Under the pieces are notes generated by a model. The model worked only from the letters and a program-made list of their open reading frames with translations. It was not told where the DNA came from and searched no databases. A program made the translations under genes and the position numbers. This document shows positions 1 to 64,000 of a stretch of 64,000 bases of DNA, in pieces (the first letter of the stretch is position 1; each line of letters begins with the position of its first letter). Source of the stretch: Leptolyngbyaceae cyanobacterium (GTDB taxonomy: Bacteria; Cyanobacteriota; Cyanobacteriia; Phormidesmidales; Phormidesmidaceae); contig CBDHHL010000048.1 in the NCBI GenBank assembly GCA_965263355.1, positions 128,001 through 192,000 on the forward strand, in the 5' to 3' direction.

Positions 1-480
1 TGCACCACCAAAGATGGCCTGAAGAGGTAGCAGATGAGGGCTCTGGGTTAACAAAAACGCAAAGATAGCGCCACCACAACCACCAACAAAGAAGCCACTA
101 GCGAAGTTGCTCCAGCCCTCACGAGTTGCATAAGACTCAGGAGGGTTGGGAGTCGTCAGCGTACCCACAGGGCCAGAAGGACTAGTAGCGCTATAAATAG
201 AGATGGCCACAGTCAGAATAAAGACAAAGCTAACTGCTGCAAGAGCACCTGCAATCGAACCATAGTCTGTATTCCGCAATGGGCCTAGCAGAGCAAAAGG
301 ACCGTAGAACCAGTAACCGTGAGCAACACCCACTTCTAGACCACGGCTAAATGGAGACAAGCCCTCACGGTAAGCAGGCAAATTATTAATGTAAGTACGT
401 GCAACCGCAGAGGAGTTAATCGGAGTCGCAACGTTACCCACTTCGGGAGCTCCAGTTGCGCTTGCAAAACTAGTTGCCAT
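1..480 (-). CDS. psaL: Photosystem I reaction centre subunit XI (3' end runs off the window; absent from the ORF track)
   Basis: Manual translation from ATG at 480: MATSFASATGAPEVGNVATPINSS...INNLPAYREGLSPFSRGLEVGVAHGYWFYGPFALLGPLRN...EGWSNFASGFFVGGCGGA, the typical PsaL motifs. Confidence 0.97.
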   Translation of the reverse strand, partial: MATSFASATGAPEVGNVATPINSSAVARTYINNLPAYREGLSPFSRGLEVGVAHGYWFYGPFALLGPLRNTDYGSIAGALAAVSFVFILTVAISIYSATSPSGPVGTLTTPNPPESYATREGWSNFASGFFVGGCGGAIFAFLLTQSPHLLPLQAIFGGA

Positions 481-949
481 AAGAACGTCTTCCTACGTAA
501 TGGACAGTCGTAAGACGGGAAATTCGAATTTATAACGCTGCCAAAATACTAAGAACTTGAGTCACCTCTAAAGTCACCATTTTTAGACAAATTAAAAATG
601 ATGCAGAGTTGACCTAATAGCCCAGTATTGTCAGCGTATGAGCCCAATAATCTCACAGAAACTAACCACATATAGTGAATGCAACAGTTTTGTTAAGCAC
701 GAACGGGTAGAACGTTAACTTACTTAACAGTTAATGAGTTAGGTAATGGGCAATGGGTGCTGGGCAACTCCACCAAAACAGATTCGGTTTACTTCGTGGC
801 GGTTCGTCAAAGTGCTTAAGATTGGCAACACCCCACATACGCTTCTTAATACTCATGGGCGTTAATTAAGCGGTTAGCCACAATGCAAAATGTGTGGCGC
901 TGTTGGCATTGGCGTCTGACCTGTGGAGTAGGGCCTGTGGAGTGAGGGT

Positions 950-3900
950 ATGTGGCTAAAAATTCCGATTGATCTAGAAACCGACGCGGCTAACGTTTAT
1001 CTTTTGCCGGAGTTAGATCGATGGATAGCGCTGGGGCTTTTGTCTAAAGAACAAACCCTCAGTTTGGGGCGTAAGCTGTGTAGCCCTCTGCCCATTGGTT
1101 ACAAAGTTCCGACAGAGGTAACGGAAGAACCTGTCGAGCTTGACCCGGTAACCAGGCCTGAAACTATGGTTACAACATCGGTATCACCAGGTAAGCCAAT
1201 ATTTTCGCGCTTCAAATCCCATCTAGTGCAGTCCTTTTTGGCAGAGGTCAGCGTGCTATGGCTACTGTTTTTGGGTGTGTTTTTAGTGGTGGTATCGTCT
1301 GGGGTATTAGCCGCCAGTCAGTGGCAATCATTTTCAACCGTCGGTCAGTACGGCATTTTATTGGTTTATACCCTTGCTTTTGGTGGTGCCAGCTTCTGGG
1401 CAGCTCGCCAAGCCAAGCTCCAAACAACGGCTCACATGCTTAAGGCTGCGACGTTGCTCTTGATTCCCCTCAACCTATGGATGATGGATGCTCTGGGTTT
1501 AGCCAAGGCTTCAGCAGGGCTAGCTGGTTTAGCAACCATCAGCTTAAGTGCCTTAACCCTGGCATTAGCTCCACATAAAAAAGCCGGGTTGAACTTAATG
1601 GGCTTAAGTTGGCTGCATTGGGGCTGGGGAATTACACCATGGCCACTGATTGCGACATACCTGGGCACAACGGGCAGCGCTATAAATCTGGTTCAAGCAG
1701 TTCCAGAGATTGCAGTTGAAGACAATCGTCAGCCGGAACTTAGATCTGGGGATATTTTAGTTGCGATCGCTCTCCTAATCCTACTGGTACGAAGTGTATG
1801 GATAGCACAAATACCAATGGCTCAGTTGGGATTAGCCATCGGTATTTGTGGCTGGATGCTCTGTCGACTCAGGCAGTATCCCCTATGGCCTCAAATTGGA
1901 GCAGGCTTGATGCTAATTGGCTGGTTAGTAGCGATAGGTCAACAACCGATACAGGCAATCGGGATAAGTGGCCTAGCCAGCTGGCTACTATTGGCACGGC
2001 TACGCCAACAAACTCAGGAACGAGCCCAGCTGCACACATTAGCAATACTATGGCTAGTCGGTTTACAAGCATGCGGCCTGCTGTGGTTGACCTTGCCCCT
2101 AGCGTTCAGACAAGTACTCTTAACAGCCTTAGGTCATCTCAGCCCAGACCCCGTCAGCACTTTACAGTTTGCAGGCCTATGGCTTTATGGCTATGTCAGT
2201 CTAATGCTTATGGCCGCTAGCCAGTTTCAACGCAATGGTCAAACTGCTTGGTCCAGGCTGACGGCCTATCTGGCACTCAGTATCAGTGCCTTATTAGTAC
2301 TCTGGGCATCCCCACAAATCGACTCTGTTTTATTCACCGCTAGTTTGCTTGGTCTGACGCTTACCGTGGGGAGCATTACCCATTTGTATCGTGGCATGAC
2401 TCCCTGGCTGATTTATGGCACTCACAGTGCAGCCGTCGTCACCATCCTCAGCGGCATACATGTACTCAGCCAGGGACTGGGGGGATGGTCTGAACCACAA
2501 TGGGCCATGGTATTGATCGCATTAACAACCCTAGAGTGGCTCAGCAATATCGGCATCCGGCATCTCCAATGGCGACAGTCAGCCTGGTATCTAGGTTTAG
2601 GCCTGGGTGTGATTGCCTATAGTCTGTTATTCAACAACTGGGGTAGTTGGCTCAACCTTATCTGGCTCGTTATCCCTGGAGTCCTGACTGTGTTGGCCTA
2701 CCGACAACCAGTTGTAAGCGGGTCTCCCCAAATCACCAGCAGGCTGACAGTAATTGCCCTAGGTGGACAGCTTTTACTGGTTAGTTCCTGGCCAATGGCA
2801 ACCATTGCATGGTTTATCGGGGCTGGATTGCTATTTCTCCATAGCTGTCGCTGGCCTACCCAGAAAGCGTTGCCAACACTGGCCATAGGGTTTGCTGTAT
2901 GGGGTAGCCATACAGCTAGCATTTGGCTTTGGGCCATGGCTGAGCCATGGCCTAATGTAATCGCCCGACTATGTTTAGTCACTGCCTTATTGGCATCAGC
3001 CCTTAGCCTTCTTGCCCGGTCCTTAGAGTATCGTTCGAAACCGTTACTGCAGGTTTATGGCATCGTCAGTCGTAACTGGGGGCAAGCATTAGCGATCACA
3101 CTAAATCTCAGTCTTACCCTGATCATAGTGCTGATCTATGCCCTGGGGCTGGATTCTATCCACTGGCTTGTGGGCATCCAGTCGACCGAGTGGGTTTTAC
3201 GCTACGGAATCGCCGCCATAATAGTTGTATTGGCTAGCCTTTTTAATAGGCGACGGCTAACCAACCTAAACTTCTGGGAACTAGCCCATGGCATTGGTCT
3301 GCTGGTCACCATGGGCCTACTCCTATGGCGCAAGGAAACGAATCCTCACCTATTGGGAACGGTCATGGTCGCCCTGGCCGTAATCACCCAGCTCATGGGG
3401 ACAGTCTCTGTCGCCAAAAAACAACATCCTTACCCATCAAGCTGGCACTATATTCCCCTGGCCTATGGTGCTTTGGGCTTAGGCTTAAGCCATCTAAGCT
3501 TTACCATAACAACAGGCATCTATGCCGCTGTGGTTGGCATTGTTACTCTGTCCATTGGGAGACGACAGGTAACGTTACACCCCTGGGGTTATGGGGGGCT
3601 GGGTCTGCTTTCCCTGGGGCTCTATGAGCTGATGATCTACCGTCTACTGCAAGCAAGCGGAGGTGCAATTGGGGATGGATTCACGCTACTGGCATGGATG
3701 GGGGGTGCGATCGCAGCCTTCTATTTACTCTGCCACCGTTGGATTCAACGCTACAGCCAACTGTCAGCAACTAACATTGGCATTGTCTCACTGCTCCATT
3801 GGCTACTCGCTGTAGTACTCGCAACTATCGCTATGGTCAGCGGTCACAGTCGCTGGGGACTCGTCCTCTGGCTAGGGATCACTAGCTTATTGGCCCTCTA

Positions 3901-4807
3901 CGCTGAACTTCGGGGTAATTATCGTTGGTTCCCAAATCCTAACCCTAACGCCGAACAACGTCATCAATTTAATCGTATCGATAGCCATAAGCAATGGACC
4001 TGGAGTGGACTGATCATCGCCACCGTTGCCATTCCCTATGGAATCATGCAGACATTACCAAACCTAACCTTTATTAGAGGGTGGGGAGCATTGTTAATTT
4101 GTGGTCTGAGCCTCATTATACATAGGCTGCCATGGCAACAATGGGGCTGGCCCATACGTCCCTGGCAAAAAATGGCATTGAGTTGGCCACTACTCAGCAT
4201 TCTGCTCAGCATCTTTACCATCAAAACCCAGGGTTTGCTACTGGGGGGAGCCTTCTATGCATTCATGGCTAGACGGATCCGGGCAGTGCGTCTCAGCTAT
4301 CTAAGTCTAGCCTTACTCAACTGGGCTCTGATACGTTATCTCCTCGACCAAGGATGGCTAACTCTATTATGGGCAGGCATCATACTAGGCTTATCAGGGT
4401 TGTACATCCTTGAGGTAGATCCTCGCTGGCAAACGATTTCAGCTCGTCAAGAACGGCATCGTTTACGCAGTTTTGCCACCTTACTCATAGGGCTAACAGC
4501 AATTTTTCAGGCCGAAACCGCATCTCCTATTATTATTGGCCTCAGTTTACTGATCAGTTTTGGCTTTATTAGCTTTGGTTTAGCTACCCAAGTACGGGCT
4601 TATCTTTACACAGGTACTCTGACCTTCGCACTGCAGATACTCCGTACCATTGCCATATTTATCAGTACTGATGGCCGTATGCTTTGGGCCATTGGCATCA
4701 TGCTTGGCATCACCCTGATTTGGATTGCGGCCACCTTTGAAGCCCGTCGAACTCAAATTAGTCAGCTACTTAACCAGTGGTCAGAGATGTTGCAAAATTG
4801 GGACTAG
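950..4807 (+). CDS. Very large polytopic membrane protein (DUF2157-like), function unknown
   Basis: 1285 aa, almost continuously hydrophobic; N-terminal LDRWIALGLLS and SVLWLLFLGVFLVVVSSGVLAASQW resemble cyanobacterial DUF2157 proteins. Confidence 0.7.
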   Translation: MWLKIPIDLETDAANVYLLPELDRWIALGLLSKEQTLSLGRKLCSPLPIGYKVPTEVTEEPVELDPVTRPETMVTTSVSPGKPIFSRFKSHLVQSFLAEVSVLWLLFLGVFLVVVSSGVLAASQWQSFSTVGQYGILLVYTLAFGGASFWAARQAKLQTTAHMLKAATLLLIPLNLWMMDALGLAKASAGLAGLATISLSALTLALAPHKKAGLNLMGLSWLHWGWGITPWPLIATYLGTTGSAINLVQAVPEIAVEDNRQPELRSGDILVAIALLILLVRSVWIAQIPMAQLGLAIGICGWMLCRLRQYPLWPQIGAGLMLIGWLVAIGQQPIQAIGISGLASWLLLARLRQQTQERAQLHTLAILWLVGLQACGLLWLTLPLAFRQVLLTALGHLSPDPVSTLQFAGLWLYGYVSLMLMAASQFQRNGQTAWSRLTAYLALSISALLVLWASPQIDSVLFTASLLGLTLTVGSITHLYRGMTPWLIYGTHSAAVVTILSGIHVLSQGLGGWSEPQWAMVLIALTTLEWLSNIGIRHLQWRQSAWYLGLGLGVIAYSLLFNNWGSWLNLIWLVIPGVLTVLAYRQPVVSGSPQITSRLTVIALGGQLLLVSSWPMATIAWFIGAGLLFLHSCRWPTQKALPTLAIGFAVWGSHTASIWLWAMAEPWPNVIARLCLVTALLASALSLLARSLEYRSKPLLQVYGIVSRNWGQALAITLNLSLTLIIVLIYALGLDSIHWLVGIQSTEWVLRYGIAAIIVVLASLFNRRRLTNLNFWELAHGIGLLVTMGLLLWRKETNPHLLGTVMVALAVITQLMGTVSVAKKQHPYPSSWHYIPLAYGALGLGLSHLSFTITTGIYAAVVGIVTLSIGRRQVTLHPWGYGGLGLLSLGLYELMIYRLLQASGGAIGDGFTLLAWMGGAIAAFYLLCHRWIQRYSQLSATNIGIVSLLHWLLAVVLATIAMVSGHSRWGLVLWLGITSLLALYAELRGNYRWFPNPNPNAEQRHQFNRIDSHKQWTWSGLIIATVAIPYGIMQTLPNLTFIRGWGALLICGLSLIIHRLPWQQWGWPIRPWQKMALSWPLLSILLSIFTIKTQGLLLGGAFYAFMARRIRAVRLSYLSLALLNWALIRYLLDQGWLTLLWAGIILGLSGLYILEVDPRWQTISARQERHRLRSFATLLIGLTAIFQAETASPIIIGLSLLISFGFISFGLATQVRAYLYTGTLTFALQILRTIAIFISTDGRMLWAIGIMLGITLIWIAATFEARRTQISQLLNQWSEMLQNWD

Positions 4808-4899
4808 AAACAGCTAAGCGGCTCTAAACGTCCCTGTAACTGTCAGAGTCATGATTTAACGCTACGCTAAAGATCATAGTTAACCTCGCAGGGTGAACC

Positions 4900-5736
4900 A
4901 TGGAAGCCAATTTGGCAAAGATGCTGACGTTTATCGATGACTATCAGCAAAAGCGGCCTCAGGAATCCTCAATTCAAGTAGTCAGGTCTCTGCGAGCCTA
5001 TACGCGAGCCTCCTATGCGAATAAATTTTGGGAACTGGTAGCGGGCAGCAACCCAAACTTTATCAAAGGGGAACTAGATAACCAATCCGTTGTACTCATG
5101 GGCCAAAGCATTGATTTTGCCCATTTTATGGCAGCTTTATCAGACCAAGCCTGGGGAGGCAACCTAGGGTCTACTCTAAGCGATGGTTTCCTATGGCTAA
5201 CATCAAAGGCATTCACAGGCAGGGGATATGACAGCCGTGAATATACTGCTGCCATTGGCGATACTGCCCAACCTATCGAAGTCTATCTCGATAGATACGG
5301 CCCTCAAGTCTATAAACCAGAAAAGTTAAGTGAGCTTCTCGGCAAATTTGCCTCCGCACAGGACTATGCATCTGATTTAGTGGCCTTTGCTGTAGGGCGA
5401 TTACTGTACGCAAACCCTAGCCTATCTGTTAGAGCTGCCATCCTAGAAGCCAGTTGGTTTAACTATTCAGGTACGGTACGACGTTACCTAGTAGATATGT
5501 TTAGTGCAAAAGTGTCTGCCAAGGGGATTATCGTAAATGGATCGCAGGTCCGTACACGCATCTCTGAACGGGTCCGGGCCTATTTACTGATCAAACGAGA
5601 CATCATTAACGGCAGTATCTTCAATACAACCTATCGACAACGTATTCGTCCTGCCCTGATCGATCATGCCAGCGATTATTTTATTCAGTATCTTCAACAA
5701 GCTTTGGTACATCACCACCAACCCAGTAGTCACTAG
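4900..5736 (+). CDS. Hypothetical protein
   Basis: 278-aa ATG ORF with natural composition; no family recognised. Confidence 0.75.
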   Translation: MEANLAKMLTFIDDYQQKRPQESSIQVVRSLRAYTRASYANKFWELVAGSNPNFIKGELDNQSVVLMGQSIDFAHFMAALSDQAWGGNLGSTLSDGFLWLTSKAFTGRGYDSREYTAAIGDTAQPIEVYLDRYGPQVYKPEKLSELLGKFASAQDYASDLVAFAVGRLLYANPSLSVRAAILEASWFNYSGTVRRYLVDMFSAKVSAKGIIVNGSQVRTRISERVRAYLLIKRDIINGSIFNTTYRQRIRPALIDHASDYFIQYLQQALVHHHQPSSH

Positions 5737-5811
5737 TATTGCCTCAAGCTCAAAATTTTGAGTAAGACAGCGGATGGTAAATGGTACTTAGAATCCTTCA
5801 GAATAATTCGT

Positions 5812-5845
5812 CAAAAGAAAAATCGGCTCTTCCACAGAGCCGATT
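5812..5845 (-). terminator. Rho-independent terminator
   Basis: Perfect 10-bp stem AATCGGCTCT / AGAGCCGATT with 5-nt loop, followed on the minus strand by TTTCTTTT. Confidence 0.8.
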
Positions 5846-5930
5846 CTAAAAAGTCTTTTGACTTTGCGTTTATCTCTCATTTTGGAGGTGGTTGAAAATG
5901 CGGTGTACGCACTGTCTAATCAAGCTCCGC
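5812..5930 (-). ncRNA. Candidate small RNA (~115 nt) divergent from rnz
   Basis: Minus strand shows TACAAT -10 (5936-5941), a 5' GCGG...CCGC stem, an ACCACCTCC anti-SD-like tract, a terminator hairpin and a U-rich tail. Confidence 0.5.
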
Positions 5931-5937
5931 AGTATAT

Positions 5938-5953
5938 TGTAACAATCAGTACA
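5938..5953. promoter_or_regulatory. NtcA-type box TGTA-N8-TACA
   Basis: TGTAACAATCAGTACA matches the GTA-N8-TAC consensus with flanking T/A and overlaps a minus-strand TACAAT. Confidence 0.55.
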
Positions 5954-6207
5954 CTTTTTTCTGTGATGAATCTTTACTAAATTGCAATAATTTTATAGAG
6001 AAGGTACTCAGTAAAACTACTCAAGCACTGTCAGTAAATGAATCTAACCATCAAATCAAATTAATTAGACGGCAAAAAAAGTCAGGAAATATTGATTTAT
6101 ACATCGTAGAAATGGAGCAGCCAATAACACAGGCAAACTCAGCCTTTGTCGATGATAATGATGAGGGCAATCTAGTTCTGTTACCCCATTACTCTAGATA
6201 TATTTCC

Positions 6208-7143
6208 TTGCAAATTACGTTTCTTGGTACTAGTTCCGGTGTTCCCACTAGGTCACGCAATGTTTCAAGCGTTGCGTTACGGCTACCTCAGCGTGCGGAG
6301 GTATGGTTGTTTGACTGTGGGGAAGGCACTCAACATCAGTTTCTCAGAAGCGATTTAAAGACCAGTCAGATTCGACGGATTTTTGTCACCCACATGCATG
6401 GTGACCATATTTTTGGGTTGATGGGACTACTGGCAAGCTGTGGTTTGGCGGGGAATGTATCGCGGATTGATATCTATGGTCCGCCCAAGTTAAATGAGTA
6501 TTTGCAAGCCTGCCGTCGTTATTCCCAAACCCACTTTTCATATCCGATTAAAGTTCACACAGTAGCGCCTGGCAAGGTATGTGATGATGGCGAGTTTTCA
6601 GTCTATTGCCAACGGTTAGAGCATCGAGTACCTGCCTTTGGCTATCGTATTGTGGAAAAAGATCGAGCCGGTCATTTTGATGTGAAGCGGGCAGCGGCAT
6701 TGGGTATTCCGCCAGGACCAATTTACGGTCGTTTGAAAAGAGGTGAGGCAGTAACCCTGACAGATGGTCGAGTAATCAATGGTTCAGAACTCTGTGGTAA
6801 AACCATTGAGGGACGAAAACTGGTCTATTGCACCGATACGATTTTTTGCGATCGCGCCATCGAACTATCGGAACAGGCCAATGTTCTCATCCACGAGTCC
6901 ACTTTTGCCCATCAAGATGCTGAGCTAGCCTACCAGCGACTCCACTCCACATCCACCATGGCTGCTCAAGTCGCCCTAGCCGCCCAAGTTCAGCAGCTGA
7001 TCCTCACCCACTTTAGCCCCCGTTATGCCCCCGGCAACTCGATTCAACTCAAAGACCTACTCTCAGAAGCCAAAACAATTTTCCCAAACACTCTGATGGC
7101 CCATGATTTCCTTGTCCATGAGATAGAAAGGACAGCCGTTTAG
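6208..7143 (+). CDS. rnz: Ribonuclease Z
   Basis: [26 protein letters not shown] metallo-beta-lactamase motif, [13 protein letters not shown]; start moved to TTG at 6208. Confidence 0.97.
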
Positions 7144-7187
7144 TGCCAAGTGAATCCGTAACTTAATCTGTAACCATAAACTTGACG

Positions 7188-7688
7188 TTAATCATGATGG
7201 TAGTCGTTGAGAATTGGAGTCTTACGATTGTCAGTATCATGATCGACATCATAGTCAGCTTGCAGCTCGTCGCAACGGTGACTAGTTAGTCGTGTTTTTA
7301 ATTTCTCAAAATGCACATTATTATTGATGGGCATATGGGGAGCAGGTAGCTGATCATTGGGCCAAGTATCAATATCTCCACAAGGACAAAGCTGAGCCAC
7401 AGGCATTACGGCTTGCATTGCTATTGGAATGCTACAGCGAGCACAATCAGTGATTTCCCACTGGGAAGATAGCAGTTCTTCGATGGTTTCCTTGGCTCCA
7501 TCCAAATAGCAATCACGTCCACCAATGGCCATGATGGTTTTCCAACAGTCTTGAAAGGCACGGCTGAAGTGCTCGCCCTCCAATACAGGTACCGGTCGTT
7601 GAGTAAGCCGACCATTATTGATATGGACAGGCTTACCTAACTGAAACCAGTAAGCTAAATAATGCTGAACGTCTTGTTGGGATGCCAT
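7188..7688 (-). CDS. Conserved cyanobacterial hypothetical protein with Cys cluster
   Basis: MASQQDVQHYLAYWFQLGK...CARC...CPC...WPN. Confidence 0.8.
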   Translation of the reverse strand: MASQQDVQHYLAYWFQLGKPVHINNGRLTQRPVPVLEGEHFSRAFQDCWKTIMAIGGRDCYLDGAKETIEELLSSQWEITDCARCSIPIAMQAVMPVAQLCPCGDIDTWPNDQLPAPHMPINNNVHFEKLKTRLTSHRCDELQADYDVDHDTDNRKTPILNDYHHD

Positions 7689-7869
7689 GGACTACCTCGT
7701 ACTGTGAAATAGAGCTTGCTACAGCACGTTGACTGTCACAACTTCATACTAACGCTTCAAGTTTGGAAGTAATAGGACGTTAACCTATTTTCAAAGTATG
7801 TGATGTCTCCACATGATTGAGCGATATGTCTACCCTGCACCGGTAAGGTATGCGCGTTAGCAAATGTCG

Positions 7870-8418
7870 TTAAGAGTTAGGGGGAAGCGGTGTTCCCAGG
7901 TGTTTTAAATCCAAGGCATAGCCACCAGTGACTAAATAGACTTGGGTTGCCACCTCGCCAATCCGACGAACTAAATACCCAAGGCGGTCACGAAACGTAC
8001 GTCCCAATGGATAGGCAGGTACTATACCCCAGCCAGTCTCTTCAGCAACAAAAATCACATCACATACAGGCGGATTAAGCACTGCTATGAGTTCCTCAAT
8101 GCATATTTGCCAAGATATATCGTCTTGATCAAGCTGATTAGCTAGCCAAGTGCCCAAAGAATCGATCAATAAACACCCATCACGGTCAGCTGTTTTAATC
8201 GTCTCCGCTAAGTGATGAGGAACCTCTTTAGTTTGCCAGTTGGACGGTCGACGATTGCGATGTTGTTCAATGCGTTGCTGCCACTCCTCATCAGTAGCTG
8301 ACATGATTGAAGTGGCCACATAAACCACAGGCTTTTGGCTTTGCATTGCCCAGTGTTCAGCCCATTCACTTTTACCAGAACGGGCAGGCCCTGTTACCAA
8401 AATTAGCTGCGGCATCAA
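7870..8418 (-). CDS. cobU: Adenosylcobinamide kinase / adenosylcobinamide-phosphate guanylyltransferase
   Basis: GPARSGKS P-loop, RIEQHRNRRP, EETGWGIVP, FRDRLG. Confidence 0.95.
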   Translation of the reverse strand: MMPQLILVTGPARSGKSEWAEHWAMQSQKPVVYVATSIMSATDEEWQQRIEQHRNRRPSNWQTKEVPHHLAETIKTADRDGCLLIDSLGTWLANQLDQDDISWQICIEELIAVLNPPVCDVIFVAEETGWGIVPAYPLGRTFRDRLGYLVRRIGEVATQVYLVTGGYALDLKHLGTPLPPNS

Positions 8419-8665
8419 ATCCAGTCATGGTTATACGGCATCTGACCATGGCTGCTGGCATAGCCCTCATATAACCAGGCAATACAAGAAATAACAAAAC
8501 CGACAGCTGGCCCTGCTCCAAAGATAATTAACTCAAAACCGCTCATTGACATGTCCCACGCGTTAATTGTGTGCCAATTATTCCACCGGTACAGTCAAAA
8601 CAACATCAGCACATGCACTCAAAATCAGTCTTGAGTACGTTATAAACACTACGCAAATTATCAGA

Positions 8666-9301
8666 TCAATCTGCAGCCGGGGTACGCCTCTCTAACCACC
8701 AGATAATGAAAATCCATAGAATAACCAAGAAAAGCGCTGCAATTGTAAACTGTGTAACCCAACCAACCAAGGTAGCCAGAGGAATTAAGCGCCCCACAAA
8801 GTACGCTAGACTCACCATAGCAGTGCCCCATAGACTAGCCCCTAACAAATTACACAATAAAAATTTCCAGTAGGGCATGCGGGCAATCCCCGCCAGTGGA
8901 CCGGCAAAAATGCGTAGTAATGCCACAAATCGCCCAAAAATGACGGCTTTATCAGCATTCTGACCAAACTGTTCTCGAATATTGACCAAGGCAGCTTCGT
9001 CAATACGAAAAAAGCTACCTAGTTTTAACAACAATGGCCAACCACCATAAAACCCAATCCAATAGCCTACGCTGTCGCCAATGACTGCACCTGAGATCGC
9101 ACTGATTAACACCCAACGATAAACCAGCTCTTCACTACCGGCCAAAAAACCACCGACTAACGTTACCGTTTCCCCTGGCAGAGGTAGCCCCATATTTTCG
9201 AGCATAATGCCAAAAAAAATGGCCCAGTAACCGTAGTCTTGAGCCAATGCCTGAAGGGTGTCGAGAGAGAAAATATAAAAGGTTAAAAGAACAGGCTGCA
9301 T
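8666..9301 (-). CDS. DedA family membrane protein
   Basis: ENMGLPLPGE, GAVIGDSVGYWIG, GRFVALLR. Confidence 0.93.
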   Translation of the reverse strand: MQPVLLTFYIFSLDTLQALAQDYGYWAIFFGIMLENMGLPLPGETVTLVGGFLAGSEELVYRWVLISAISGAVIGDSVGYWIGFYGGWPLLLKLGSFFRIDEAALVNIREQFGQNADKAVIFGRFVALLRIFAGPLAGIARMPYWKFLLCNLLGASLWGTAMVSLAYFVGRLIPLATLVGWVTQFTIAALFLVILWIFIIWWLERRTPAAD

Positions 9302-9395
9302 AAAAGTCAGTTTATCTTTCTCTTATCTTATTCTTTCTTTCTTAGAATTGAGGACATGGATACGATCAGTCTCCCAAAAGTTCATCTAAAGAGCA

Positions 9396-9424
9396 TAAAA
9401 AAAACCTCCCTAATGAGAAGGTTT
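9396..9424 (-). terminator. Probable terminator of the 9458-10015 gene
   Basis: Minus strand AAACCTTCTCATTAGGGAGGTTTTTTTT. Confidence 0.6.
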
Positions 9425-9457
9425 ATGACTAAGTTAAAGCCTTAACCTGACTGAACT

Positions 9458-10015
9458 TTAGGCCTGTGAAAAACTAGCCATCGGCGTAGCACCTAACATA
9501 GATTGTGGGAATGTAGGTAGATCAAGACAATGTTGATTACGACGAGTTCTCATGGCTAAACGGTAGCTAACATTTTGTAATTCAGCATTTAGCTGACGAT
9601 TCTCTTGCTGAATGCGAGCTACTCGATTTTTAACCGCCAGCATTCGCTCCGCAAACTTCTGCTTGTAGATTTTAGGGAGTTCTTGAACTACCTGCTCTAA
9701 CATGCGAGTCCGGTCAGTCAGCTCTTGAACAGTCTGGCGCATTTGATGAATTTCTTCATCTCGACTTTCTAGTTGTTCTTGATAAAACGATACCTGAGTT
9801 TCCACACCCTGCAGCTGCTCTCGCAAAGCTCTGACCTCAGCCTGATGACGCTCAGAAACATCTGTTGTTGGTAGAAAGTCTTGATTCCCTTTTACCAGAC
9901 GAAATAGCTCTTGAGACAACTGTTGCACTAGCTGATCTCTCATCTGCAACTCCTCTTGCAAACGAGCCACTTCTACCTGTGCGTCAGACATTCTTAACTT
10001 AGTCAATTGAACCAC
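9458..10015 (-). CDS. Conserved cyanobacterial coiled-coil protein (Npun_F5560-like)
   Basis: ELQMRDQLVQQLSQELFRLVKGN, heptad-rich. Confidence 0.8.
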   Translation of the reverse strand: MVQLTKLRMSDAQVEVARLQEELQMRDQLVQQLSQELFRLVKGNQDFLPTTDVSERHQAEVRALREQLQGVETQVSFYQEQLESRDEEIHQMRQTVQELTDRTRMLEQVVQELPKIYKQKFAERMLAVKNRVARIQQENRQLNAELQNVSYRLAMRTRRNQHCLDLPTFPQSMLGATPMASFSQA

Positions 10016-10125
10016 GAGATTACTCCTACAGTAAAAAGGGCATCAGACGAAGACCCAAGTGCCCACAAATTTAGCACCATTTTCGTAAAATGCAAGGTTT
10101 TTATTCTGCAGGTTTGTAATTCCCT

Positions 10126-10173
10126 AAAAACTGAGTAGGCTGCAGACACCCAAAAGGATCTACAGCCTACTCA
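10126..10173 (-). terminator. Stem-loop / terminator downstream of rpsF
   Basis: TGAGTAGGCTGCAGA...TCTACAGCCTACTCA inverted repeat followed by TTTTT on the minus strand. Confidence 0.6.
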
Positions 10174-10366
10174 ATCAACAATTTTTTCAGGTCAACCCAA
10201 ATTAGCCAGTACTTGATAGCAAATATGTAGTGCTAGCCTTCGGTCAGAACTTAAGATTGAGTTAGAAGAAGTAACTAATCAGATTAGTTGTGTCGCAAGC
10301 TAACAACTAATCGTCCTAACCGAAATTTCGAACCTGACAACAAAACCTTAAGCATCACCTACCTAT

Positions 10367-10711
10367 CTACGAGCCTAAGGGAGCGGCTTGGGGAGGTGCC
10401 TCATCAACCTCAGATTCTTGTGGCTCATCAACCACTAACGTCAAATAACGAATAATGTCTTCACTGAGACGCATATCACGTTCCATAGGAGCAATCACAT
10501 CCCCTGGGGCCTGGTAATTCATCTGGATGTAAATACCTTCGCGATAGCGGTTGATTTCATAGGAAAGACGGCGCTTACCACGGTGTTGAGTTTCAAACAC
10601 CTCACCTCCTTTCTCCTTAATCATGCCTTGATACTTGCCGATGGCATTATCGACGGCCTCATCACTGATGTCGGGCCGCAAAATGTACATGGTTTCGTAA
10701 AAGTTACTCAT
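10367..10711 (-). CDS. rpsF: 30S ribosomal protein S6
   Basis: YETMYILRPD, GKRRLSYEI, EGIY, IIRYL. Confidence 0.97.
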   Translation of the reverse strand: MSNFYETMYILRPDISDEAVDNAIGKYQGMIKEKGGEVFETQHRGKRRLSYEINRYREGIYIQMNYQAPGDVIAPMERDMRLSEDIIRYLTLVVDEPQESEVDEAPPQAAPLGS

Positions 10712-10841
10712 GCTGCTCCTTATGGACTAAATGGCCTGGCATTAGAAATCCGCCAAGCAAGGAGCAACTATAATAGCAGAAAGGAGTCAGCAAAAGATAG
10801 GTTTCGAAGCCGCCGCAAACTAACTGGCCAGGGGTAGCACA

Positions 10842-11342
10842 TTAACGAATCTGCATATGAACCGCTTCAGAAATAGTCGGAATTTCTGGATATTGCCCCA
10901 ATAAACACTGATAAACAGAGTAGCCAACCGCAGCTACTCCCCCAAACAATAGAACGTTATAGAACGCATCAGTAATCAGTTCTAAACCGGGCAACTGAAG
11001 CAAGCTCAACAGAAGACCTCCAATGGAAATAATAAAGCCAATTAAAATTGCCTGCAGCGTATTGAAACGAATAAAGTGACTGATATTTGGATTGCGTACA
11101 ACTAAAAGGAACAGCATAAAGAACACTACAAGCGACCCCAACCCAAAGGGCAACAAGCTATAAGCAATCCTAACAGGCGTGGTCAGCAACAAGAGAACAG
11201 TACCCAAAGGAGCTAGCACTGGAAAATTGGAAATCAGCTTAAAAAGGGCTCCACCCACAAAAATAGCGTCAAGCAATGGCAGTAGGTAGGGTAAGCTTCC
11301 GAGTATCTTGTCAGAGGTATCAGTTGTGCTGCGCCAGGTCAT
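10842..11342 (-). CDS. Tic20 (Ycf60) family membrane protein
   Basis: MTWR...LPYLLPL, VVRNPNISHFIRFNTLQAIL, GQYPEIPTISEAV; start placed at ATG 11342. Confidence 0.9.
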   Translation of the reverse strand: MTWRSTTDTSDKILGSLPYLLPLLDAIFVGGALFKLISNFPVLAPLGTVLLLLTTPVRIAYSLLPFGLGSLVVFFMLFLLVVRNPNISHFIRFNTLQAILIGFIISIGGLLLSLLQLPGLELITDAFYNVLLFGGVAAVGYSVYQCLLGQYPEIPTISEAVHMQIR

Positions 11343-11585
11343 AGCAATACTGGAAAAGGAATAAAGTAAAAGAAGCTTTGCAACCAGGCAAAAAGCTGCC
11401 ACTAATTATCCAAAGCTTTCCTCAGCATAGCGCAGCTTCCCGCTAGCGTCTTACGGTTTCCACAAAACCACAAAAATAATAGCCTTGAATATCCTAGGGC
11501 TGACACAAAACAGAGCCCTTACGAAATGATCCATTTTGCAATCGGTTAGTAAATCAGATTTGGTTTTAGACAAACAATGAAACTA

Positions 11586-11798
11586 CTAGCACTCACACTG
11601 TGAAAACGATTCGATATTGGCCAGTCGAAACCCCATTTGACATTGATACTGAGGCAATTGCGTAACAGACTCTAATTGTCTGGCACAGCCTAACTTGCCA
11701 TCACGTAAACGAGGTTGACCGCTTTGGTTAGCCATTAAGCAGCTGGCACAAACCGATGCAGACGGGATTACCTGGTTGTCTAGCAGAATCACCAACAT
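11586..11798 (-). CDS. Small Cys-rich conserved protein downstream of crhR
   Basis: MLVILLDNQ...VCASCLMANQSGQPR...LGC...YQCQMGFRLANI. Confidence 0.75.
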   Translation of the reverse strand: MLVILLDNQVIPSASVCASCLMANQSGQPRLRDGKLGCARQLESVTQLPQYQCQMGFRLANIESFSQCEC

Positions 11799-11901
11799 AG
11801 TATGACGCCCCATCAACAATAAGCCCTAAGCCTATCTTAGGTGAGGTGTAAATGTATTGCACACAACTTTGGTCAGCTTGCACTGACCTCAGCCAATCTG
11901 C

Positions 11902-13305
11902 TTAAGATGCAGGGGTCTCAACCCGACGGCGACGGCGAGCCCGACGAGTACGTTGACGACGCGGCTCCTCCTGAGCCATGTAAGGCTCTTTATCACCGTC
12001 ACCCCGCATCCACGCAGGGCGGGTTTGATCATAGGCCATTTGCAAAGCAGCTGCCGCAACAGTATGAGGATCGTACTCCTCAGTTAGTTGTGACACAATC
12101 GGCAAAAAGGACGCCAACCGCTCGCTAGTCACCGCATCTTTAATCTGAGTTTGCAGCTTCTCTAGAGAACGCGCAGCGATTTCTGCCCGAGTGGGCACCT
12201 TGCAAAAAGCCAGCTCTTGCTTCAAATGACGCTCAATTTGGCGCAGATGATATTTCTCTAAAGGATGCACAATCGAAACAGCCCGACCTTCTTGGCCAGC
12301 ACGCCCGGTTCGACCGATACGATGCACATAGCTGTCCAAATTATCAGGTAGCTCGTAGTTGATTACGTGGGTCAGATTATCAACATGAATTCCGCGAGCA
12401 GCAATATCAGTAGCCACTACCCATCGCACTTGACCTTGCTTAAAACGCAGCAATAAACGCTCCCGTTGAGCTTGATTCAGATCGCCATGGTATTCATCAA
12501 CGCTATGACCAGCCAGTTGTAACTGACGTGTAAGTTCAGCCGCTGTCCGTCGGGTACGCACAAAAATAATGGCTGATTCGGGATCTTCCATCTCTAAAAT
12601 GGGCATCAGAGCACGGGGCTTACTCCAACCGGGAGGTACAACATAGGCTAGCTGGGTAATTCTCTGAGGGGCAGTATTTTGGGACTTGACCTTGACGGTC
12701 ACTGGGGATTTTAAAAACTTAGCCGCCAACTCACGAATCACAGGCTCCATCGTGGCTGAGAAAAATGCTGTTTGTCGCTCTGCTGGGGCATGATTCAGGA
12801 TGTTTTCCACGTCCTGGATAAAGCCCATATTAAGCATTTCATCAGCTTCATCTAGCACTAACCAACTTAGCTGCTCAAAACTGAGAGCACCTCGACTGAG
12901 TAAGTCTAAGACTCGTCCGGGAGTACCGACAACCATATGAACACCACGACGGAGCTGACTGAGCTGGCGTTCAATTGATTGACCACCGTAAACAGGCAAC
13001 ACCCGCAGCTGAGCACTATGCTTGAGACCTTGGACCGCCTGGCAGACCTGCATCGCCAGCTCGCGTGTCGGGGTGAGCACTAAGGCCTGTACGGAGCGCT
13101 TGTTGACATTTAACTGCTCCAGAATCGGTAGTGAGAAAGCGGCAGTCTTACCGGTTCCCGTTTGGGCTAAACCCACCACATCATGCCCGGCGAGCATATG
13201 GGGAATCGCTTGGGCTTGGATCGGCGTGGGCTCTTTAAAGCCAAGTTCATCCAAGTGTTGAACTTGGGGTTCAGATAACCCGAGGTCGGCAAAAGACAAT
13301 GTCAT
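11902..13305 (-). CDS. crhR: DEAD-box RNA helicase (CrhR type)
   Basis: AQTGTGKT, PTRELA, DEAD, SAT, HRIGRTGRAG; directly downstream of rimO as in the known rimO-crhR operon. Confidence 0.93.
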   Translation of the reverse strand: MTLSFADLGLSEPQVQHLDELGFKEPTPIQAQAIPHMLAGHDVVGLAQTGTGKTAAFSLPILEQLNVNKRSVQALVLTPTRELAMQVCQAVQGLKHSAQLRVLPVYGGQSIERQLSQLRRGVHMVVGTPGRVLDLLSRGALSFEQLSWLVLDEADEMLNMGFIQDVENILNHAPAERQTAFFSATMEPVIRELAAKFLKSPVTVKVKSQNTAPQRITQLAYVVPPGWSKPRALMPILEMEDPESAIIFVRTRRTAAELTRQLQLAGHSVDEYHGDLNQAQRERLLLRFKQGQVRWVVATDIAARGIHVDNLTHVINYELPDNLDSYVHRIGRTGRAGQEGRAVSIVHPLEKYHLRQIERHLKQELAFCKVPTRAEIAARSLEKLQTQIKDAVTSERLASFLPIVSQLTEEYDPHTVAAAALQMAYDQTRPAWMRGDGDKEPYMAQEEPRRQRTRRARRRRRVETPAS

Positions 13306-13342
13306 TTAGACTCCTTTGAGGTCATTGAGTGCAGACGAGAAA

Positions 13343-14704
13343 TTAAAGAGAAATACTGTTAGGCGCTAAATTTGAGACCGCAGAATTGACAGATACAAAT
13401 GTGCCAAAGAGATCATAGGTATCAGCTCCACTAATCTGTACAGGTACTATCTGGGCTAAAGGCGGTGCGCCTTTGACATAGACAAGACCATCGACATCCG
13501 GAGCAAAGCGAGCAGAGCGACCAATACATTCGCTTTGCCCCGGATTTTCTTGTTCAATAAGAACATCCACAACTTTGCCAATCTCAGATTGATTGCGCCT
13601 AAAAGAAATTTCTTGTTGAGTCAGCATCAGCTCTTCCCGCCGCTGGTGCATAACTACCGGATCAACTTGATTGGGTAACTCCATAGCTGGAGTACCTTCT
13701 TCAGCAGAGAAGGTAAACACACCGACATGATCAAACTCATGGCACTTTACAAATGCTTTAAGATGCTCAAAGTGAGCGTCTGTTTCGCCAGGAAAGCCCA
13801 CGATAAAGGTGGTCCGTAGAACGGCATCCGGTAACGCCGTCTTTAGGTGCTGAATGATGTCGTCGTTGACACGCCCTTGCCAAGGCCGATTCATTGCCCT
13901 CAATATTTCGGGATGAGAGTGCTGCAGTGGCAAATCTAAATAGGGCAAAACATTGGGTGTTGACCGAATAGCGTCGAGTACTGCCGCAGTCAGCCCCGTA
14001 GGATAGGCATAGTGCATCCGAATCCATCGCACGTCAACTTCTCCTAAAGCCCTTAGCAGCTCTGCGAGCTTTGGTTTACCGTACAGGTCTACACCATAAT
14101 TGGTCGTAATTTGGGAAATCAGCACCAACTCTTGCACCCCTTCAGCGGCAAGCTGATGGGCTTCAGCCACAATGGACTCAATTGGACGAGAGCGTTGATT
14201 GCCGCGTAAATGGGGAATAATGCAAAAGGCACAGCGATAATCGCAACCTTCAGCAACACGGATGTAAGCAACGCCTTCACTAGTGGTGCGATAACGAGGA
14301 ACTGTTTCATCAGCAATGTAAGTGGGCTCAGCCGAAACCACCTTGACCCGCTCCCCCGCCTCAGCCCGTTCTATCACCTCAACAATCCGGTGATAATCTC
14401 CAGTGCCAATCAAAGCAACCGCCTCGGGTATTTCCTCAAGTAGTTCTGATTGAAAATGCTGAGCTAAGCACCCCGCAATCACAATCTTTTTGTTAGCTTC
14501 CGCCAGCTCTACTAAAGTCCGAACCGACTCCTTACGAGCTTCTTCAATAAAACTGCAAGTATTGACAATGACATAGTCAGCAAGCTCTTCATTCGCATCA
14601 ACCTGATAACCGGCCCTAACCAAAAGGCCTAACATATGCTCAGTATCGACACGGTTTTTCTCACAACCCAAGTGAGAAATAGCAACAGTTGGCTTATGAA
14701 CCAT
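13343..14704 (-). CDS. rimO: Ribosomal protein S12 methylthiotransferase
   Basis: [17 protein letters not shown], radical-[12 protein letters not shown]-terminal TRAM with APDVDG. Confidence 0.97.
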
Positions 14705-15039
14705 AAATTCTTATTATGCAAAAATTAGGGTGCTAGTCTCCAGAGCAGGCGTTGCGATCGCACGGATGACTCAGCACCTCACCCTATCACTGGACTTTTG
14801 AATGGGTAGCGATTGTTTTTGCCCGGTTGAGGAAATTATAACATAACTATACAATTCTGGGGATCTTCCTAGGAAGGATTGATTTGCCTGGGAAACAGCT
14901 TGTGCTGCATCTAAATAAAATGTAGCTATTGAGGCTGCCCATGCAGGCTCAATCCGAGGGATTTCTGGCAAATAGCATCTTTATTAGCTCAATTCATCCT
15001 GTAATCAACAGTGACAGTAACGTAAATTTTTGAGACCTT

Positions 15040-15849
15040 GTGGAGTTAAAAACACTTTTTAAGACATCAACCCCTGTCATTGGGGTAGTACATTTACTGC
15101 CTCTGCCTACATCAGCTCGTTGGCAGGGATCCTTGCAGGCAGTCGTCAATCGAGCAGTGCAGGAAGCCGTAGCGCTGGCATCTGGTGGTGTGCATGCCAT
15201 CATTGTAGAAAACTTTTTTGATGCACCCTTTACAAACGGCAACGTCGATCCTGCCGTAGTCAGCGCGATGACCATAGTAATTAGTCGTCTCAGGCAGCTA
15301 GTGACAGTCCCCATCGGTATCAATGTATTACGCAACGATGCCCATAGTGGATTAGCAATTGCAACCTGTACTGGCGCTGAGTTTATTCGAGTCAACGTGC
15401 TGACTGGAGTGATGGCAACAGATCAGGGTGTTATCGAAGGAGATGCCCATCGGATTATGCGCTATCGCCGAGAACTTGGTAGCGACATTAAGGTATTTGC
15501 TGATGTGCTGGTCAAACATGCTGTGCCCTTAGGTTCCATAGGTATGGAAACAGCTATGACTAATGCCGTTGCTGATACCATACACCGAGGCTTAGCCGAT
15601 GCCATCATTGTTTCTGGTGGGGCAACGGGACAGGCACCAACCCAGGAAGATCTGACTAATGCTAAAGCGACTGCAGGTAAAATTCCAGTTTTAATTGGCA
15701 GCGGCGCTACCGTGGACAATATTACTCAGCTAATCAAATCGGCAGATGGGGTCATTGTTGCTAGTTCCTTAAAACGATGGGGCCAGATTGAGCAGCCCGT
15801 GGACCCCCATCGTGTGGGTCAATTTATGGATGCGATATCGTGCCCGTAG
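15040..15849 (+). CDS. btpA: Photosystem I biogenesis protein BtpA
   Basis: IGVVHLLPLP, ENFFDAPF, GINVLRND, ADVLVKHA. Confidence 0.95.
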   Translation: MELKTLFKTSTPVIGVVHLLPLPTSARWQGSLQAVVNRAVQEAVALASGGVHAIIVENFFDAPFTNGNVDPAVVSAMTIVISRLRQLVTVPIGINVLRNDAHSGLAIATCTGAEFIRVNVLTGVMATDQGVIEGDAHRIMRYRRELGSDIKVFADVLVKHAVPLGSIGMETAMTNAVADTIHRGLADAIIVSGGATGQAPTQEDLTNAKATAGKIPVLIGSGATVDNITQLIKSADGVIVASSLKRWGQIEQPVDPHRVGQFMDAISCP

Positions 15850-16023
15850 GGGTTGGCATGTCAACCTCTACAGACACAATTGCTGGTAATGATTCTGGAA
15901 CATCTTTACCGAAGGCACTATTTTTTGTCTAAGATGCAGTCGGGGCTGTCTGGGAATAGTCTATCTATTGGGGTATGTCCTACTTTTTGTTTATCTTGAT
16001 GAGCTGAGAGTTATCCGTAAGTT

Positions 16024-16947
16024 ATGGGACGTCGCCGTAAAGAAACTCGTGGAATTTATCGTTGGTCGCGCCCAGCCATTGGTGCGATCGCAACCGTTGG
16101 AGCCCTAGGCACCGCTTATTTAACGGTGATCAAACTGATGGGAAACAATGCCGCATGTCCCGTAAAGGGCTGTGATCAGGTCCTAAACAGTGCCTATGCA
16201 GAGGTATTTGGCATTCCGTTGACATTATTTGGCTGCCTCGCCTATTTGTCTATGGTGGCGTTATCCTTGGGGCCACTATTGATCAATGAAGAAAGCAATA
16301 GCAAACAGCGTCAGCAGCTAGAAGACACCACATGGCCGCTCTTATTTATTGGAGCCACAGGCATGATGGTCTTTAGCGGATATTTAATGTACCTGCTCGC
16401 TACTGAACTCCAAGCCGCTTGCCTCTATTGCATTGCGTCTGCATCCTTTACGGTGCTCATGTTCTTACTGGCTCTGTTGGGTCGCCAGTGGGAAGACCAA
16501 GGGGCACTTATATTTCGTGGAGTGATCATGGGCATGGTAACCCTAGTGGCTACCATTGGTATGTATTCCATTAGTATCAATGGCCCAGCCGCCACTGCCA
16601 GCAGTGCTGGCAATACAGGTCCTGCAATTACCAGTACCTCTGGCCCAGCAGAAGTCGCTTTGGCTAAGCATCTCAAAGAAATAGGAGCCAAAATGTATGG
16701 TGCCTACTGGTGCCCCCATTGCTTTGACCAAAAGCAGCTCTTTGGTCAAGAGGCGAAGAAATATATGCCTTACATCGAATGTGCTGAGGATGGTGCTGAT
16801 TCTCAAACGGCACTCTGTAAGTCCGTCCCCGAAATTAGTGGATTCCCGACTTGGGAGGTCAATGGTCAATTTTTACCCGGCACCCAGACCTTGAGCAAAC
16901 TAGCCGAAGCCTCGGGCTATCAAGGCCCTACGGATTTCAAAAATTAA
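16024..16947 (+). CDS. VKOR plus thioredoxin-like fusion (thylakoid disulfide-bond formation, LTO1/DsbAB type)
   Basis: CPVKGCDQVLNS, CLYC, YGAYWCPHC, GFPTW. Confidence 0.93.
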   Translation: MGRRRKETRGIYRWSRPAIGAIATVGALGTAYLTVIKLMGNNAACPVKGCDQVLNSAYAEVFGIPLTLFGCLAYLSMVALSLGPLLINEESNSKQRQQLEDTTWPLLFIGATGMMVFSGYLMYLLATELQAACLYCIASASFTVLMFLLALLGRQWEDQGALIFRGVIMGMVTLVATIGMYSISINGPAATASSAGNTGPAITSTSGPAEVALAKHLKEIGAKMYGAYWCPHCFDQKQLFGQEAKKYMPYIECAEDGADSQTALCKSVPEISGFPTWEVNGQFLPGTQTLSKLAEASGYQGPTDFKN

Positions 16948-16963
16948 TTCTTTAAAGGCATTG

Positions 16964-17003
16964 CATTGTTTAGGGTCATGGCATGCCATGACCCTAAACA
17001 ATG
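16964..17003. repeat. Perfect 40-bp palindrome (REP-like) between convergent genes
   Basis: CATTGTTTAGGGTCATGGCA|TGCCATGACCCTAAACAATG. Confidence 0.9.
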
Positions 17004-17010
17004 TGTCAAT

Positions 17011-18210
17011 CTAACTAAAATTGATTTCTAGTAGGGACAGATCATCAGAAAGATCTTGACCTACGGCCATGCTGGGCATTACAGCATGACTAATCAGCTG
17101 ATCCAGCTGCCCTGGTCGCGGACATTTGACAATGTGTTCAATAAAGCTGTCTAGTCCAAGAATTTCACCAGCTTCCGCCAAAGATGTTTCCGGCACTTCG
17201 TAGACACCATCGCTAAAAATATAGAGATAGCTGTTATCTGGAATTGAGCACCGCTTCCAGGTATAAGTCGTGTCCGGCATCATACCAATAGGCATCCCCG
17301 GTGTTCGCAAACGCATCGTTTCAGCCATAACCGCCCCATTCTCAAGGTTTTTGACTGTTTCAGATTGAGACAGCAACACTGCTGGCGGATGACCTGCACT
17401 GGCATACATGAGCTGACGATTGACACGATTGTAGACGCCGTACCAAATGGTGAAGTATTTTTCGTTTTGGTCGGTCATCTGAAACATATTGTTTAGACTT
17501 TCGAGTACCTTATCAGGCCGATAAAAATTTGTGCCGGGTAGGGACTGCGATCTCAATACATTCAGCACAGACGTAGACAGCAGCGCTGCGCCTAACCCAT
17601 GCCCCGAAACATCCAGCAGATACATCACCAGATAATCGGGATCTAACCAGTAAAAATCAAAACAATCCCCCCCTAGTTGCTGAGATGGCAGAAAGCGAGT
17701 TTGAATTTTCACAGGCGGCTTATCCGTATCTCTGGGCAAAAGTGACTGCACATAGGACGCAGCTTCTGCTAACTCATTCTCCAGATACTGTTTTTGCTTT
17801 TTCAAATCACGGGTCAGCTGACATAGACGCATCCCAGATTTAACACGAGCCTTGAGTTCCGCCATATCAATAGGTTTCATCAACAGATCGTCGGCCCCTG
17901 CTTCTAGGGCTTCTACACGACTGGCTGTCTCCGCATGGGCGGTAATCAACAGAAACGAACTCATAGAGAGATCTGGGTGCTCCTTTAAGCGACGGCAAAT
18001 CTCCAAGCCATCCATCTTACCTGGCAAACGCCAATCACAGAGGATCACCGGGGGGGTAATCGCTAATGCCTGCTCTAAACCAGCAGCAGCTGTTTCTGCA
18101 ATTGCCACACGATATCCCTGGCTTTGCAAAATTCTTTGAAGGATACGTCGAATGATCGGATCGTCATCGATCACTAAAATATCTGCGATAGGATCAACTG
18201 CCTTCACCAT
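17011..18210 (-). CDS. Response regulator receiver plus PP2C/SpoIIE phosphatase (RsbU-like)
   Basis: ILVIDDD...LCDW...KP receiver; GGD, DVSGHG, SAGHPP, FSDG, DDLS phosphatase motifs. Confidence 0.93.
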   Translation of the reverse strand: MVKAVDPIADILVIDDDPIIRRILQRILQSQGYRVAIAETAAAGLEQALAITPPVILCDWRLPGKMDGLEICRRLKEHPDLSMSSFLLITAHAETASRVEALEAGADDLLMKPIDMAELKARVKSGMRLCQLTRDLKKQKQYLENELAEAASYVQSLLPRDTDKPPVKIQTRFLPSQQLGGDCFDFYWLDPDYLVMYLLDVSGHGLGAALLSTSVLNVLRSQSLPGTNFYRPDKVLESLNNMFQMTDQNEKYFTIWYGVYNRVNRQLMYASAGHPPAVLLSQSETVKNLENGAVMAETMRLRTPGMPIGMMPDTTYTWKRCSIPDNSYLYIFSDGVYEVPETSLAEAGEILGLDSFIEHIVKCPRPGQLDQLISHAVMPSMAVGQDLSDDLSLLEINFS

Positions 18211-18818
18211 TACACCAAGACGACGCAAAGGTTTGTTTCAAAATGCCATTTTCCTAACCCCATGCTGGCATTCCTCCATGGACTATTAGCTTTACTACTC
18301 ATGGCATTGAGGTCCCACCAACGTGATTAGCAAACAACTAGCAATCGGAATGATATCAAAGGGTAAAAGACTCTCTTAATCCGAGAAAAATTCTGGGTTT
18401 CAGCTAGAGTGTACCCTTCTCATTCAGACATATGAAGATAATTAGTCAAAAATATGTGTATACAAACTTCCAAAGAATGGCAGCCAAAAACAGTAAGTCA
18501 ACTGTAATTAATTTTTTGAGCTAATAGAAACAATAGTCGAACTGCATCTTTATCGATGGACTATTTTATCAGTCTACAGAGGATATTTGCGAACTAACGA
18601 GTGATTATAGAGCTGTCAAAATAATGTATCTGCCGTAGATATAACATCGGACGTCTAAAGTGAGAAAGTGTGCCCTTCAGCTAGGTACGATTAGAAACGG
18701 GATGAATATGCCAAAAATTTGGTATCAGAGTATGCGCCATAGGTGAAAAATTATTGCAATCCTACCCTGGGCCCAGAGGTAATTTCTAAGCTAAGATTGC
18801 GCTGCTACTACTTTAACT

Positions 18819-19283
18819 ATGGAAAGTACCTGTGATCTACCCACCAGCTGCGTTTTACCCGTTCTAAAGTCCCCCCAAGATTACCAGGTATTTCGCATTA
18901 GTCCCGACGACCAAAACCGCTTAGCGCTTTTAGTAGACCCCACATTAGGCCACGCTAAGTTAACTTGCTGTGTAGAAATTTTTGATGCGGGTGGCAGAAC
19001 ACCTATCCATCGCCATCAAGTGGCTGCGGAAATGTTCTACGTGCTCAAAGGTGAAGGACGGGTTGTTTGTGATGGTAAAAATTCAACCATTCGAACGGGA
19101 GACAGTATTCTAGTGCCGTCCCATGGGGTTCATTTTGTTGAGAATATTGGTTCACAACGCCTCTACTTACTTAGTGTAATGGTGCCTAACGAGGATTTCG
19201 CAGAACTCATTCATAATGGGGTCCCAGCAGAATTAGATGAAGAGGACATGGCTGTTTTAGGGCGGCAGACCCATAGCGTTTAA
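18819..19283 (+). CDS. Cupin domain protein
   Basis: HRHQVAAEMFYVLKGEG and GDSILVPSHGVH cupin motifs. Confidence 0.9.
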   Translation: MESTCDLPTSCVLPVLKSPQDYQVFRISPDDQNRLALLVDPTLGHAKLTCCVEIFDAGGRTPIHRHQVAAEMFYVLKGEGRVVCDGKNSTIRTGDSILVPSHGVHFVENIGSQRLYLLSVMVPNEDFAELIHNGVPAELDEEDMAVLGRQTHSV

Positions 19284-20962
19284 TGCCGTCTGATTTTCTG
19301 CCTGTAAAACCTAAACGGATCTATTCACTGCAGATGCGGGATGGCACCCGTTTAGATGCAGATGTTTATTACCCTGACACAGAGGGGCCATGGCCTGTAT
19401 TACTAATGCGTCAGCCCTATGGGCGTGCGATCGCATCCACCGTCGTCTATGCCCATCCCACCTGGTATGCTGCCTATGGCTACATCGTGGTGATTCAAGA
19501 TGTGCGGGGTCGCGGGACGTCTGAAGGGAAGTTTGACCTATTTGCCCATGAGGTTAAAGACGGCTACGACACTGTTCAGTGGGCTGCCCAGCTACCTGGC
19601 AGCAATGGACAGGTGGGCATGTATGGATTTTCTTACCAAGGCATGACCCAGCTTTATGCAGCCCAAGCTCAGCCTTCTGCCCTCAAAGCCCTAGCTCCAG
19701 CAATGGTAGGGTACGACTTATATCAAGATTGGGCTTACGAAAATGGTGCACTACGGTTGCAAGCCGGATTAGGCTGGGCCATCCAATTGGCGGCAGAAAC
19801 TGCTCGGTTAAACGATGATGCGACAGCATTTAATGCCTTACGAGCAACCTCTCGAAATTTACCACTCAACGGCCCGATCTCTGCCTATCCAGATGTGATT
19901 AAGCAACATGCCCCCAAGTCATTTTGGCATGACTGGCTTGCCCATCCTCAAAATGATGACTATTGGCAGTCCTTAAAACCTGACTTAACTGATGTTGATT
20001 TGCCTATGCTCCACGTAGGAGGATGGTTTGATACTTATCTAACTGGTGATATCAGGCTCTTTAAAGAAATGGTCGGTCGTAGCCAGTATCCTCAACATCT
20101 ATGGGTGGGGCCTTGGGGGCATATTCCTTGGAGTCGCCAGGTTGGTGAAATGGATTTTGGACATCAGGCCATGAATCCGATTGATCAGCTACAGATTCAA
20201 TGGTTTGATCATTTTCTCAAAGGTGATGGTACGGATTTACGGAGTCAGTCTCCGGTGAATCTTTTTGAAATGGTCGGCAACCAGTGGCGAGCATTTGATG
20301 CCTGGCCTCAGGATACACAGCAAACGCAGTATCAGCTTAAGAGCTATGGGTTAGCAGCCATGCGCACAGATAACGGTCGATTGGATTTAGACGATTCTGA
20401 CCTAGATTCAAACCTTGGAGAGGCAACAAAAACAAAGCCAGCTCAAATTGTAGATGTGCTGGTACACGATCCATGGCGACCAGCACCGTCATTAGGAGGT
20501 CATGCGGCCTTTCCATCTGGTTCGTTTGAGCGCACAGCATTAGAGGGGCGTAGCGATATATTGACCTACACGACACCGCTATTAGAGCAAGACCTGGCAG
20601 TAGTTGGTCGAGCAATGGTGACCCTACATATTCAGGCAGATGCCCCTAGCTATGATCTCTGTGCAGTGCTGTCAGTGGTTTATCCTGACCATCGCGTCTT
20701 TAACCTAACGCAAGGCTATAAGCGTATTGTTGATAACACGGACAGACAGAGTGTAAGAGTGCTGTTGCAGCCCACCTGTTTTCGATTATCTGCAGGACAA
20801 GCCCTACGGTTAAGTTTAAGTGCGGCTTGTTTTCCTGCCTATACGGTGAATTCTGGCACTAACTGTAATTTCCTGGATACGGTGCCTACCATTGAGCACC
20901 AGATTATTACCCTAACGCTCCATCAGAGCGATGATACCTTGCTGACGCTGCCAATAGCTTAA
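19283..20962 (+). CDS. CocE/NonD family serine hydrolase (peptidase S15)
   Basis: MRDGTRLDADVY, QDVRGRGTSEG, nucleophile GFSYQG, GGWFD, GPWGH. Confidence 0.93.
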   Translation: MPSDFLPVKPKRIYSLQMRDGTRLDADVYYPDTEGPWPVLLMRQPYGRAIASTVVYAHPTWYAAYGYIVVIQDVRGRGTSEGKFDLFAHEVKDGYDTVQWAAQLPGSNGQVGMYGFSYQGMTQLYAAQAQPSALKALAPAMVGYDLYQDWAYENGALRLQAGLGWAIQLAAETARLNDDATAFNALRATSRNLPLNGPISAYPDVIKQHAPKSFWHDWLAHPQNDDYWQSLKPDLTDVDLPMLHVGGWFDTYLTGDIRLFKEMVGRSQYPQHLWVGPWGHIPWSRQVGEMDFGHQAMNPIDQLQIQWFDHFLKGDGTDLRSQSPVNLFEMVGNQWRAFDAWPQDTQQTQYQLKSYGLAAMRTDNGRLDLDDSDLDSNLGEATKTKPAQIVDVLVHDPWRPAPSLGGHAAFPSGSFERTALEGRSDILTYTTPLLEQDLAVVGRAMVTLHIQADAPSYDLCAVLSVVYPDHRVFNLTQGYKRIVDNTDRQSVRVLLQPTCFRLSAGQALRLSLSAACFPAYTVNSGTNCNFLDTVPTIEHQIITLTLHQSDDTLLTLPIA

Positions 20963-21675
20963 GCGTCATCTAGTTCAATCCCTTGAGCTTTAAGTTTTGC
21001 CTTGAGTGCCTTTAGTTCTGCCTCTGCTTGATCTGCCCGCTGAGCTTCCTGATCTGCCCGCTGGGCTTCCTGATCTGCCCGCTGGGCCTCCTGATCCGCC
21101 CGTTCTCTTTGTTCATCAGGAATTAAAAGTTTTTGACCTGTTTCTAGCTCATAGAAATCAATGAGAGTATTGGCGACTTCTAACCTAAGGCTTAGCATCT
21201 GACTGATGCCGTCATTGATAGGTTTATAGTTATCGTTCTCCATGCGGTATCCACGTAGCTGCTCGGTAATCCATTCACCTTTGGGATCAAATTGCCAATA
21301 CTCAAGCACTCCCATGGATTCGTAAAGGTCATATTTGCTGATTTCATCCTTTTGACGGGTTCCTTTGGAGGTCATTTCAAAAATGACGGCTGGCACTGAG
21401 CCCTCTTGCCAAACTTTATAACTGTCTCGTCCACCTGGTTCTACATCAAAAATCACCATCACATCGGGAGCAACTCGCATGTTTGGAAGTCCCTGGGCGT
21501 AGTACAGGAACTGATTAGCTAAAACCGTTGCTCGTTGACCCTTTAGGTATTGTCGTAACACTTCCAACGTAATCAGCAGAGCGTACAAATGGTCAAAGGT
21601 TTCTGCCACAGGGGTGCCGTCTCCGGTGGGGTAGATAATCTGAGAGTTTTGAGTGTTCGGAACAGTTGCTGTCAT
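20959..21675 (-). CDS. Uma2 family (PD-(D/E)XK) endonuclease
   Basis: YPTGDGTPVAET, VAPDV, FEMTS, YESMGVLEYWQFDP; coiled-coil tail. Confidence 0.93.
   Translation of the reverse strand: MTATVPNTQNSQIIYPTGDGTPVAETFDHLYALLITLEVLRQYLKGQRATVLANQFLYYAQGLPNMRVAPDVMVIFDVEPGGRDSYKVWQEGSVPAVIFEMTSKGTRQKDEISKYDLYESMGVLEYWQFDPKGEWITEQLRGYRMENDNYKPINDGISQMLSLRLEVANTLIDFYELETGQKLLIPDEQRERADQEAQRADQEAQRADQEAQRADQAEAELKALKAKLKAQGIELDDA
21029..21102. repeat. 21-bp tandem repeat (~3.5 copies) encoding RADQEAQ in the Uma2 tail
   Basis: TGATCTGCCCGCTG(A/G)GC(T/C)TCC three times plus a partial copy. Confidence 0.9.
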
Positions 21676-21735
21676 GGCCTTATTCCAATCTCAGGTTAGA
21701 GTTCATTTGTACTTATTCTAGCACTGGGGTGATGT

Positions 21736-22350
21736 TTAGACCTGTAACACGCCTTTAGAGCTGGGGATAGCATGGGCTCGGCGGGGGTCAATCTCGGTAG
21801 CCATGCGCATGGCTCGGGCAAAAGCTTTAAAGGTGGCTTCGATGATGTGGTGAGAGTTGATGCCATCGAGTTGGCGAATATGAAGAGTCATGAGGCTGTG
21901 GTGGACAACGGCCATGAAGAATTCGCGCACCAACTGGGTGTCATAGGTGCCAACGCGCTGGGTGGGGATATCGAGGCCGTAAGCCAGATAGGGCCGACCA
22001 GAAAAGTCGAGGGATACTTGGATCAGGGATTCGTCGAGGGGAGCGACGAAATGGCCAAAGCGAACAATGCCTTTGCGGTTGCCGAGGGCCTCGTGCAGAG
22101 CCATACCAAGGGTGATACCAACGTCTTCATTGGTGTGATGGTCATCGATTTCAAGATCGCCTTTGGCCTGAATATCGATGTCAAACAGGCCGTGGGAGGC
22201 GATTTGGTTGAGCATATGGTCGAGGAAGGGGATGCCGGTGTTGGCATTGCACTGACCAGTGCCGTCAACGTTGAGGGTAACGGCGACATCGGTTTCTTTG
22301 GTGGTGCGGGTAACGGTTGCAGTACGGGTAGGGAATTCGGGATTTTGCAT
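21736..22350 (-). CDS. hisB: Imidazoleglycerol-phosphate dehydratase
   Basis: [43 protein letters not shown]. Confidence 0.98.
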
Positions 22351-22407
22351 GATTTTTAGGTTTGTAGGGGCAGACCTTGTGGTTATTGACCAATGCCTAT
22401 TACCTAG

Positions 22408-23502
22408 CTAAAACATCTTCTCCAGAACGCTGCGAATAACATCGTCGGTGACCTGGTCGGTGATAAAAGCTTCGCCAATGCGTTTGGGTAGAACGAAGCG
22501 TACTTTGCCAGATTTGACTTTTTTATCGCTGCGCAGAGTGGTAAGGATGTCGTCAATGTTAAGGTTCTTGGGGAGTTTAGTGGGCAGGTTTGCTTTTTGG
22601 ATGATGGCAAGTTGCCGGTCGGTGGCGGTTTGGGACCAGAGGTCGAGGGTAGTTGCGATCGCACCTGCCGCTACCATACCTATACCCACAGCTTCGCCAT
22701 GGTTCACAGACTTATAGCCAGTTAAACTTTCAATCGCATGGCCAACGGTATGACCATAGTTGAGAATAGCCCGCAGCCCTGCTTCCTTCTCGTCTTGACT
22801 AACTACATCGGCCTTAGCCTGACATGAGTGCTTGAGAATATCGTGGAGCAGTTCCTCACCGACATAGCGCATCTGGTCAAGGCGTTTAGCCTGCTCCAAC
22901 TGGTCAAACAATGCTTCATTCCAAATAATGCCGTATTTGATCACTTCGGCCATACCAGCGCGAAATTCACGACCTGGGAGTGTAGCCAGGACATTAGGAT
23001 CAATTAGCACAAGACTGGGCTGATGAAATGCACCGATTAGATTTTTACCCTGGGGATGATTCACCCCCGTTTTCCCCCCCATGGAGGCATCGACCATAGC
23101 CAGTAATGAGGTAGGTACTTGGACAACAGCAATACCTCGGAGCCAGGTAGCGGCAGCAAAGCCAGTCATATCACCAATTACCCCGCCGCCCAAAGCAACC
23201 ATCGTGGAACTACGTTCTAGATGATTTTCAAAGGCAATATTATGAATTTTCTCGATAGAGCGTAAGGTTTTATAGCGTTCACCGGCAGGCAAAATACACT
23301 GACAGACTTCAAAACCAGCACCAGTTAACGATTTTAAGGCTATCTCACCATAGTGCTTGCAAATAATGGGATTGGAAACTAGCAGAACCTTACCTTGTTT
23401 ACCAATAGCTGAAAGCCAAGGACCTAAATACTGCAGCCCGTCAGAAGCAATTTTGATATCATATTGAGTTTGCGGTAGCTCGACGGGGATAACGGTCTTC
23501 AT
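22408..23502 (-). CDS. aroB: 3-dehydroquinate synthase
   Basis: [54 protein letters not shown]. Confidence 0.98.
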
Positions 23503-23531
23503 TGCAGTGCAGTGCAGTGTACTCACTTATC

Positions 23532-23984
23532 CTATTCCGGATTAAACACCTGGAAAATTTGCCGACAGCAAAGTTTAATTTTTTCTCCAGCGTTTGCCTG
23601 AGGTGGTGCCACCCCTTCAAACTGCCAGTTGTTAATCGTAGAGAGATGCCATTGTTGCCCCAGATGATTAAATCCAACGACATCCACACCAATTGCTTTC
23701 ACCACATTCGCCACTGTATCGGCAGCACCTTGGGTGACATCGTCTGTAACTGCATGGAGACGAATCTGGACTAATAAACTGCGACAGTTAAATGAACGGC
23801 TAAAACCAGGAAAATGAAAACCGATATCAATGGAGTCAGGATCAACCAGTTCTCTGGTGCCGGGATCATTAGCCCAAGGCTTCAGGTCAGAGCGTAAGTC
23901 GGGAAGTTGCCCCTTGAAAGCACCAACAATAGCGGCTATTTTGCTTGCATATTCGATACTACGAGCTTGTTCTGCTGCGTTCAC
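23532..23984 (-). CDS. Conserved cyanobacterial hypothetical protein
   Basis: NAAEQA...DLKPWANDP..RELVDPDSIDIGFHFPG; start placed at GTG 23984. Confidence 0.8.
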   Translation of the reverse strand: MNAAEQARSIEYASKIAAIVGAFKGQLPDLRSDLKPWANDPGTRELVDPDSIDIGFHFPGFSRSFNCRSLLVQIRLHAVTDDVTQGAADTVANVVKAIGVDVVGFNHLGQQWHLSTINNWQFEGVAPPQANAGEKIKLCCRQIFQVFNPE

Positions 23985-24024
23985 GCCTACCAGAAGAATA
24001 TAAAAATTTTCACTTACCAAGATA

Positions 24025-24059
24025 AAACAATGCCTTAGTAAATAACCAAGGCATTGTTT
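24025..24059. other. Inverted repeat / stem-loop
   Basis: AAACAATGCCTT...AAGGCATTGTTT. Confidence 0.6.
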
Positions 24060-24155
24060 ACTTATCTACCGGATAGTTAGCAAATATTACTAAGGAAAAT
24101 AAATTAGCTAGCGATCAGAAACTGTAGCTGATGAAACGAATAGCGCACCCCCCAT

Positions 24156-24734
24156 CTAGATTGTCTGACCATAATGGGTCTGGCAGGTGCTCAGCATACG
24201 CAGATCGTTATCACTAACAGTATCAATTTGGTGGAACCCTGCAATAGCAAATTGCCTTCCCCCTGGCCCAGCAACAGCTGTATGCTCAAGAGAAAGGGCG
24301 TAAGCGTATTCTTCCTGGGAATAGGTTTCGGTAATAGCTAGAGAAAGCTGCGTATTTTCCACATTTCCTTGAAAACAGTCAAAGGAAGAGTAGGGAGCAT
24401 AGAACGCACCCACCACTTGACCAGCCCGAGCTTCAAAAATCATGTACGCAGTTTGCAGCTGATCAGGCAAAGGCTTTTCACCAAAAAGATAAATGCCATT
24501 ATTGACAGGGACTGCAACAGGCGGCTCAGCTTGAGCTAGCAAAGGATGAATGACAGCAGTTTCAGGTTCCAGGGAGGACTGTAATATCATTCTGGCACTG
24601 GCAGTATTGGCAGCTAGCAATGTCACAGCCCCCATCAGCAAAGCGCCTACACGCAGGACATGTTTAGATACTTGTGTTTGAATACGCTGACGATAAATAT
24701 AATGTTGAATAACTGCTAAAACTTGCATAAACAC
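24156..24734 (-). CDS. Hypothetical exported protein
   Basis: Signal-like segment, then NGIYLFGE..PDQL..YMIFE...VVGAFY..SSFDCFQG seen in cyanobacterial hypotheticals. Confidence 0.75.
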   Translation of the reverse strand: MFMQVLAVIQHYIYRQRIQTQVSKHVLRVGALLMGAVTLLAANTASARMILQSSLEPETAVIHPLLAQAEPPVAVPVNNGIYLFGEKPLPDQLQTAYMIFEARAGQVVGAFYAPYSSFDCFQGNVENTQLSLAITETYSQEEYAYALSLEHTAVAGPGGRQFAIAGFHQIDTVSDNDLRMLSTCQTHYGQTI

Positions 24735-25121
24735 CGCGCCTCACTGCATTTACCGAACACCGCTCACGAATGACTAGCTGCAATCAAAAGGGAACTGTAT
24801 CTTTTACTGTAGGTGAGATTTCTACCTATTCACCTGATTAGGATTGTTCCTTTAATATCTCTTTAACGATTGCATTCCCCCAGTTAGCTCGCTAATCGCT
24901 ATGATTCCCTACAACTACAGGGCTTTTGATTCCGTATAGGAGGGTTTCATAACTGGCATAGAAGCTCTGTTGGCCAGGTTATCAAGAACAATTTGCACAA
25001 TTCTTTGGATGTACTGCCGCCATCTAACGTTGGAACGATGTAGGCTAAAGAGATAACTGGCTAGTTAGGCACCCAGTCATTGGATATCCTATATCACTGA
25101 GCAGGAGTCAAACGTTCATCT

Positions 25122-26282
25122 ATGCCGTTCATTGAAGTGCCGCTAAAGCTACTGCTGTTCATCGATAAGCGGCCAAGTTCTGCTGAGCAAGTTCGTCAGA
25201 TTCGTCAGCATGTTGACGGCTTAGAAAGTAACATTGCTCCAGTTTTAGAGGTGATTGATGTTAGCGAACAGCCTTATCTGGCCGAACACTTTAAGCTTGT
25301 AGTCACCCCAACATTAATCAAAATTTCAGCCGTAGGCCGCCAAACTCTAACCGGTAGTGACATTATTTCTCAAATTGACTACTGGTGGTCCCGCTGGCAA
25401 GCAGAAGTTGACAATGAGCACAATGACCCCAATGAAAGGCTTTTGGACAATATGTCCATTGCTCAATCAACAGAAATCATTCATTTATCGGACGAAATTT
25501 TTCAGCTAAAGCAACTCAATGCTGAAGCGAACGCTAAGCTAGACTTCAAGGATCGCATCATTGCTATGCTGGCCCATGATCTACGTAATCCATTGACAGC
25601 AGCTTCCATAGCTATTGAAACATTAGAAATGGGGTATGACCCTAATCATGAAAAACATGGACGGTTTCGACCTGAGCTAACAGTACAGCTGTTACGCAAT
25701 GCAAAGGCTCAGATCCGAGCAATTGATCGAATGATTACGGATATTTTGCAGGCAGCCCATGGTCCCAGCATTGATCTACATATTTTCCCAAAAGAATTAA
25801 ACCTGCAGGATTTATGTCAGGAAGTCGTGGACTCTATGCTCACCAAAATTAAAAACAAGCAGCAAACCATTCGTCTCGATATTCCTCAAGATTTACCCCA
25901 CGTACATGCTGATATCAATCAAGTGCGGCGTGTGATTGTAAACCTTTTGGACAATGCCGTAAAATATACGCCTGAGGATGGAGAAGTGGTGATTACGGCC
26001 CTCCATCGGACTACCCAAAAGGTACAAGTCAGTATTCAGGATACGGGGCCTGGCATCCCTGCAGATAAACGAGCTCGGATTTTTGAGGAGAGTTTTCGCC
26101 TACAACGGGACCAATCTCAGGATGGCTATGGTCTTGGATTAGCACTATGTCTGAGAATTGTCAGGTCCCACTATGGCCAAATTTGGGTAGATTCGGCACC
26201 CCAGCAAGGTAGTACATTTCACTTTACATTGCCAGTCTACAAGCAGGCTAGTAATCAGCAACCGTCGTTAAATGATGAGTAG
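25122..26282 (+). CDS. sasA: Circadian output histidine kinase SasA
   Basis: N-terminal KaiB-like domain (LEVIDVSEQPYLAEHFKLVVTPTLIK), H-box AHDLRNPL, and N, G1, G2 boxes. Confidence 0.95.
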   Translation: MPFIEVPLKLLLFIDKRPSSAEQVRQIRQHVDGLESNIAPVLEVIDVSEQPYLAEHFKLVVTPTLIKISAVGRQTLTGSDIISQIDYWWSRWQAEVDNEHNDPNERLLDNMSIAQSTEIIHLSDEIFQLKQLNAEANAKLDFKDRIIAMLAHDLRNPLTAASIAIETLEMGYDPNHEKHGRFRPELTVQLLRNAKAQIRAIDRMITDILQAAHGPSIDLHIFPKELNLQDLCQEVVDSMLTKIKNKQQTIRLDIPQDLPHVHADINQVRRVIVNLLDNAVKYTPEDGEVVITALHRTTQKVQVSIQDTGPGIPADKRARIFEESFRLQRDQSQDGYGLGLALCLRIVRSHYGQIWVDSAPQQGSTFHFTLPVYKQASNQQPSLNDE

Positions 26283-26284
26283 CC

Positions 26285-26953
26285 TTAAACATCGGGTAGT
26301 TTTAGACGAGCTTTGAGAGCAGCTAACTCGATATCGACTGGATTGCCTCCTGACTCTAATGCTGAAAATTTTTGGTCTAATGAATCTTGGCTGAGTTGGT
26401 TGATTTCAGCGGCAGCGGCAGCGTTAGCTTCCATATCTAAAATTTTGTCTTCAATTTGGTCAAACGCTCCACCATTGACTTGGGTGATCATTTCGTGTAG
26501 CTTCTGCGTAGCTTTTGCTGAACGTGCCCGAGCAATGTACATGTCTTTGCGGGTACGTGCCTGAGCAATTTTGCTCTCTAAAGCACGCATATTGGTTTTC
26601 AGCTGTTGGACGCTGGTTTTCTGCTGTTGCAACTGACCTTCTAGAGCTTGGGCGGTTTCTAAATAAGTTTGGCGACGGTTCAATGCTTCACGGGCTAGAG
26701 GCTCATTCCCTTTTGCAAGAGCACTTTGGGCTCGATTATAAAACTCCCGAGCCTGGGTATGGGCTTGGTCATACTGGCGTTCACTTCTTTTTTGAGTTGC
26801 GATCGCAACCGCCACAGCTTGTCTTAGTTGCAACAAATTTTCCTGCATATCTGCAGTTGCTTGCTCTAGTAGCTTCTCTGGATCTTCAGCCCCATTGAGG
26901 GCACCGTTGAGACTGGTACGCACCACCCGAAAGAAACGATCTAGCAATCCCAT
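26285..26953 (-). CDS. PspA/IM30 family protein
   Basis: MGLLDRF...AEDPEKLLEQ, LAREAL, IARARSAKA; start at ATG 26953; no Vipp1 C-terminal extension. Confidence 0.92.
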   Translation of the reverse strand: MGLLDRFFRVVRTSLNGALNGAEDPEKLLEQATADMQENLLQLRQAVAVAIATQKRSERQYDQAHTQAREFYNRAQSALAKGNEPLAREALNRRQTYLETAQALEGQLQQQKTSVQQLKTNMRALESKIAQARTRKDMYIARARSAKATQKLHEMITQVNGGAFDQIEDKILDMEANAAAAAEINQLSQDSLDQKFSALESGGNPVDIELAALKARLKLPDV

Positions 26954-27026
26954 AGATAGTTTTTTGTGCCTGAAAAGCAACAAGCTAAAACAGCAATAGC
27001 TGTTACCTCTAGCATAGCAGGCACAA

Positions 27027-28403
27027 CTATTCGTTCGTAGGGCCAAAGAGTTCTACAGCGATTCCTTGTTGGGTTAAAAGCGCCACCTGGTCCTCAGCTT
27101 GAGAACGATTATCAAAGGCCGCCAATTGAATCCGCACTCCAGCTTCAAAGTTACGCACAAACGCATCAGGAACAAATTCACGGGCCTTGCTCAAAGAAGC
27201 ATCACCAGTATAGCTAGCAAGGATATAGTAATTAGATCCTGTTGCTACGGTAGATGAGGGGCTGACGGTCGTTGACGATGTGTCGTCAGCCGCTGCCGGG
27301 GCTTTAGACACAGTTGTTGTGGCAGCTTCTGAGGAGACTGCAGGCACTGACTGGCCGCCACCATCACTTACGGCTGGCACTTCAGTCGTAAGTGATGGCT
27401 GCTGCTGAACATTAGTAGGAGCCGTTGGGGTCGGCAGCGGTGACTGCGCCGGATTAGGTAACGTAGAAGGAATGGGAGTAGCAACCCCAGTTCCATTAGG
27501 CTGCTCTATTTCCAAGGTCACCAAATCCTTCACATTATCCAATTCTTTAAATTCCTGGGTGGAAAGATCGGGACCTGGAGGCTTATACCCCTCAGATGTC
27601 ACATCGGAAGCGCCCCCATCGGATGGCGTATCAGGCACCTCAGACAACGTCTCACTCCCTTCAGCAATGGCTTCGGAATTAGTCTCAGAGCCAGCCAGTT
27701 CAGGCTCACCAGCAGGCCATAATCGCTCTCGTAGATTTTGCAACTGAGCTGGGTAGGTAATGGCAAATCCGACGGCAATTCCACCCAGTAAAACTAAGAC
27801 CAGACCCGCCAGCTTTAGCAAACCATTATTCTTACGATTGGGGGAATAAGGTGCAGGCACTGAAGCTGGTTCAAGCTGCTCCTCCTCGATACTTTTTAGT
27901 AATTCCTCTGACGATTCTAAATAGCCTTCGGCCTCTGTCTGGAGTTGCACCAACAAGGCGGCATCCTCTAGCTCAGGGTTCGTCTGATTGAGTTCACCGT
28001 CTAGCCCAGAATCCTCCATGTTTAGGCCAAGCTCACCCACATCGGCGACCTGACCCATATCAGGTAAATCTATCTTCTCTTCTAGTGTAGAGGCCTTATT
28101 TAAGAAAGGATTGGGAGGTAGAGGTGGGGGGGAAGGGGGCTGACTAGCAGACTCTGTGCCAGCATCACTCGGCGCTGATGCTGGCACAGAAATCAAGTCA
28201 AGCGTCTGACGCTGAGCTGTCCGTCGGGGCGGCGGCGGCGGCGGGATCCGACCATGACGCTGACGTCGATAGCGGGTTAGTTCGTCCTCAAGATTGACAT
28301 TAAGATTTCGCAAAACACTTTCCAGTTGCGGAGCAATCTCAGTTCCTGACTCTGAACCGAGTCGAGGTGGAATTGAAGCAAAAAAGTTGTCTGAGGAAGC
28401 CAT
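27027..28403 (-). CDS. Single-pass membrane protein with Pro-rich linkers and C-terminal SPOR-like domain
   Basis: LEDELTRYRRQR N-terminus, one TM, VPDAFVRNFEAGVRIQLAAF. Confidence 0.75.
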   Translation of the reverse strand: MASSDNFFASIPPRLGSESGTEIAPQLESVLRNLNVNLEDELTRYRRQRHGRIPPPPPPRRTAQRQTLDLISVPASAPSDAGTESASQPPSPPPLPPNPFLNKASTLEEKIDLPDMGQVADVGELGLNMEDSGLDGELNQTNPELEDAALLVQLQTEAEGYLESSEELLKSIEEEQLEPASVPAPYSPNRKNNGLLKLAGLVLVLLGGIAVGFAITYPAQLQNLRERLWPAGEPELAGSETNSEAIAEGSETLSEVPDTPSDGGASDVTSEGYKPPGPDLSTQEFKELDNVKDLVTLEIEQPNGTGVATPIPSTLPNPAQSPLPTPTAPTNVQQQPSLTTEVPAVSDGGGQSVPAVSSEAATTTVSKAPAAADDTSSTTVSPSSTVATGSNYYILASYTGDASLSKAREFVPDAFVRNFEAGVRIQLAAFDNRSQAEDQVALLTQQGIAVELFGPTNE

Positions 28404-28561
28404 GGAACGCAGCTAAAATGTAAGAGGCAAGTACGGCAATGAGCACTCCCTGATAGACCATACGTTAGCACGTTAATTGAGAGACGTTACAAACAAGGTC
28501 TCTAGAATGCTCAAATGGCTAGTTTTTAAGTTTTTTAAGCGCTTTTAAAAGAGAGACAGGC

Positions 28562-29116
28562 ATGGGATTTTCTGGGTTGCGATCGCTGATTACCGATATT
28601 GAGACCCATCCTAGCTGGCAAGTCCGACGACAATTTGCTCAAGTTAACGAATATTGGCCCAAGGCCGTGGGATATGCCGTAGCCCAACAGACTAAGCCTG
28701 CCAGCATTCAACGCCATATCCTTTACGTTACCGTTGCGAATGCTTCTTGGGCTCAAACCCTAACCTTGGAACGTCGACGCATTCTTCATAACCTCAATCG
28801 CCTGCTCCCCCATCCTCTAGATGACATTCGCTTTTCAAGCGCACAATGGCACACTAAGCCTGTTCGCAGGCCACAACCTGCCAGCGATTGCATCAAAGCT
28901 CATCCAAGCTACATTGGAGAAACAGACGATACACACCCCCCTAACCAAACTGCAAAACAAACGCCAGAAGAGGCATTTGCCCGGTGGGCAACCCTAAAGA
29001 AAAAACAACAAATGCTTCAAGAAATTTGTCCAGAGTGCCAATGCTCATGCCCTCCTGGAGAAATAGCTAGATGGACAATGTGCGCTCTGTGCATTACCAA
29101 AACCTGGCAACAATAA
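28562..29116 (+). CDS. DUF721/DciA family protein with C-terminal Zn ribbon
   Basis: WPKAVG..VAQQTKP...LYVTVANASWAQTL, CPEC...CALC. Confidence 0.88.
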   Translation: MGFSGLRSLITDIETHPSWQVRRQFAQVNEYWPKAVGYAVAQQTKPASIQRHILYVTVANASWAQTLTLERRRILHNLNRLLPHPLDDIRFSSAQWHTKPVRRPQPASDCIKAHPSYIGETDDTHPPNQTAKQTPEEAFARWATLKKKQQMLQEICPECQCSCPPGEIARWTMCALCITKTWQQ

Positions 29117-29440
29117 GATTTAACAACAAAAATTAAACTTTAAACTTATTTATGGTTACAACGGCTGTTTTTTGATTATTTTAACCGCTGTATTGTCATC
29201 TACCTTAAATTGAACTGCTTGGGGATCGCTTATCAATAGATGATCCCAGCCACTCTAAAGAAGATTGATTTATTTAAATGAAATATAAAGAAAACCTTAA
29301 TGGAAAGGGCTTATGTAAAATTAATGGCGAGCTTGGTGTATCAACCTTTTAACATTTTTAGAATGTCAGATTTTTGACGACAACTACTCCACAATGACGA
29401 TAGTAAAGGCTTTTAATGAATTTCTCAGTTATTACTTTTC

Positions 29441-29728
29441 ATGAGTATTAAAAAAGGTGAAATTGCCAGATGCGGTGCCTGCCGTTTTTATACGCCGACC
29501 GGTCGTCGTGGGGGGGAATGTTCACAGCTTGGAGTACCTGTTCAATCGGCTTGGAAAACTTGTTGCTTGGCAGAATCACCGTTTCAAAAATCAACTAAAG
29601 TAAGCAATTCAGACATAGAGCTAGCCAAGGTAGCTACAGACAAAATCATAGCTTCAGAACCGTTACCCATGCCATCGGGTCGGTTGGGCTCTCTAGAAAA
29701 GTCATTGGCCACTAAGCTTTCTCAATAG
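29441..29728 (+). CDS. Small Cys-rich hypothetical protein
   Basis: CGACRFYTPTGRRGGECSQLGVPVQSAWKTCC, a probable metal-binding pattern. Confidence 0.75.
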   Translation: MSIKKGEIARCGACRFYTPTGRRGGECSQLGVPVQSAWKTCCLAESPFQKSTKVSNSDIELAKVATDKIIASEPLPMPSGRLGSLEKSLATKLSQ

Positions 29729-29789
29729 CACCTTAAACTGGTCGCATGGGATAGTTGGTTGAAACCAACATTAGCATCACAACTGAGGA

Positions 29790-29835
29790 CACTAAAAGTA
29801 ACAATGGCTATAGTTTACCACCGTTACTTTTAGTG
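29790..29835. other. Inverted repeat between convergent genes (possible bidirectional terminator)
   Basis: CACTAAAAGTAAC...GTTACTTTTAGTG. Confidence 0.65.
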
Positions 29836-29913
29836 TGATTTCAGTTTTATTTAGAAGACTCTATGGCATTTATCAAGATTAGTAAATCTGCCGACTACCA
29901 TGCCATTGGCATT

Positions 29914-30261
29914 CTAGTTTTCTTGATTGCATACTTCCGCAAGAATCTCACCCTGACCTTCTAGCACACTCAAGGCCTGTCTTCTAGCACGTACTAATGT
30001 AGATGCTACCCCCCAAGCCAGGGTGCGGTTATGTTCAGCAATTGTCCCACAGCCACGAAAGGATACGCGAATGGCACAATTAGCATCTCCACAGCTACGT
30101 AGGGCACCCCGCTCAGCGCTGCCAACGGATAAATAATTGGTCGCCACGCCCCAGTCACCAGAACGAGAAATTGCGATCGCACCATATCGCTGTGTTGCCT
30201 GGGCATGGGTTACCAGCAGAGTACTCAGGATCAATAGGCTCAAAAATATAGGCTTTAGCAT
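29914..30261 (-). CDS. Secreted DUF4189-like protein
   Basis: Signal peptide, then YGAIAIS...WG...AERGALRSCG..NC......CGTIA; start at ATG 30261. Confidence 0.8.
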   Translation of the reverse strand: MLKPIFLSLLILSTLLVTHAQATQRYGAIAISRSGDWGVATNYLSVGSAERGALRSCGDANCAIRVSFRGCGTIAEHNRTLAWGVASTLVRARRQALSVLEGQGEILAEVCNQEN

Positions 30262-30325
30262 AGGCTGATAAGGAACAACAAAACGGCGATATAACGTTGA
30301 GTTTTGCACAAACGCCAAATAAGAA

Positions 30326-30355
30326 ACGGCCCCGTAGTCCTCTTTACGGGGCCGT
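30326..30355 (-). terminator. Stem-loop, probable terminator of the 30376-31395 gene
   Basis: ACGGCCCCGTA...TACGGGGCCGT; TTTCTT follows on the minus strand. Confidence 0.65.
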
Positions 30356-30375
30356 CACAGAGCATCCGCCTCTAT

Positions 30376-31395
30376 CTAGGAGAGAGCATCCTTTTGATTA
30401 CTATCCCCCGGTAGCATCGATTTCTCAGTACGGGCGAGAAAATCAGGTACCAGAACTTCGCTAAATCCGGCGATAAATGCGATCGCAAAGTATAAATACT
30501 TGGACTGGGCTTCAGCTTCGCTGGGGTTAAACCCGGATACTACTACCACCTCTGACTGGATAAGGGAAACGGCCAAAAGGCTAAAGGCAGTGCCCACCAC
30601 CGGTTTAAAGAAGCCGATAAAGAAAGGAATCATCGATTGGGAGCGGTTACGGTTTTCTAGCTTTCGCGATCGCAACATCACACTGACGATACTGCCCAAA
30701 CCACCGGCAGCTAATACCAGCTGAATATATTGCCATTCCTGGGATGAAAAAAGTTCTAATTGGGAACCCTGGGTGTCTCCTTCAACGATCGCCGTAGCCC
30801 CAGACGGCTCACCTTCAACCACAAGATCGTCAACCGAGTCTTCCTCTGAGGTTTCTGACGGCTCATCAACCGGCTGAGCATGGTTAATACCATGCTGATA
30901 GCCGATATTATATTGATTCGACAAAAACAGTCGCACAGCAGTGGTACTACCAATTAACAACGAAATGGTAATAGTAAACCAGGTAAGGCCTGAAATCAGC
31001 TGTGCAGCCGGGGACCCTCCAGCACTAAGAACAGCCACCAGAGGATTGCGGTAGATCCGAATCTCACGCGCAATCCGTTTACGAATGTCCCGTGCCAGAG
31101 ATACCCGTTCTGTCATGGACATAGCTGGAGACTGGTGAGCTTTCGGAGCAGCTTCGGTCGGCAACAACAAACTGACCGCCAGTTGCATCATCGGCATTAG
31201 CATCTGATCGTTAGTCAGTTCCAGGTGGGGGACTTGCTCAAGCAATTTGCCCAGCTCGCGATAAGCAGGTTTCGATAGATGCTCAGACGCCAGTCCCTGC
31301 TCAATACGCTCAATGAGTTCTCGCGCATCCTGGCGAATAACAAGATCAATATTATCTATTAGGCCTGATGGTAGACCTATTGTATTTGCAGACAT
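30376..31395 (-). CDS. Membrane protein (about 4 TM), function unknown
   Basis: 339 aa; AGGLGSIVSVM, GFFKPVVG, FAIAFIAGFSE. Confidence 0.8.
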   Translation of the reverse strand: MSANTIGLPSGLIDNIDLVIRQDARELIERIEQGLASEHLSKPAYRELGKLLEQVPHLELTNDQMLMPMMQLAVSLLLPTEAAPKAHQSPAMSMTERVSLARDIRKRIAREIRIYRNPLVAVLSAGGSPAAQLISGLTWFTITISLLIGSTTAVRLFLSNQYNIGYQHGINHAQPVDEPSETSEEDSVDDLVVEGEPSGATAIVEGDTQGSQLELFSSQEWQYIQLVLAAGGLGSIVSVMLRSRKLENRNRSQSMIPFFIGFFKPVVGTAFSLLAVSLIQSEVVVVSGFNPSEAEAQSKYLYFAIAFIAGFSEVLVPDFLARTEKSMLPGDSNQKDALS

Positions 31396-31773
31396 TATAG
31401 TGTGTGCATCCTGAGGGTAACAACGTTAAGAAAAAGTGATTGCCGCTGCGGATATGACACACCTGATTCCGATATAGCAATTTTATAGATAGCACCCAGC
31501 AGCAACATCTAGACCCTAGCCATCTGTTCTTGAAGACAGACGAAAGTAGGACCATTCTTCTGATCGTCACAGGTTGCACTGGCATGGAGTCGTTGTAACC
31601 AGGACAGATTCCCCAAGGTTATGGGGGACAATTTTTAAACCGATCCCTGATCAGGAACAATATGATTCAAATCAAGGAACGTTACGCTAGGAGGATATCA
31701 ACAAAATTTGAGAGCTATCTTACAGTTTTGAGTGATCTGCATCATCATTTTAGCCTCCGAAGAGAGAATTTAG

Positions 31774-31802
31774 AGTAAGCGCCTAACAGTAAGCGCCTAA
31801 CA
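31774..31802 (+). repeat. 14-bp perfect tandem direct repeat upstream of the chaperone operon
   Basis: AGTAAGCGCCTAAC twice. Confidence 0.85.
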
Positions 31803-31949
31803 TTTAGGCAGGCAAGAAAACCGAAATAGCCTGTGTTGCAATGGCAGAAAAAGAAAAATTTAATCCAAAAAACTTAAGACAAATTTATGAAGTAGCTACT
31901 AAGATAATCTACTAAGGTATTAAGGCTCATCAGCATCTGGAGGTCGCCC

Positions 31950-34493
31950 ATGGGAAGACGTAGTTCTAAGCGGTCTTTCAGACAGTTATCCAATATTGCG
32001 AAACCGTCATTGGGTGACCAAGTCGACCAATGTTATGAGCAGGGCCTTTACCAACAGGCACTGACTAAGTTAAAGCAAGCTCAGAAGCTCGATCAGGCCA
32101 AGGATATTAGTCTGAGCGAGGCAGATATATTACTAGCTTGGGGGATCGATCAGGCGGAAAAAGCAGCCTATTCCATGGCCGAGAAAACACTACGGCAAGC
32201 CATGGAATTAGGGGCATTTGGTCAGCAAGGGGAAGCCTATTATTGGTTGGCTAAATGCTTATTGGAAATGGAGCAGCCCCAAGCGGCACTGGAGTTAGTC
32301 CAAACAGCTTTTAACACCAATCAACTCCACAAACAACAGGGAGGGTGCTATCTCAAACTGTTGGTAATCAATGACCAAATAGACACGGTCGCTACCTTGA
32401 TCGAAACCAAGAAAAATCGATTCTATGCGGCCCATCTCCACTGGGCACGGGGAATACTCTCGCTCCATCAAGAATCTCCTAAAGATGCTCTTGCCCACTT
32501 TAAAAAAATGGGGAATCGTACTACCTTGGGCGATTGGCCCACTGCCTGGACAGTGTATGCGAAACAGCAAGCAGGTCAGTGGGCAGATTCAAGTTTAGAG
32601 CAAATATTGGGTCTTCAGAATTCATCCTTAAGGCATTCACCCTTCTCAACATTTAAACCAAAGCAAGCCAAACATCCGGCCATCCTGCGTCTGACTTTGA
32701 CACAGCTAGCCCACACCTTTAGTCATGATTTTTCAGAGCATGTGCCCCTGGATGAACTGACCCCAGTTGAGGAAGAGGCTGCCATAGTGCTACAAACGCT
32801 GCGCATGATCGACCAGGACGACGTTCATGATGCGGCCCATCTGTTTTTAGAGTTTTTCAAGGATATCTCAGATTCCTTTCCCCAATTTCAAGAGCTGCAT
32901 GATCCGCTGATGACCTTGGCTGGGACAGCTGCTATGGGTACCCATGAACCCAACTATGCGGAAAAATTCTGGTCCCGTTTGGTGAAACCTACACTTCAGG
33001 ATCCTCAAATTGCCATTCATCTGCGTCAGGCCATGTTTGAAAATGGTTCTGACCATGCTGCCATCGGTGTCATTAAGCAATTAAGTCAATGGGTCGAAGC
33101 ACAAACCACTTGGACCGAATCGCAACGACAGGCTATCGTGGCTCACCTCCACTGCTGGACCTGTGATCACTTAATTAATCTCAAAAAACTTGGCAAAGCT
33201 GAACAAGTCGTTAAGTCAGCCATTAAACTGGCCCCTGAATCACCTTCAGTGGTGGGTCGCCAAGGGTTACTGGCCGCAAGACAGAAACGATATAAGCAAG
33301 CGATTCCCTTACTAACGCAGTCCTTAAAGGGCGGTTCTAGCGTTGTCAATATTTATGAGGAACTGGTTGATTGTCTTGAAAAAACCGGTGATAAGACTAC
33401 TCTCAAGCAGGTGCGTCGTCAATATGGTAAGTCCTTTGGCGATTTAGATACGGAACCGGATCTGCCTCGCTGGCAGGAGATTTTTACCTATCGTCTCTTC
33501 TTTATGCTGCAAGACGCTACTGGGAATGTAGAGCGCAATGATTTTCCTAGTCGTGCCATCAAGATTTTTGTCGACGCTGCAACTGATACACCCAATAAAG
33601 ATCAGCGGGTGACCTTTGACCAAACTAAAGCTGCCGACCAATGGGAAGCGCTACTTGCGCCCTTGAGTCCTGAGCAGCAGGTGCCCGTGCTCCAGGCCAT
33701 TGGTTTAGTAATGGCCATCTATGCCAAACGGAAAAAAGGTTTGGCTGCGTTGCAAACCCGTTACCAGACTCAGCTCATTAGCCTAATTGACGACCATCCC
33801 ACAGCTCAAATGGCAAACCTGGTATGTCTGACAGTCAAAGAAAAGAAGGCAGAGCGCCTGTCTGTGGCAATTAATACTTATCTTAAGTCAGTAGCTCAGC
33901 CTCACCAGGCCATTGCTCGGTTGCAACTCAACGTACGCTGGTTTGTAACCACATCTGTTTTGCTATCGTGGTTAGACCAAGCTTTGGCCAAAGATCCTCA
34001 AAATCCATTGTTGCTGTTGGCTAAGGCTACTGTCTACCCCTATGAGACGCCTGAGTACGAGACGCTTTTTGACCAGGGCTTTGAGTTGGCTCGACGCTTA
34101 CAGGATGCTGAAGCTCTGGATGCCTACCGCGATGAAGAATGGTTGCAGGGCCAGGCGATGACCCGTTCTGCTATGTCGAGTATGAGTCGCTCGGGGGGGC
34201 CTCCGTCCATGGGAGACATGGTGGAAATGATTCGCAAAATGGCCCAGGCTCAGTTTGGCGATGAGGTGCCGCCGGAGTTGATAGAGCAACTAGTTATGCA
34301 AATGATGGCGGCTGAATTAGGAGGTGCCATGCCACCGGGTGGCCCCTTTGGCGGTCCCCCTGATGGTTTTCCCCTGCCGCCTATATTTGTTGGAGGGTTT
34401 GAAGAGCCAGATGACTTTGGCGATGACTTTTTTGGGCCACCGCCGGGGGCGAAAAAATCGAAAAAGTCTAAACGGTCTCGACGCTCTCGGTAG
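31950..34493 (+). CDS. Large TPR / alpha-solenoid protein with Met-Gly-Pro-rich tail
   Basis: TPR-like segments (AYYWLAKCLLEMEQPQAALELV; AEQVVKSAIKLAPES; LDQALAKDPQNP); GGAGG RBS upstream. Confidence 0.85.
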   Translation: MGRRSSKRSFRQLSNIAKPSLGDQVDQCYEQGLYQQALTKLKQAQKLDQAKDISLSEADILLAWGIDQAEKAAYSMAEKTLRQAMELGAFGQQGEAYYWLAKCLLEMEQPQAALELVQTAFNTNQLHKQQGGCYLKLLVINDQIDTVATLIETKKNRFYAAHLHWARGILSLHQESPKDALAHFKKMGNRTTLGDWPTAWTVYAKQQAGQWADSSLEQILGLQNSSLRHSPFSTFKPKQAKHPAILRLTLTQLAHTFSHDFSEHVPLDELTPVEEEAAIVLQTLRMIDQDDVHDAAHLFLEFFKDISDSFPQFQELHDPLMTLAGTAAMGTHEPNYAEKFWSRLVKPTLQDPQIAIHLRQAMFENGSDHAAIGVIKQLSQWVEAQTTWTESQRQAIVAHLHCWTCDHLINLKKLGKAEQVVKSAIKLAPESPSVVGRQGLLAARQKRYKQAIPLLTQSLKGGSSVVNIYEELVDCLEKTGDKTTLKQVRRQYGKSFGDLDTEPDLPRWQEIFTYRLFFMLQDATGNVERNDFPSRAIKIFVDAATDTPNKDQRVTFDQTKAADQWEALLAPLSPEQQVPVLQAIGLVMAIYAKRKKGLAALQTRYQTQLISLIDDHPTAQMANLVCLTVKEKKAERLSVAINTYLKSVAQPHQAIARLQLNVRWFVTTSVLLSWLDQALAKDPQNPLLLLAKATVYPYETPEYETLFDQGFELARRLQDAEALDAYRDEEWLQGQAMTRSAMSSMSRSGGPPSMGDMVEMIRKMAQAQFGDEVPPELIEQLVMQMMAAELGGAMPPGGPFGGPPDGFPLPPIFVGGFEEPDDFGDDFFGPPPGAKKSKKSKRSRRSR

Positions 34494-34517
34494 GAGCATT
34501 ACATATAACGCCCCTAC
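34490..34517. repeat. REP-like imperfect palindrome supplying the TPR gene stop codon
   Basis: GTAGGAGCATTACATATAACGCCCCTAC; its TAG is the stop at 34491-34493. Confidence 0.75.
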
Positions 34518-34549
34518 GCCATCAAATTTTAATTATGAGCTAATAAATC

Positions 34550-34846
34550 ATGACCACGCCGTTTGAACAGTTAGGGATTGCTCCAGAGGCTAGTGCCAAA
34601 GAGATTAAACGGGCTTACCATGCCAAATTGAAAGAATTTCCGGCCCACACCCATCCCGAGGAGTTTAAGGCGATTCGAGCTGCCTACGATGCTGTCCGCC
34701 AGGGTAGTACCGTCACGGTAGAAGAGTTCTTTAAACGCAAGCCGTTAGAGGCTAGTTTTGACGATAAGATCCTGACTAGCCTTAGGGAGCAGGCCACTGC
34801 TAAGATCCAAGTTGACCTGAAAACCCTGACCCGTCTTACCTTTTAG
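34550..34846 (+). CDS. Small J-domain (DnaJ-like) protein, non-canonical
   Basis: PFEQLGIAPEASAKEIKRAYH...FKAIRAAYDAV; no HPD. Confidence 0.85.
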   Translation: MTTPFEQLGIAPEASAKEIKRAYHAKLKEFPAHTHPEEFKAIRAAYDAVRQGSTVTVEEFFKRKPLEASFDDKILTSLREQATAKIQVDLKTLTRLTF

Positions 34847-34856
34847 CGATAACGTA

Positions 34857-35348
34857 ATGTCTCAGACTCCTCGCGATCGCATCGCCCAGCGTCGCCAACT
34901 GCAAAAGCAGCAATCCCAGATCTTTTTAGACTTGTTGCCAGTGCTGGATGATTTAGACCGTGCCTGTAACCATTGGCAACAGGCACAGCAGTCCCAAGAA
35001 ACACCTGTGGAGAAGAAAAGTTCGGTACCTTGGTGGCGTAAGATATTTAACTGGAACACGAGCCAGACTCTTGACCAATCCACCGAACTCAATGCCATGG
35101 TCAAGAGTGCCCATGACGGTGTGTCCCTCATTCGTCAGTCACTACTGGAGGTATTGGAGCGTCAGGCGGTCACCCCCATTGAAACCTTAGGTCAGCCATT
35201 TGACCCTAAACATATGAATGCCATGGGTCGAGAAGCGAGTCCTGATACGTCTCCTAATACGGTGATTAAAGAAATTCTCAAGGGATATCGCTGGCAAGAT
35301 CGGGTGTTAAGAGAGGCTCAGGTAATTGTTGCAGACAGGTCTAAGTGA
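34857..35348 (+). CDS. GrpE-family nucleotide exchange factor (short)
   Basis: LLPVLDDLDRA, GQPFDPKHMNAM, KGYRWQDRVLREAQVIV. Confidence 0.92.
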   Translation: MSQTPRDRIAQRRQLQKQQSQIFLDLLPVLDDLDRACNHWQQAQQSQETPVEKKSSVPWWRKIFNWNTSQTLDQSTELNAMVKSAHDGVSLIRQSLLEVLERQAVTPIETLGQPFDPKHMNAMGREASPDTSPNTVIKEILKGYRWQDRVLREAQVIVADRSK

Positions 35349-35379
35349 AATCTATCGAATGCCTAAATTCATCCCTACA

Positions 35380-35407
35380 GTAGGAGCATTGCATACAATG
35401 CCCCATC
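35380..35407. repeat. REP-like imperfect palindrome
   Basis: GTAGGAGCATTGCATACAATGCCCCATC. Confidence 0.7.
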
Positions 35408-35449
35408 CAACCAGATTTTTTTACCTTATAAAATCCCTATCTCTAGACT

Positions 35450-37021
35450 ATGGCCATTATCGGTATTGATCTCGGTACGACTAATTCTGTTGTTGCTGCC
35501 CTGGAAGGGGGGCAACCCTGGGTAATTCCGGATGATGATGATGAACTGCTGCTACCCTCCTGTGTGGGTTTAGACAATGGTGGCAAGCTATTGGTAGGAG
35601 ATTATGCCCTACGACAATATGCCTCTGCGCCAGAGCGTACCATCAAGTCCATTAAGCGTCAGATGGGAACAGACTATGAGGTCACACTGGGTGAGCAAGT
35701 ATATTCCCCCCAGGCAATTTCAGCCATGATTTTGCGCACCCTGAAGGAACAGGCAGAAACCGTCTTGGAAGAGCCAGTGACCCAAGCGGTGATTACGGTG
35801 CCTGCATACTTTACCGATGCCCAGCGGCAGGCAACCAAGGAAGCTGGAGAGATTGCGGGGCTAGAAGTATTACAAATCTTAAATGAGCCTACCGCTGCCG
35901 CCTTGGTTTTCGAAAACCGTAGTGAAGATGGGGAAACGGTTTTAGTATATGACCTTGGTGGAGGCACCTTTGATGTCTCAATTGTGGACATTACCGGAGA
36001 TGTAACAGAGGTATTGGCCAGCCATGGTAATAATCGCCTCGGTGGAGACGACTTTGACCGCCAGCTTCAGCGTCACTTAATCAATAAGTTTCAGCAGATC
36101 AACGGCGAGAGTTTACCTGACGACCCGGCGATTGAAGCACGACTATTACGGGCGGCAGAAACCGCCAAAATTGAGCTGAGTGAGCATGGATTTGTGGCAG
36201 TCAGGGAACCATTTTTGGTCAGCCAGGGGAGTACGGCCTTACACTTGGAAACCGAAATTGCCCGAGAAGATTTTGAGCATTTGATTACGCCCATGCTCAA
36301 GGAAACGTTGGAGGCGATTGATCGCGCCCTGAGTGATGCATCTATGGCAGCCAACGATCTCAATCGGGTTGTGTTGGTGGGGGGCTCCACCCGGATTCCA
36401 CTGGTACAACGGATGGTGCAAAACCATTTGTCAGGGGTACCTGTGAGTAGTTTTGAGCCAGACCTCTGTGTGGCGATGGGGGCAGCGGTGCAGGCGGGAG
36501 TTCTGTCTGGGGCTGAAATCGAGTCGATTTTGGTGGATGTTGTGCCCCATTCGTTGGGGATTGCGGTCATGATGGATGTGGGCATGGGCATGCCCATGCC
36601 TGGTATGTTTAGTACGATTATTCCGAGGAATACGGTGATTCCGACATCTCGCTCTGAGGTATATAAGACCTCTAGAAACAATCAGGAGAAAGTGGAGATA
36701 GAGGTTTATCAAGGGGAGAATGCTATTGCTAAGGAAAATGTCCCCTTGGGCTCTTTTATGGTTGAGGAGTTACCGCCTAAACCGGCGGGGGCAATCCAAG
36801 TGGAGGTGACGTTTGATTTTGATATTAATGGGATTTTGACGGTTACCGCGACGGAAAAGGGTGCGGGAAAGCAGGGGTCTCTGGTGGTGAATGATGCGGA
36901 TACAGGACGGTTGTCTAGCAATGAACTGCTCCAGGCGCAGGAGAGTCTGGAGCAGTTGTTTGACCTAAGTAAGAGTCCTTTGATGGATGTGTTGGCTAGC
37001 GCAGTTGAAGAAGAAGAATAG
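35450..37021 (+). CDS. Specialised Hsp70 (DnaK-like) chaperone, 523 aa
   Basis: IGIDLGTTNS, TVPAYF, NEPTAAA, YDLGGGTFDVS, LGGDDFD, LVGGSTRIP, IIPRNT, VYQGE, FDFDINGIL. Confidence 0.95.
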   Translation: MAIIGIDLGTTNSVVAALEGGQPWVIPDDDDELLLPSCVGLDNGGKLLVGDYALRQYASAPERTIKSIKRQMGTDYEVTLGEQVYSPQAISAMILRTLKEQAETVLEEPVTQAVITVPAYFTDAQRQATKEAGEIAGLEVLQILNEPTAAALVFENRSEDGETVLVYDLGGGTFDVSIVDITGDVTEVLASHGNNRLGGDDFDRQLQRHLINKFQQINGESLPDDPAIEARLLRAAETAKIELSEHGFVAVREPFLVSQGSTALHLETEIAREDFEHLITPMLKETLEAIDRALSDASMAANDLNRVVLVGGSTRIPLVQRMVQNHLSGVPVSSFEPDLCVAMGAAVQAGVLSGAEIESILVDVVPHSLGIAVMMDVGMGMPMPGMFSTIIPRNTVIPTSRSEVYKTSRNNQEKVEIEVYQGENAIAKENVPLGSFMVEELPPKPAGAIQVEVTFDFDINGILTVTATEKGAGKQGSLVVNDADTGRLSSNELLQAQESLEQLFDLSKSPLMDVLASAVEEEE

Positions 37022-37068
37022 ATTTTGTTTGTCGGGGCTTTGCGTGTATCTCACATTGTATGTACCCT

Positions 37069-37108
37069 AACCGCGTCGGGGCGTTGCATGCAACGCCCCG
37101 ACGCGGTT
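37069..37108. repeat. Perfect 40-bp palindrome (REP-like)
   Basis: AACCGCGTCGGGGCGTTGCA|TGCAACGCCCCGACGCGGTT. Confidence 0.9.
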
Positions 37109-37211
37109 GATTTTTGCCACCTCATCTACGGGAAAGAATACGGGCACAGTTGTATCCAGTCAATGGCCGAATATCACAAATGACGAGCATAGGCAGCATA
37201 CCGAGCACCCC

Positions 37212-37276
37212 GTAGGTTGGGTTGGCTTTTCGCCTAAATTTCCAGACGTTTGGCCACCTGTCCCATAAAACCCAAC
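37212..37276. repeat. GTAG-type REP-like element
   Basis: GTAGGTTGGGTT...AACCCAAC inverted arms. Confidence 0.55.
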
Positions 37277-37362
37277 ATCCGACATATTGCACCAATAACC
37301 GATTTCCCGTTTAAAAAGACACCGTAAAATTAGACAAAATCGTCCTTATTTTGCCGTCTGCC

Positions 37363-37789
37363 ATGGCCGTTCCCGATATCTACACTTGCCGAGCGGTTTT
37401 TAGACACACTGACCGCTTCGTTTGAGTCTCCAGCCAAGCGCCCGGTGGTCTTTCATATTTGGGGCTTGGGCTTAGCCATTAAACCCGACCTACACGAAGC
37501 ACTCTATAACAAGGGCATTTCGTTGGCTAATCTGGGCCGATACGAGGACGCCATCAACGCCTATGACCAGGCCCTTGCCATCAAACCGGACTATCACAAC
37601 GCGCTCCATAACAAAGCCTGTGCCAACGCTCTTTCTAACAAGCCTGACGCATCTCTGACATTTCTCCAAAAAGCAATTGAGCTTGCCCCTGAAAAATATT
37701 GCGAACTCGCCAAAACCGACACCGACTTCAACAATCTTCGCAACAACCCACGTTTTCAGACCCTCATCACCAGCTCTGAATTAACCTGA
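37363..37789 (+). pseudogene. Remnant of a P-loop NTPase-TPR protein (frameshift plus internal deletion)
   Basis: ATG 37363 gives MAVPDIY; the +1 frame gives LAERFLDTLTASFESPAKRPVVFHIWGLG fused directly to TPRs LAIKPDLHEALYNKG...ALHNKAC...AKTDTDFNNLR. Confidence 0.6.
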
Positions 37790-37798
37790 TCTGACTGT

Positions 37799-37975
37799 TT
37801 AAGACGCCTTAGCTGCCTTAACATCCTTATACTTCAAAAACTCGGCAAAATTAAGCACATCTTCCAGAATCTCTTCAGACAATTCATCCATCAGCATCAA
37901 TAATTCAGCCCTCACCCCTACTGTCTCACGTGCAGGTGTCACCAAATAAATCTGCTCAGAGCCAATCGTTTCCAC
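37799..37975 (-). CDS. Small DUF2281-like protein (58 aa, not in the ORF track)
   Basis: Manual translation from GTG: METIGSEQIYLVTPARETVGVRAELLMLMDELSEEILEDVLNFAEFLKYKDVKAAKAS. Confidence 0.55.
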   Translation of the reverse strand: METIGSEQIYLVTPARETVGVRAELLMLMDELSEEILEDVLNFAEFLKYKDVKAAKAS

Positions 37976-38172
37976 GCTTTGGCCAGAGGAAACTCTAAAT
38001 GATCAATTGCCATATGAATGCCAATTTATACACCCTTTCCTCAGTAGTTAACTGTTCTGGCTATATAAGATAGCGAACCTAACCCATTATGCTCCCGTCT
38101 CAAAATCTGTAACGTCTCGCCAACCCGTAATTACCAAGGCTAGATTACATCCATAACCCCTCAGGTATTCCT

Positions 38173-39555
38173 ATGCGTCACCTATCTACCTTTCTACTCA
38201 CCCTCCTGCTCCTCACCAACGGCTCCATCCATAAAACCCCGGCCCAGCCGCCAGAACCAGGCAACCCTGACAGCACAATTATTGAGACAGTCCCCTTACC
38301 AGAGATCGAAGCAGAAACCTTACCCGATAACGTCGCTCAGCGAATCCAAACCGACCTCGCCCAACGCCTCAGTCTAGCCACCAACACAACCATCACTATT
38401 GACAACATCACCATCGCCCGCCACAGCCGCGAAACCTGGTCCGACAGCTGCCTTGGTCTCAGCAGTCCCGCCGAATCATGCCTAGCCGCCCTCACCGAAG
38501 GCTGGCAAGTAGAAGCCATCTACCAAAGTCAACAGTTCTTCTACCGCACCGACCTCAGCGGTAACCACATCCGCCGCTCTACCCTCAGTCATAATCTCCC
38601 CCCCTCCCTCCAAACCAGAATTCTCCAAACCGCCCAGACCAAAGGCTTTGGCCCCAACCTATCCATTGCCGACGCCCAAACCAAACTATGGGGCGGCTGC
38701 TACGGATTACCCACTGAAGCAGACGTATGTGCGGCCATCGGCATCTATGGCTGGCAAGCCATTGTCACTGACGGTGACCATTACTGGATTTATCACACCG
38801 ACAATCTTGGTAACACCATTCTCCTCAACGAACTCGCCAGCAGCAACACCGCCATTCCCAGCTTTATTACCCCATCTGAGTTTGAGACACTTAAGCGCGA
38901 AACCACCTTTCAAAGCAGTGTCACAGGGGGCATCGCTAACTTAGACGATGTTTACAGCCTCCATCAGAATGGCGCACTATCAGTCCAGAGCCCAAGCGAT
39001 TATGGCAAGCCCCAAAGACTACGTCGCGCTACCATCAGCCCACCACAGCTAGACAACTTCTACAATCAGCTTACAGACAACAACTTTAATACCTTCAATG
39101 GTCTGCTCTACTTACCCAAATTAGACGCCGCAGCCTACCGTATTGTCAATCTCAGAGCGCAAAACGGTCATGTCGCCTTTGCCGACTTTATTTTCAGTGA
39201 TTTGCCACCCCAATTGCAGGCAATCACCCAAAGCTGGGAAACTCTCCAGGCTCAGACTGAAACAACGACCCTTATCTCTGCCAACAATCGTCCAACTGAG
39301 CTACCGGTAAACATTCAAAGCCAAATACTTTTTAATCTGGCCGTTTACCTACGGGTACCCGTTGAGCAGGTTAGCATTCAAAATTATAGCCAACAAACCT
39401 GGTCTGACGGCTGCCTGGGCCTTGGTGGTCCCACTGAGCTATGTCTGGCGGCCCTGACCGAAGGTTGGCACGTCGAAGCAGTCGATACCGAAACAAATCA
39501 AACCTATGGTTATCGAACTAACCTAAACGGCGCTCAGATTCGACGTGAGCCTTAA
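38173..39555 (+). CDS. Secreted protein with three Cys-pair repeat domains
   Basis: Signal peptide; TWSDSCLGL..PAESCLAALTEGW, LWGGCYGL..ADVCAAIGIYGW, TWSDGCLGLGGPTELCLAALTEGW. Confidence 0.85.
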   Translation: MRHLSTFLLTLLLLTNGSIHKTPAQPPEPGNPDSTIIETVPLPEIEAETLPDNVAQRIQTDLAQRLSLATNTTITIDNITIARHSRETWSDSCLGLSSPAESCLAALTEGWQVEAIYQSQQFFYRTDLSGNHIRRSTLSHNLPPSLQTRILQTAQTKGFGPNLSIADAQTKLWGGCYGLPTEADVCAAIGIYGWQAIVTDGDHYWIYHTDNLGNTILLNELASSNTAIPSFITPSEFETLKRETTFQSSVTGGIANLDDVYSLHQNGALSVQSPSDYGKPQRLRRATISPPQLDNFYNQLTDNNFNTFNGLLYLPKLDAAAYRIVNLRAQNGHVAFADFIFSDLPPQLQAITQSWETLQAQTETTTLISANNRPTELPVNIQSQILFNLAVYLRVPVEQVSIQNYSQQTWSDGCLGLGGPTELCLAALTEGWHVEAVDTETNQTYGYRTNLNGAQIRREP

Positions 39556-39577
39556 AAAACCTGTCTTGGTAAGGTTG

Positions 39578-40045
39578 CTAATTCTCTGAACGCTGTTCCA
39601 AAAATCTGGCAAAAGCCTTTAATTCGGCAGCCACCTGACTAAATATTTGTCGAACCTCGCCTACTAATTCACCAATTCTCTCAGACTCGAATTATTCAGA
39701 ATAAACATGGCGAACAATATGCCGAAATGCTCGATACTTGTCTAGGCCTTGCAAACTAGACACAGAAATAATGGCAGGACGTATCGAATTTACCTCCATT
39801 GCCATCTGCTGTAATAATTGCTGATGCCAGTTTTTGCCAGCTGGTTGTTCTCCATCAATATCGCGAGCGATTATTTCAAACAAACGCTCTACACCGTTGT
39901 AGGCACCTTGCAAATTTAAAGCTGCACTATCAACATACAGTTCATCATTGGTTTGCTCAAATCTTTGCCAAGCCATTACAGCACGTTCAATCGCAATGTT
40001 AATTGACTGAAATTCTTTGACAATGCGTTGGGCTAACCTACTCAA
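39578..40045 (-). pseudogene. HEPN (HepT-like) ribonuclease toxin with in-frame stop
   Basis: ALNLQGAYNGVERLF, WHQQLLQQM, YRAFRHIVRHVY; TAA at 39692-39694, then the frame continues FESERIGELV...FLEQRSEN*. Confidence 0.85.
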
Positions 40046-40412
40046 ACGTCAATACCCTCTTCGTTAATCGATTCTAAAATCCAAGCACGACAGGTATTGG
40101 GGTTCACCAAATCCACCTTAAATTCTTCGCTATAGTCCATTACAGCCAAAAAAGCATCATAATAATGTTCTTTTGGGATTCCCCAAACCGCCAAGTCAAT
40201 ATCTGAATCCAATGAGAAGTAATCGACCTTAATGGCCAAGCCAAAAACCTTGACTTGACTTGCTCCAAACCTATCTCTCAGAAGCTTTGTCAGTTCAGGG
40301 ATAAGTTCCCAAGCTTTTTCTCAACGCACTGCCACCTCAGCAGATGCTTGACTTTGGGCACTGTGTAACGCTTCCATTCCTCTGGTGTCAGCTCTAGTGC
40401 AGTTTTAGTCAT
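40042..40412 (-). pseudogene. Minimal nucleotidyltransferase (MNT) antitoxin, disrupted
   Basis: MTKTALELTPEEWKRY, then a frameshift and TGA at 40321-40323, then EKAWELIPELTKLLRDRFGASQVKVFGL...SDIDLAVWG...FKVDLV. Confidence 0.85.
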
Positions 40413-40536
40413 TAATGATTGATTGAGCTTAAAACCTGTTTTAGCCAATCTTAACTGACCTGATTCCACAACATCTAGAAAACCCATTCACCAGCAGTTG
40501 TATGATAGAGAAAAACTAGACGCTTCATCACACCCC

Positions 40537-41151
40537 ATGGATGTAATGGAATTTTTCCAGCACAGTGCTGGGCAATGGCAATCTCAACGAACCACTCATC
40601 ATCTCCCCTTTCGTCGAGCGGAGCTAGGTGGATCTGATATCACCGTCGAGGCCCTCGACAAGAACCACGAAAAAATTATTGCCATTTGCGAACTCCATAA
40701 AATTGACCCTGCACTGGCGGTGGGTGGGGCCTATGTGGCCTGGCATGGTGAAATGGCCTGGGACCGTGATGGGGAAGGTAACCATGAGGGCAGTACGATC
40801 TTTGCCCTAGTGCCCGATGAGGATAATGACCGGAAGGGTCGCCTATTACGCGAGCGGGGCTATGCAGAAATCGTTCCGGTAGTGGGGCGTTACGAAATGG
40901 ATGACGAAGACGGTCTGATTTTAGAAACTGATTATGAAACCATGAGCTCAATGGAGCGGTTCTGGTTTGTGACGCCAAACTTGCGGATGCGAAGCAGTAT
41001 TGTAAAGCGGTTTGGTGGATTTAATACGGCCTCTTTTTGTGCAGAAACTCGGGTGATGGATGGTCAGCCGCTAGAGTTGGCACCGATGGCAGATGATGCG
41101 GCGGTTGATGCGTTTGAGCAGACCTCGCAATTATCAGCAATGGGTTGGTAG
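40537..41151 (+). CDS. cpcS: Phycobiliprotein lyase, CpcS/CpeS family
   Basis: MEFFQHSAGQWQSQRTTHHL, GRLLRERGYAE, ERFWF, ASFCAETR. Confidence 0.9.
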   Translation: MDVMEFFQHSAGQWQSQRTTHHLPFRRAELGGSDITVEALDKNHEKIIAICELHKIDPALAVGGAYVAWHGEMAWDRDGEGNHEGSTIFALVPDEDNDRKGRLLRERGYAEIVPVVGRYEMDDEDGLILETDYETMSSMERFWFVTPNLRMRSSIVKRFGGFNTASFCAETRVMDGQPLELAPMADDAAVDAFEQTSQLSAMGW

Positions 41152-41273
41152 GCAATGGCATCGGTTATGTAGGGGTATCCCCCTGTGAGTAATTCTATCG
41201 CAGGCATTTTACGACATTGAATTCTGGCGACAGTTACGGCAGGGGCTACCACAAGGACAGCCCTGCCTATGGT

Positions 41274-43892
41274 TTATTCCTTGGTCTTTTTCTCCGCATT
41301 AGCCTTAGCCTCTAAGGTTTCTAAGCGACTCTTCAAATCTCGATTTAGCTGTTTTAGCTCATTGAGATCCTTGCGTAGCTCATCCACTGCTTTATCGGCA
41401 CCGATGGCTCTATGGACCCTGCCCATGGCCTCTTCAGCACGGCGTTTGACTCGACCATCGGGACTTTGCTCGGCCAGGCCTTGCAATACTCGCAGTGCGC
41501 CAGGAACTTCCATTTGCCCTAGGGCGATGACAACAGCTACCTGGGTTAAGAAGAACTCTTCGCGGGCAATGGCTTCGAGGCGGTCTAGGATGCGATCGCA
41601 ATTCACCTTATTCTGCCCTGCCGCAATCTTACCCAATGCCCGAATTGCCGCCAGTCGCAGGGCTTGGGGCACACCAATCTCGGTATAGGGCAACAACAAA
41701 TCGAGGGCAGCTTCCGACGACTTAAAGACACTTAACCCTGAGATCGCCCCTGAACGCACCACTTCATTCCACCCACCCCGTTCTTCTAAAACCATTTCCA
41801 ACAGTTTAAGGGCCTTTTTCTCTTTGTTCTTACCATTATCTAAAGTACTAGAGCCCACGTTACCTAACGCTGCAGCGGCTGCACTTTCCACGTAGTAACT
41901 CTCATCACCCGCTTCAACAACAGATTTTAGCGCCTTGTAACTATCCATTGTTTTTACCCCTGCCAAGGCATTGACAACGGCTTTTCTGACTTTAGGATGT
42001 TTGTCGTCTAACCCTTTTAAGAGACCTAAAACCGCCTGATCTAACTGAATTGTAGCTAACGCTTCCCCGACTTCAGCCCGAACGGCCCAGAATGGATCCT
42101 CCACTAAAGCCTTACTAAGGGTTTCAACGGCTTCTAGACTGCCTTTTTTAGCAATGGCCTTAGCGGCATACAAGCGAGAAATCGGATCAGGATCATGCTT
42201 GAGCTGAGCCTGCAACTCTTTTAGTGGGTACTCCAGCTTTACGGTTTTGAGGGTGTGGTTGCCCACATCAAAACTGATAAAGTCCGGCTTTTTCTGTAAG
42301 GGAAAATAAAATGCTTGCTGTCGTTCGTGAATTCTAACAGAGACAGGTTGCACATCAACAACATCTCCTTCTATATAACTAAAGCCAATGGGAATCTTGA
42401 GATCAAACAGCCCTTCCTGCACCTGGGATTTACCATCGGCCACCTGGTTTTGGGTAACCATCAGCTTCGCCAAATGGCTATCACTATCCCAACTGTAGGT
42501 AACAGAATAATCAGGGTGCCCACCGCGATACACATATTGATCAAATAAGTAACGCAGATTTCTACCCGTAGCCTTATCAATGGCACGCAGCACATCAATG
42601 GTTTCAACCGTGCTGTGGGCATGGTCCGTGAGCAATGTTTGGAGAGTTTTAGTAAAAAGCTCATCACCAAGGGCCTGACGGATCATGTGATATACACAAG
42701 ACCCTTTTTCATAAATATGACAGTCGTACAGCTCAATCGGTTCACGATAAATGTGGGTAACCAACGGGCGACGATAGCGACTGGCATCTTCAGAAATATA
42801 AGCACGGGCATTGTTGAGATGGTAGTACATGGCCTCCTCCCAACCGTAGGCTTCTTCTAACCACAACACTTCCGAATAGGTGGCCATGCCTTCTTTTACC
42901 CAAGCATGGGACCAATGGTTAATCACAATCAGATCGCCAAACCACTGGTGAGCCAGCTCATGGGCAACTAGAGTCTCAGAACGGATGTTGTCGATAGCAG
43001 CACGCTTGTCTAGCAAACAACGATCGGTCAGGAGCGTGGTGGTAGTATTCTCCATACCGCCAAAGATAAAATCGGCAGGGCACACCTGGTCATAGTTAGA
43101 AAATGGATAATCGTAGCCAAACATCTGACTAAATCGCTCCATCATCTGGGGCGTTTTGCCCATGGTCAGTTCTATTTGGTCTTTACGTCCCTTGGCCACG
43201 TAGTACCGCACCGGGCGACCGCGCCACTCAGCTTCAATGCTGTCGTATTCGCCAATGGCCAGGGTCATGAGATAACTGGGGTGAACCTTATCTAACTTCC
43301 AGTGATAGATTTTGGCCGTGTCATCCTCTTTGGTAGACACTAACTCCCCATTGGACAGGGCAAAATATGTGTGTGGTACCCGTACCCGCACTTCAGATGT
43401 GGCCAACTGCCCTGGATAGTCAAAGCAGGGAAACCAAAAGCGGGAGTCTTCATCTTCGCCCTGGGTCCAGACTTGGTAAGGTTTATCAGGATAGTGCTCG
43501 TCAGGGGCAATAAAGTAAATCCCGCGCTGGGGCTCTTTGACCGCGTAGGCAATCACCAGGGTAATGGACTGTCCGGCGAAGGTAGGGTTACTGAGGTGAA
43601 CATGCAGCTTTTCACCGTCATAGTCAAAGGCCTGATGTTCATTGCCAATGGTAATTGAGTCAATAGTCAAACTGACGGCATCTAGGGCCAGACTGTTTAT
43701 GCCATTGCGCACCGGGTTAAGGCGAATGGCACAGGTACCTTTATAACTTTTTTTAGGAATCTCAAAATCAAGGTCTAGGGCGATGTGCTCAACTTGACCA
43801 GGACGGTCAGGATTATAATGAGGCGATGCACCCGGTAGCTCAAAAGACTTATAGCCGTTTTCATCGGCATTGAAATAGGCAGCGACGGACAT
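41274..43892 (-). CDS. pepN: M1 family aminopeptidase N with C-terminal HEAT repeats
   Basis: GGMEN, HELAHQWFG...EG zinc motif, YEKG, HEAT repeats; start at ATG 43892. Confidence 0.93.
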   Translation of the reverse strand: MSVAAYFNADENGYKSFELPGASPHYNPDRPGQVEHIALDLDFEIPKKSYKGTCAIRLNPVRNGINSLALDAVSLTIDSITIGNEHQAFDYDGEKLHVHLSNPTFAGQSITLVIAYAVKEPQRGIYFIAPDEHYPDKPYQVWTQGEDEDSRFWFPCFDYPGQLATSEVRVRVPHTYFALSNGELVSTKEDDTAKIYHWKLDKVHPSYLMTLAIGEYDSIEAEWRGRPVRYYVAKGRKDQIELTMGKTPQMMERFSQMFGYDYPFSNYDQVCPADFIFGGMENTTTTLLTDRCLLDKRAAIDNIRSETLVAHELAHQWFGDLIVINHWSHAWVKEGMATYSEVLWLEEAYGWEEAMYYHLNNARAYISEDASRYRRPLVTHIYREPIELYDCHIYEKGSCVYHMIRQALGDELFTKTLQTLLTDHAHSTVETIDVLRAIDKATGRNLRYLFDQYVYRGGHPDYSVTYSWDSDSHLAKLMVTQNQVADGKSQVQEGLFDLKIPIGFSYIEGDVVDVQPVSVRIHERQQAFYFPLQKKPDFISFDVGNHTLKTVKLEYPLKELQAQLKHDPDPISRLYAAKAIAKKGSLEAVETLSKALVEDPFWAVRAEVGEALATIQLDQAVLGLLKGLDDKHPKVRKAVVNALAGVKTMDSYKALKSVVEAGDESYYVESAAAAALGNVGSSTLDNGKNKEKKALKLLEMVLEERGGWNEVVRSGAISGLSVFKSSEAALDLLLPYTEIGVPQALRLAAIRALGKIAAGQNKVNCDRILDRLEAIAREEFFLTQVAVVIALGQMEVPGALRVLQGLAEQSPDGRVKRRAEEAMGRVHRAIGADKAVDELRKDLNELKQLNRDLKSRLETLEAKANAEKKTKE

Positions 43893-43913
43893 AGGAAATT
43901 TATGGTAGATAAA

Positions 43914-44050
43914 GCCCTTGTCACCCATCCCCTTCTCCTTTAAGGAGGAGGGGAAAATCAATGGAGAACTTTTTTTAGCCCATGAAAATGAGCCAAGAAC
44001 ATCAAAGTCTCTCTCCCTAGAGAGAGGGATTTAGGGTGAGGGATAAGGGC
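43914..44050. repeat. Paired stem-loop repeat (cyanobacterial CCCTCACCC...CTCTCCC/GGGAGAG type, MITE-like)
   Basis: TCACCCATCCCCTTCTCCTTTAAGGAGGAGGGG and the inverted CTCTCTCCCTAGAGAGAGGGATTTAGGGTGAGGG; outer GCCCTT/AAGGGC arms. Confidence 0.6.
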
Positions 44051-44249
44051 GACGTATTTAGCAACTTAGGTTAACGTCTTCTCCATGATTGTGCCGCTAC
44101 GCTTTGCGATCTTTTGCGATACTTAACCGTTCCCTTTGCTTCCACATCTGCCCCCTTTGCTTTTTAGAGAGGAAACTTAAAGATTTTGGTTAGACGATGG
44201 CTCTAAGCTAATTACAAACACACATTCAATTGAGACTAGGCCCCGTTAC

Positions 44250-45194
44250 ATGAACGCGATCGCAACTCGCTCAATTACCCACTTAATTAATGGAGCCCTG
44301 GCCATTAAGCCATTGGCGAATTTTGCTAAAGACCGTGCCCGCACCATGATGATCAAACGGGCAGAGTCGATTGGGGTGTATTGGCTCGATGAAGTGGCCA
44401 AGCTCAGGTCCCGTGGTGGCAATGGAGGCTTAAACCCGATATGGGAAACGGAGCGGGCAGAGATTTGCGATCGCAACCTCACCTATCCCAACTATTACCT
44501 CACTAGCTTCCACGCTTACGAAGAAGGCAACCTTGGCTGGAAACCGGCCCTAGAAGAATCGGTAGCAGCCAAAGCTGTCCATGCTCGTCTTTGGCCCGAA
44601 GGCGATGCCCAAGGCGACTGGCGTCTACGTAAAAGCTATCTTGATGTCCTGCTTGATAAATTACCTAAAGCCCCCGAAACTATCGTGGACATGGGCTGCA
44701 GCACCGGGCTCAGCACCCGTGCATTACAACGGGCCTATCCCCAGGCAACCACTATCGGGGTAGATCTATCCGACTACTTCTTAACCGTGGCCCAATATAA
44801 AGCAAATGCAGCTACGGATGGCCTCGAAACGCCCCAATGGATCCATGCCGCTGCCGAGAATACTGGCTTTGCTGATCAGTCCGTAGATTTAGTCTCGGCA
44901 TCTTTATTATTCCATGAGCTACCTGTTTCCGCAGCCCTGGATGTCATCCACGAAGGATATCGAATCCTACGACCCGGTGGTTATTTCACCATCATGGACA
45001 TGAATCCCCAGTCGGAGGTATATAAGAAAATGCCTGCCTATATCCTCACCTTGCTCAAGAGCACAGAACCCTACCTCGATCAGTACTTTGCCCTGGATTT
45101 GCATCAGGCGTTGATGGATGCAGGCTTTGTTCAGGCGAGCCAGGCTATTAACACCTCCCGACATCGTGTAGTAGTTGCCAAGAAACCAGATTAG
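44250..45194 (+). CDS. Class I SAM-dependent methyltransferase
   Basis: VDMGCSTG, GVDLS, HAAAENTG, LFHELP, LRPGG. Confidence 0.92.
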   Translation: MNAIATRSITHLINGALAIKPLANFAKDRARTMMIKRAESIGVYWLDEVAKLRSRGGNGGLNPIWETERAEICDRNLTYPNYYLTSFHAYEEGNLGWKPALEESVAAKAVHARLWPEGDAQGDWRLRKSYLDVLLDKLPKAPETIVDMGCSTGLSTRALQRAYPQATTIGVDLSDYFLTVAQYKANAATDGLETPQWIHAAAENTGFADQSVDLVSASLLFHELPVSAALDVIHEGYRILRPGGYFTIMDMNPQSEVYKKMPAYILTLLKSTEPYLDQYFALDLHQALMDAGFVQASQAINTSRHRVVVAKKPD

Positions 45195-45471
45195 CTACTG
45201 TACGAATGGTTAGGGAGTTTTAGTCTTCGTCCCTCGCTCCACTCCGTGAAATTAAGAACGTGTAACGTTCTGCTTACACACCTTTAAGAAATCCAGGAGT
45301 TACCTGGGGATCATTATTTTTATTCTTACAGTGGTTAACAAGGCCTGATAGCTGCCTAGCGGCAGCTACACGACAGCCGATCCCTATAGCCACATCTTTG
45401 GGCTGAAACTCGAAGGGTTTCAATACCGAATGATTTAGATGATGTGGCCCATGCTATAGAAACTGGCCTTC

Positions 45472-47061
45472 ATGTCTATGGACTTTGCAACATTTCCTTG
45501 GTTAAGCACCATCATTTTACTGCCAATTTTGGCAGCCTTGTTGGTCCCATTTATTCCCGATCAGGATGGCAAAACAGTTCGGTGGTATTCCCTCATTATT
45601 GGGCTGATTGATTTTGCTCTGATTGTCACAGCTTTCATCACTTGCTACGACCCGGCCAACTCTGGGATGCAGCTGGTGGAGAGCTACAGCTGGGTGCCAG
45701 CTCTCGACCTGAATTGGTCAGTCGGTGTAGATGGCCTCTCCATGCCACTAGTCTTACTGACTGGCTTTATTACCACACTGGCTATCTTAGCTTCATGGCC
45801 AGTCACCCTCAAGCCCAAGCTTTTTTACTTCTTGCTACTGTCCATGTATGGGGCGCAGATTGCAGTATTTGCTGTTCAGGATATGCTGCTGTTCTTCCTG
45901 GTATGGGAGCTGGAGCTGATCCCGGTATATCTGCTGTTATCGATTTGGGGTGGCAAGCGACGCCTGTATGCAGCCACTAAGTTTATTCTCTATACGGCAG
46001 GAGGCTCTCTATTTATTCTGGTAGCAGCCCTGGCGATGGCATTCTACGGTGACACCATCACCTTTGATATGCAGGCATTAATGGCTAAGGAGTTCCCTGT
46101 TCGGTTACAGCTATGGCTGTACACGGCCTTTTTGATTGCCTATGCGGTCAAGTTACCGATATTTCCACTGCACACCTGGCTACCCGATGCCCACGGTGAA
46201 GCAACGGCCCCCGTCCACATGCTGCTGGCAGGCATCCTGCTAAAAATGGGTGGGTATGCCCTGATTCGCATGAATGTAGAAATGTTGCCCGATGCCCATG
46301 CCATCGTGGCACCAGGGTTAATTCTCTTTGGGGTAATCAATATTATTTATGCGGCATTGACCTCCTTTGCCCAGCGGAACCTAAAACGTAAGATTGCCTA
46401 CTCATCCATTTCCCACATGGGATTTGTGATTATCGGTATCGCATCGTTTACTAACTTAGGGCTGAGTGGTGCGGTGCTCCAGATGGTCTCCCATGGATTG
46501 ATTGGGGCCAGTTTGTTTTTCTTGGTTGGCGCTACCTACGACCGCACCCATACCCTGATCCTGTCGGAAATGGGAGGTGTGGGCACCAAGATGCCAAAGA
46601 TCTTCTCCATGTTTACAGCTTGTTCCATGGCATCGCTGGCATTACCCGGCATGAGTGGTTTTGTGGCGGAACTGATGGTGTTTGTGGGCTTTGCCAATAG
46701 CGACGCTTACAGCTTCAACTTTAAGCTAGTGATGATCTTGCTAATGGCAGTGGGCGTAATTTTGACACCGATTTATCTGTTGTCAATGCTACGGGAAATC
46801 TTCTTTGGCCCTGAGAATAAGGAGCTGGTTGAGCATCAAGTTCTAATCGATGCTGAACCGCGTGAAGTGTTTATCATTGCTTGCTTGCTAGTCCCCATCA
46901 TTGGCTTTGGTCTCTATCCCAAATTACTGACCCAGGTCTATGATGCGAAGACTATACAGATAAGCGAGAGTTTGCGGACAGAACTGTTTGAGATCGCAAG
47001 TCACGAACCACCTTTACCCATCGGCACAATGCCCACCAAGGCACCGCCCATTGGGCAATAA
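45472..47061 (+). CDS. ndhD: NAD(P)H-quinone oxidoreductase subunit 4 (NdhD1/D2 type)
   Basis: [57 protein letters not shown]. Confidence 0.96.
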
Positions 47062-47066
47062 ACATC

Positions 47067-47101
47067 CCGTCGGGGCATTGCGTGCAATGCTGCCCCGACG
47101 G
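47067..47101. repeat. REP-like palindrome after ndhD
   Basis: CCGTCGGGGCATTGCGTGCAATGCTGCCCCGACGG, same family as 37069-37108. Confidence 0.8.
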
Positions 47102-47139
47102 AAAACTTTGCAAAAATCTTATCCTCTACTAATCATCAC

Positions 47140-47175
47140 CCCTGCCAGGATTACGCCCTGGCAGGGTCTTTTTTT
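47140..47175 (+). terminator. Rho-independent terminator of ndhD
   Basis: CCCTGCCAGG-ATTACGC-CCTGGCAGGG followed by TCTTTTTTT. Confidence 0.85.
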
Positions 47176-47342
47176 GGGCTTACCACATTAGCCATTTCTA
47201 CCCAGAAAGTTGCACTTTTAGGTCACACTACTCGCCGAAAACATGGGTGTTTTAAACAATTCAAATCACTAAATTAATGGTCAGACGTCAGATTTCTCCT
47301 ACTCTCTGCTGATGTCTGAACAACTATCAAGGTGCAATTATC

Positions 47343-48776
47343 ATGGCTAATTTTAATATCGGACAAATCACTGATGAAGGTTACAGCGTTAGTAACTTCT
47401 CTGTGACGCCTGGATTCCCCACTGATGTTTTTGAATTTGACGTTGTTGGCACTCATCAGCTCTCGATTTACCTGAACGACATCACTGTAGGGGATGATGC
47501 TGATATCTATTTATATGCTGACTCCAACAACAACGGTATTCTCGATGGCGGCGATACCTTAGTTGATTTCTCTACCAACGCCAACAATAACGATGATGTA
47601 ATCGACTACACTGCCACCACTGGCACGTACTTTGCCGAGGTAGAACGTTATGCCCCAGGTAGTATTGGCAGTGTGAACTATGATCTGGAAATCAGAACTA
47701 ACTACGATGTTGGTGATTTGACCGCCTCACCCATTAGCAAAAATAACTACAACGTATCAATCAGCGACCCCATTGATATCTTTGAGTTTACGGCCAACAA
47801 TAATCAACAGATTGCTCTTTACCTGCATGAAATCAGTGCAAACGATGATGCCGACCTCTATCTATACGCTGATTCCAACGATAACGGTATTCTCGATAGT
47901 GATGACCTCCTGGTTGACTCTTCCACCAATGCTGGCAACAACAATGATGTCATCGACTACACCTCCACTGGTGGCACCTACTTTGCTCAAGTAGAACGAT
48001 ACGGTGCAGGCAGCTTTGGCAGTGTCACCTATGACCTTGACCTCAGTGTCAACTATGACGTCGGTAACTTAACCGCCTCACCCATTAGCAAAAATAACTA
48101 CAACGTATCAGTCAGCGACCCCATTGATGTCTTTGAATTTAACCTCACAGCCGATAGCACCATTCACCTGAATCTCCATGGTATTAGTATTGGTGACGAT
48201 GCCGATCTAATGCTTTATGAAGACAATGGGAATGGCATCTTCGATAGTGGAGATCTCTTGGTAACCAGCTCCACAGCAGCAGGCAACAACGATGACATTA
48301 TTAACTACAGAGGTAGCGAAGGCACCTATTTTGCTCAGGTCAGCCGCTATGCAGCAGGCAGTATTGGGGATGTCTCCTATGACCTCGATTTATCAACGAC
48401 CAGTGGCGGTGCCAGTAACTTATTAGGTGCTGAGTTTGTTGTTGGTGATATTAATAGCCACACCCCTGATCAATTTGGTTTTGTAGGGGATACTGATACC
48501 ACTGATACCTATTCATTTTCCTTAGGCCTATTTGAGGGCGTTGATATTCAGCTCACAGGTCTCACCAGCGATGCAGACATCCGTCTTATCGAAGACTTCA
48601 ATAGCAACGGTATTGTGGATGCTGGTGAGGTTATAGATGAATCCTTTTTCGCAGGTTCCTCCAGTGAGAACATTACTCTAGAGTTTTCTGGTGACTACTT
48701 GTTGCAGGTGTATCAATATAGTGGAGACACTAATTACACCCTGGCATTTAATCACTACGAAACTCCTTATATCTAA
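47343..48776 (+). CDS. Acidic protein of four PPC-like (pre-peptidase C-terminal) repeats with DxNxNG Ca-binding loops
   Basis: Repeated DADLYLYADSNxNGILD...GTYFAQV.RY units; last unit LTGLTSDADIRLIEDFNSNGIVD...GDYLLQVYQYSGDTNYTL. Confidence 0.85.
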   Translation: MANFNIGQITDEGYSVSNFSVTPGFPTDVFEFDVVGTHQLSIYLNDITVGDDADIYLYADSNNNGILDGGDTLVDFSTNANNNDDVIDYTATTGTYFAEVERYAPGSIGSVNYDLEIRTNYDVGDLTASPISKNNYNVSISDPIDIFEFTANNNQQIALYLHEISANDDADLYLYADSNDNGILDSDDLLVDSSTNAGNNNDVIDYTSTGGTYFAQVERYGAGSFGSVTYDLDLSVNYDVGNLTASPISKNNYNVSVSDPIDVFEFNLTADSTIHLNLHGISIGDDADLMLYEDNGNGIFDSGDLLVTSSTAAGNNDDIINYRGSEGTYFAQVSRYAAGSIGDVSYDLDLSTTSGGASNLLGAEFVVGDINSHTPDQFGFVGDTDTTDTYSFSLGLFEGVDIQLTGLTSDADIRLIEDFNSNGIVDAGEVIDESFFAGSSSENITLEFSGDYLLQVYQYSGDTNYTLAFNHYETPYI

Positions 48777-49080
48777 ACCTTGTCCACGTCCAGAACGATG
48801 GTTTTTCCGTAGAAGAATCTACAAGCTTTAAGTTGGACGTGGATTAGGTAAAAAGTTTCTTTACTTTATAAGCAGATTTGCGAGCAAAGATTGAGTTCTG
48901 AATCATAATGTGTAGGCTAAATTCCTTAGAGTGCCATAACAAGCCTTCATAAGAATTATCTACATATAGTGATTGACTTCAATGCCTGTAGCTAATGACC
49001 ATTGGGCTTGTCTGTAATTACCCCTTGACAAGCTCAGTGGTTTTATTTATCTCTTAAACACTCCTACATTAAATTTTCCA

Positions 49081-50442
49081 TTGAATCTGAATCGCTTTGC
49101 CGGTGTCACTAACTTCTTTTCGGTGCAAGATTGGGCACTGGAAGCCAGGCTGCTGCGATGGTTAACTATGCTTTGGTTAACCATTGGTCTAGTAGTGCTT
49201 TTTTCGGCCTCCTATCCAGTCGCTGATGCAGAAATCGGTGATGGTGCCCGTTACTTTAAAGTGCAGATTCTATGGATCCTGGTTGGTTTGGTGATGTCTC
49301 GATGGATTGCCCGCCATCCCCTCAGGCTGATTATGCAGTTTTCTGGCCTGGGCTTATTGATGTGTTTAGGCCTAATTATCGCCACCCATATTCCTGGCTT
49401 AGGAGTAACCGTCAATGGTGCTACCCGTTGGCTACCCTTAGGGCCATTCCTAATTCAACCGTCTGAGCTGCTAAAACCGTTTTTAATTCTGCAGAGTGCT
49501 AGATTATTTGGCCGATGGCATCGGTTTCGCCCCGCCAATCGCTGGCTGTGGTTAGGGGTATTTGCCCTATGTTTAATCGCGATTTTAGTTCAGCCAAATT
49601 TAAGTACTACGGCTGTTTGTGGCATTACCGTTTGGTTAATTGCTTGGGCCTCAGGCTGCCCTTACAAACACCTCATACTGACGGCTGGGACTGGAGCCCT
49701 GGCAGCGGTATTGAGCGTTAGTATCAAAACCTATCAGCGTGAGCGGATTATTTCTTTTCTCGATCCATGGTCCCAAGCTAGTGATAACGGCTATCAACTT
49801 GTTCAGAGTCTATATGCCATTGGTTCTGGAGGTCTTTGGGGAACTGGATTTGGCATGGGGCAGCAAAAGCTGGGCTACTTACCTATTCAATACACTGATT
49901 TTATTTTTTCGGTCTACGCTGAGGAATTTGGCTTTATTGGGGCAGTCATGCTGCTGCTCTTTTTAGCTGTCTTTAGTACCGTTGCTCTACTGGTAGCGCT
50001 CAAAGCAAAGTCATCGGTAAATCGACTAATAGCAATTGGCTGTATGGTTCTACTGGTGGGTCAGTCACTGATTAATATCGGTGTAGCGACTGGGTCATTA
50101 CCGACCACTGGACTACCATTTCCCATGATGAGCTATGGCGGCAGCTCCATGATGTCTAGTCTGATCGTAGCAGGTCTGCTAATTCGAGTTGCTCGCGAAG
50201 CCCATGAGGCTGATATTCTGGCCATGACCGAGCAGCCTATTCGCCCTCGGCAATATCGCCCTGGCAGCCGTCGTCGTCGCTATGAACAACAGCCACAAGA
50301 AACAGCCATTCAGGCTCCTGCATCTAAAACCATTCTGAAAAAAGTTGTCCGATCTCGTCTCCGCATTCAGCCTGAAATTGAGTCAAAGTCAAAGCCAAGC
50401 CGCAAGTATGGGCGTAAAAGCAAACGAATACGAAGTATTTAA
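49081..50442 (+). CDS. ftsW: Cell division SEDS protein FtsW
   Basis: NGATRW, QPSELLKP, QPNLST, GYQLVQSL, LPIQYTDFIF, LPTTGLPFPMMSYGGSS. Confidence 0.93.
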   Translation: MNLNRFAGVTNFFSVQDWALEARLLRWLTMLWLTIGLVVLFSASYPVADAEIGDGARYFKVQILWILVGLVMSRWIARHPLRLIMQFSGLGLLMCLGLIIATHIPGLGVTVNGATRWLPLGPFLIQPSELLKPFLILQSARLFGRWHRFRPANRWLWLGVFALCLIAILVQPNLSTTAVCGITVWLIAWASGCPYKHLILTAGTGALAAVLSVSIKTYQRERIISFLDPWSQASDNGYQLVQSLYAIGSGGLWGTGFGMGQQKLGYLPIQYTDFIFSVYAEEFGFIGAVMLLLFLAVFSTVALLVALKAKSSVNRLIAIGCMVLLVGQSLINIGVATGSLPTTGLPFPMMSYGGSSMMSSLIVAGLLIRVAREAHEADILAMTEQPIRPRQYRPGSRRRRYEQQPQETAIQAPASKTILKKVVRSRLRIQPEIESKSKPSRKYGRKSKRIRSI

Positions 50443-50528
50443 TGTTTCGATACAACTACAATTAAGAAACGACTTAGTCCATTGGTAATACCCGATGGGT
50501 TGTGTTGGTTTGATCAGCCAATTTTTCT

Positions 50529-51269
50529 ATGTGGGAAACGCTTCAGCTCAGTCTTTATAACCTCAGTCAACTCGCCAATCAGTGGGTTGGCGCTCAGCTT
50601 GATCATCTCTCTATAGCCAGTGTTGTGATTATTGCGGCGGCAGGGCTGCTCACTAGCCTCACCCCATGTATGTTATCCATGCTGCCGATTACAGTGGGCT
50701 ATATGGGTAGCTATGACCTGGAAAATCGTTGGCAGGCAGTGGGCCAGTCTAGCTGGTTTGCCCTCGGTTTAGCGACCACATTGGCTGGTCTAGGGGTGGC
50801 CGCTAGCAGTCTGGGCTGGGTGTATGGCCAGGTGGGGGTAGGGTTACCAATTGTGGTGAGTGCGATCGCAATCATCATGGGGCTGAATCTGCTTGAAGCA
50901 CTGCCGCTACCGCCTTTACCCTCATACACCGGCATGGACTTTATGCAGAATAATATGCCGCGATCGCTAAAGTCCTATTTGCTAGGTTTGACCTTTGGTT
51001 TAGTGGCCTCCCCCTGCAGCACCCCGGTACTAGCCACACTGCTTGCCTGGGTTGGCCAAACAGGCGATCCGATTCTGGGTAGCTCTCTGTTACTGGCTTA
51101 CACCATCGGCTATGTCGCTCCGTTAGTGATCGCCGGTATTTTCACAGCTTCAATCAAAAAAATTCTTGCTATTCGCCAATGGTCTGGCTGGATTACTCCT
51201 GCCAGTGGTGTTTTGCTGATTGGCTTTGGCGTCTTTTCACTCGTGTCGCGATTTATGCCAGTCGCGTAA
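50529..51269 (+). CDS. ccdA: Cytochrome c biogenesis protein CcdA
   Basis: SLTPCMLSMLP, ASPCSTPVL. Confidence 0.95.
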   Translation: MWETLQLSLYNLSQLANQWVGAQLDHLSIASVVIIAAAGLLTSLTPCMLSMLPITVGYMGSYDLENRWQAVGQSSWFALGLATTLAGLGVAASSLGWVYGQVGVGLPIVVSAIAIIMGLNLLEALPLPPLPSYTGMDFMQNNMPRSLKSYLLGLTFGLVASPCSTPVLATLLAWVGQTGDPILGSSLLLAYTIGYVAPLVIAGIFTASIKKILAIRQWSGWITPASGVLLIGFGVFSLVSRFMPVA

Positions 51270-51314
51270 TTTACAGACGTTGCAGATAAAGTCTCTCTAT
51301 CAAACCTGTCTCCT

Positions 51315-52691
51315 ATGCCTGCTGCCCTAAAACGTTACTTTAAAAAAGAGCTTATTCCCCTTCTCGCCGACCTACGTCTGGCCATTATTCTGCTGCTAGT
51401 CATTGCCGTATTTAGCATTCTGGGCACTGTTATTGAGCAAGGGCAGAGCTTAACCTTTTATCAACAAAACTATCCCGAAGACCCTGCCCTATTTGGATTT
51501 CTCAGCTGGAAAGTACTGCTAATAGCAGGTCTAGACCACGTATACCGCACCTGGTGGTACCTTTCCCTGCTAATTCTCTTTGGCAGCAGCCTAACAGCTT
51601 GCACCTTTACCCGACAAATTACAGCCCTACGCTGGTTTTCACGCACCTGGAATTTTTACAGTCAGCCCCGTCAGTTTGAGAAAATGGCCCTCAGCACAGA
51701 ACTCAGCAAGGGCGACCTGAACCAACTTACCGAGTTGTTAACAGCTAAACGCTACAAAACCTTCCATAAAGACGGCACCATGCTTTACGCCCATAAGGGA
51801 TTAGCAGGTCGCATTGGTCCTATTTTGGTCCATGCTAGTATGCTAATCATCTTACTGGGGGCCATGTATGGAGCCATGACAGGGTTCTTTGCCCAGGAAA
51901 TGGTCCCCAGTGGCAACACGTTTACGGTGCAAAACATTTTTGATGCGGGTCCCTGGGCCAGTCCCCAGATTCCCAAAGATTGGTCAGTAAAAGTCAATCG
52001 CTTTTGGATCGACTACAGTCCTGAGGGAAGAGTAGAACAATTTTACTCTGACCTATCGGTGCTCAATGACCAGAGCGAAGAAGTAAAACGCAAAACAGTC
52101 TGGGTGAATCAGCCCTTACGCTATCGGAATGTCACTATGTACCAGGCTGACTGGTCCATTGCTGGGGTGCGGGTCAAAGTAAACAATAGCCCTATTCTGC
52201 AATTACCCATGGCTCCCATCGAAACTGAAGATGGGGGAAAGCTCTGGGGGACCTGGGTGCCCACTAAACCTGACATGAGTGCAGGGGTATCCCTAATCGC
52301 CCAAGATCTACAGGGGACATTGTTGGTCTACAGCACCAAAGGCCAGCTGATCTCCACCGTTCGGGAAGGCATGTCAGTGGATGTTAATGGTGTCACGTTA
52401 TCTGTAGTTGAAATTGTTGGCAGTACGGGCCTACAGATAAAATCCGATCCGGGGGTACCGATTGTTTATCTTGGGTTTGGATTACTCATGTCGGGAGTAA
52501 TCATGAGCTACATTTCCCATTCTCAGGTATGGGCTTTGCAAGCGGGTGATCAGCTTTACGTAGGCGGACGCACCAATCGTGCCCAGGTTGTATTTGAACG
52601 AGAACTCGTGGCAATCCTGGATAAGTTGGGCACTCAATCTGCTACTGAACTAACCAAAGATGAACCAACCAAAGATTTAGTGGTTTCTTAG
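51315..52691 (+). CDS. ccs1: Cytochrome c biogenesis protein Ccs1/CcsB (ResB)
   Basis: [49 protein letters not shown]. Confidence 0.95.
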
Positions 52692-52968
52692 AGAACATTT
52701 GCCACGTGGCAACTCTCAAACCCAGTCGTTAAACTCGCTGGCTTCAAATTTATCGTTCCGGACTATACCCAGGTCAACGTTAGCCAACTCTGGCAAGACA
52801 ATGTTCAGATAATTAACGCGTTAGGCCGTGTGAATTGGGATAACTCTGCAGCTGATTTGCAGTTTGAGCTATGTCAAACACGTGGTTATGTGGGTTGTCA
52901 GCCCCAAGGGTGGGTATCCATAGCAGGGGCCAAGCTTAATAGCGAAGATAGGAGAATACTCCACAACA

Positions 52969-53802
52969 TTAAGGTAGCCAAGGGTACTGACTAAAATCTG
53001 GCAAACGCTTTTCAAGAAAAGCCTGCTTTCCTTCAGCGCCTTCCTCTGTCAGGTAATACAGTAAGGTAGCATTGCCTGCTAACTCCTGCAAGCCTGCCTG
53101 CCCATCACAGTCCGCATTAAATGCAGCTTTGAGACAGCGTATGGCTGTCGGGCTTTTTTGAAGAACTTCCTGAGCCCATTGAATCCCCTCTGCTTCAAGC
53201 TGCTCAACTGGGACAACGTGATTGACTAGCCCCATATCTAATGCCTGTTTGGCATCGTACTGCCGACATAGAAACCAGATTTCTCGCGCTTTTTTCTGAC
53301 CCACAATGCGCGCCAAATAACTAGCCCCAAACCCGCCATCAAAACTCCCAACCTTGGGACCGGTCTGACCAAAAATAGCGTTATCCGCAGCAATCGTGAG
53401 GTCACAGATAAGATGCAGTACATGGCCACCGCCAATGGCATAACCGGCTACCAGAGCAATCACTACCTTGGGCATAGACCGAATCAACCGCTGCAAGTCC
53501 AACACATTTAAGCGCGGAATACCATCATCACCGACATAACCAGCCTTACCACGAACACTTTGATCGCCACCCGCACAAAACGCATATTTACCATCGATGT
53601 GAGGACCTGCTCCAGTAAGAAGTACCACCCCGATGGAAATATCTTCGCGGGCATCACAAAATGCCTCGTATAGCTCAAATACGGTTTTAGGACGAAAAGC
53701 GTTGCGTTTGTGGGGGCGATTGATGGTGATCTTTGCAATGCCATTGGCCTTGTGATAGAAGATGTCTTCGTAGGTTTTGACTGATTGCCAATCGACTTGC
53801 AT
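52969..53802 (-). CDS. menB: 1,4-dihydroxy-2-naphthoyl-CoA synthase
   Basis: [45 protein letters not shown]. Confidence 0.98.
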
Positions 53803-53988
53803 AGAGTGTTTGCTGGTGAATGATCGCCCGATGGGCAGTGCTACCCTACCACTCGCCAATCACCATTCAACATTCATTACAAGGCTGTTACAAAACATTT
53901 GCGACCCAGTCAAAAGATTGACATCTACGGGAGAATAGTCGCTAGAGAAAATTAGTAGCTTCTATTTTTAGCCCCACTGTTTACATCC

Positions 53989-54579
53989 ATGGCGTATTAC
54001 TGGTTCAAATCGTTTCACATTTTTGGTGTTGTAGCCTGGTTTGCAGGTCTTTTCTATCTAGCCAGGTTGTTTATTTATCATGTCGAGGCGGACATGGAGA
54101 TGCAGCCTGCCCAGAACATTTTGAAAAAGCAGTACAGCATTATGGAAAAGCGGCTTTACAACATCATTACGACACCAGCAATGGTTTTAACTGTGGTGAT
54201 GGCAACTGGACTGCTTTACGTCATGCCAGACTATCTTCACCAAGGCTGGATGCATGCAAAACTCGGGTTTGTTGGTTTACTTTTGGTTTACCATTTCTAT
54301 TGCGGTCGCATGATCAAGCAGTTGGAGAATGGGGAATGCCAATGGAATAGTAAAACTCTACGACTTTTTAATGAAGGTCCCACACTGCTATTGGTAGTTA
54401 TTGTTATGCTGGTTATCTTCAAAGAGCAGTTTCCCACCAGTGCCACCACATGGTTAATTGTGGCCTTAACAATTTCGTTTCTGGCAACTATTCAGCTTTA
54501 CGCCCGCAAGCGGCGTCTAGACAAAGAGAAGGAAGTCGCTGAAGCTGCCGCTAATGCAGAACAAGCTCTGCCGTCCTAA
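53989..54579 (+). CDS. hemJ: Protoporphyrinogen oxidase HemJ
   Basis: WFKSFHI, WFAGLFYL.RLF.YH, MEKRL, WMHAKL, RLFNE. Confidence 0.95.
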   Translation: MAYYWFKSFHIFGVVAWFAGLFYLARLFIYHVEADMEMQPAQNILKKQYSIMEKRLYNIITTPAMVLTVVMATGLLYVMPDYLHQGWMHAKLGFVGLLLVYHFYCGRMIKQLENGECQWNSKTLRLFNEGPTLLLVVIVMLVIFKEQFPTSATTWLIVALTISFLATIQLYARKRRLDKEKEVAEAAANAEQALPS

Positions 54580-54672
54580 TACTAAATCCAAATTCAGTAC
54601 CACCGCTTGAAAAGTATTAATGCTGTAAGAGCAATCCACTGTAGTTGCCCTGCGACACAAGGAAACAAACCA

Positions 54673-55638
54673 CTAACCAACCGGGGCCGGGGCCACTTCC
54701 TTGCCAGACATTGTCTGTCCGAGCCCCGGTAAAAACTTTTTAGCCATAGCTGGACTTTCCTCAAGCAAGTAGTTCAAGAAGCTTTCAGCTACCACAGATA
54801 ACTGCTTACCAGCTAAATGCCCAACGTACCATTGGCGAGGAATGGGAAAACCTTCCACATCAAGAATGGCAAATTCACCGCTAGTGCCCTCGGAAATAAT
54901 GGTGTGCTGTGACAAGACTGATACACCTAGACCACCCGCAATTCCTTGTTTAATTGCTTCATTACTACCTAGTTCCAGACGAACTTTCACATCCACATTA
55001 TGGGCAGCAAACAACTTTTGCACCGCTTCGCGGGTACCTGAGCCTGGTTCACGCATTATAAAGGGTTCGTTGTTTAGCGCCTCAATCGGTATATTTTTTT
55101 TGCCAGCCAATGGATGATCGGTAGGTGCAATAACCACTAAGGGATTATCTAAAAAAGGATACGTTTTGAGATCAGGCTGACTAGGAAGTTGACTAAAGAT
55201 AAACAGATCATCCCGATTATTAAGCATCCGCTCTTGGATATTTTGATGGTTGGTTACCTTAAGCGAAATGTCGATACCGGGATAGCGTTTACAGAAAGGC
55301 CCCAACAGTCGAGGTACAAAATACTTGGCAGTAGTAATCACGGCTATACTCAACCGCCCTTGCTTCATACCCTTGAGATCCGCAATGGACATTTCAAACT
55401 GAGATAACCCTTGGAAAATTTCTTGACAGGTTTCTAAGAGCTTCTTACCCGCCTGAGTCAGGTATAAACGCTTACCAATTTGTTCAAACAGCGGTAGGCC
55501 TACCGCTTTTGTAAGCTGCTTGACTTGTATTGATACCGTTGGCTGGGTTAAATAGAGTTCTTCAGCTGCACGGGTAAAACTACCGTGACGCGCAGTGGCT
55601 TCAAATACCTTGAGCTGATGGAGCGTCGCATGAATCAC
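54673..55638 (-). CDS. CbbR-family LysR regulator, CcmR/NdhR-like
   Basis: ATLHQLKVFEATARHGSFTRAAEEL..TQPTVS, TTAKYFVPRLLG.FC, REPGSGTR, SNEAIKQ. Confidence 0.9.
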   Translation of the reverse strand: MIHATLHQLKVFEATARHGSFTRAAEELYLTQPTVSIQVKQLTKAVGLPLFEQIGKRLYLTQAGKKLLETCQEIFQGLSQFEMSIADLKGMKQGRLSIAVITTAKYFVPRLLGPFCKRYPGIDISLKVTNHQNIQERMLNNRDDLFIFSQLPSQPDLKTYPFLDNPLVVIAPTDHPLAGKKNIPIEALNNEPFIMREPGSGTREAVQKLFAAHNVDVKVRLELGSNEAIKQGIAGGLGVSVLSQHTIISEGTSGEFAILDVEGFPIPRQWYVGHLAGKQLSVVAESFLNYLLEESPAMAKKFLPGLGQTMSGKEVAPAPVG

Positions 55639-55689
55639 GGCTTGAGTCCTCGTTGCAGCTAGCAGTAATCAATCGTAACGTATCTTTCA

Positions 55690-55705
55690 ATAGAGTTTAT
55701 TCTAT
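55690..55705. promoter_or_regulatory. ATAG-N8-CTAT box (CcmR/NdhR-type operator)
   Basis: ATAG-AGTTTATT-CTAT in the 97-bp divergent spacer between the LysR gene and chrA. Confidence 0.65.
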
Positions 55706-55735
55706 CAAAGAAACCTATTTGAGTGGACTTTTTCT

Positions 55736-56911
55736 ATGAATACTCTGGTAAGTCGACTGCAGGAATTGACCGGATTGTTTTTAAGGTTGGGAGCTATAGG
55801 GTTTGGTGGTCCCCAAGCTCACATTGCCATGATTAATAATGAGGCAGTAGAGCAACGCCACTGGCTAGACACTGATGAATTTAGTGATGGTCTAGCAGTC
55901 TGTGAAATGCTGCCCGGTCCAGCATCAACTCAGATGGGGATTTACACAGGCTATGTTTATGCTGGTTGGCTAGGGGCCTTGGTGGCAGGTCTGGCATTTA
56001 TTACCCCTGCATTTTTGATTGTGGTGGCTCTCAGTTGGATATATTTTCAGTTTCAGCAGCTTCCCCAGTTAATGGCCCTATTTTTTGGGCTTTCCCCGGT
56101 AATGATCGCGATTATTTTGGGATTTTGCTACAAGTTAGGTCGCAAATCTATTCAGAATCGGATCGGGGTAGTTATTGCCGTTCTAGCTTTTTTAGCCAGT
56201 GTATTTAGCAAGCTCAACACACCGGTTTTATTCTTGCTAGCAGGGCTACTGGGGATGGGAATATACGGCCCCAGAGGTCTACGCCTCAATAGTTTTATGC
56301 CTTTTGGGGTATTGGCGATATTGTCACCGAGCTTTTGGGGCAATGAGCGCGTATCAGCCTACGGTTGGTCTTTATTTACCTTTTTTCTGAAAGTAGGCAC
56401 ATTTATATTTGGTGGTGGCTTAGTGATTATTCCACTGTTAGAGTTCGAGGTGGTTGAACGGCTGGGCTGGCTCTCTACCTCAGACTTTATCAATGGTGTG
56501 GCAATTGGGCAGCTGAGCCCAGGGCCAGTGGTTCTGACAGCAGCATTCGTTGGCTATAAGATGGCTGGCTTTTTTGGGGCTCTGATTTCAACTGTAGCTA
56601 TTTTCACACCTTCATTTCTATTTATTATGCTGGCAGCACCTTTGCTGGGTCGTCTACGGCGCAATGCTTGGACACAGGCATTTCTGAAGGGTATTAAACC
56701 GGCTGTGGTCGGGGCGATTATGGCGGCAGCGGTTCCCTTAGGACAAACGGCTTTTGGTAGGGAGACGTGGTCGTTATCCATATTGGCTGTGATCGTTGCG
56801 ATCGCAGCCCTAATTGCCATCCTACGTTTCAAAATTACCGCCTGGAAACTTATCCTGGGGGGAGCAGCCATTGGATTAGTCGGATATCCGCTACTAGGAG
56901 GAATGTCCTAA
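55736..56911 (+). CDS. chrA: Chromate ion transporter (CHR family)
   Basis: GFGGP..HI, LPGPASTQ, FGGG, SPGP in two homologous halves. Confidence 0.93.
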   Translation: MNTLVSRLQELTGLFLRLGAIGFGGPQAHIAMINNEAVEQRHWLDTDEFSDGLAVCEMLPGPASTQMGIYTGYVYAGWLGALVAGLAFITPAFLIVVALSWIYFQFQQLPQLMALFFGLSPVMIAIILGFCYKLGRKSIQNRIGVVIAVLAFLASVFSKLNTPVLFLLAGLLGMGIYGPRGLRLNSFMPFGVLAILSPSFWGNERVSAYGWSLFTFFLKVGTFIFGGGLVIIPLLEFEVVERLGWLSTSDFINGVAIGQLSPGPVVLTAAFVGYKMAGFFGALISTVAIFTPSFLFIMLAAPLLGRLRRNAWTQAFLKGIKPAVVGAIMAAAVPLGQTAFGRETWSLSILAVIVAIAALIAILRFKITAWKLILGGAAIGLVGYPLLGGMS

Positions 56912-56970
56912 AGTCTAGTTTTGAGTACTCAGTGTTTAATAATTCTCCTATCCCTACGCGTTCCCTTGCC

Positions 56971-58032
56971 ATGTATCTCCAGTCCCATGATCGCATCGCT
57001 ATTCTGCTCCACAATGGCATTACTGGCGATAAGGGTAAGACCGGCCTCGCCTTACTACGCTACAGCGAAAATCCCATCGCTGTTGTTATCGATGAAACCT
57101 GCCCAGGAAAATCACTGAAGAACCTCACAGGCATTGATCGCGACGTCCCGATTGTAGCCACCATGGCAGCCGCCCTAGACTATGAGCCAGATGTCTTGGC
57201 CATTGGTCTTGCTCCGTCTGGAGGCCGTTTGCCAGAGCCTTGGGTGGAGGATGTACGGGTTGCGATCGCTGCAGGCCTCAACATCATGAATGGCCTACAC
57301 ACCTACTTTAATCAGGATCCCAGTCTCATCGAGCAGATGGATCCCTGTCGGCATCCTGACCAATGGATTTGGGATATGCGACAAGAACCCCCTGGCCTCT
57401 CTGTTGGTTCTGGCAAAGCTCGCCATCTCCACAACTGTCGCCGGGTATTAACCGTTGGCACCGACATGGCCGTTGGTAAAATGTCTACCTGCATTGAGCT
57501 TAACCGAGCTACCCAGGCCAAAGGTTTACGATCTCAGCTCATTGCCACAGGCCAAACAGCCCTGATGCTAGGTGCTCCAGGCATAGCACTAGATGCCATA
57601 CGCGTGGACTTTGCCGCTGGAGCTGTTGAACAGACTGTCCTTACCTATGGTGATACAAATGACGTGGTTTATGTAGAAGGTCAGGGTTCTTTACTAAATC
57701 CAGCTTCGACTGCTACATTACCTCTACTGCGAGGGGCTCAACCCACACATCTGGTCCTGGTACACAAAATTAATTTGGAACGGATTCAGCACTTTCCAGA
57801 CTTTTATATTCCCCCCATTCAGAAGGTGCTCAACCTCTACGATACGGTGGCCAATGCAGGAGGAACTTTCACCTCACCTAAGATGTCAGGCATTGCACTA
57901 AATACATTTGGAGTGGATGAAGATAACGCTAGGGGTGCGATCTCAGATCTATCACGAGAAACCGGGCTCCCCTGTACAGACGTCGTCCGTTTTAGTCCAG
58001 CCCCAATTTTAGAAGCCATTTTAAGTACTTGA
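56971..58032 (+). CDS. DUF1611 family P-loop protein (DgcN-like)
   Basis: GKTGLALLRY, GLH, VGTDMAVGKM, ATGQT, DFAAGAVE, VEGQGSL; start at ATG 56971. Confidence 0.9.
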   Translation: MYLQSHDRIAILLHNGITGDKGKTGLALLRYSENPIAVVIDETCPGKSLKNLTGIDRDVPIVATMAAALDYEPDVLAIGLAPSGGRLPEPWVEDVRVAIAAGLNIMNGLHTYFNQDPSLIEQMDPCRHPDQWIWDMRQEPPGLSVGSGKARHLHNCRRVLTVGTDMAVGKMSTCIELNRATQAKGLRSQLIATGQTALMLGAPGIALDAIRVDFAAGAVEQTVLTYGDTNDVVYVEGQGSLLNPASTATLPLLRGAQPTHLVLVHKINLERIQHFPDFYIPPIQKVLNLYDTVANAGGTFTSPKMSGIALNTFGVDEDNARGAISDLSRETGLPCTDVVRFSPAPILEAILST

Positions 58033-58083
58033 AACCGTCAAGTTTGACAAAAACTTAGAACTCGGAACTAAGCACTAAAAAAC

Positions 58084-58308
58084 CTACTTTTTCCGTAAAC
58101 GATAAGTAATTCGTCCCTTGGTCAAGTCATAAGGTGTCAGCTCAACTTTGACCCGATCCCCTGGCAAAATCTTGATATAGTTACGACGGATTTTACCAGA
58201 AATATGAGCTAAAACGTTAAACCCGTTATCTAAATCAACCCGAAACATTGCATTAGGAAGAGATTCGGTAACAGTCCCTTCCATCTCAATTAAATCTTGC
58301 TTAGACAA
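58084..58308 (-). CDS. infA: Translation initiation factor IF-1
   Basis: [39 protein letters not shown] start. Confidence 0.98.
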
Positions 58309-58468
58309 GTAGCTATTCCTCAATTCAACCAACCATTAAACATGAAGTGGGCAAACTCAAATAGTCCCTCCACTTCTAACGATATAAGCGTAACAAACGA
58401 TACCCAAATTGCTATGGAATAGTCTCGACAAGTACTCTAAAGGAGTAATACAGCTAAACAAGCAAATA

Positions 58469-59023
58469 TTATGCATGTAAGACCTGCTTTAATTCAGTCG
58501 CCACTGAATCCATTGGCTGATGACCATTAATGGATACCAACTGCTGGCGATTTCTAAAAAACTCAATTAAGGGTTCTGTCTGTTGACGATAGACCTCTAA
58601 ACGGTTACGAATGACCGATTCATTATCATCTTTGCGGCCACGTGCCAGTAATCTCGATACCAATACATCGTCTGGCACTTCGAGATTCAAAACACATTCA
58701 CAGGGCTGACTAATTTCTATCAATAACTTATCTAAAAAATTAGCTTGACTAACATTGCGAGGAAACCCATCTAAAATCCAACCCTTTGATGCATCTTCTT
58801 GATTCAAACGGTCACGAATTAGATCCAAAATCAAATCATCCGGCACCAATTCCCCAGCATCCATATAAGACGCTGCTTTTTGGCCCAGCTCAGTCTGAGC
58901 AGCAACAGCTGAGCGCAAAATATCTCCAGTAGAGATGTGAGGTACACTAAAATCTTTAGATAGAACAGCAGCCTGTGTCCCCTTACCAGCCCCAGGAGGG
59001 CCTAAAAAAATCACTCTTATCAC
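58469..59023 (-). CDS. adk: Adenylate kinase
   Basis: [22 protein letters not shown]. Confidence 0.98.
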
Positions 59024-60345
59024 TACTTTTTCACCATACCTTCGTAACGTTGAGAAATCACATAGGTCTGAATCTGCTTGGCCGTATCAATGGCCACACC
59101 AACAAGGATTAAAAGCGACGTAGCCCCTAATCCTTGAAACACGGTTACACGCAAACCGCTTTCTACCATACTTGGTACCACAGCAACAACGCCTAAGAAA
59201 ATTGCACCTAAGAACGTTAACCGGTTTAAAACTTTACCAATAAAGTTGCTTGTTGCCTTGCCAGGACGAATCCCTGGAATACTAGCACCCATTTTTTTGA
59301 GATTTCGCGACATATCTTCAGGATCTACCACCAGTGATGCATAAAAATAACTGAAGAACAAAATCATCACCAAATACATCAGGTTGTATGGAATGGAGCC
59401 TGGACTCAAAAAGCTAGTAACAAAATCTGATACACCTGGATTAGAGAAGGTTCTGGCAATGTAGGGAGCCGCCTGTAAAGGTAATACTAAGATGGCTGAC
59501 GCAAAAATAATCGGCATTACACCACCTTGATTAAGGCGCAAAGGCAAATAATTGCTCTTTTCTAAATACAGTTTACGCCCTACCTGGCGTCGTGCCGAAA
59601 CGATGGGAATTCGGCGCATGCCCTCTTGTACAAACACAATGCCAACCACCATGGCCAAGTACACAAGGCTGACAACGACAATCCCTGCAACCTCTTGGCG
59701 CGTAGAGTTAGGATTCTGAGCAACCGTCACCGCACTATTAAGCAAACGAGGTAATGATGAAACGATGTTGAGGAAAATTAACAGGGATGCCCCATTACCA
59801 ACACCACGCTCAGTGATTAATTCACCTACCCACATCACAAACATAGAACCCGCTGTCAGAGCAACAGCAGTTTCCATAATGAATGGAATACCAGGTTGGT
59901 TAGCAAAAGGACTGAGCAAAAAGCTCGCCAACAAAGTACTCTGCAAAACTGCCCAGCCCATTGCTACATAACGGGTAATTTGAGAAATCTTACGACGCCC
60001 AGCCTCCCCTTCATTTTTTTGCAAATCCTCTAACTGAGGAATCGCGGCTGTCAGCAACTGCATAATGATAGAAGCATTAATGTAAGGCAGAATGCCTAGA
60101 GCAAAAATACCCAGCAAGGATAAACCACCACCCACAAAAATATCTAGAAATCCCAGAAGACCTCCAGCATCAACTTGTTGTGAAAAAGCGACTCGATCAA
60201 TCCCTGGCACAGGAATATACATCCCAAACCGTACCAGTACTAATAACCCTAGAGTCACCAATAAACGTCCGCGCAGGCCCGCCGCTTGGGCCATCTGCAA
60301 AAACGTTTCTTGGGCGCTGGGTGTCTTTCCTCGACTGACAACCAT
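59023..60345 (-). CDS. secY: Preprotein translocase subunit SecY
   Basis: [47 protein letters not shown]. Confidence 0.99.
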
Positions 60346-60442
60346 AATTTTTAGATTCTGTTTGAGATTCTAATTAAACGTGAGCTGTACCCAGACTAAA
60401 ACCAAGGCACAGCCCACTGGGATATAGATTTATTCTAAAGGC

Positions 60443-60889
60443 TTACGCCACGATTTCACAGGTACCGCCAGCAGCCTCAATCTTAGCCCTAGCACTGTGG
60501 GTAAATGCTGCTGCCTTAACCGTCAAAGCAACATTTAGCTCACCATTGCCCAGAATTTTTAGCGGGCCGTCATTGGCAGTGATGATACCAGCGGCCATTA
60601 AAGACTCCATTGTGACCTCGGTACCAGCAGATAGTTCAACCAAACGTGAAACATTTAGCACAGTGAATACCTTCTGATTCACAATGGGAAAATGCTTCAA
60701 CTTGGGAATCCGGCGATACAAAGGCAGTTGGCCACCTTCAAAGCCGGGACGGGTAGGACGTCCCGAGCGAGCTTTTTGACCGCGCATGCCAAACCCACAA
60801 GTAGCTCCTTGACCCGCCGCAATACCACGACCTACACGACGCCGACGTCGCTTTGATCCAGCTTTTGGCCCAACATCCTCTAGTCTCAT
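60443..60889 (-). CDS. rplO: 50S ribosomal protein L15
   Basis: [26 protein letters not shown]. Confidence 0.98.
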
Positions 60890-60924
60890 CGTTTTAAATC
60901 CCAACAAATGCAATTATTTCAGAC

Positions 60925-61449
60925 CTAAGCGTAAAGCTTCTCAAGAGGAATTCCACGCTCCTTAGCGACCTCAGAGAATGTGCGCAGAGAAGCCAATGCA
61001 GCAGCAGCAGCTCGAGCATTATTCAACTGGTTACCAGACCCAAGTTGCTTAGCCAAAACATTTCTCACCCCTGCCAATTCAAGCACAGTACGAACCGCCC
61101 CACCTGCAATTACACCGGTACCAGGAGCTGCCGGACGCATAAACACACGTGCGCCACCAGCTTCACCAGTGGCGGGATGAGGTAATGAATAAGCCTTATT
61201 TAAGGGCACGTCTACCAGTTTTTTCTTACCATCGGCCACACCTTTCTTAACAGCACCGATTACATCACTGGCTTTACCGACACCAACACCAACCTGACCT
61301 TTCTCATTACCAATCACCACAATGGCTCGAAAGCTTAGTTTTTTACCCCCTTTGACCACCTTAGTCACACGGCGGATTTGGACTACTCGCTCCTGCCACT
61401 CTGATTCTTTCTCTTTTCCCTTGTTACTCTTGCGACGTTCCTTTGCCAT
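60925..61449 (-). CDS. rpsE: 30S ribosomal protein S5
   Basis: [21 protein letters not shown]. Confidence 0.99.
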
Positions 61450-61479
61450 AATTAAAACCTTTAGCCTTTAGAAAAAGTT

Positions 61480-61839
61480 CTAGAAATCCAGACCAGCTTC
61501 ACGAGCAGCCTCTGCCAAAGCTGCTACACGACCGTGGTAAAGCTTACCACCACGATCAAAAACAACTTGTTTAACCCCCTGGGCCAAGGAACGCTCAGCG
61601 ATCAGCTTCCCAACTTTAGCTGAAGCATCCTTAGTAGAGCCACTGCCATCTCCTTTAATATCAACGTCCAGCGTTGAAGCTGACGCTAACGTATGATGCT
61701 TATAATCATCAATAATTTGCGCGTAAATATGATTGTTAGAACGATATACTGCTAATCGAGGCCGTTCAGCAGTTCCTTTAACTCGACGACGAATTCGCGC
61801 GTGACGACGACGAGTAGACTGTTTGCGCGTAGCTTTCAT
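61480..61839 (-). CDS. rplR: 50S ribosomal protein L18
   Basis: [28 protein letters not shown]. Confidence 0.99.
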
Positions 61840-61846
61840 AACTCAA

Positions 61847-62383
61847 TTACTTCCCTGATTTACCAGCTTTACGTCTGACCATCTCACCGAGATAGCGTAC
61901 TCCTTTACCTTTGTAGGGTTCAGGGGGTCGAGCATCACGAATCTTAGCGGCAATTGTACCAACCAATTCTTTGTCAATTCCGGACACGATTACATTGGTA
62001 TTACTTTCTACCTTAAACTCGATGCCTGCTGGCGGCTCAAATTCAACCGGATGGCTATAGCCCAGATTCATCGTTAACGTCTTGCCCTTCACAGCTGCAC
62101 GATAACCAACTCCCTTAATCTCAAGGCGTTTTTCAAATCCCTTGGAAACACCTTCTACCATGTTGGCAATTAAGGTACGTGAAAGACCATGACGAGCACG
62201 CGCCAAACGCGAATCATCTTGACGAGTCACCACAACTTGTTCACCCTCTTGGGCAATATTGACCTCTCCAGGTAAAACACGGGACAGCTCACCCTTGGGA
62301 CCTTTAACAGCTACTGATTGAGCATCAATAGATACGGTTACACCTGAAGGTACAGGTACCGGCTTTTTACCAATCCGAGACAT
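61847..62383 (-). CDS. rplF: 50S ribosomal protein L6
   Basis: [22 protein letters not shown]. Confidence 0.99.
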
Positions 62384-62450
62384 TTTTAATCCTTCCCTAA
62401 TCGCCAGCAATGGCCATGCAAATAAACTCTAAGACAAGCAATGTGAAACA

Positions 62451-62852
62451 CTACCAGACATAACAGAGGACTTCCCCACCCACACCCTTATGGCGTGCAT
62501 CCCTATCAGTCATAATGCCACTTGAGGTAGAGACAATGGCAACACCAATCCCTCCCAAAACTCGAGGTAGATCCTTACAGCTTGAATAAACTCGTAAGCC
62601 TGGCTTACTGACACGGGTTAGATTACGAATAATGGGCTGCTGCATTTTACCCTTGTACCTCAGGCTCACAGTAATCATACGTGCCACACCTTCAGTTGAT
62701 TCCGAGGTATCGCCAATAAATCCCTCTTCTTGAAGGACCTTGGCAATATTACGGGTAACTTTGGTAGATGGAATTTGGACAGTCCTATGCCGCGCAAGAT
62801 TTGCATTTCGAATGCGCGTCAGCATGTCTGAAATCGTATCGTTAGACGCCAT
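62451..62852 (-). CDS. rpsH: 30S ribosomal protein S8
   Basis: [26 protein letters not shown]. Confidence 0.99.
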
Positions 62853-62873
62853 ATTTCTCTCTCATATAAACCA

Positions 62874-63419
62874 TTAGTTATCCCGGAACGGCATTCCCAA
62901 CTCTTTGAGGAGGGCACGTCCTTCTTCATCGGTCTTGGCAGTGGTAACAATCGTGATATCCATGCCTCGCACCTGATCAACGCTGTCGTAACTAACCTCA
63001 GGAAAAATCAACTGCTCACGCAGTCCCAGAGTATAGTTTCCTCGACCATCAAAACTCTTAGGACTTACACCCCGAAAGTCACGAATACGGGGCAGAACCA
63101 AATTAATTAATCGATTTAAGAATGCATACATGCGTTCTGAACGCAGGGTCACCATGACTCCTACTGGCATACCTTGACGAATTTTAAATCCAGCAATTGC
63201 TTTCTTAGCTCGTGTAATTACTGGCCGCTGACCAGTAATTACGCCTACCTCAGTAACTGACGCTTCTAACGCTTTGGCATTCTGTGAGGCTTCTCCTAAA
63301 CCACGATTAACGGTCACCTTTAATACTTTAGGTACCTGATGTACATTTCTATACTCAAATTGCTCCATCAGCTTAGGAACAACTTTCGTATTGTAAAAAT
63401 CTTTGAGCTGTTCAACCAT
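62874..63419 (-). CDS. rplE: 50S ribosomal protein L5
   Basis: [29 protein letters not shown]. Confidence 0.99.
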
Positions 63420-63463
63420 TCTCTCGTTCCTTTCCCTGGGCTTGGTCAGGGACAAATAATAAG

Positions 63464-63805
63464 CTAATCAATAATTTCGCCTGTCTTTTTCAAGATGCGA
63501 ACCTTGCGACCATCTTCAGTAAAGGTATGACCAACTCGACTGGCAACCTTTTCTTTTTTGGAATAAATCATCACATTAGAACTGTGAACTGGAAACTCGG
63601 ATGTCACGAGCTGCCCCGATTCACCTTCTTGGCGAGGTTTTACGTGTTTAGTTCGAATATTGACACCTTCAACAATGACCTGACTTTTCTTAGGTAAGAC
63701 TGCGGTCACTTCACCTACTTTGCCTTTATCCTTGCCGGTGATAACCTGCACAGTGTCGCCTTTCTTGATGTGCATCTTATGACGCACAGGTTGCTTGCTA
63801 GCCAC
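63464..63805 (-). CDS. rplX: 50S ribosomal protein L24
   Basis: [21 protein letters not shown] motif, VEGVN. Confidence 0.99.
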
Positions 63806-64000
63806 TACAGTACCTCCGGTGCTAGTGAAACAATTTTAGTAAAGTTGCGATCGCGTAGCTCACGAGCAACCGGCCCAAAAACACGAGTCCCTTTCGGGTT
63901 GTTATCGTTATTAATCAGCACAGCAGCATTATCGTCAAATCGAATACTCATGCCACTGCTACGCCGCAGATTCTTTCTAGTACGAACCACCACTGCCCGA
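63805..64000 (-). CDS. rplN: 50S ribosomal protein L14 (5' part outside the window)
   Basis: [32 protein letters not shown]. Confidence 0.99.

Follow-up and report, generated by a model that had tools for sequence, protein, structure and literature searches.

A co-inherited TPR–J–GrpE–Hsp70 operon of cyanobacteria and its probable role as a dedicated chaperone cycle

Results and Discussion

Four intact, co-oriented genes are inherited as a set

Does a cluster of TPR, J-like, GrpE and Hsp70 genes in a Leptolyngbyaceae cyanobacterium encode a chaperone cycle of its own, and if so, how could its J-protein work without the HPD motif? On balance we favour the view that this operon, which combines a sister of the HscC-type Hsp70s with its own GrpE, runs a likely closed cycle in which a J-protein clamped by the TPR protein serves only this Hsp70 on a specific client. 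This reading builds on gene content, co-inheritance, intact residues, lid loss and the PAH and Gln positions, all of which were observed, together with a predicted TPR–J heterodimer; the individual steps set out below are conditional.

The window, i.e., the whole stretch of 64,000 nucleotides that was analyzed, carries the operon within a housekeeping region of the chromosome. The ORF coordinates bear out an earlier note on this DNA, which had described four intact genes on one strand with gaps of 56, 10 and 101 bp. The features are as follows:

31950-34493, + strand: TPR gene; 847 aa, all-helical TPR solenoid with Pfam TPR repeats
34550-34846, + strand: J-like gene; 98 aa, J-domain at approximately residues 1-50, C-terminal half a predicted TPR binder
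34637-34648, + strand: FPAH codons, aligned with YHPD of DnaJ and CHPE of DjlC
34857-35348, + strand: GrpE gene; 163 aa, short form, N-terminal extra domain missing
35031-35063, + strand: Trp-rich, predicted amphipathic segment, an insert in GrpE; possible membrane anchor
35450-37021, + strand: Hsp70 gene; 523 aa, HscC-sister clade, GrpE loop kept, lid lost
35873-35875, + strand: codon of Gln142 of the Hsp70, equivalent to DnaK Arg167
37069-37108, + strand: perfect 40-nt palindrome, terminator-like, 3' of the Hsp70 gene

Degenerate relatives of the palindrome lie in two of the operon gaps (34490-34517 and 35380-35407), and a promoter scan returned 4 sites against 7.2 expected. The gene order upstream of the operon is retained in two relatives. 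With respect to the nearest relative, dN/dS was approximately 0.04–0.10 for the four genes at a dS near saturation; judged from these sequences, purifying selection acts on all four.

In the best 80 of 188 cyanobacterial loci, the TPR gene adjoined the J gene in 77, the three misses being contig edges, and GrpE adjoined J in 72. The Hsp70 gene directly followed GrpE in 50 of those 72 loci; in the remaining ones it was displaced within the locus (7), absent from it (9) or cut off by a contig edge (6). All 10 genomes without a nearby Hsp70 that were checked carry an operon-type Hsp70 elsewhere, at 63–94% identity, compared to 40–50% for the DnaKs of the same genomes. Among non-cyanobacterial loci of at least 5 kb, GrpE and Hsp70 were present in 23 of 25 and all four genes in 19 of 25. 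Furthermore, the pairwise distances of the four proteins correlated at 0.88–0.97 over 48 loci, and in both Prochlorothrix genomes the operon is split in two, yet TPR and J are still adjacent. Since the layout recurs in dozens of genomes, it is not due to chance; the synteny that the earlier note had suggested looking for was thus found, with the gene set travelling as a unit.

The Hsp70 is a sister of HscC and comes with its own GrpE

The Hsp70 matches Pfam HSP70 at 505.5 bits and falls below the NCBIfam cut-offs for DnaK and HscA (TIGR02350: 546.7 bits vs 822.55 required). It possesses an actin-like ATPase domain with catalytic residues, a linker and a beta-sandwich substrate domain, as is typical of the superfamily. 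Its AlphaFold model, which is in the ATP-docked conformation (TM 0.83 to 4B9Q and 5NRO), comprises the ATPase domain and a full beta-sandwich followed only by a helix (490-508) and a low-confidence tail and, therefore, no lid. Residue counts were taken from the 56 complete cyanobacterial members, with sequences shorter than 480 aa or cut at contig ends excluded. D8, K70, E171, D194, T199, D148, R151, D393 and V436 are kept in 55–56 of the 56, so that, at the sequence level, the catalytic and allosteric residues are intact.

In trees of 66 and then 32 selected rows, in which M. xanthus DnaK2 was absent, the operon Hsp70s formed one clade (98/94) that joined HscC (100/100) outside DnaK. The six HscCs, a thin sampling, made up a branch of their own (100/100), to which the operon Hsp70s were sister rather than nested. 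Grouping the cyanobacterial operon Hsp70s with two host DnaK paralogues was rejected (AU p 1e-13), and all five hosts checked retain three DnaKs each. The nesting within housekeeping DnaK that would have spoken against a separate system was thus not seen in these trees.

As in HscC, the region equivalent to DnaK 76-101 is deleted, loop L1,2 carries an insertion of 8–9 residues and both cleft salt bridges are absent. The loss of the bridges counts against our preferred explanation, since GrpE would then be less necessary. Unlike HscC, which lacks the GrpE signature loop and uses no GrpE, the operon Hsp70s carry this loop at full length, with R261 in 55 of 56 sequences; the D481 position is Asn in equally many, and the net charge of the substrate domain in the window sequence is -5, like HscC, versus -1 in DnaK.

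GrpE itself is a clear Pfam match (107 bits vs a cut-off of 25.8), and it lacks approximately 90 N-terminal residues found in long-form relatives. A Trp within its insert occurs in 72 of 73 GrpEs, and the hydrophobic moment of the insert exceeded 0.5 in 53 of 73, a count without a control set; the sequence makes a membrane anchor possible. The earlier note had held that specialised Hsp70s generally lack a GrpE of their own, a generalisation to be corrected in view of the M. xanthus DnaK2 operon with its private GrpE (PMC11019930, excerpts) and by the HSP70-GrpE theme of GAP1-N2 systems, in which Hsp70 and GrpE occur together (PMC7159879, excerpts).

Of the 56 complete Hsp70s, 33 possess a lid, and these are accompanied by a longer GrpE and by a fifth gene, which encodes a zinc-ribbon/TPR protein. 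With a single query, this fifth gene was not found in four short-form genomes and was found in a long-form control; it is also the sole conserved extra neighbour at 85 cyanobacterial loci. The lidless four-gene layout emphasized previously is therefore true of the window copy, but it represents a derived subgroup. We infer that the window's operon arose from a five-gene machine through loss of the lid, the GrpE N-domain and the zinc-ribbon/TPR subunit. That every chaperone part deviates from its housekeeping counterpart was correctly anticipated: FPAH replaces the J motif, GrpE is shortened N-terminally and the Hsp70 has no lid.

The J-protein is predicted to bind the TPR solenoid through its C-terminal half

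The AlphaFold model of the TPR protein is all-helical (mean pLDDT 85), and its C-terminal part consists of a Met-rich helical end, an acidic linker and a basic tail, whose final 15 residues contain a mean of 7 Lys/Arg (77 sequences). Fold searches in the PDB retrieved generic TPR/solenoid matches only, and the clusters retrieved by a whole-protein Atlas search were either generic TPR or unnamed, at a recognition value below the reliable level. The TPR proteins of cyanobacterial loci show weak homology to those of other loci, and the two are matched by position, length and repeat type. A C-terminal STI1/DP-like domain was considered and rejected, with no Pfam match in 31 fragments (E up to 1) and no usable Atlas hit.

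Complex modelling, one of the checks previously proposed, supported the TPR–J pair: TPR (18-792) with J scored 0.78, compared to 0.00 for the best of three controls. The mark used, which 116 of 157 solved complexes attain as against 2 of 215 mismatched pairs, is roughly valid here, where our own alignments were used. Runs agreed in at least 94% of contacts, with a partner pLDDT of at least 82. In the predicted interface, J 48-98 lies on TPR 101-431 and the J-domain is left free; column conservation on the TPR side was 0.64, a modest excess over 0.52 nearby and 0.59 further on. TPR and J are thus predicted to form a heterodimer with the J tail in the TPR groove and a free J-domain.

The earlier note took the TPR protein for a client or a substrate adaptor. 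Synteny and the complex model make the adaptor role likely, and the client role survives as a rival. According to the latter, J would tether the Hsp70 to the TPR protein itself, and the cycle would switch the solenoid between states, as in a regulator or sensor. J is predicted to contact the TPR protein extensively, which brings the J-domain onto it, the basic tail would suit a substrate domain with HscC-like charge, given that HscC favours positively charged peptides (PMC8215388, excerpts), and the fifth gene is the only other conserved nearby gene that could be a client. In contrast, searches of Pfam, folds and the Atlas found no enzyme, output or effector domain in the TPR protein, although the fold search barely covered its C-terminal 340 residues. 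All in all, we consider this reading unlikely, although it is the best placed of the rivals.

The HPD motif is replaced together with its Hsp70 contact

The J-protein aligns gap-free to DjlC and shares its short loop length; against Pfam DnaJ it scores 25.3 bits (E 1.7e-5), beneath the cut-off of 27.8. FPAH stands where DnaJ has YHPD, neither HPD nor HPE occurs, and His33 and Asp35 of the DnaJ motif are both replaced. FPAH is present in 82 of 85 loci. On the Hsp70 side, DnaK Arg167, which contacts the HPD aspartate (PMC8215388, excerpts), corresponds to Gln in 55 of 56 cyanobacterial operon Hsp70s and to Arg in all 29 relatives that have a PPE-type J, the latter loci having been chosen by the PPE pattern (best 80 of 284). 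The change to PAH/Gln falls largely on one branch and hence represents a single event rather than statistical covariation, and one member, L017, pairs FPAH with Arg167, which counts against the pairing. The remaining docking surface is kept on both partners: K20, K40 and R43 of J (DnaJ R22, K48 and K51), and the equivalents of E206, E217, D477, Q378 and P419 on the Hsp70.

HPD changes other than HPE are reported to abolish Hsp70 stimulation (PMC13254874 and PMC8215388, excerpts of both). As only HPE is tolerated in published work, the operon J may be inactive, and it could act as a Pam16-like pseudo-J adaptor that links TPR to Hsp70, or obstructs the site, but does not set off ATP hydrolysis. 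The loss of both motif residues is in line with this, as is the Asn at position 481, a change that might weaken the clamp and increase basal ATPase activity as D481A does in DnaK. A near-invariant replacement loop, the preserved docking surfaces and the lack of a conserved HPD-type J gene at the 85 cyanobacterial loci argue the other way, and we regard a pseudo-J as improbable, more so than the client reading.

The distribution is patchy, and a conflict-system role is very improbable

Among 401 cyanobacterial genomes searched, J was found in 11 and TPR in 12, and copies of the operon also occur on 5 Acaryochloris and Nostoc plasmids. A plasmid search with PPE-type J showed no non-cyanobacterial operon copy among 22 records, and viral contigs gave 7 pattern matches and no relatives. 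Such a spread would be compatible with an anti-phage or other conflict system whose TPR protein senses an invader protein, and predicted conflict systems do include HSP70-GrpE with DnaJ or TPR fusions (PMC7159879, excerpts). Nevertheless, no effector domain was found, and in PADLOC 2.0 neither TPR nor J nor GrpE had a match, the Hsp70 having a single weak, partial one (PDC-M61B). A few neighbours look defensive: after 4 of 117 ORFs shadowing operon genes were dropped, 14 of the 113 neighbours matched PADLOC. Most of these 14 are generic kinases, ABC ATPases and Uma2-type proteins, and approximately 4 are plausibly real, as judged without a control set. The housekeeping context, the retained upstream order and the persistence of the parts after operon splitting point in the same direction, and the phage-sensing role raised in the earlier note, with no clear defence island around the genes, is unsupported and very improbable. 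Finally, the missing lid and the broken reading frames of two plasmid copies might point to a DnaK copy that is redundant or in decay and works with housekeeping DnaJ and GrpE, but this reading is largely refuted by purifying selection on all four genes, the separate clade and the changed Arg167.

Proposed cycle

In the dedicated cycle that we prefer, the TPR solenoid would grip the tail of J, and J would deliver the operon Hsp70 to a specific client, probably held by the free TPR surface, and trigger it there, so that TPR and J are best read as a two-piece targeting factor. The J-domain would dock at the usual Hsp70 site through its conserved charged residues, with the PAH/Gln pair substituting for HPD/Arg167 and keeping the cycle separate from DnaK/DnaJ. 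Lacking a lid, the Hsp70 may bind briefly, which fits remodelling or hand-off rather than bulk refolding, and GrpE would reset the cycle, possibly at the membrane via its Trp-rich insert. Co-inheritance, a clade outside DnaK, the altered J loop and the TPR–J model all support the private chaperone set first suggested from the genes alone.

The bolder proposal, an exception to the HPD rule in which a widespread and hitherto undescribed Hsp70 subfamily is triggered via a rewired PAH/Gln pair (elsewhere PPE/Arg) by a two-gene TPR–J complex, is fully orthogonal to DnaK and works lidless, is conceivable, at slightly less than even chances. According to a 2026 review, HPE is the sole tolerated HPD change and it is unsettled whether HPD-deviant J-proteins reflect accident or selection (PMC13254874); for truncated bacterial DnaK derivatives, function is not known according to another (PMC13580251). 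With four purified proteins, both questions could be put to the test in this operon, which offers an invariant non-HPD loop, a matching Hsp70 change, a natural counter-example in L017 and naturally occurring forms with and without the lid. For the engineering of dedicated chaperone circuits, too, an insulated Hsp70/J/GrpE set would be useful.

Comparison with known systems

No description of a TPR–J–GrpE–Hsp70 operon was found in the papers searched, which did not include the survey where one would most expect it (Barriot et al. 2020, J Mol Biol) or the PMC7159879 supplements. The closest relative is E. coli HscC (PMC8215388, excerpts), with which the operon Hsp70s share the sister-clade position, the 76-101 deletion, the L1,2 insertion (4–8 residues in HscC), the lost salt bridges and N at 481. 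HscC-DjlB/DjlC, described in the same source, likewise have a dedicated J encoded nearby and, in DjlC, a short J-domain loop. However, the operon Hsp70 lies in a separate clade with a GrpE-binding loop and an operon GrpE gene, a large TPR partner is added, no DUF1266 neighbour is conserved and the window copy is lidless. Similarly, DjlB and DjlC are long tail-anchored HPE proteins, whereas the operon J has 98 aa with PAH (PPE elsewhere). HscC is associated with a cadmium/UV resistance phenotype.

The housekeeping DnaK-DnaJ-GrpE system shares the full J/GrpE/Hsp70 set, the catalytic and allosteric residues and the ATP-docked fold; in contrast, the operon has no HPD, lid or tail, carries Gln for Arg167 and is patchily distributed in hosts that keep three DnaKs. 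In Shewanella AtcJ-AtcABC, the C-terminal extension of AtcJ binds a protein of its own operon, as predicted for the operon J, but AtcJ has a functional J-domain and uses housekeeping DnaK (PMC6715715, excerpts), whereas the present operon encodes both an Hsp70 and a GrpE. The mainly actinobacterial and firmicute HSP70-GrpE theme of GAP1-N2 systems also groups genes for Hsp70 and GrpE, along with DnaJ or TPR modules (PMC7159879, excerpts); no conserved GTPase, GAP1 or FNIII gene was found at the 85 cyanobacterial operon loci. Precedents for dedicated regulatory Hsp70 cycles are Nostoc punctiforme DnaK1-DnaJ3-GrpE (PMC9239167, excerpts) and M. xanthus DnaK2 (PMC11019930, excerpts). Both of these Hsp70s are of the DnaK type, whereas the operon Hsp70 lies outside the sampled DnaKs, among which M. 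xanthus was not represented. Eukaryotic DnaJC7 and P58IPK, which are Hsp70 targeting factors, combine a TPR arm and a J-domain with HPD in a single chain. The targeting idea is similar in the operon, which splits arm and J-domain into two genes.

Composition and conservation of the operon

The four open reading frames on the + strand at 31950..37021, encoding a TPR protein (847 aa), a J-protein (98 aa), GrpE (163 aa) and Hsp70 (523 aa), were confirmed at the lengths claimed in the earlier note, with intergenic gaps of 56, 10 and 101 bp. Pfam assigned the TPR repeats, GrpE and HSP70, with the DnaJ domain of J being sub-threshold, and the Hsp70 scored below all NCBIfam cut-offs for DnaK and HscA. 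GC content of the operon matched that of the window, whose remainder contains housekeeping genes (e.g., SecY, ribosomal proteins, dehydroquinate synthase) and whose upstream gene order is common to Leptolyngbya sp. Heron Island J and Leptothoe sp. PORK10, the closest named relatives among the matches listed. Further features in and around the operon were as follows:

950-4807 (1285 aa) and 38173-39555 (460 aa): ORFs, both blank in Pfam at the thresholds used
30376-31395: 339-aa ORF divergent from the operon, probably a membrane protein, with no confident Pfam match; kept at the same place only in the relative loci L005 and L006
34490-34517 and 35380-35407 (operon gaps), 37069-37108 (past the Hsp70 gene): three related palindromic repeats, resembling cyanobacterial REP-like elements; no fourth copy in the window (up to 7 mismatches allowed, one strand scanned)
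37445-37789: 114-aa TPR ORF with a 'TPR end-of-group' domain, directly past the operon
39692-40045: HepT-like (HEPN) gene, for which a nucleotidyltransferase partner is expected

A J-profile scan of species-representative genomes found 188 relatives; analysis was carried out on the 80 best-scoring loci, nearly all labelled cyanobacterial. In this set, TPR adjoined J in 77 loci (the other three being contig edges) and GrpE did so in 72, the eight exceptions comprising five contig edges, two Prochlorothrix genomes and one ORF-calling miss (L083, GrpE present). In these 72 loci, Hsp70 came directly after GrpE in 50 and was displaced in a further 7; 9 loci had no Hsp70, and in 6 it was cut off. 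It was found elsewhere in all ten genomes checked that had no nearby copy, at 63-94% identity, the DnaKs of the same genomes being only 40-50% identical; both Prochlorothrix genomes carried the operon in two pieces, TPR-J and GrpE-Hsp70. Co-occurrence of the four genes, which the earlier note had proposed as a search, was also seen in metagenome loci picked by a PPE-type J pattern: GrpE and Hsp70 were present in 23, and all four genes in 19, of the 25 loci of at least 5 kb. Among the best 120 PPE-type J matches, the seven with an organism name were all Chloroflexota.

All four genes were under purifying selection (dN 0.05-0.17 and dS 1.2-1.9 against L005, the latter near saturation), and pairwise distances of the four proteins correlated at 0.88-0.97 over 48 loci. 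No description of the operon was found in the literature searched; the family may be listed in Barriot et al. 2020. This is a real, conserved specialised Hsp70 system, and apparently an uncharacterised one.

Some loci depart from this layout. The GrpE-Hsp70 junction of Nostocales is an insertion hotspot (L012, L024, L025, L030, L034, L036, L043) with Uma2-type, toxin-antitoxin-like, AAA-ATPase and caspase-like genes. In one metagenome group (L110-L114, L116), the order is permuted to GrpE-Hsp70-TPR-J, and one GrpE there reaches 630 aa. One strain, Acaryochloris sp. Moss Beach, carries the operon on three plasmids; the two of these that were analyzed (L003, L004) show broken TPR or Hsp70 frames, which may reflect decay or assembly error.

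Defence or accessory role

That the operon is a defence system is improbable. Its patchy distribution (J was found in 11 of the 401 cyanobacterial genomes searched and TPR in 12, the centre genome counted, all of at least 3.8 Mb), its occurrence on five plasmids and the HSP70-GrpE theme in the excerpt of PMC7159879 would fit such a role. However, PADLOC returned zero matches for TPR, J and GrpE, and among the 14 of 113 immediate neighbours that it did match, kinases, ABC ATPases and Uma2-type proteins prevailed; some four were plausible defence genes, a count without a control set. The phage-sensing function suggested by the earlier note thus found no support. No effector domain turned up, and the retention of the genes after operon splitting speaks for a housekeeping-like, accessory role.

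Family position of the Hsp70

In a 32-row tree, the cyanobacterial operon Hsp70s (support 100/100) and the others (98/97) were joined at 98/94 in a clade sister to six HscCs (100/100) and separate from DnaK, and forcing the cyanobacterial ones together with two host DnaK paralogues was rejected (p 1e-13). The Hsp70 does not, therefore, nest within housekeeping DnaK, three of which were retained in each of the five hosts searched. Measured against the HscC traits listed in the excerpt of PMC8215388, it agrees in the deletion of 76-101, the insertion in L1,2 and the loss of the salt bridges, but differs in having a GrpE loop, another J partner and its own clade; it is like HscC in being dedicated, yet lies outside HscC.

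Equivalents of D8, T12, K70, E171, D194, T199, P143, D148, R151, D393, V436 and L484 were conserved in 55-56 of 56 Hsp70s. The predicted structure of the window protein, with a mean pLDDT of 77.6 that drops in the substrate domain, shows both domains but no lid and matches ATP-state DnaK with a TM of 0.83. Judged by residues and model, the Hsp70 looks active. Anabaena azotica (L106) has a further divergent Hsp70, of 731 aa, and three Leptolyngbya-like genomes (L097-L099) encode DnaK paralogues of 893-1049 aa that are much extended at the C-terminus.

The J-Hsp70 interface

Alignment with DnaJ and DjlC placed PAH at the HPD positions of J. The loop read FPAH in 82 of 85 loci, and FPPA, YPPA and CPAH once each; among wider relatives (best 150 of 2474 profile matches), PPE (77), PPD (19), SPE (11) and PAH (6) were found. 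In the DnaK-DnaJ complex, as given in the excerpt of PMC8215388, Asp35 bonds Arg167 and Gln378, and basic J residues meet E206, E217 and D477. In the operon, both J and Hsp70 keep the residues of these latter, charged contacts. Arg167 is replaced by Gln in 55 of 56 cyanobacterial Hsp70s, whose paired J is without the acid, and is retained in 29 of 29 non-cyanobacterial ones, picked by the PPE motif itself, whose paired J retains it. In L017, FPAH is paired with Arg, and the combined change sits largely on one branch; reviews, in the excerpt of PMC13254874, name HPE as the only tolerated change to HPD and leave the meaning of deviant J-proteins open. In view of these points and of the motif-picked loci, we can only infer that J triggers its Hsp70.

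Predicted TPR-J complex

The TPR protein was modelled as an all-helical solenoid (mean pLDDT 85), for which structure searches gave generic matches only. Its complex with J (TPR 18-792) scored 0.78 and the best control 0.00; among solved complexes, 116 of 157 reached the mark for this score, and among mismatched pairs 2 of 215, counts that are only roughly valid here, own alignments having been used. Runs shared at least 94% of contacts, with partner pLDDT of at least 82. The predicted contact sets J 48-98 on TPR 101-431, with no confident TPR contact for J 1-47. Homology of the J tail extends to the PPE family (probability 99.6, 101 columns), and in Shewanella AtcJ, according to the excerpt of PMC6715715, the tail binds an operon partner, as is likewise predicted here. 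Model and analogy support a putative TPR-J binding. The likeliest mechanism, favoured with moderate confidence, is that TPR and J together would form a two-piece targeting factor for a closed Hsp70 cycle, which would be served by the operon's own parts.

PPE-type J-domains also start several 430-480-aa proteins (P0194, P0202, P0203, P0216 and others) with a SEC-C-like cysteine motif at their other end; these may be a version of the system in which J and TPR are fused.

Long and short forms of the operon

A GrpE insert with Trp was present in 72 of 73 members, with a hydrophobic moment above 0.5 in 53 of 73, a figure that stands without a control set; by sequence, GrpE may bind the membrane via this insert.

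In 33 of 56 complete Hsp70s, the C-terminus is a helical bundle that closes with a conserved aromatic motif. The GrpE of these loci has an additional N-terminal domain, and directly downstream lies a fifth gene, encoding a zinc-ribbon/TPR protein (one more locus is at an edge). The window-like form (18 of 56, one more at an edge) has no lid, a short GrpE and no fifth gene, and three others combine a short GrpE and a degenerate lid, again with the fifth gene absent. With one query, the fifth gene was not found in four short-form genomes; in four of four long-form genomes, it is still beside the relocated Hsp70. Because the short-GrpE forms are set apart by a branch of weak support (80), the correlation is mostly a single event, and lid loss needs more than one. 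As the bundle is present in non-cyanobacterial Hsp70s, loss rather than gain would be the direction of change.

The 114-aa TPR ORF at 37445-37789 was rejected as this fifth gene; it is probably what is left of a longer gene, and downstream in L006 there is a relative of 588 aa.
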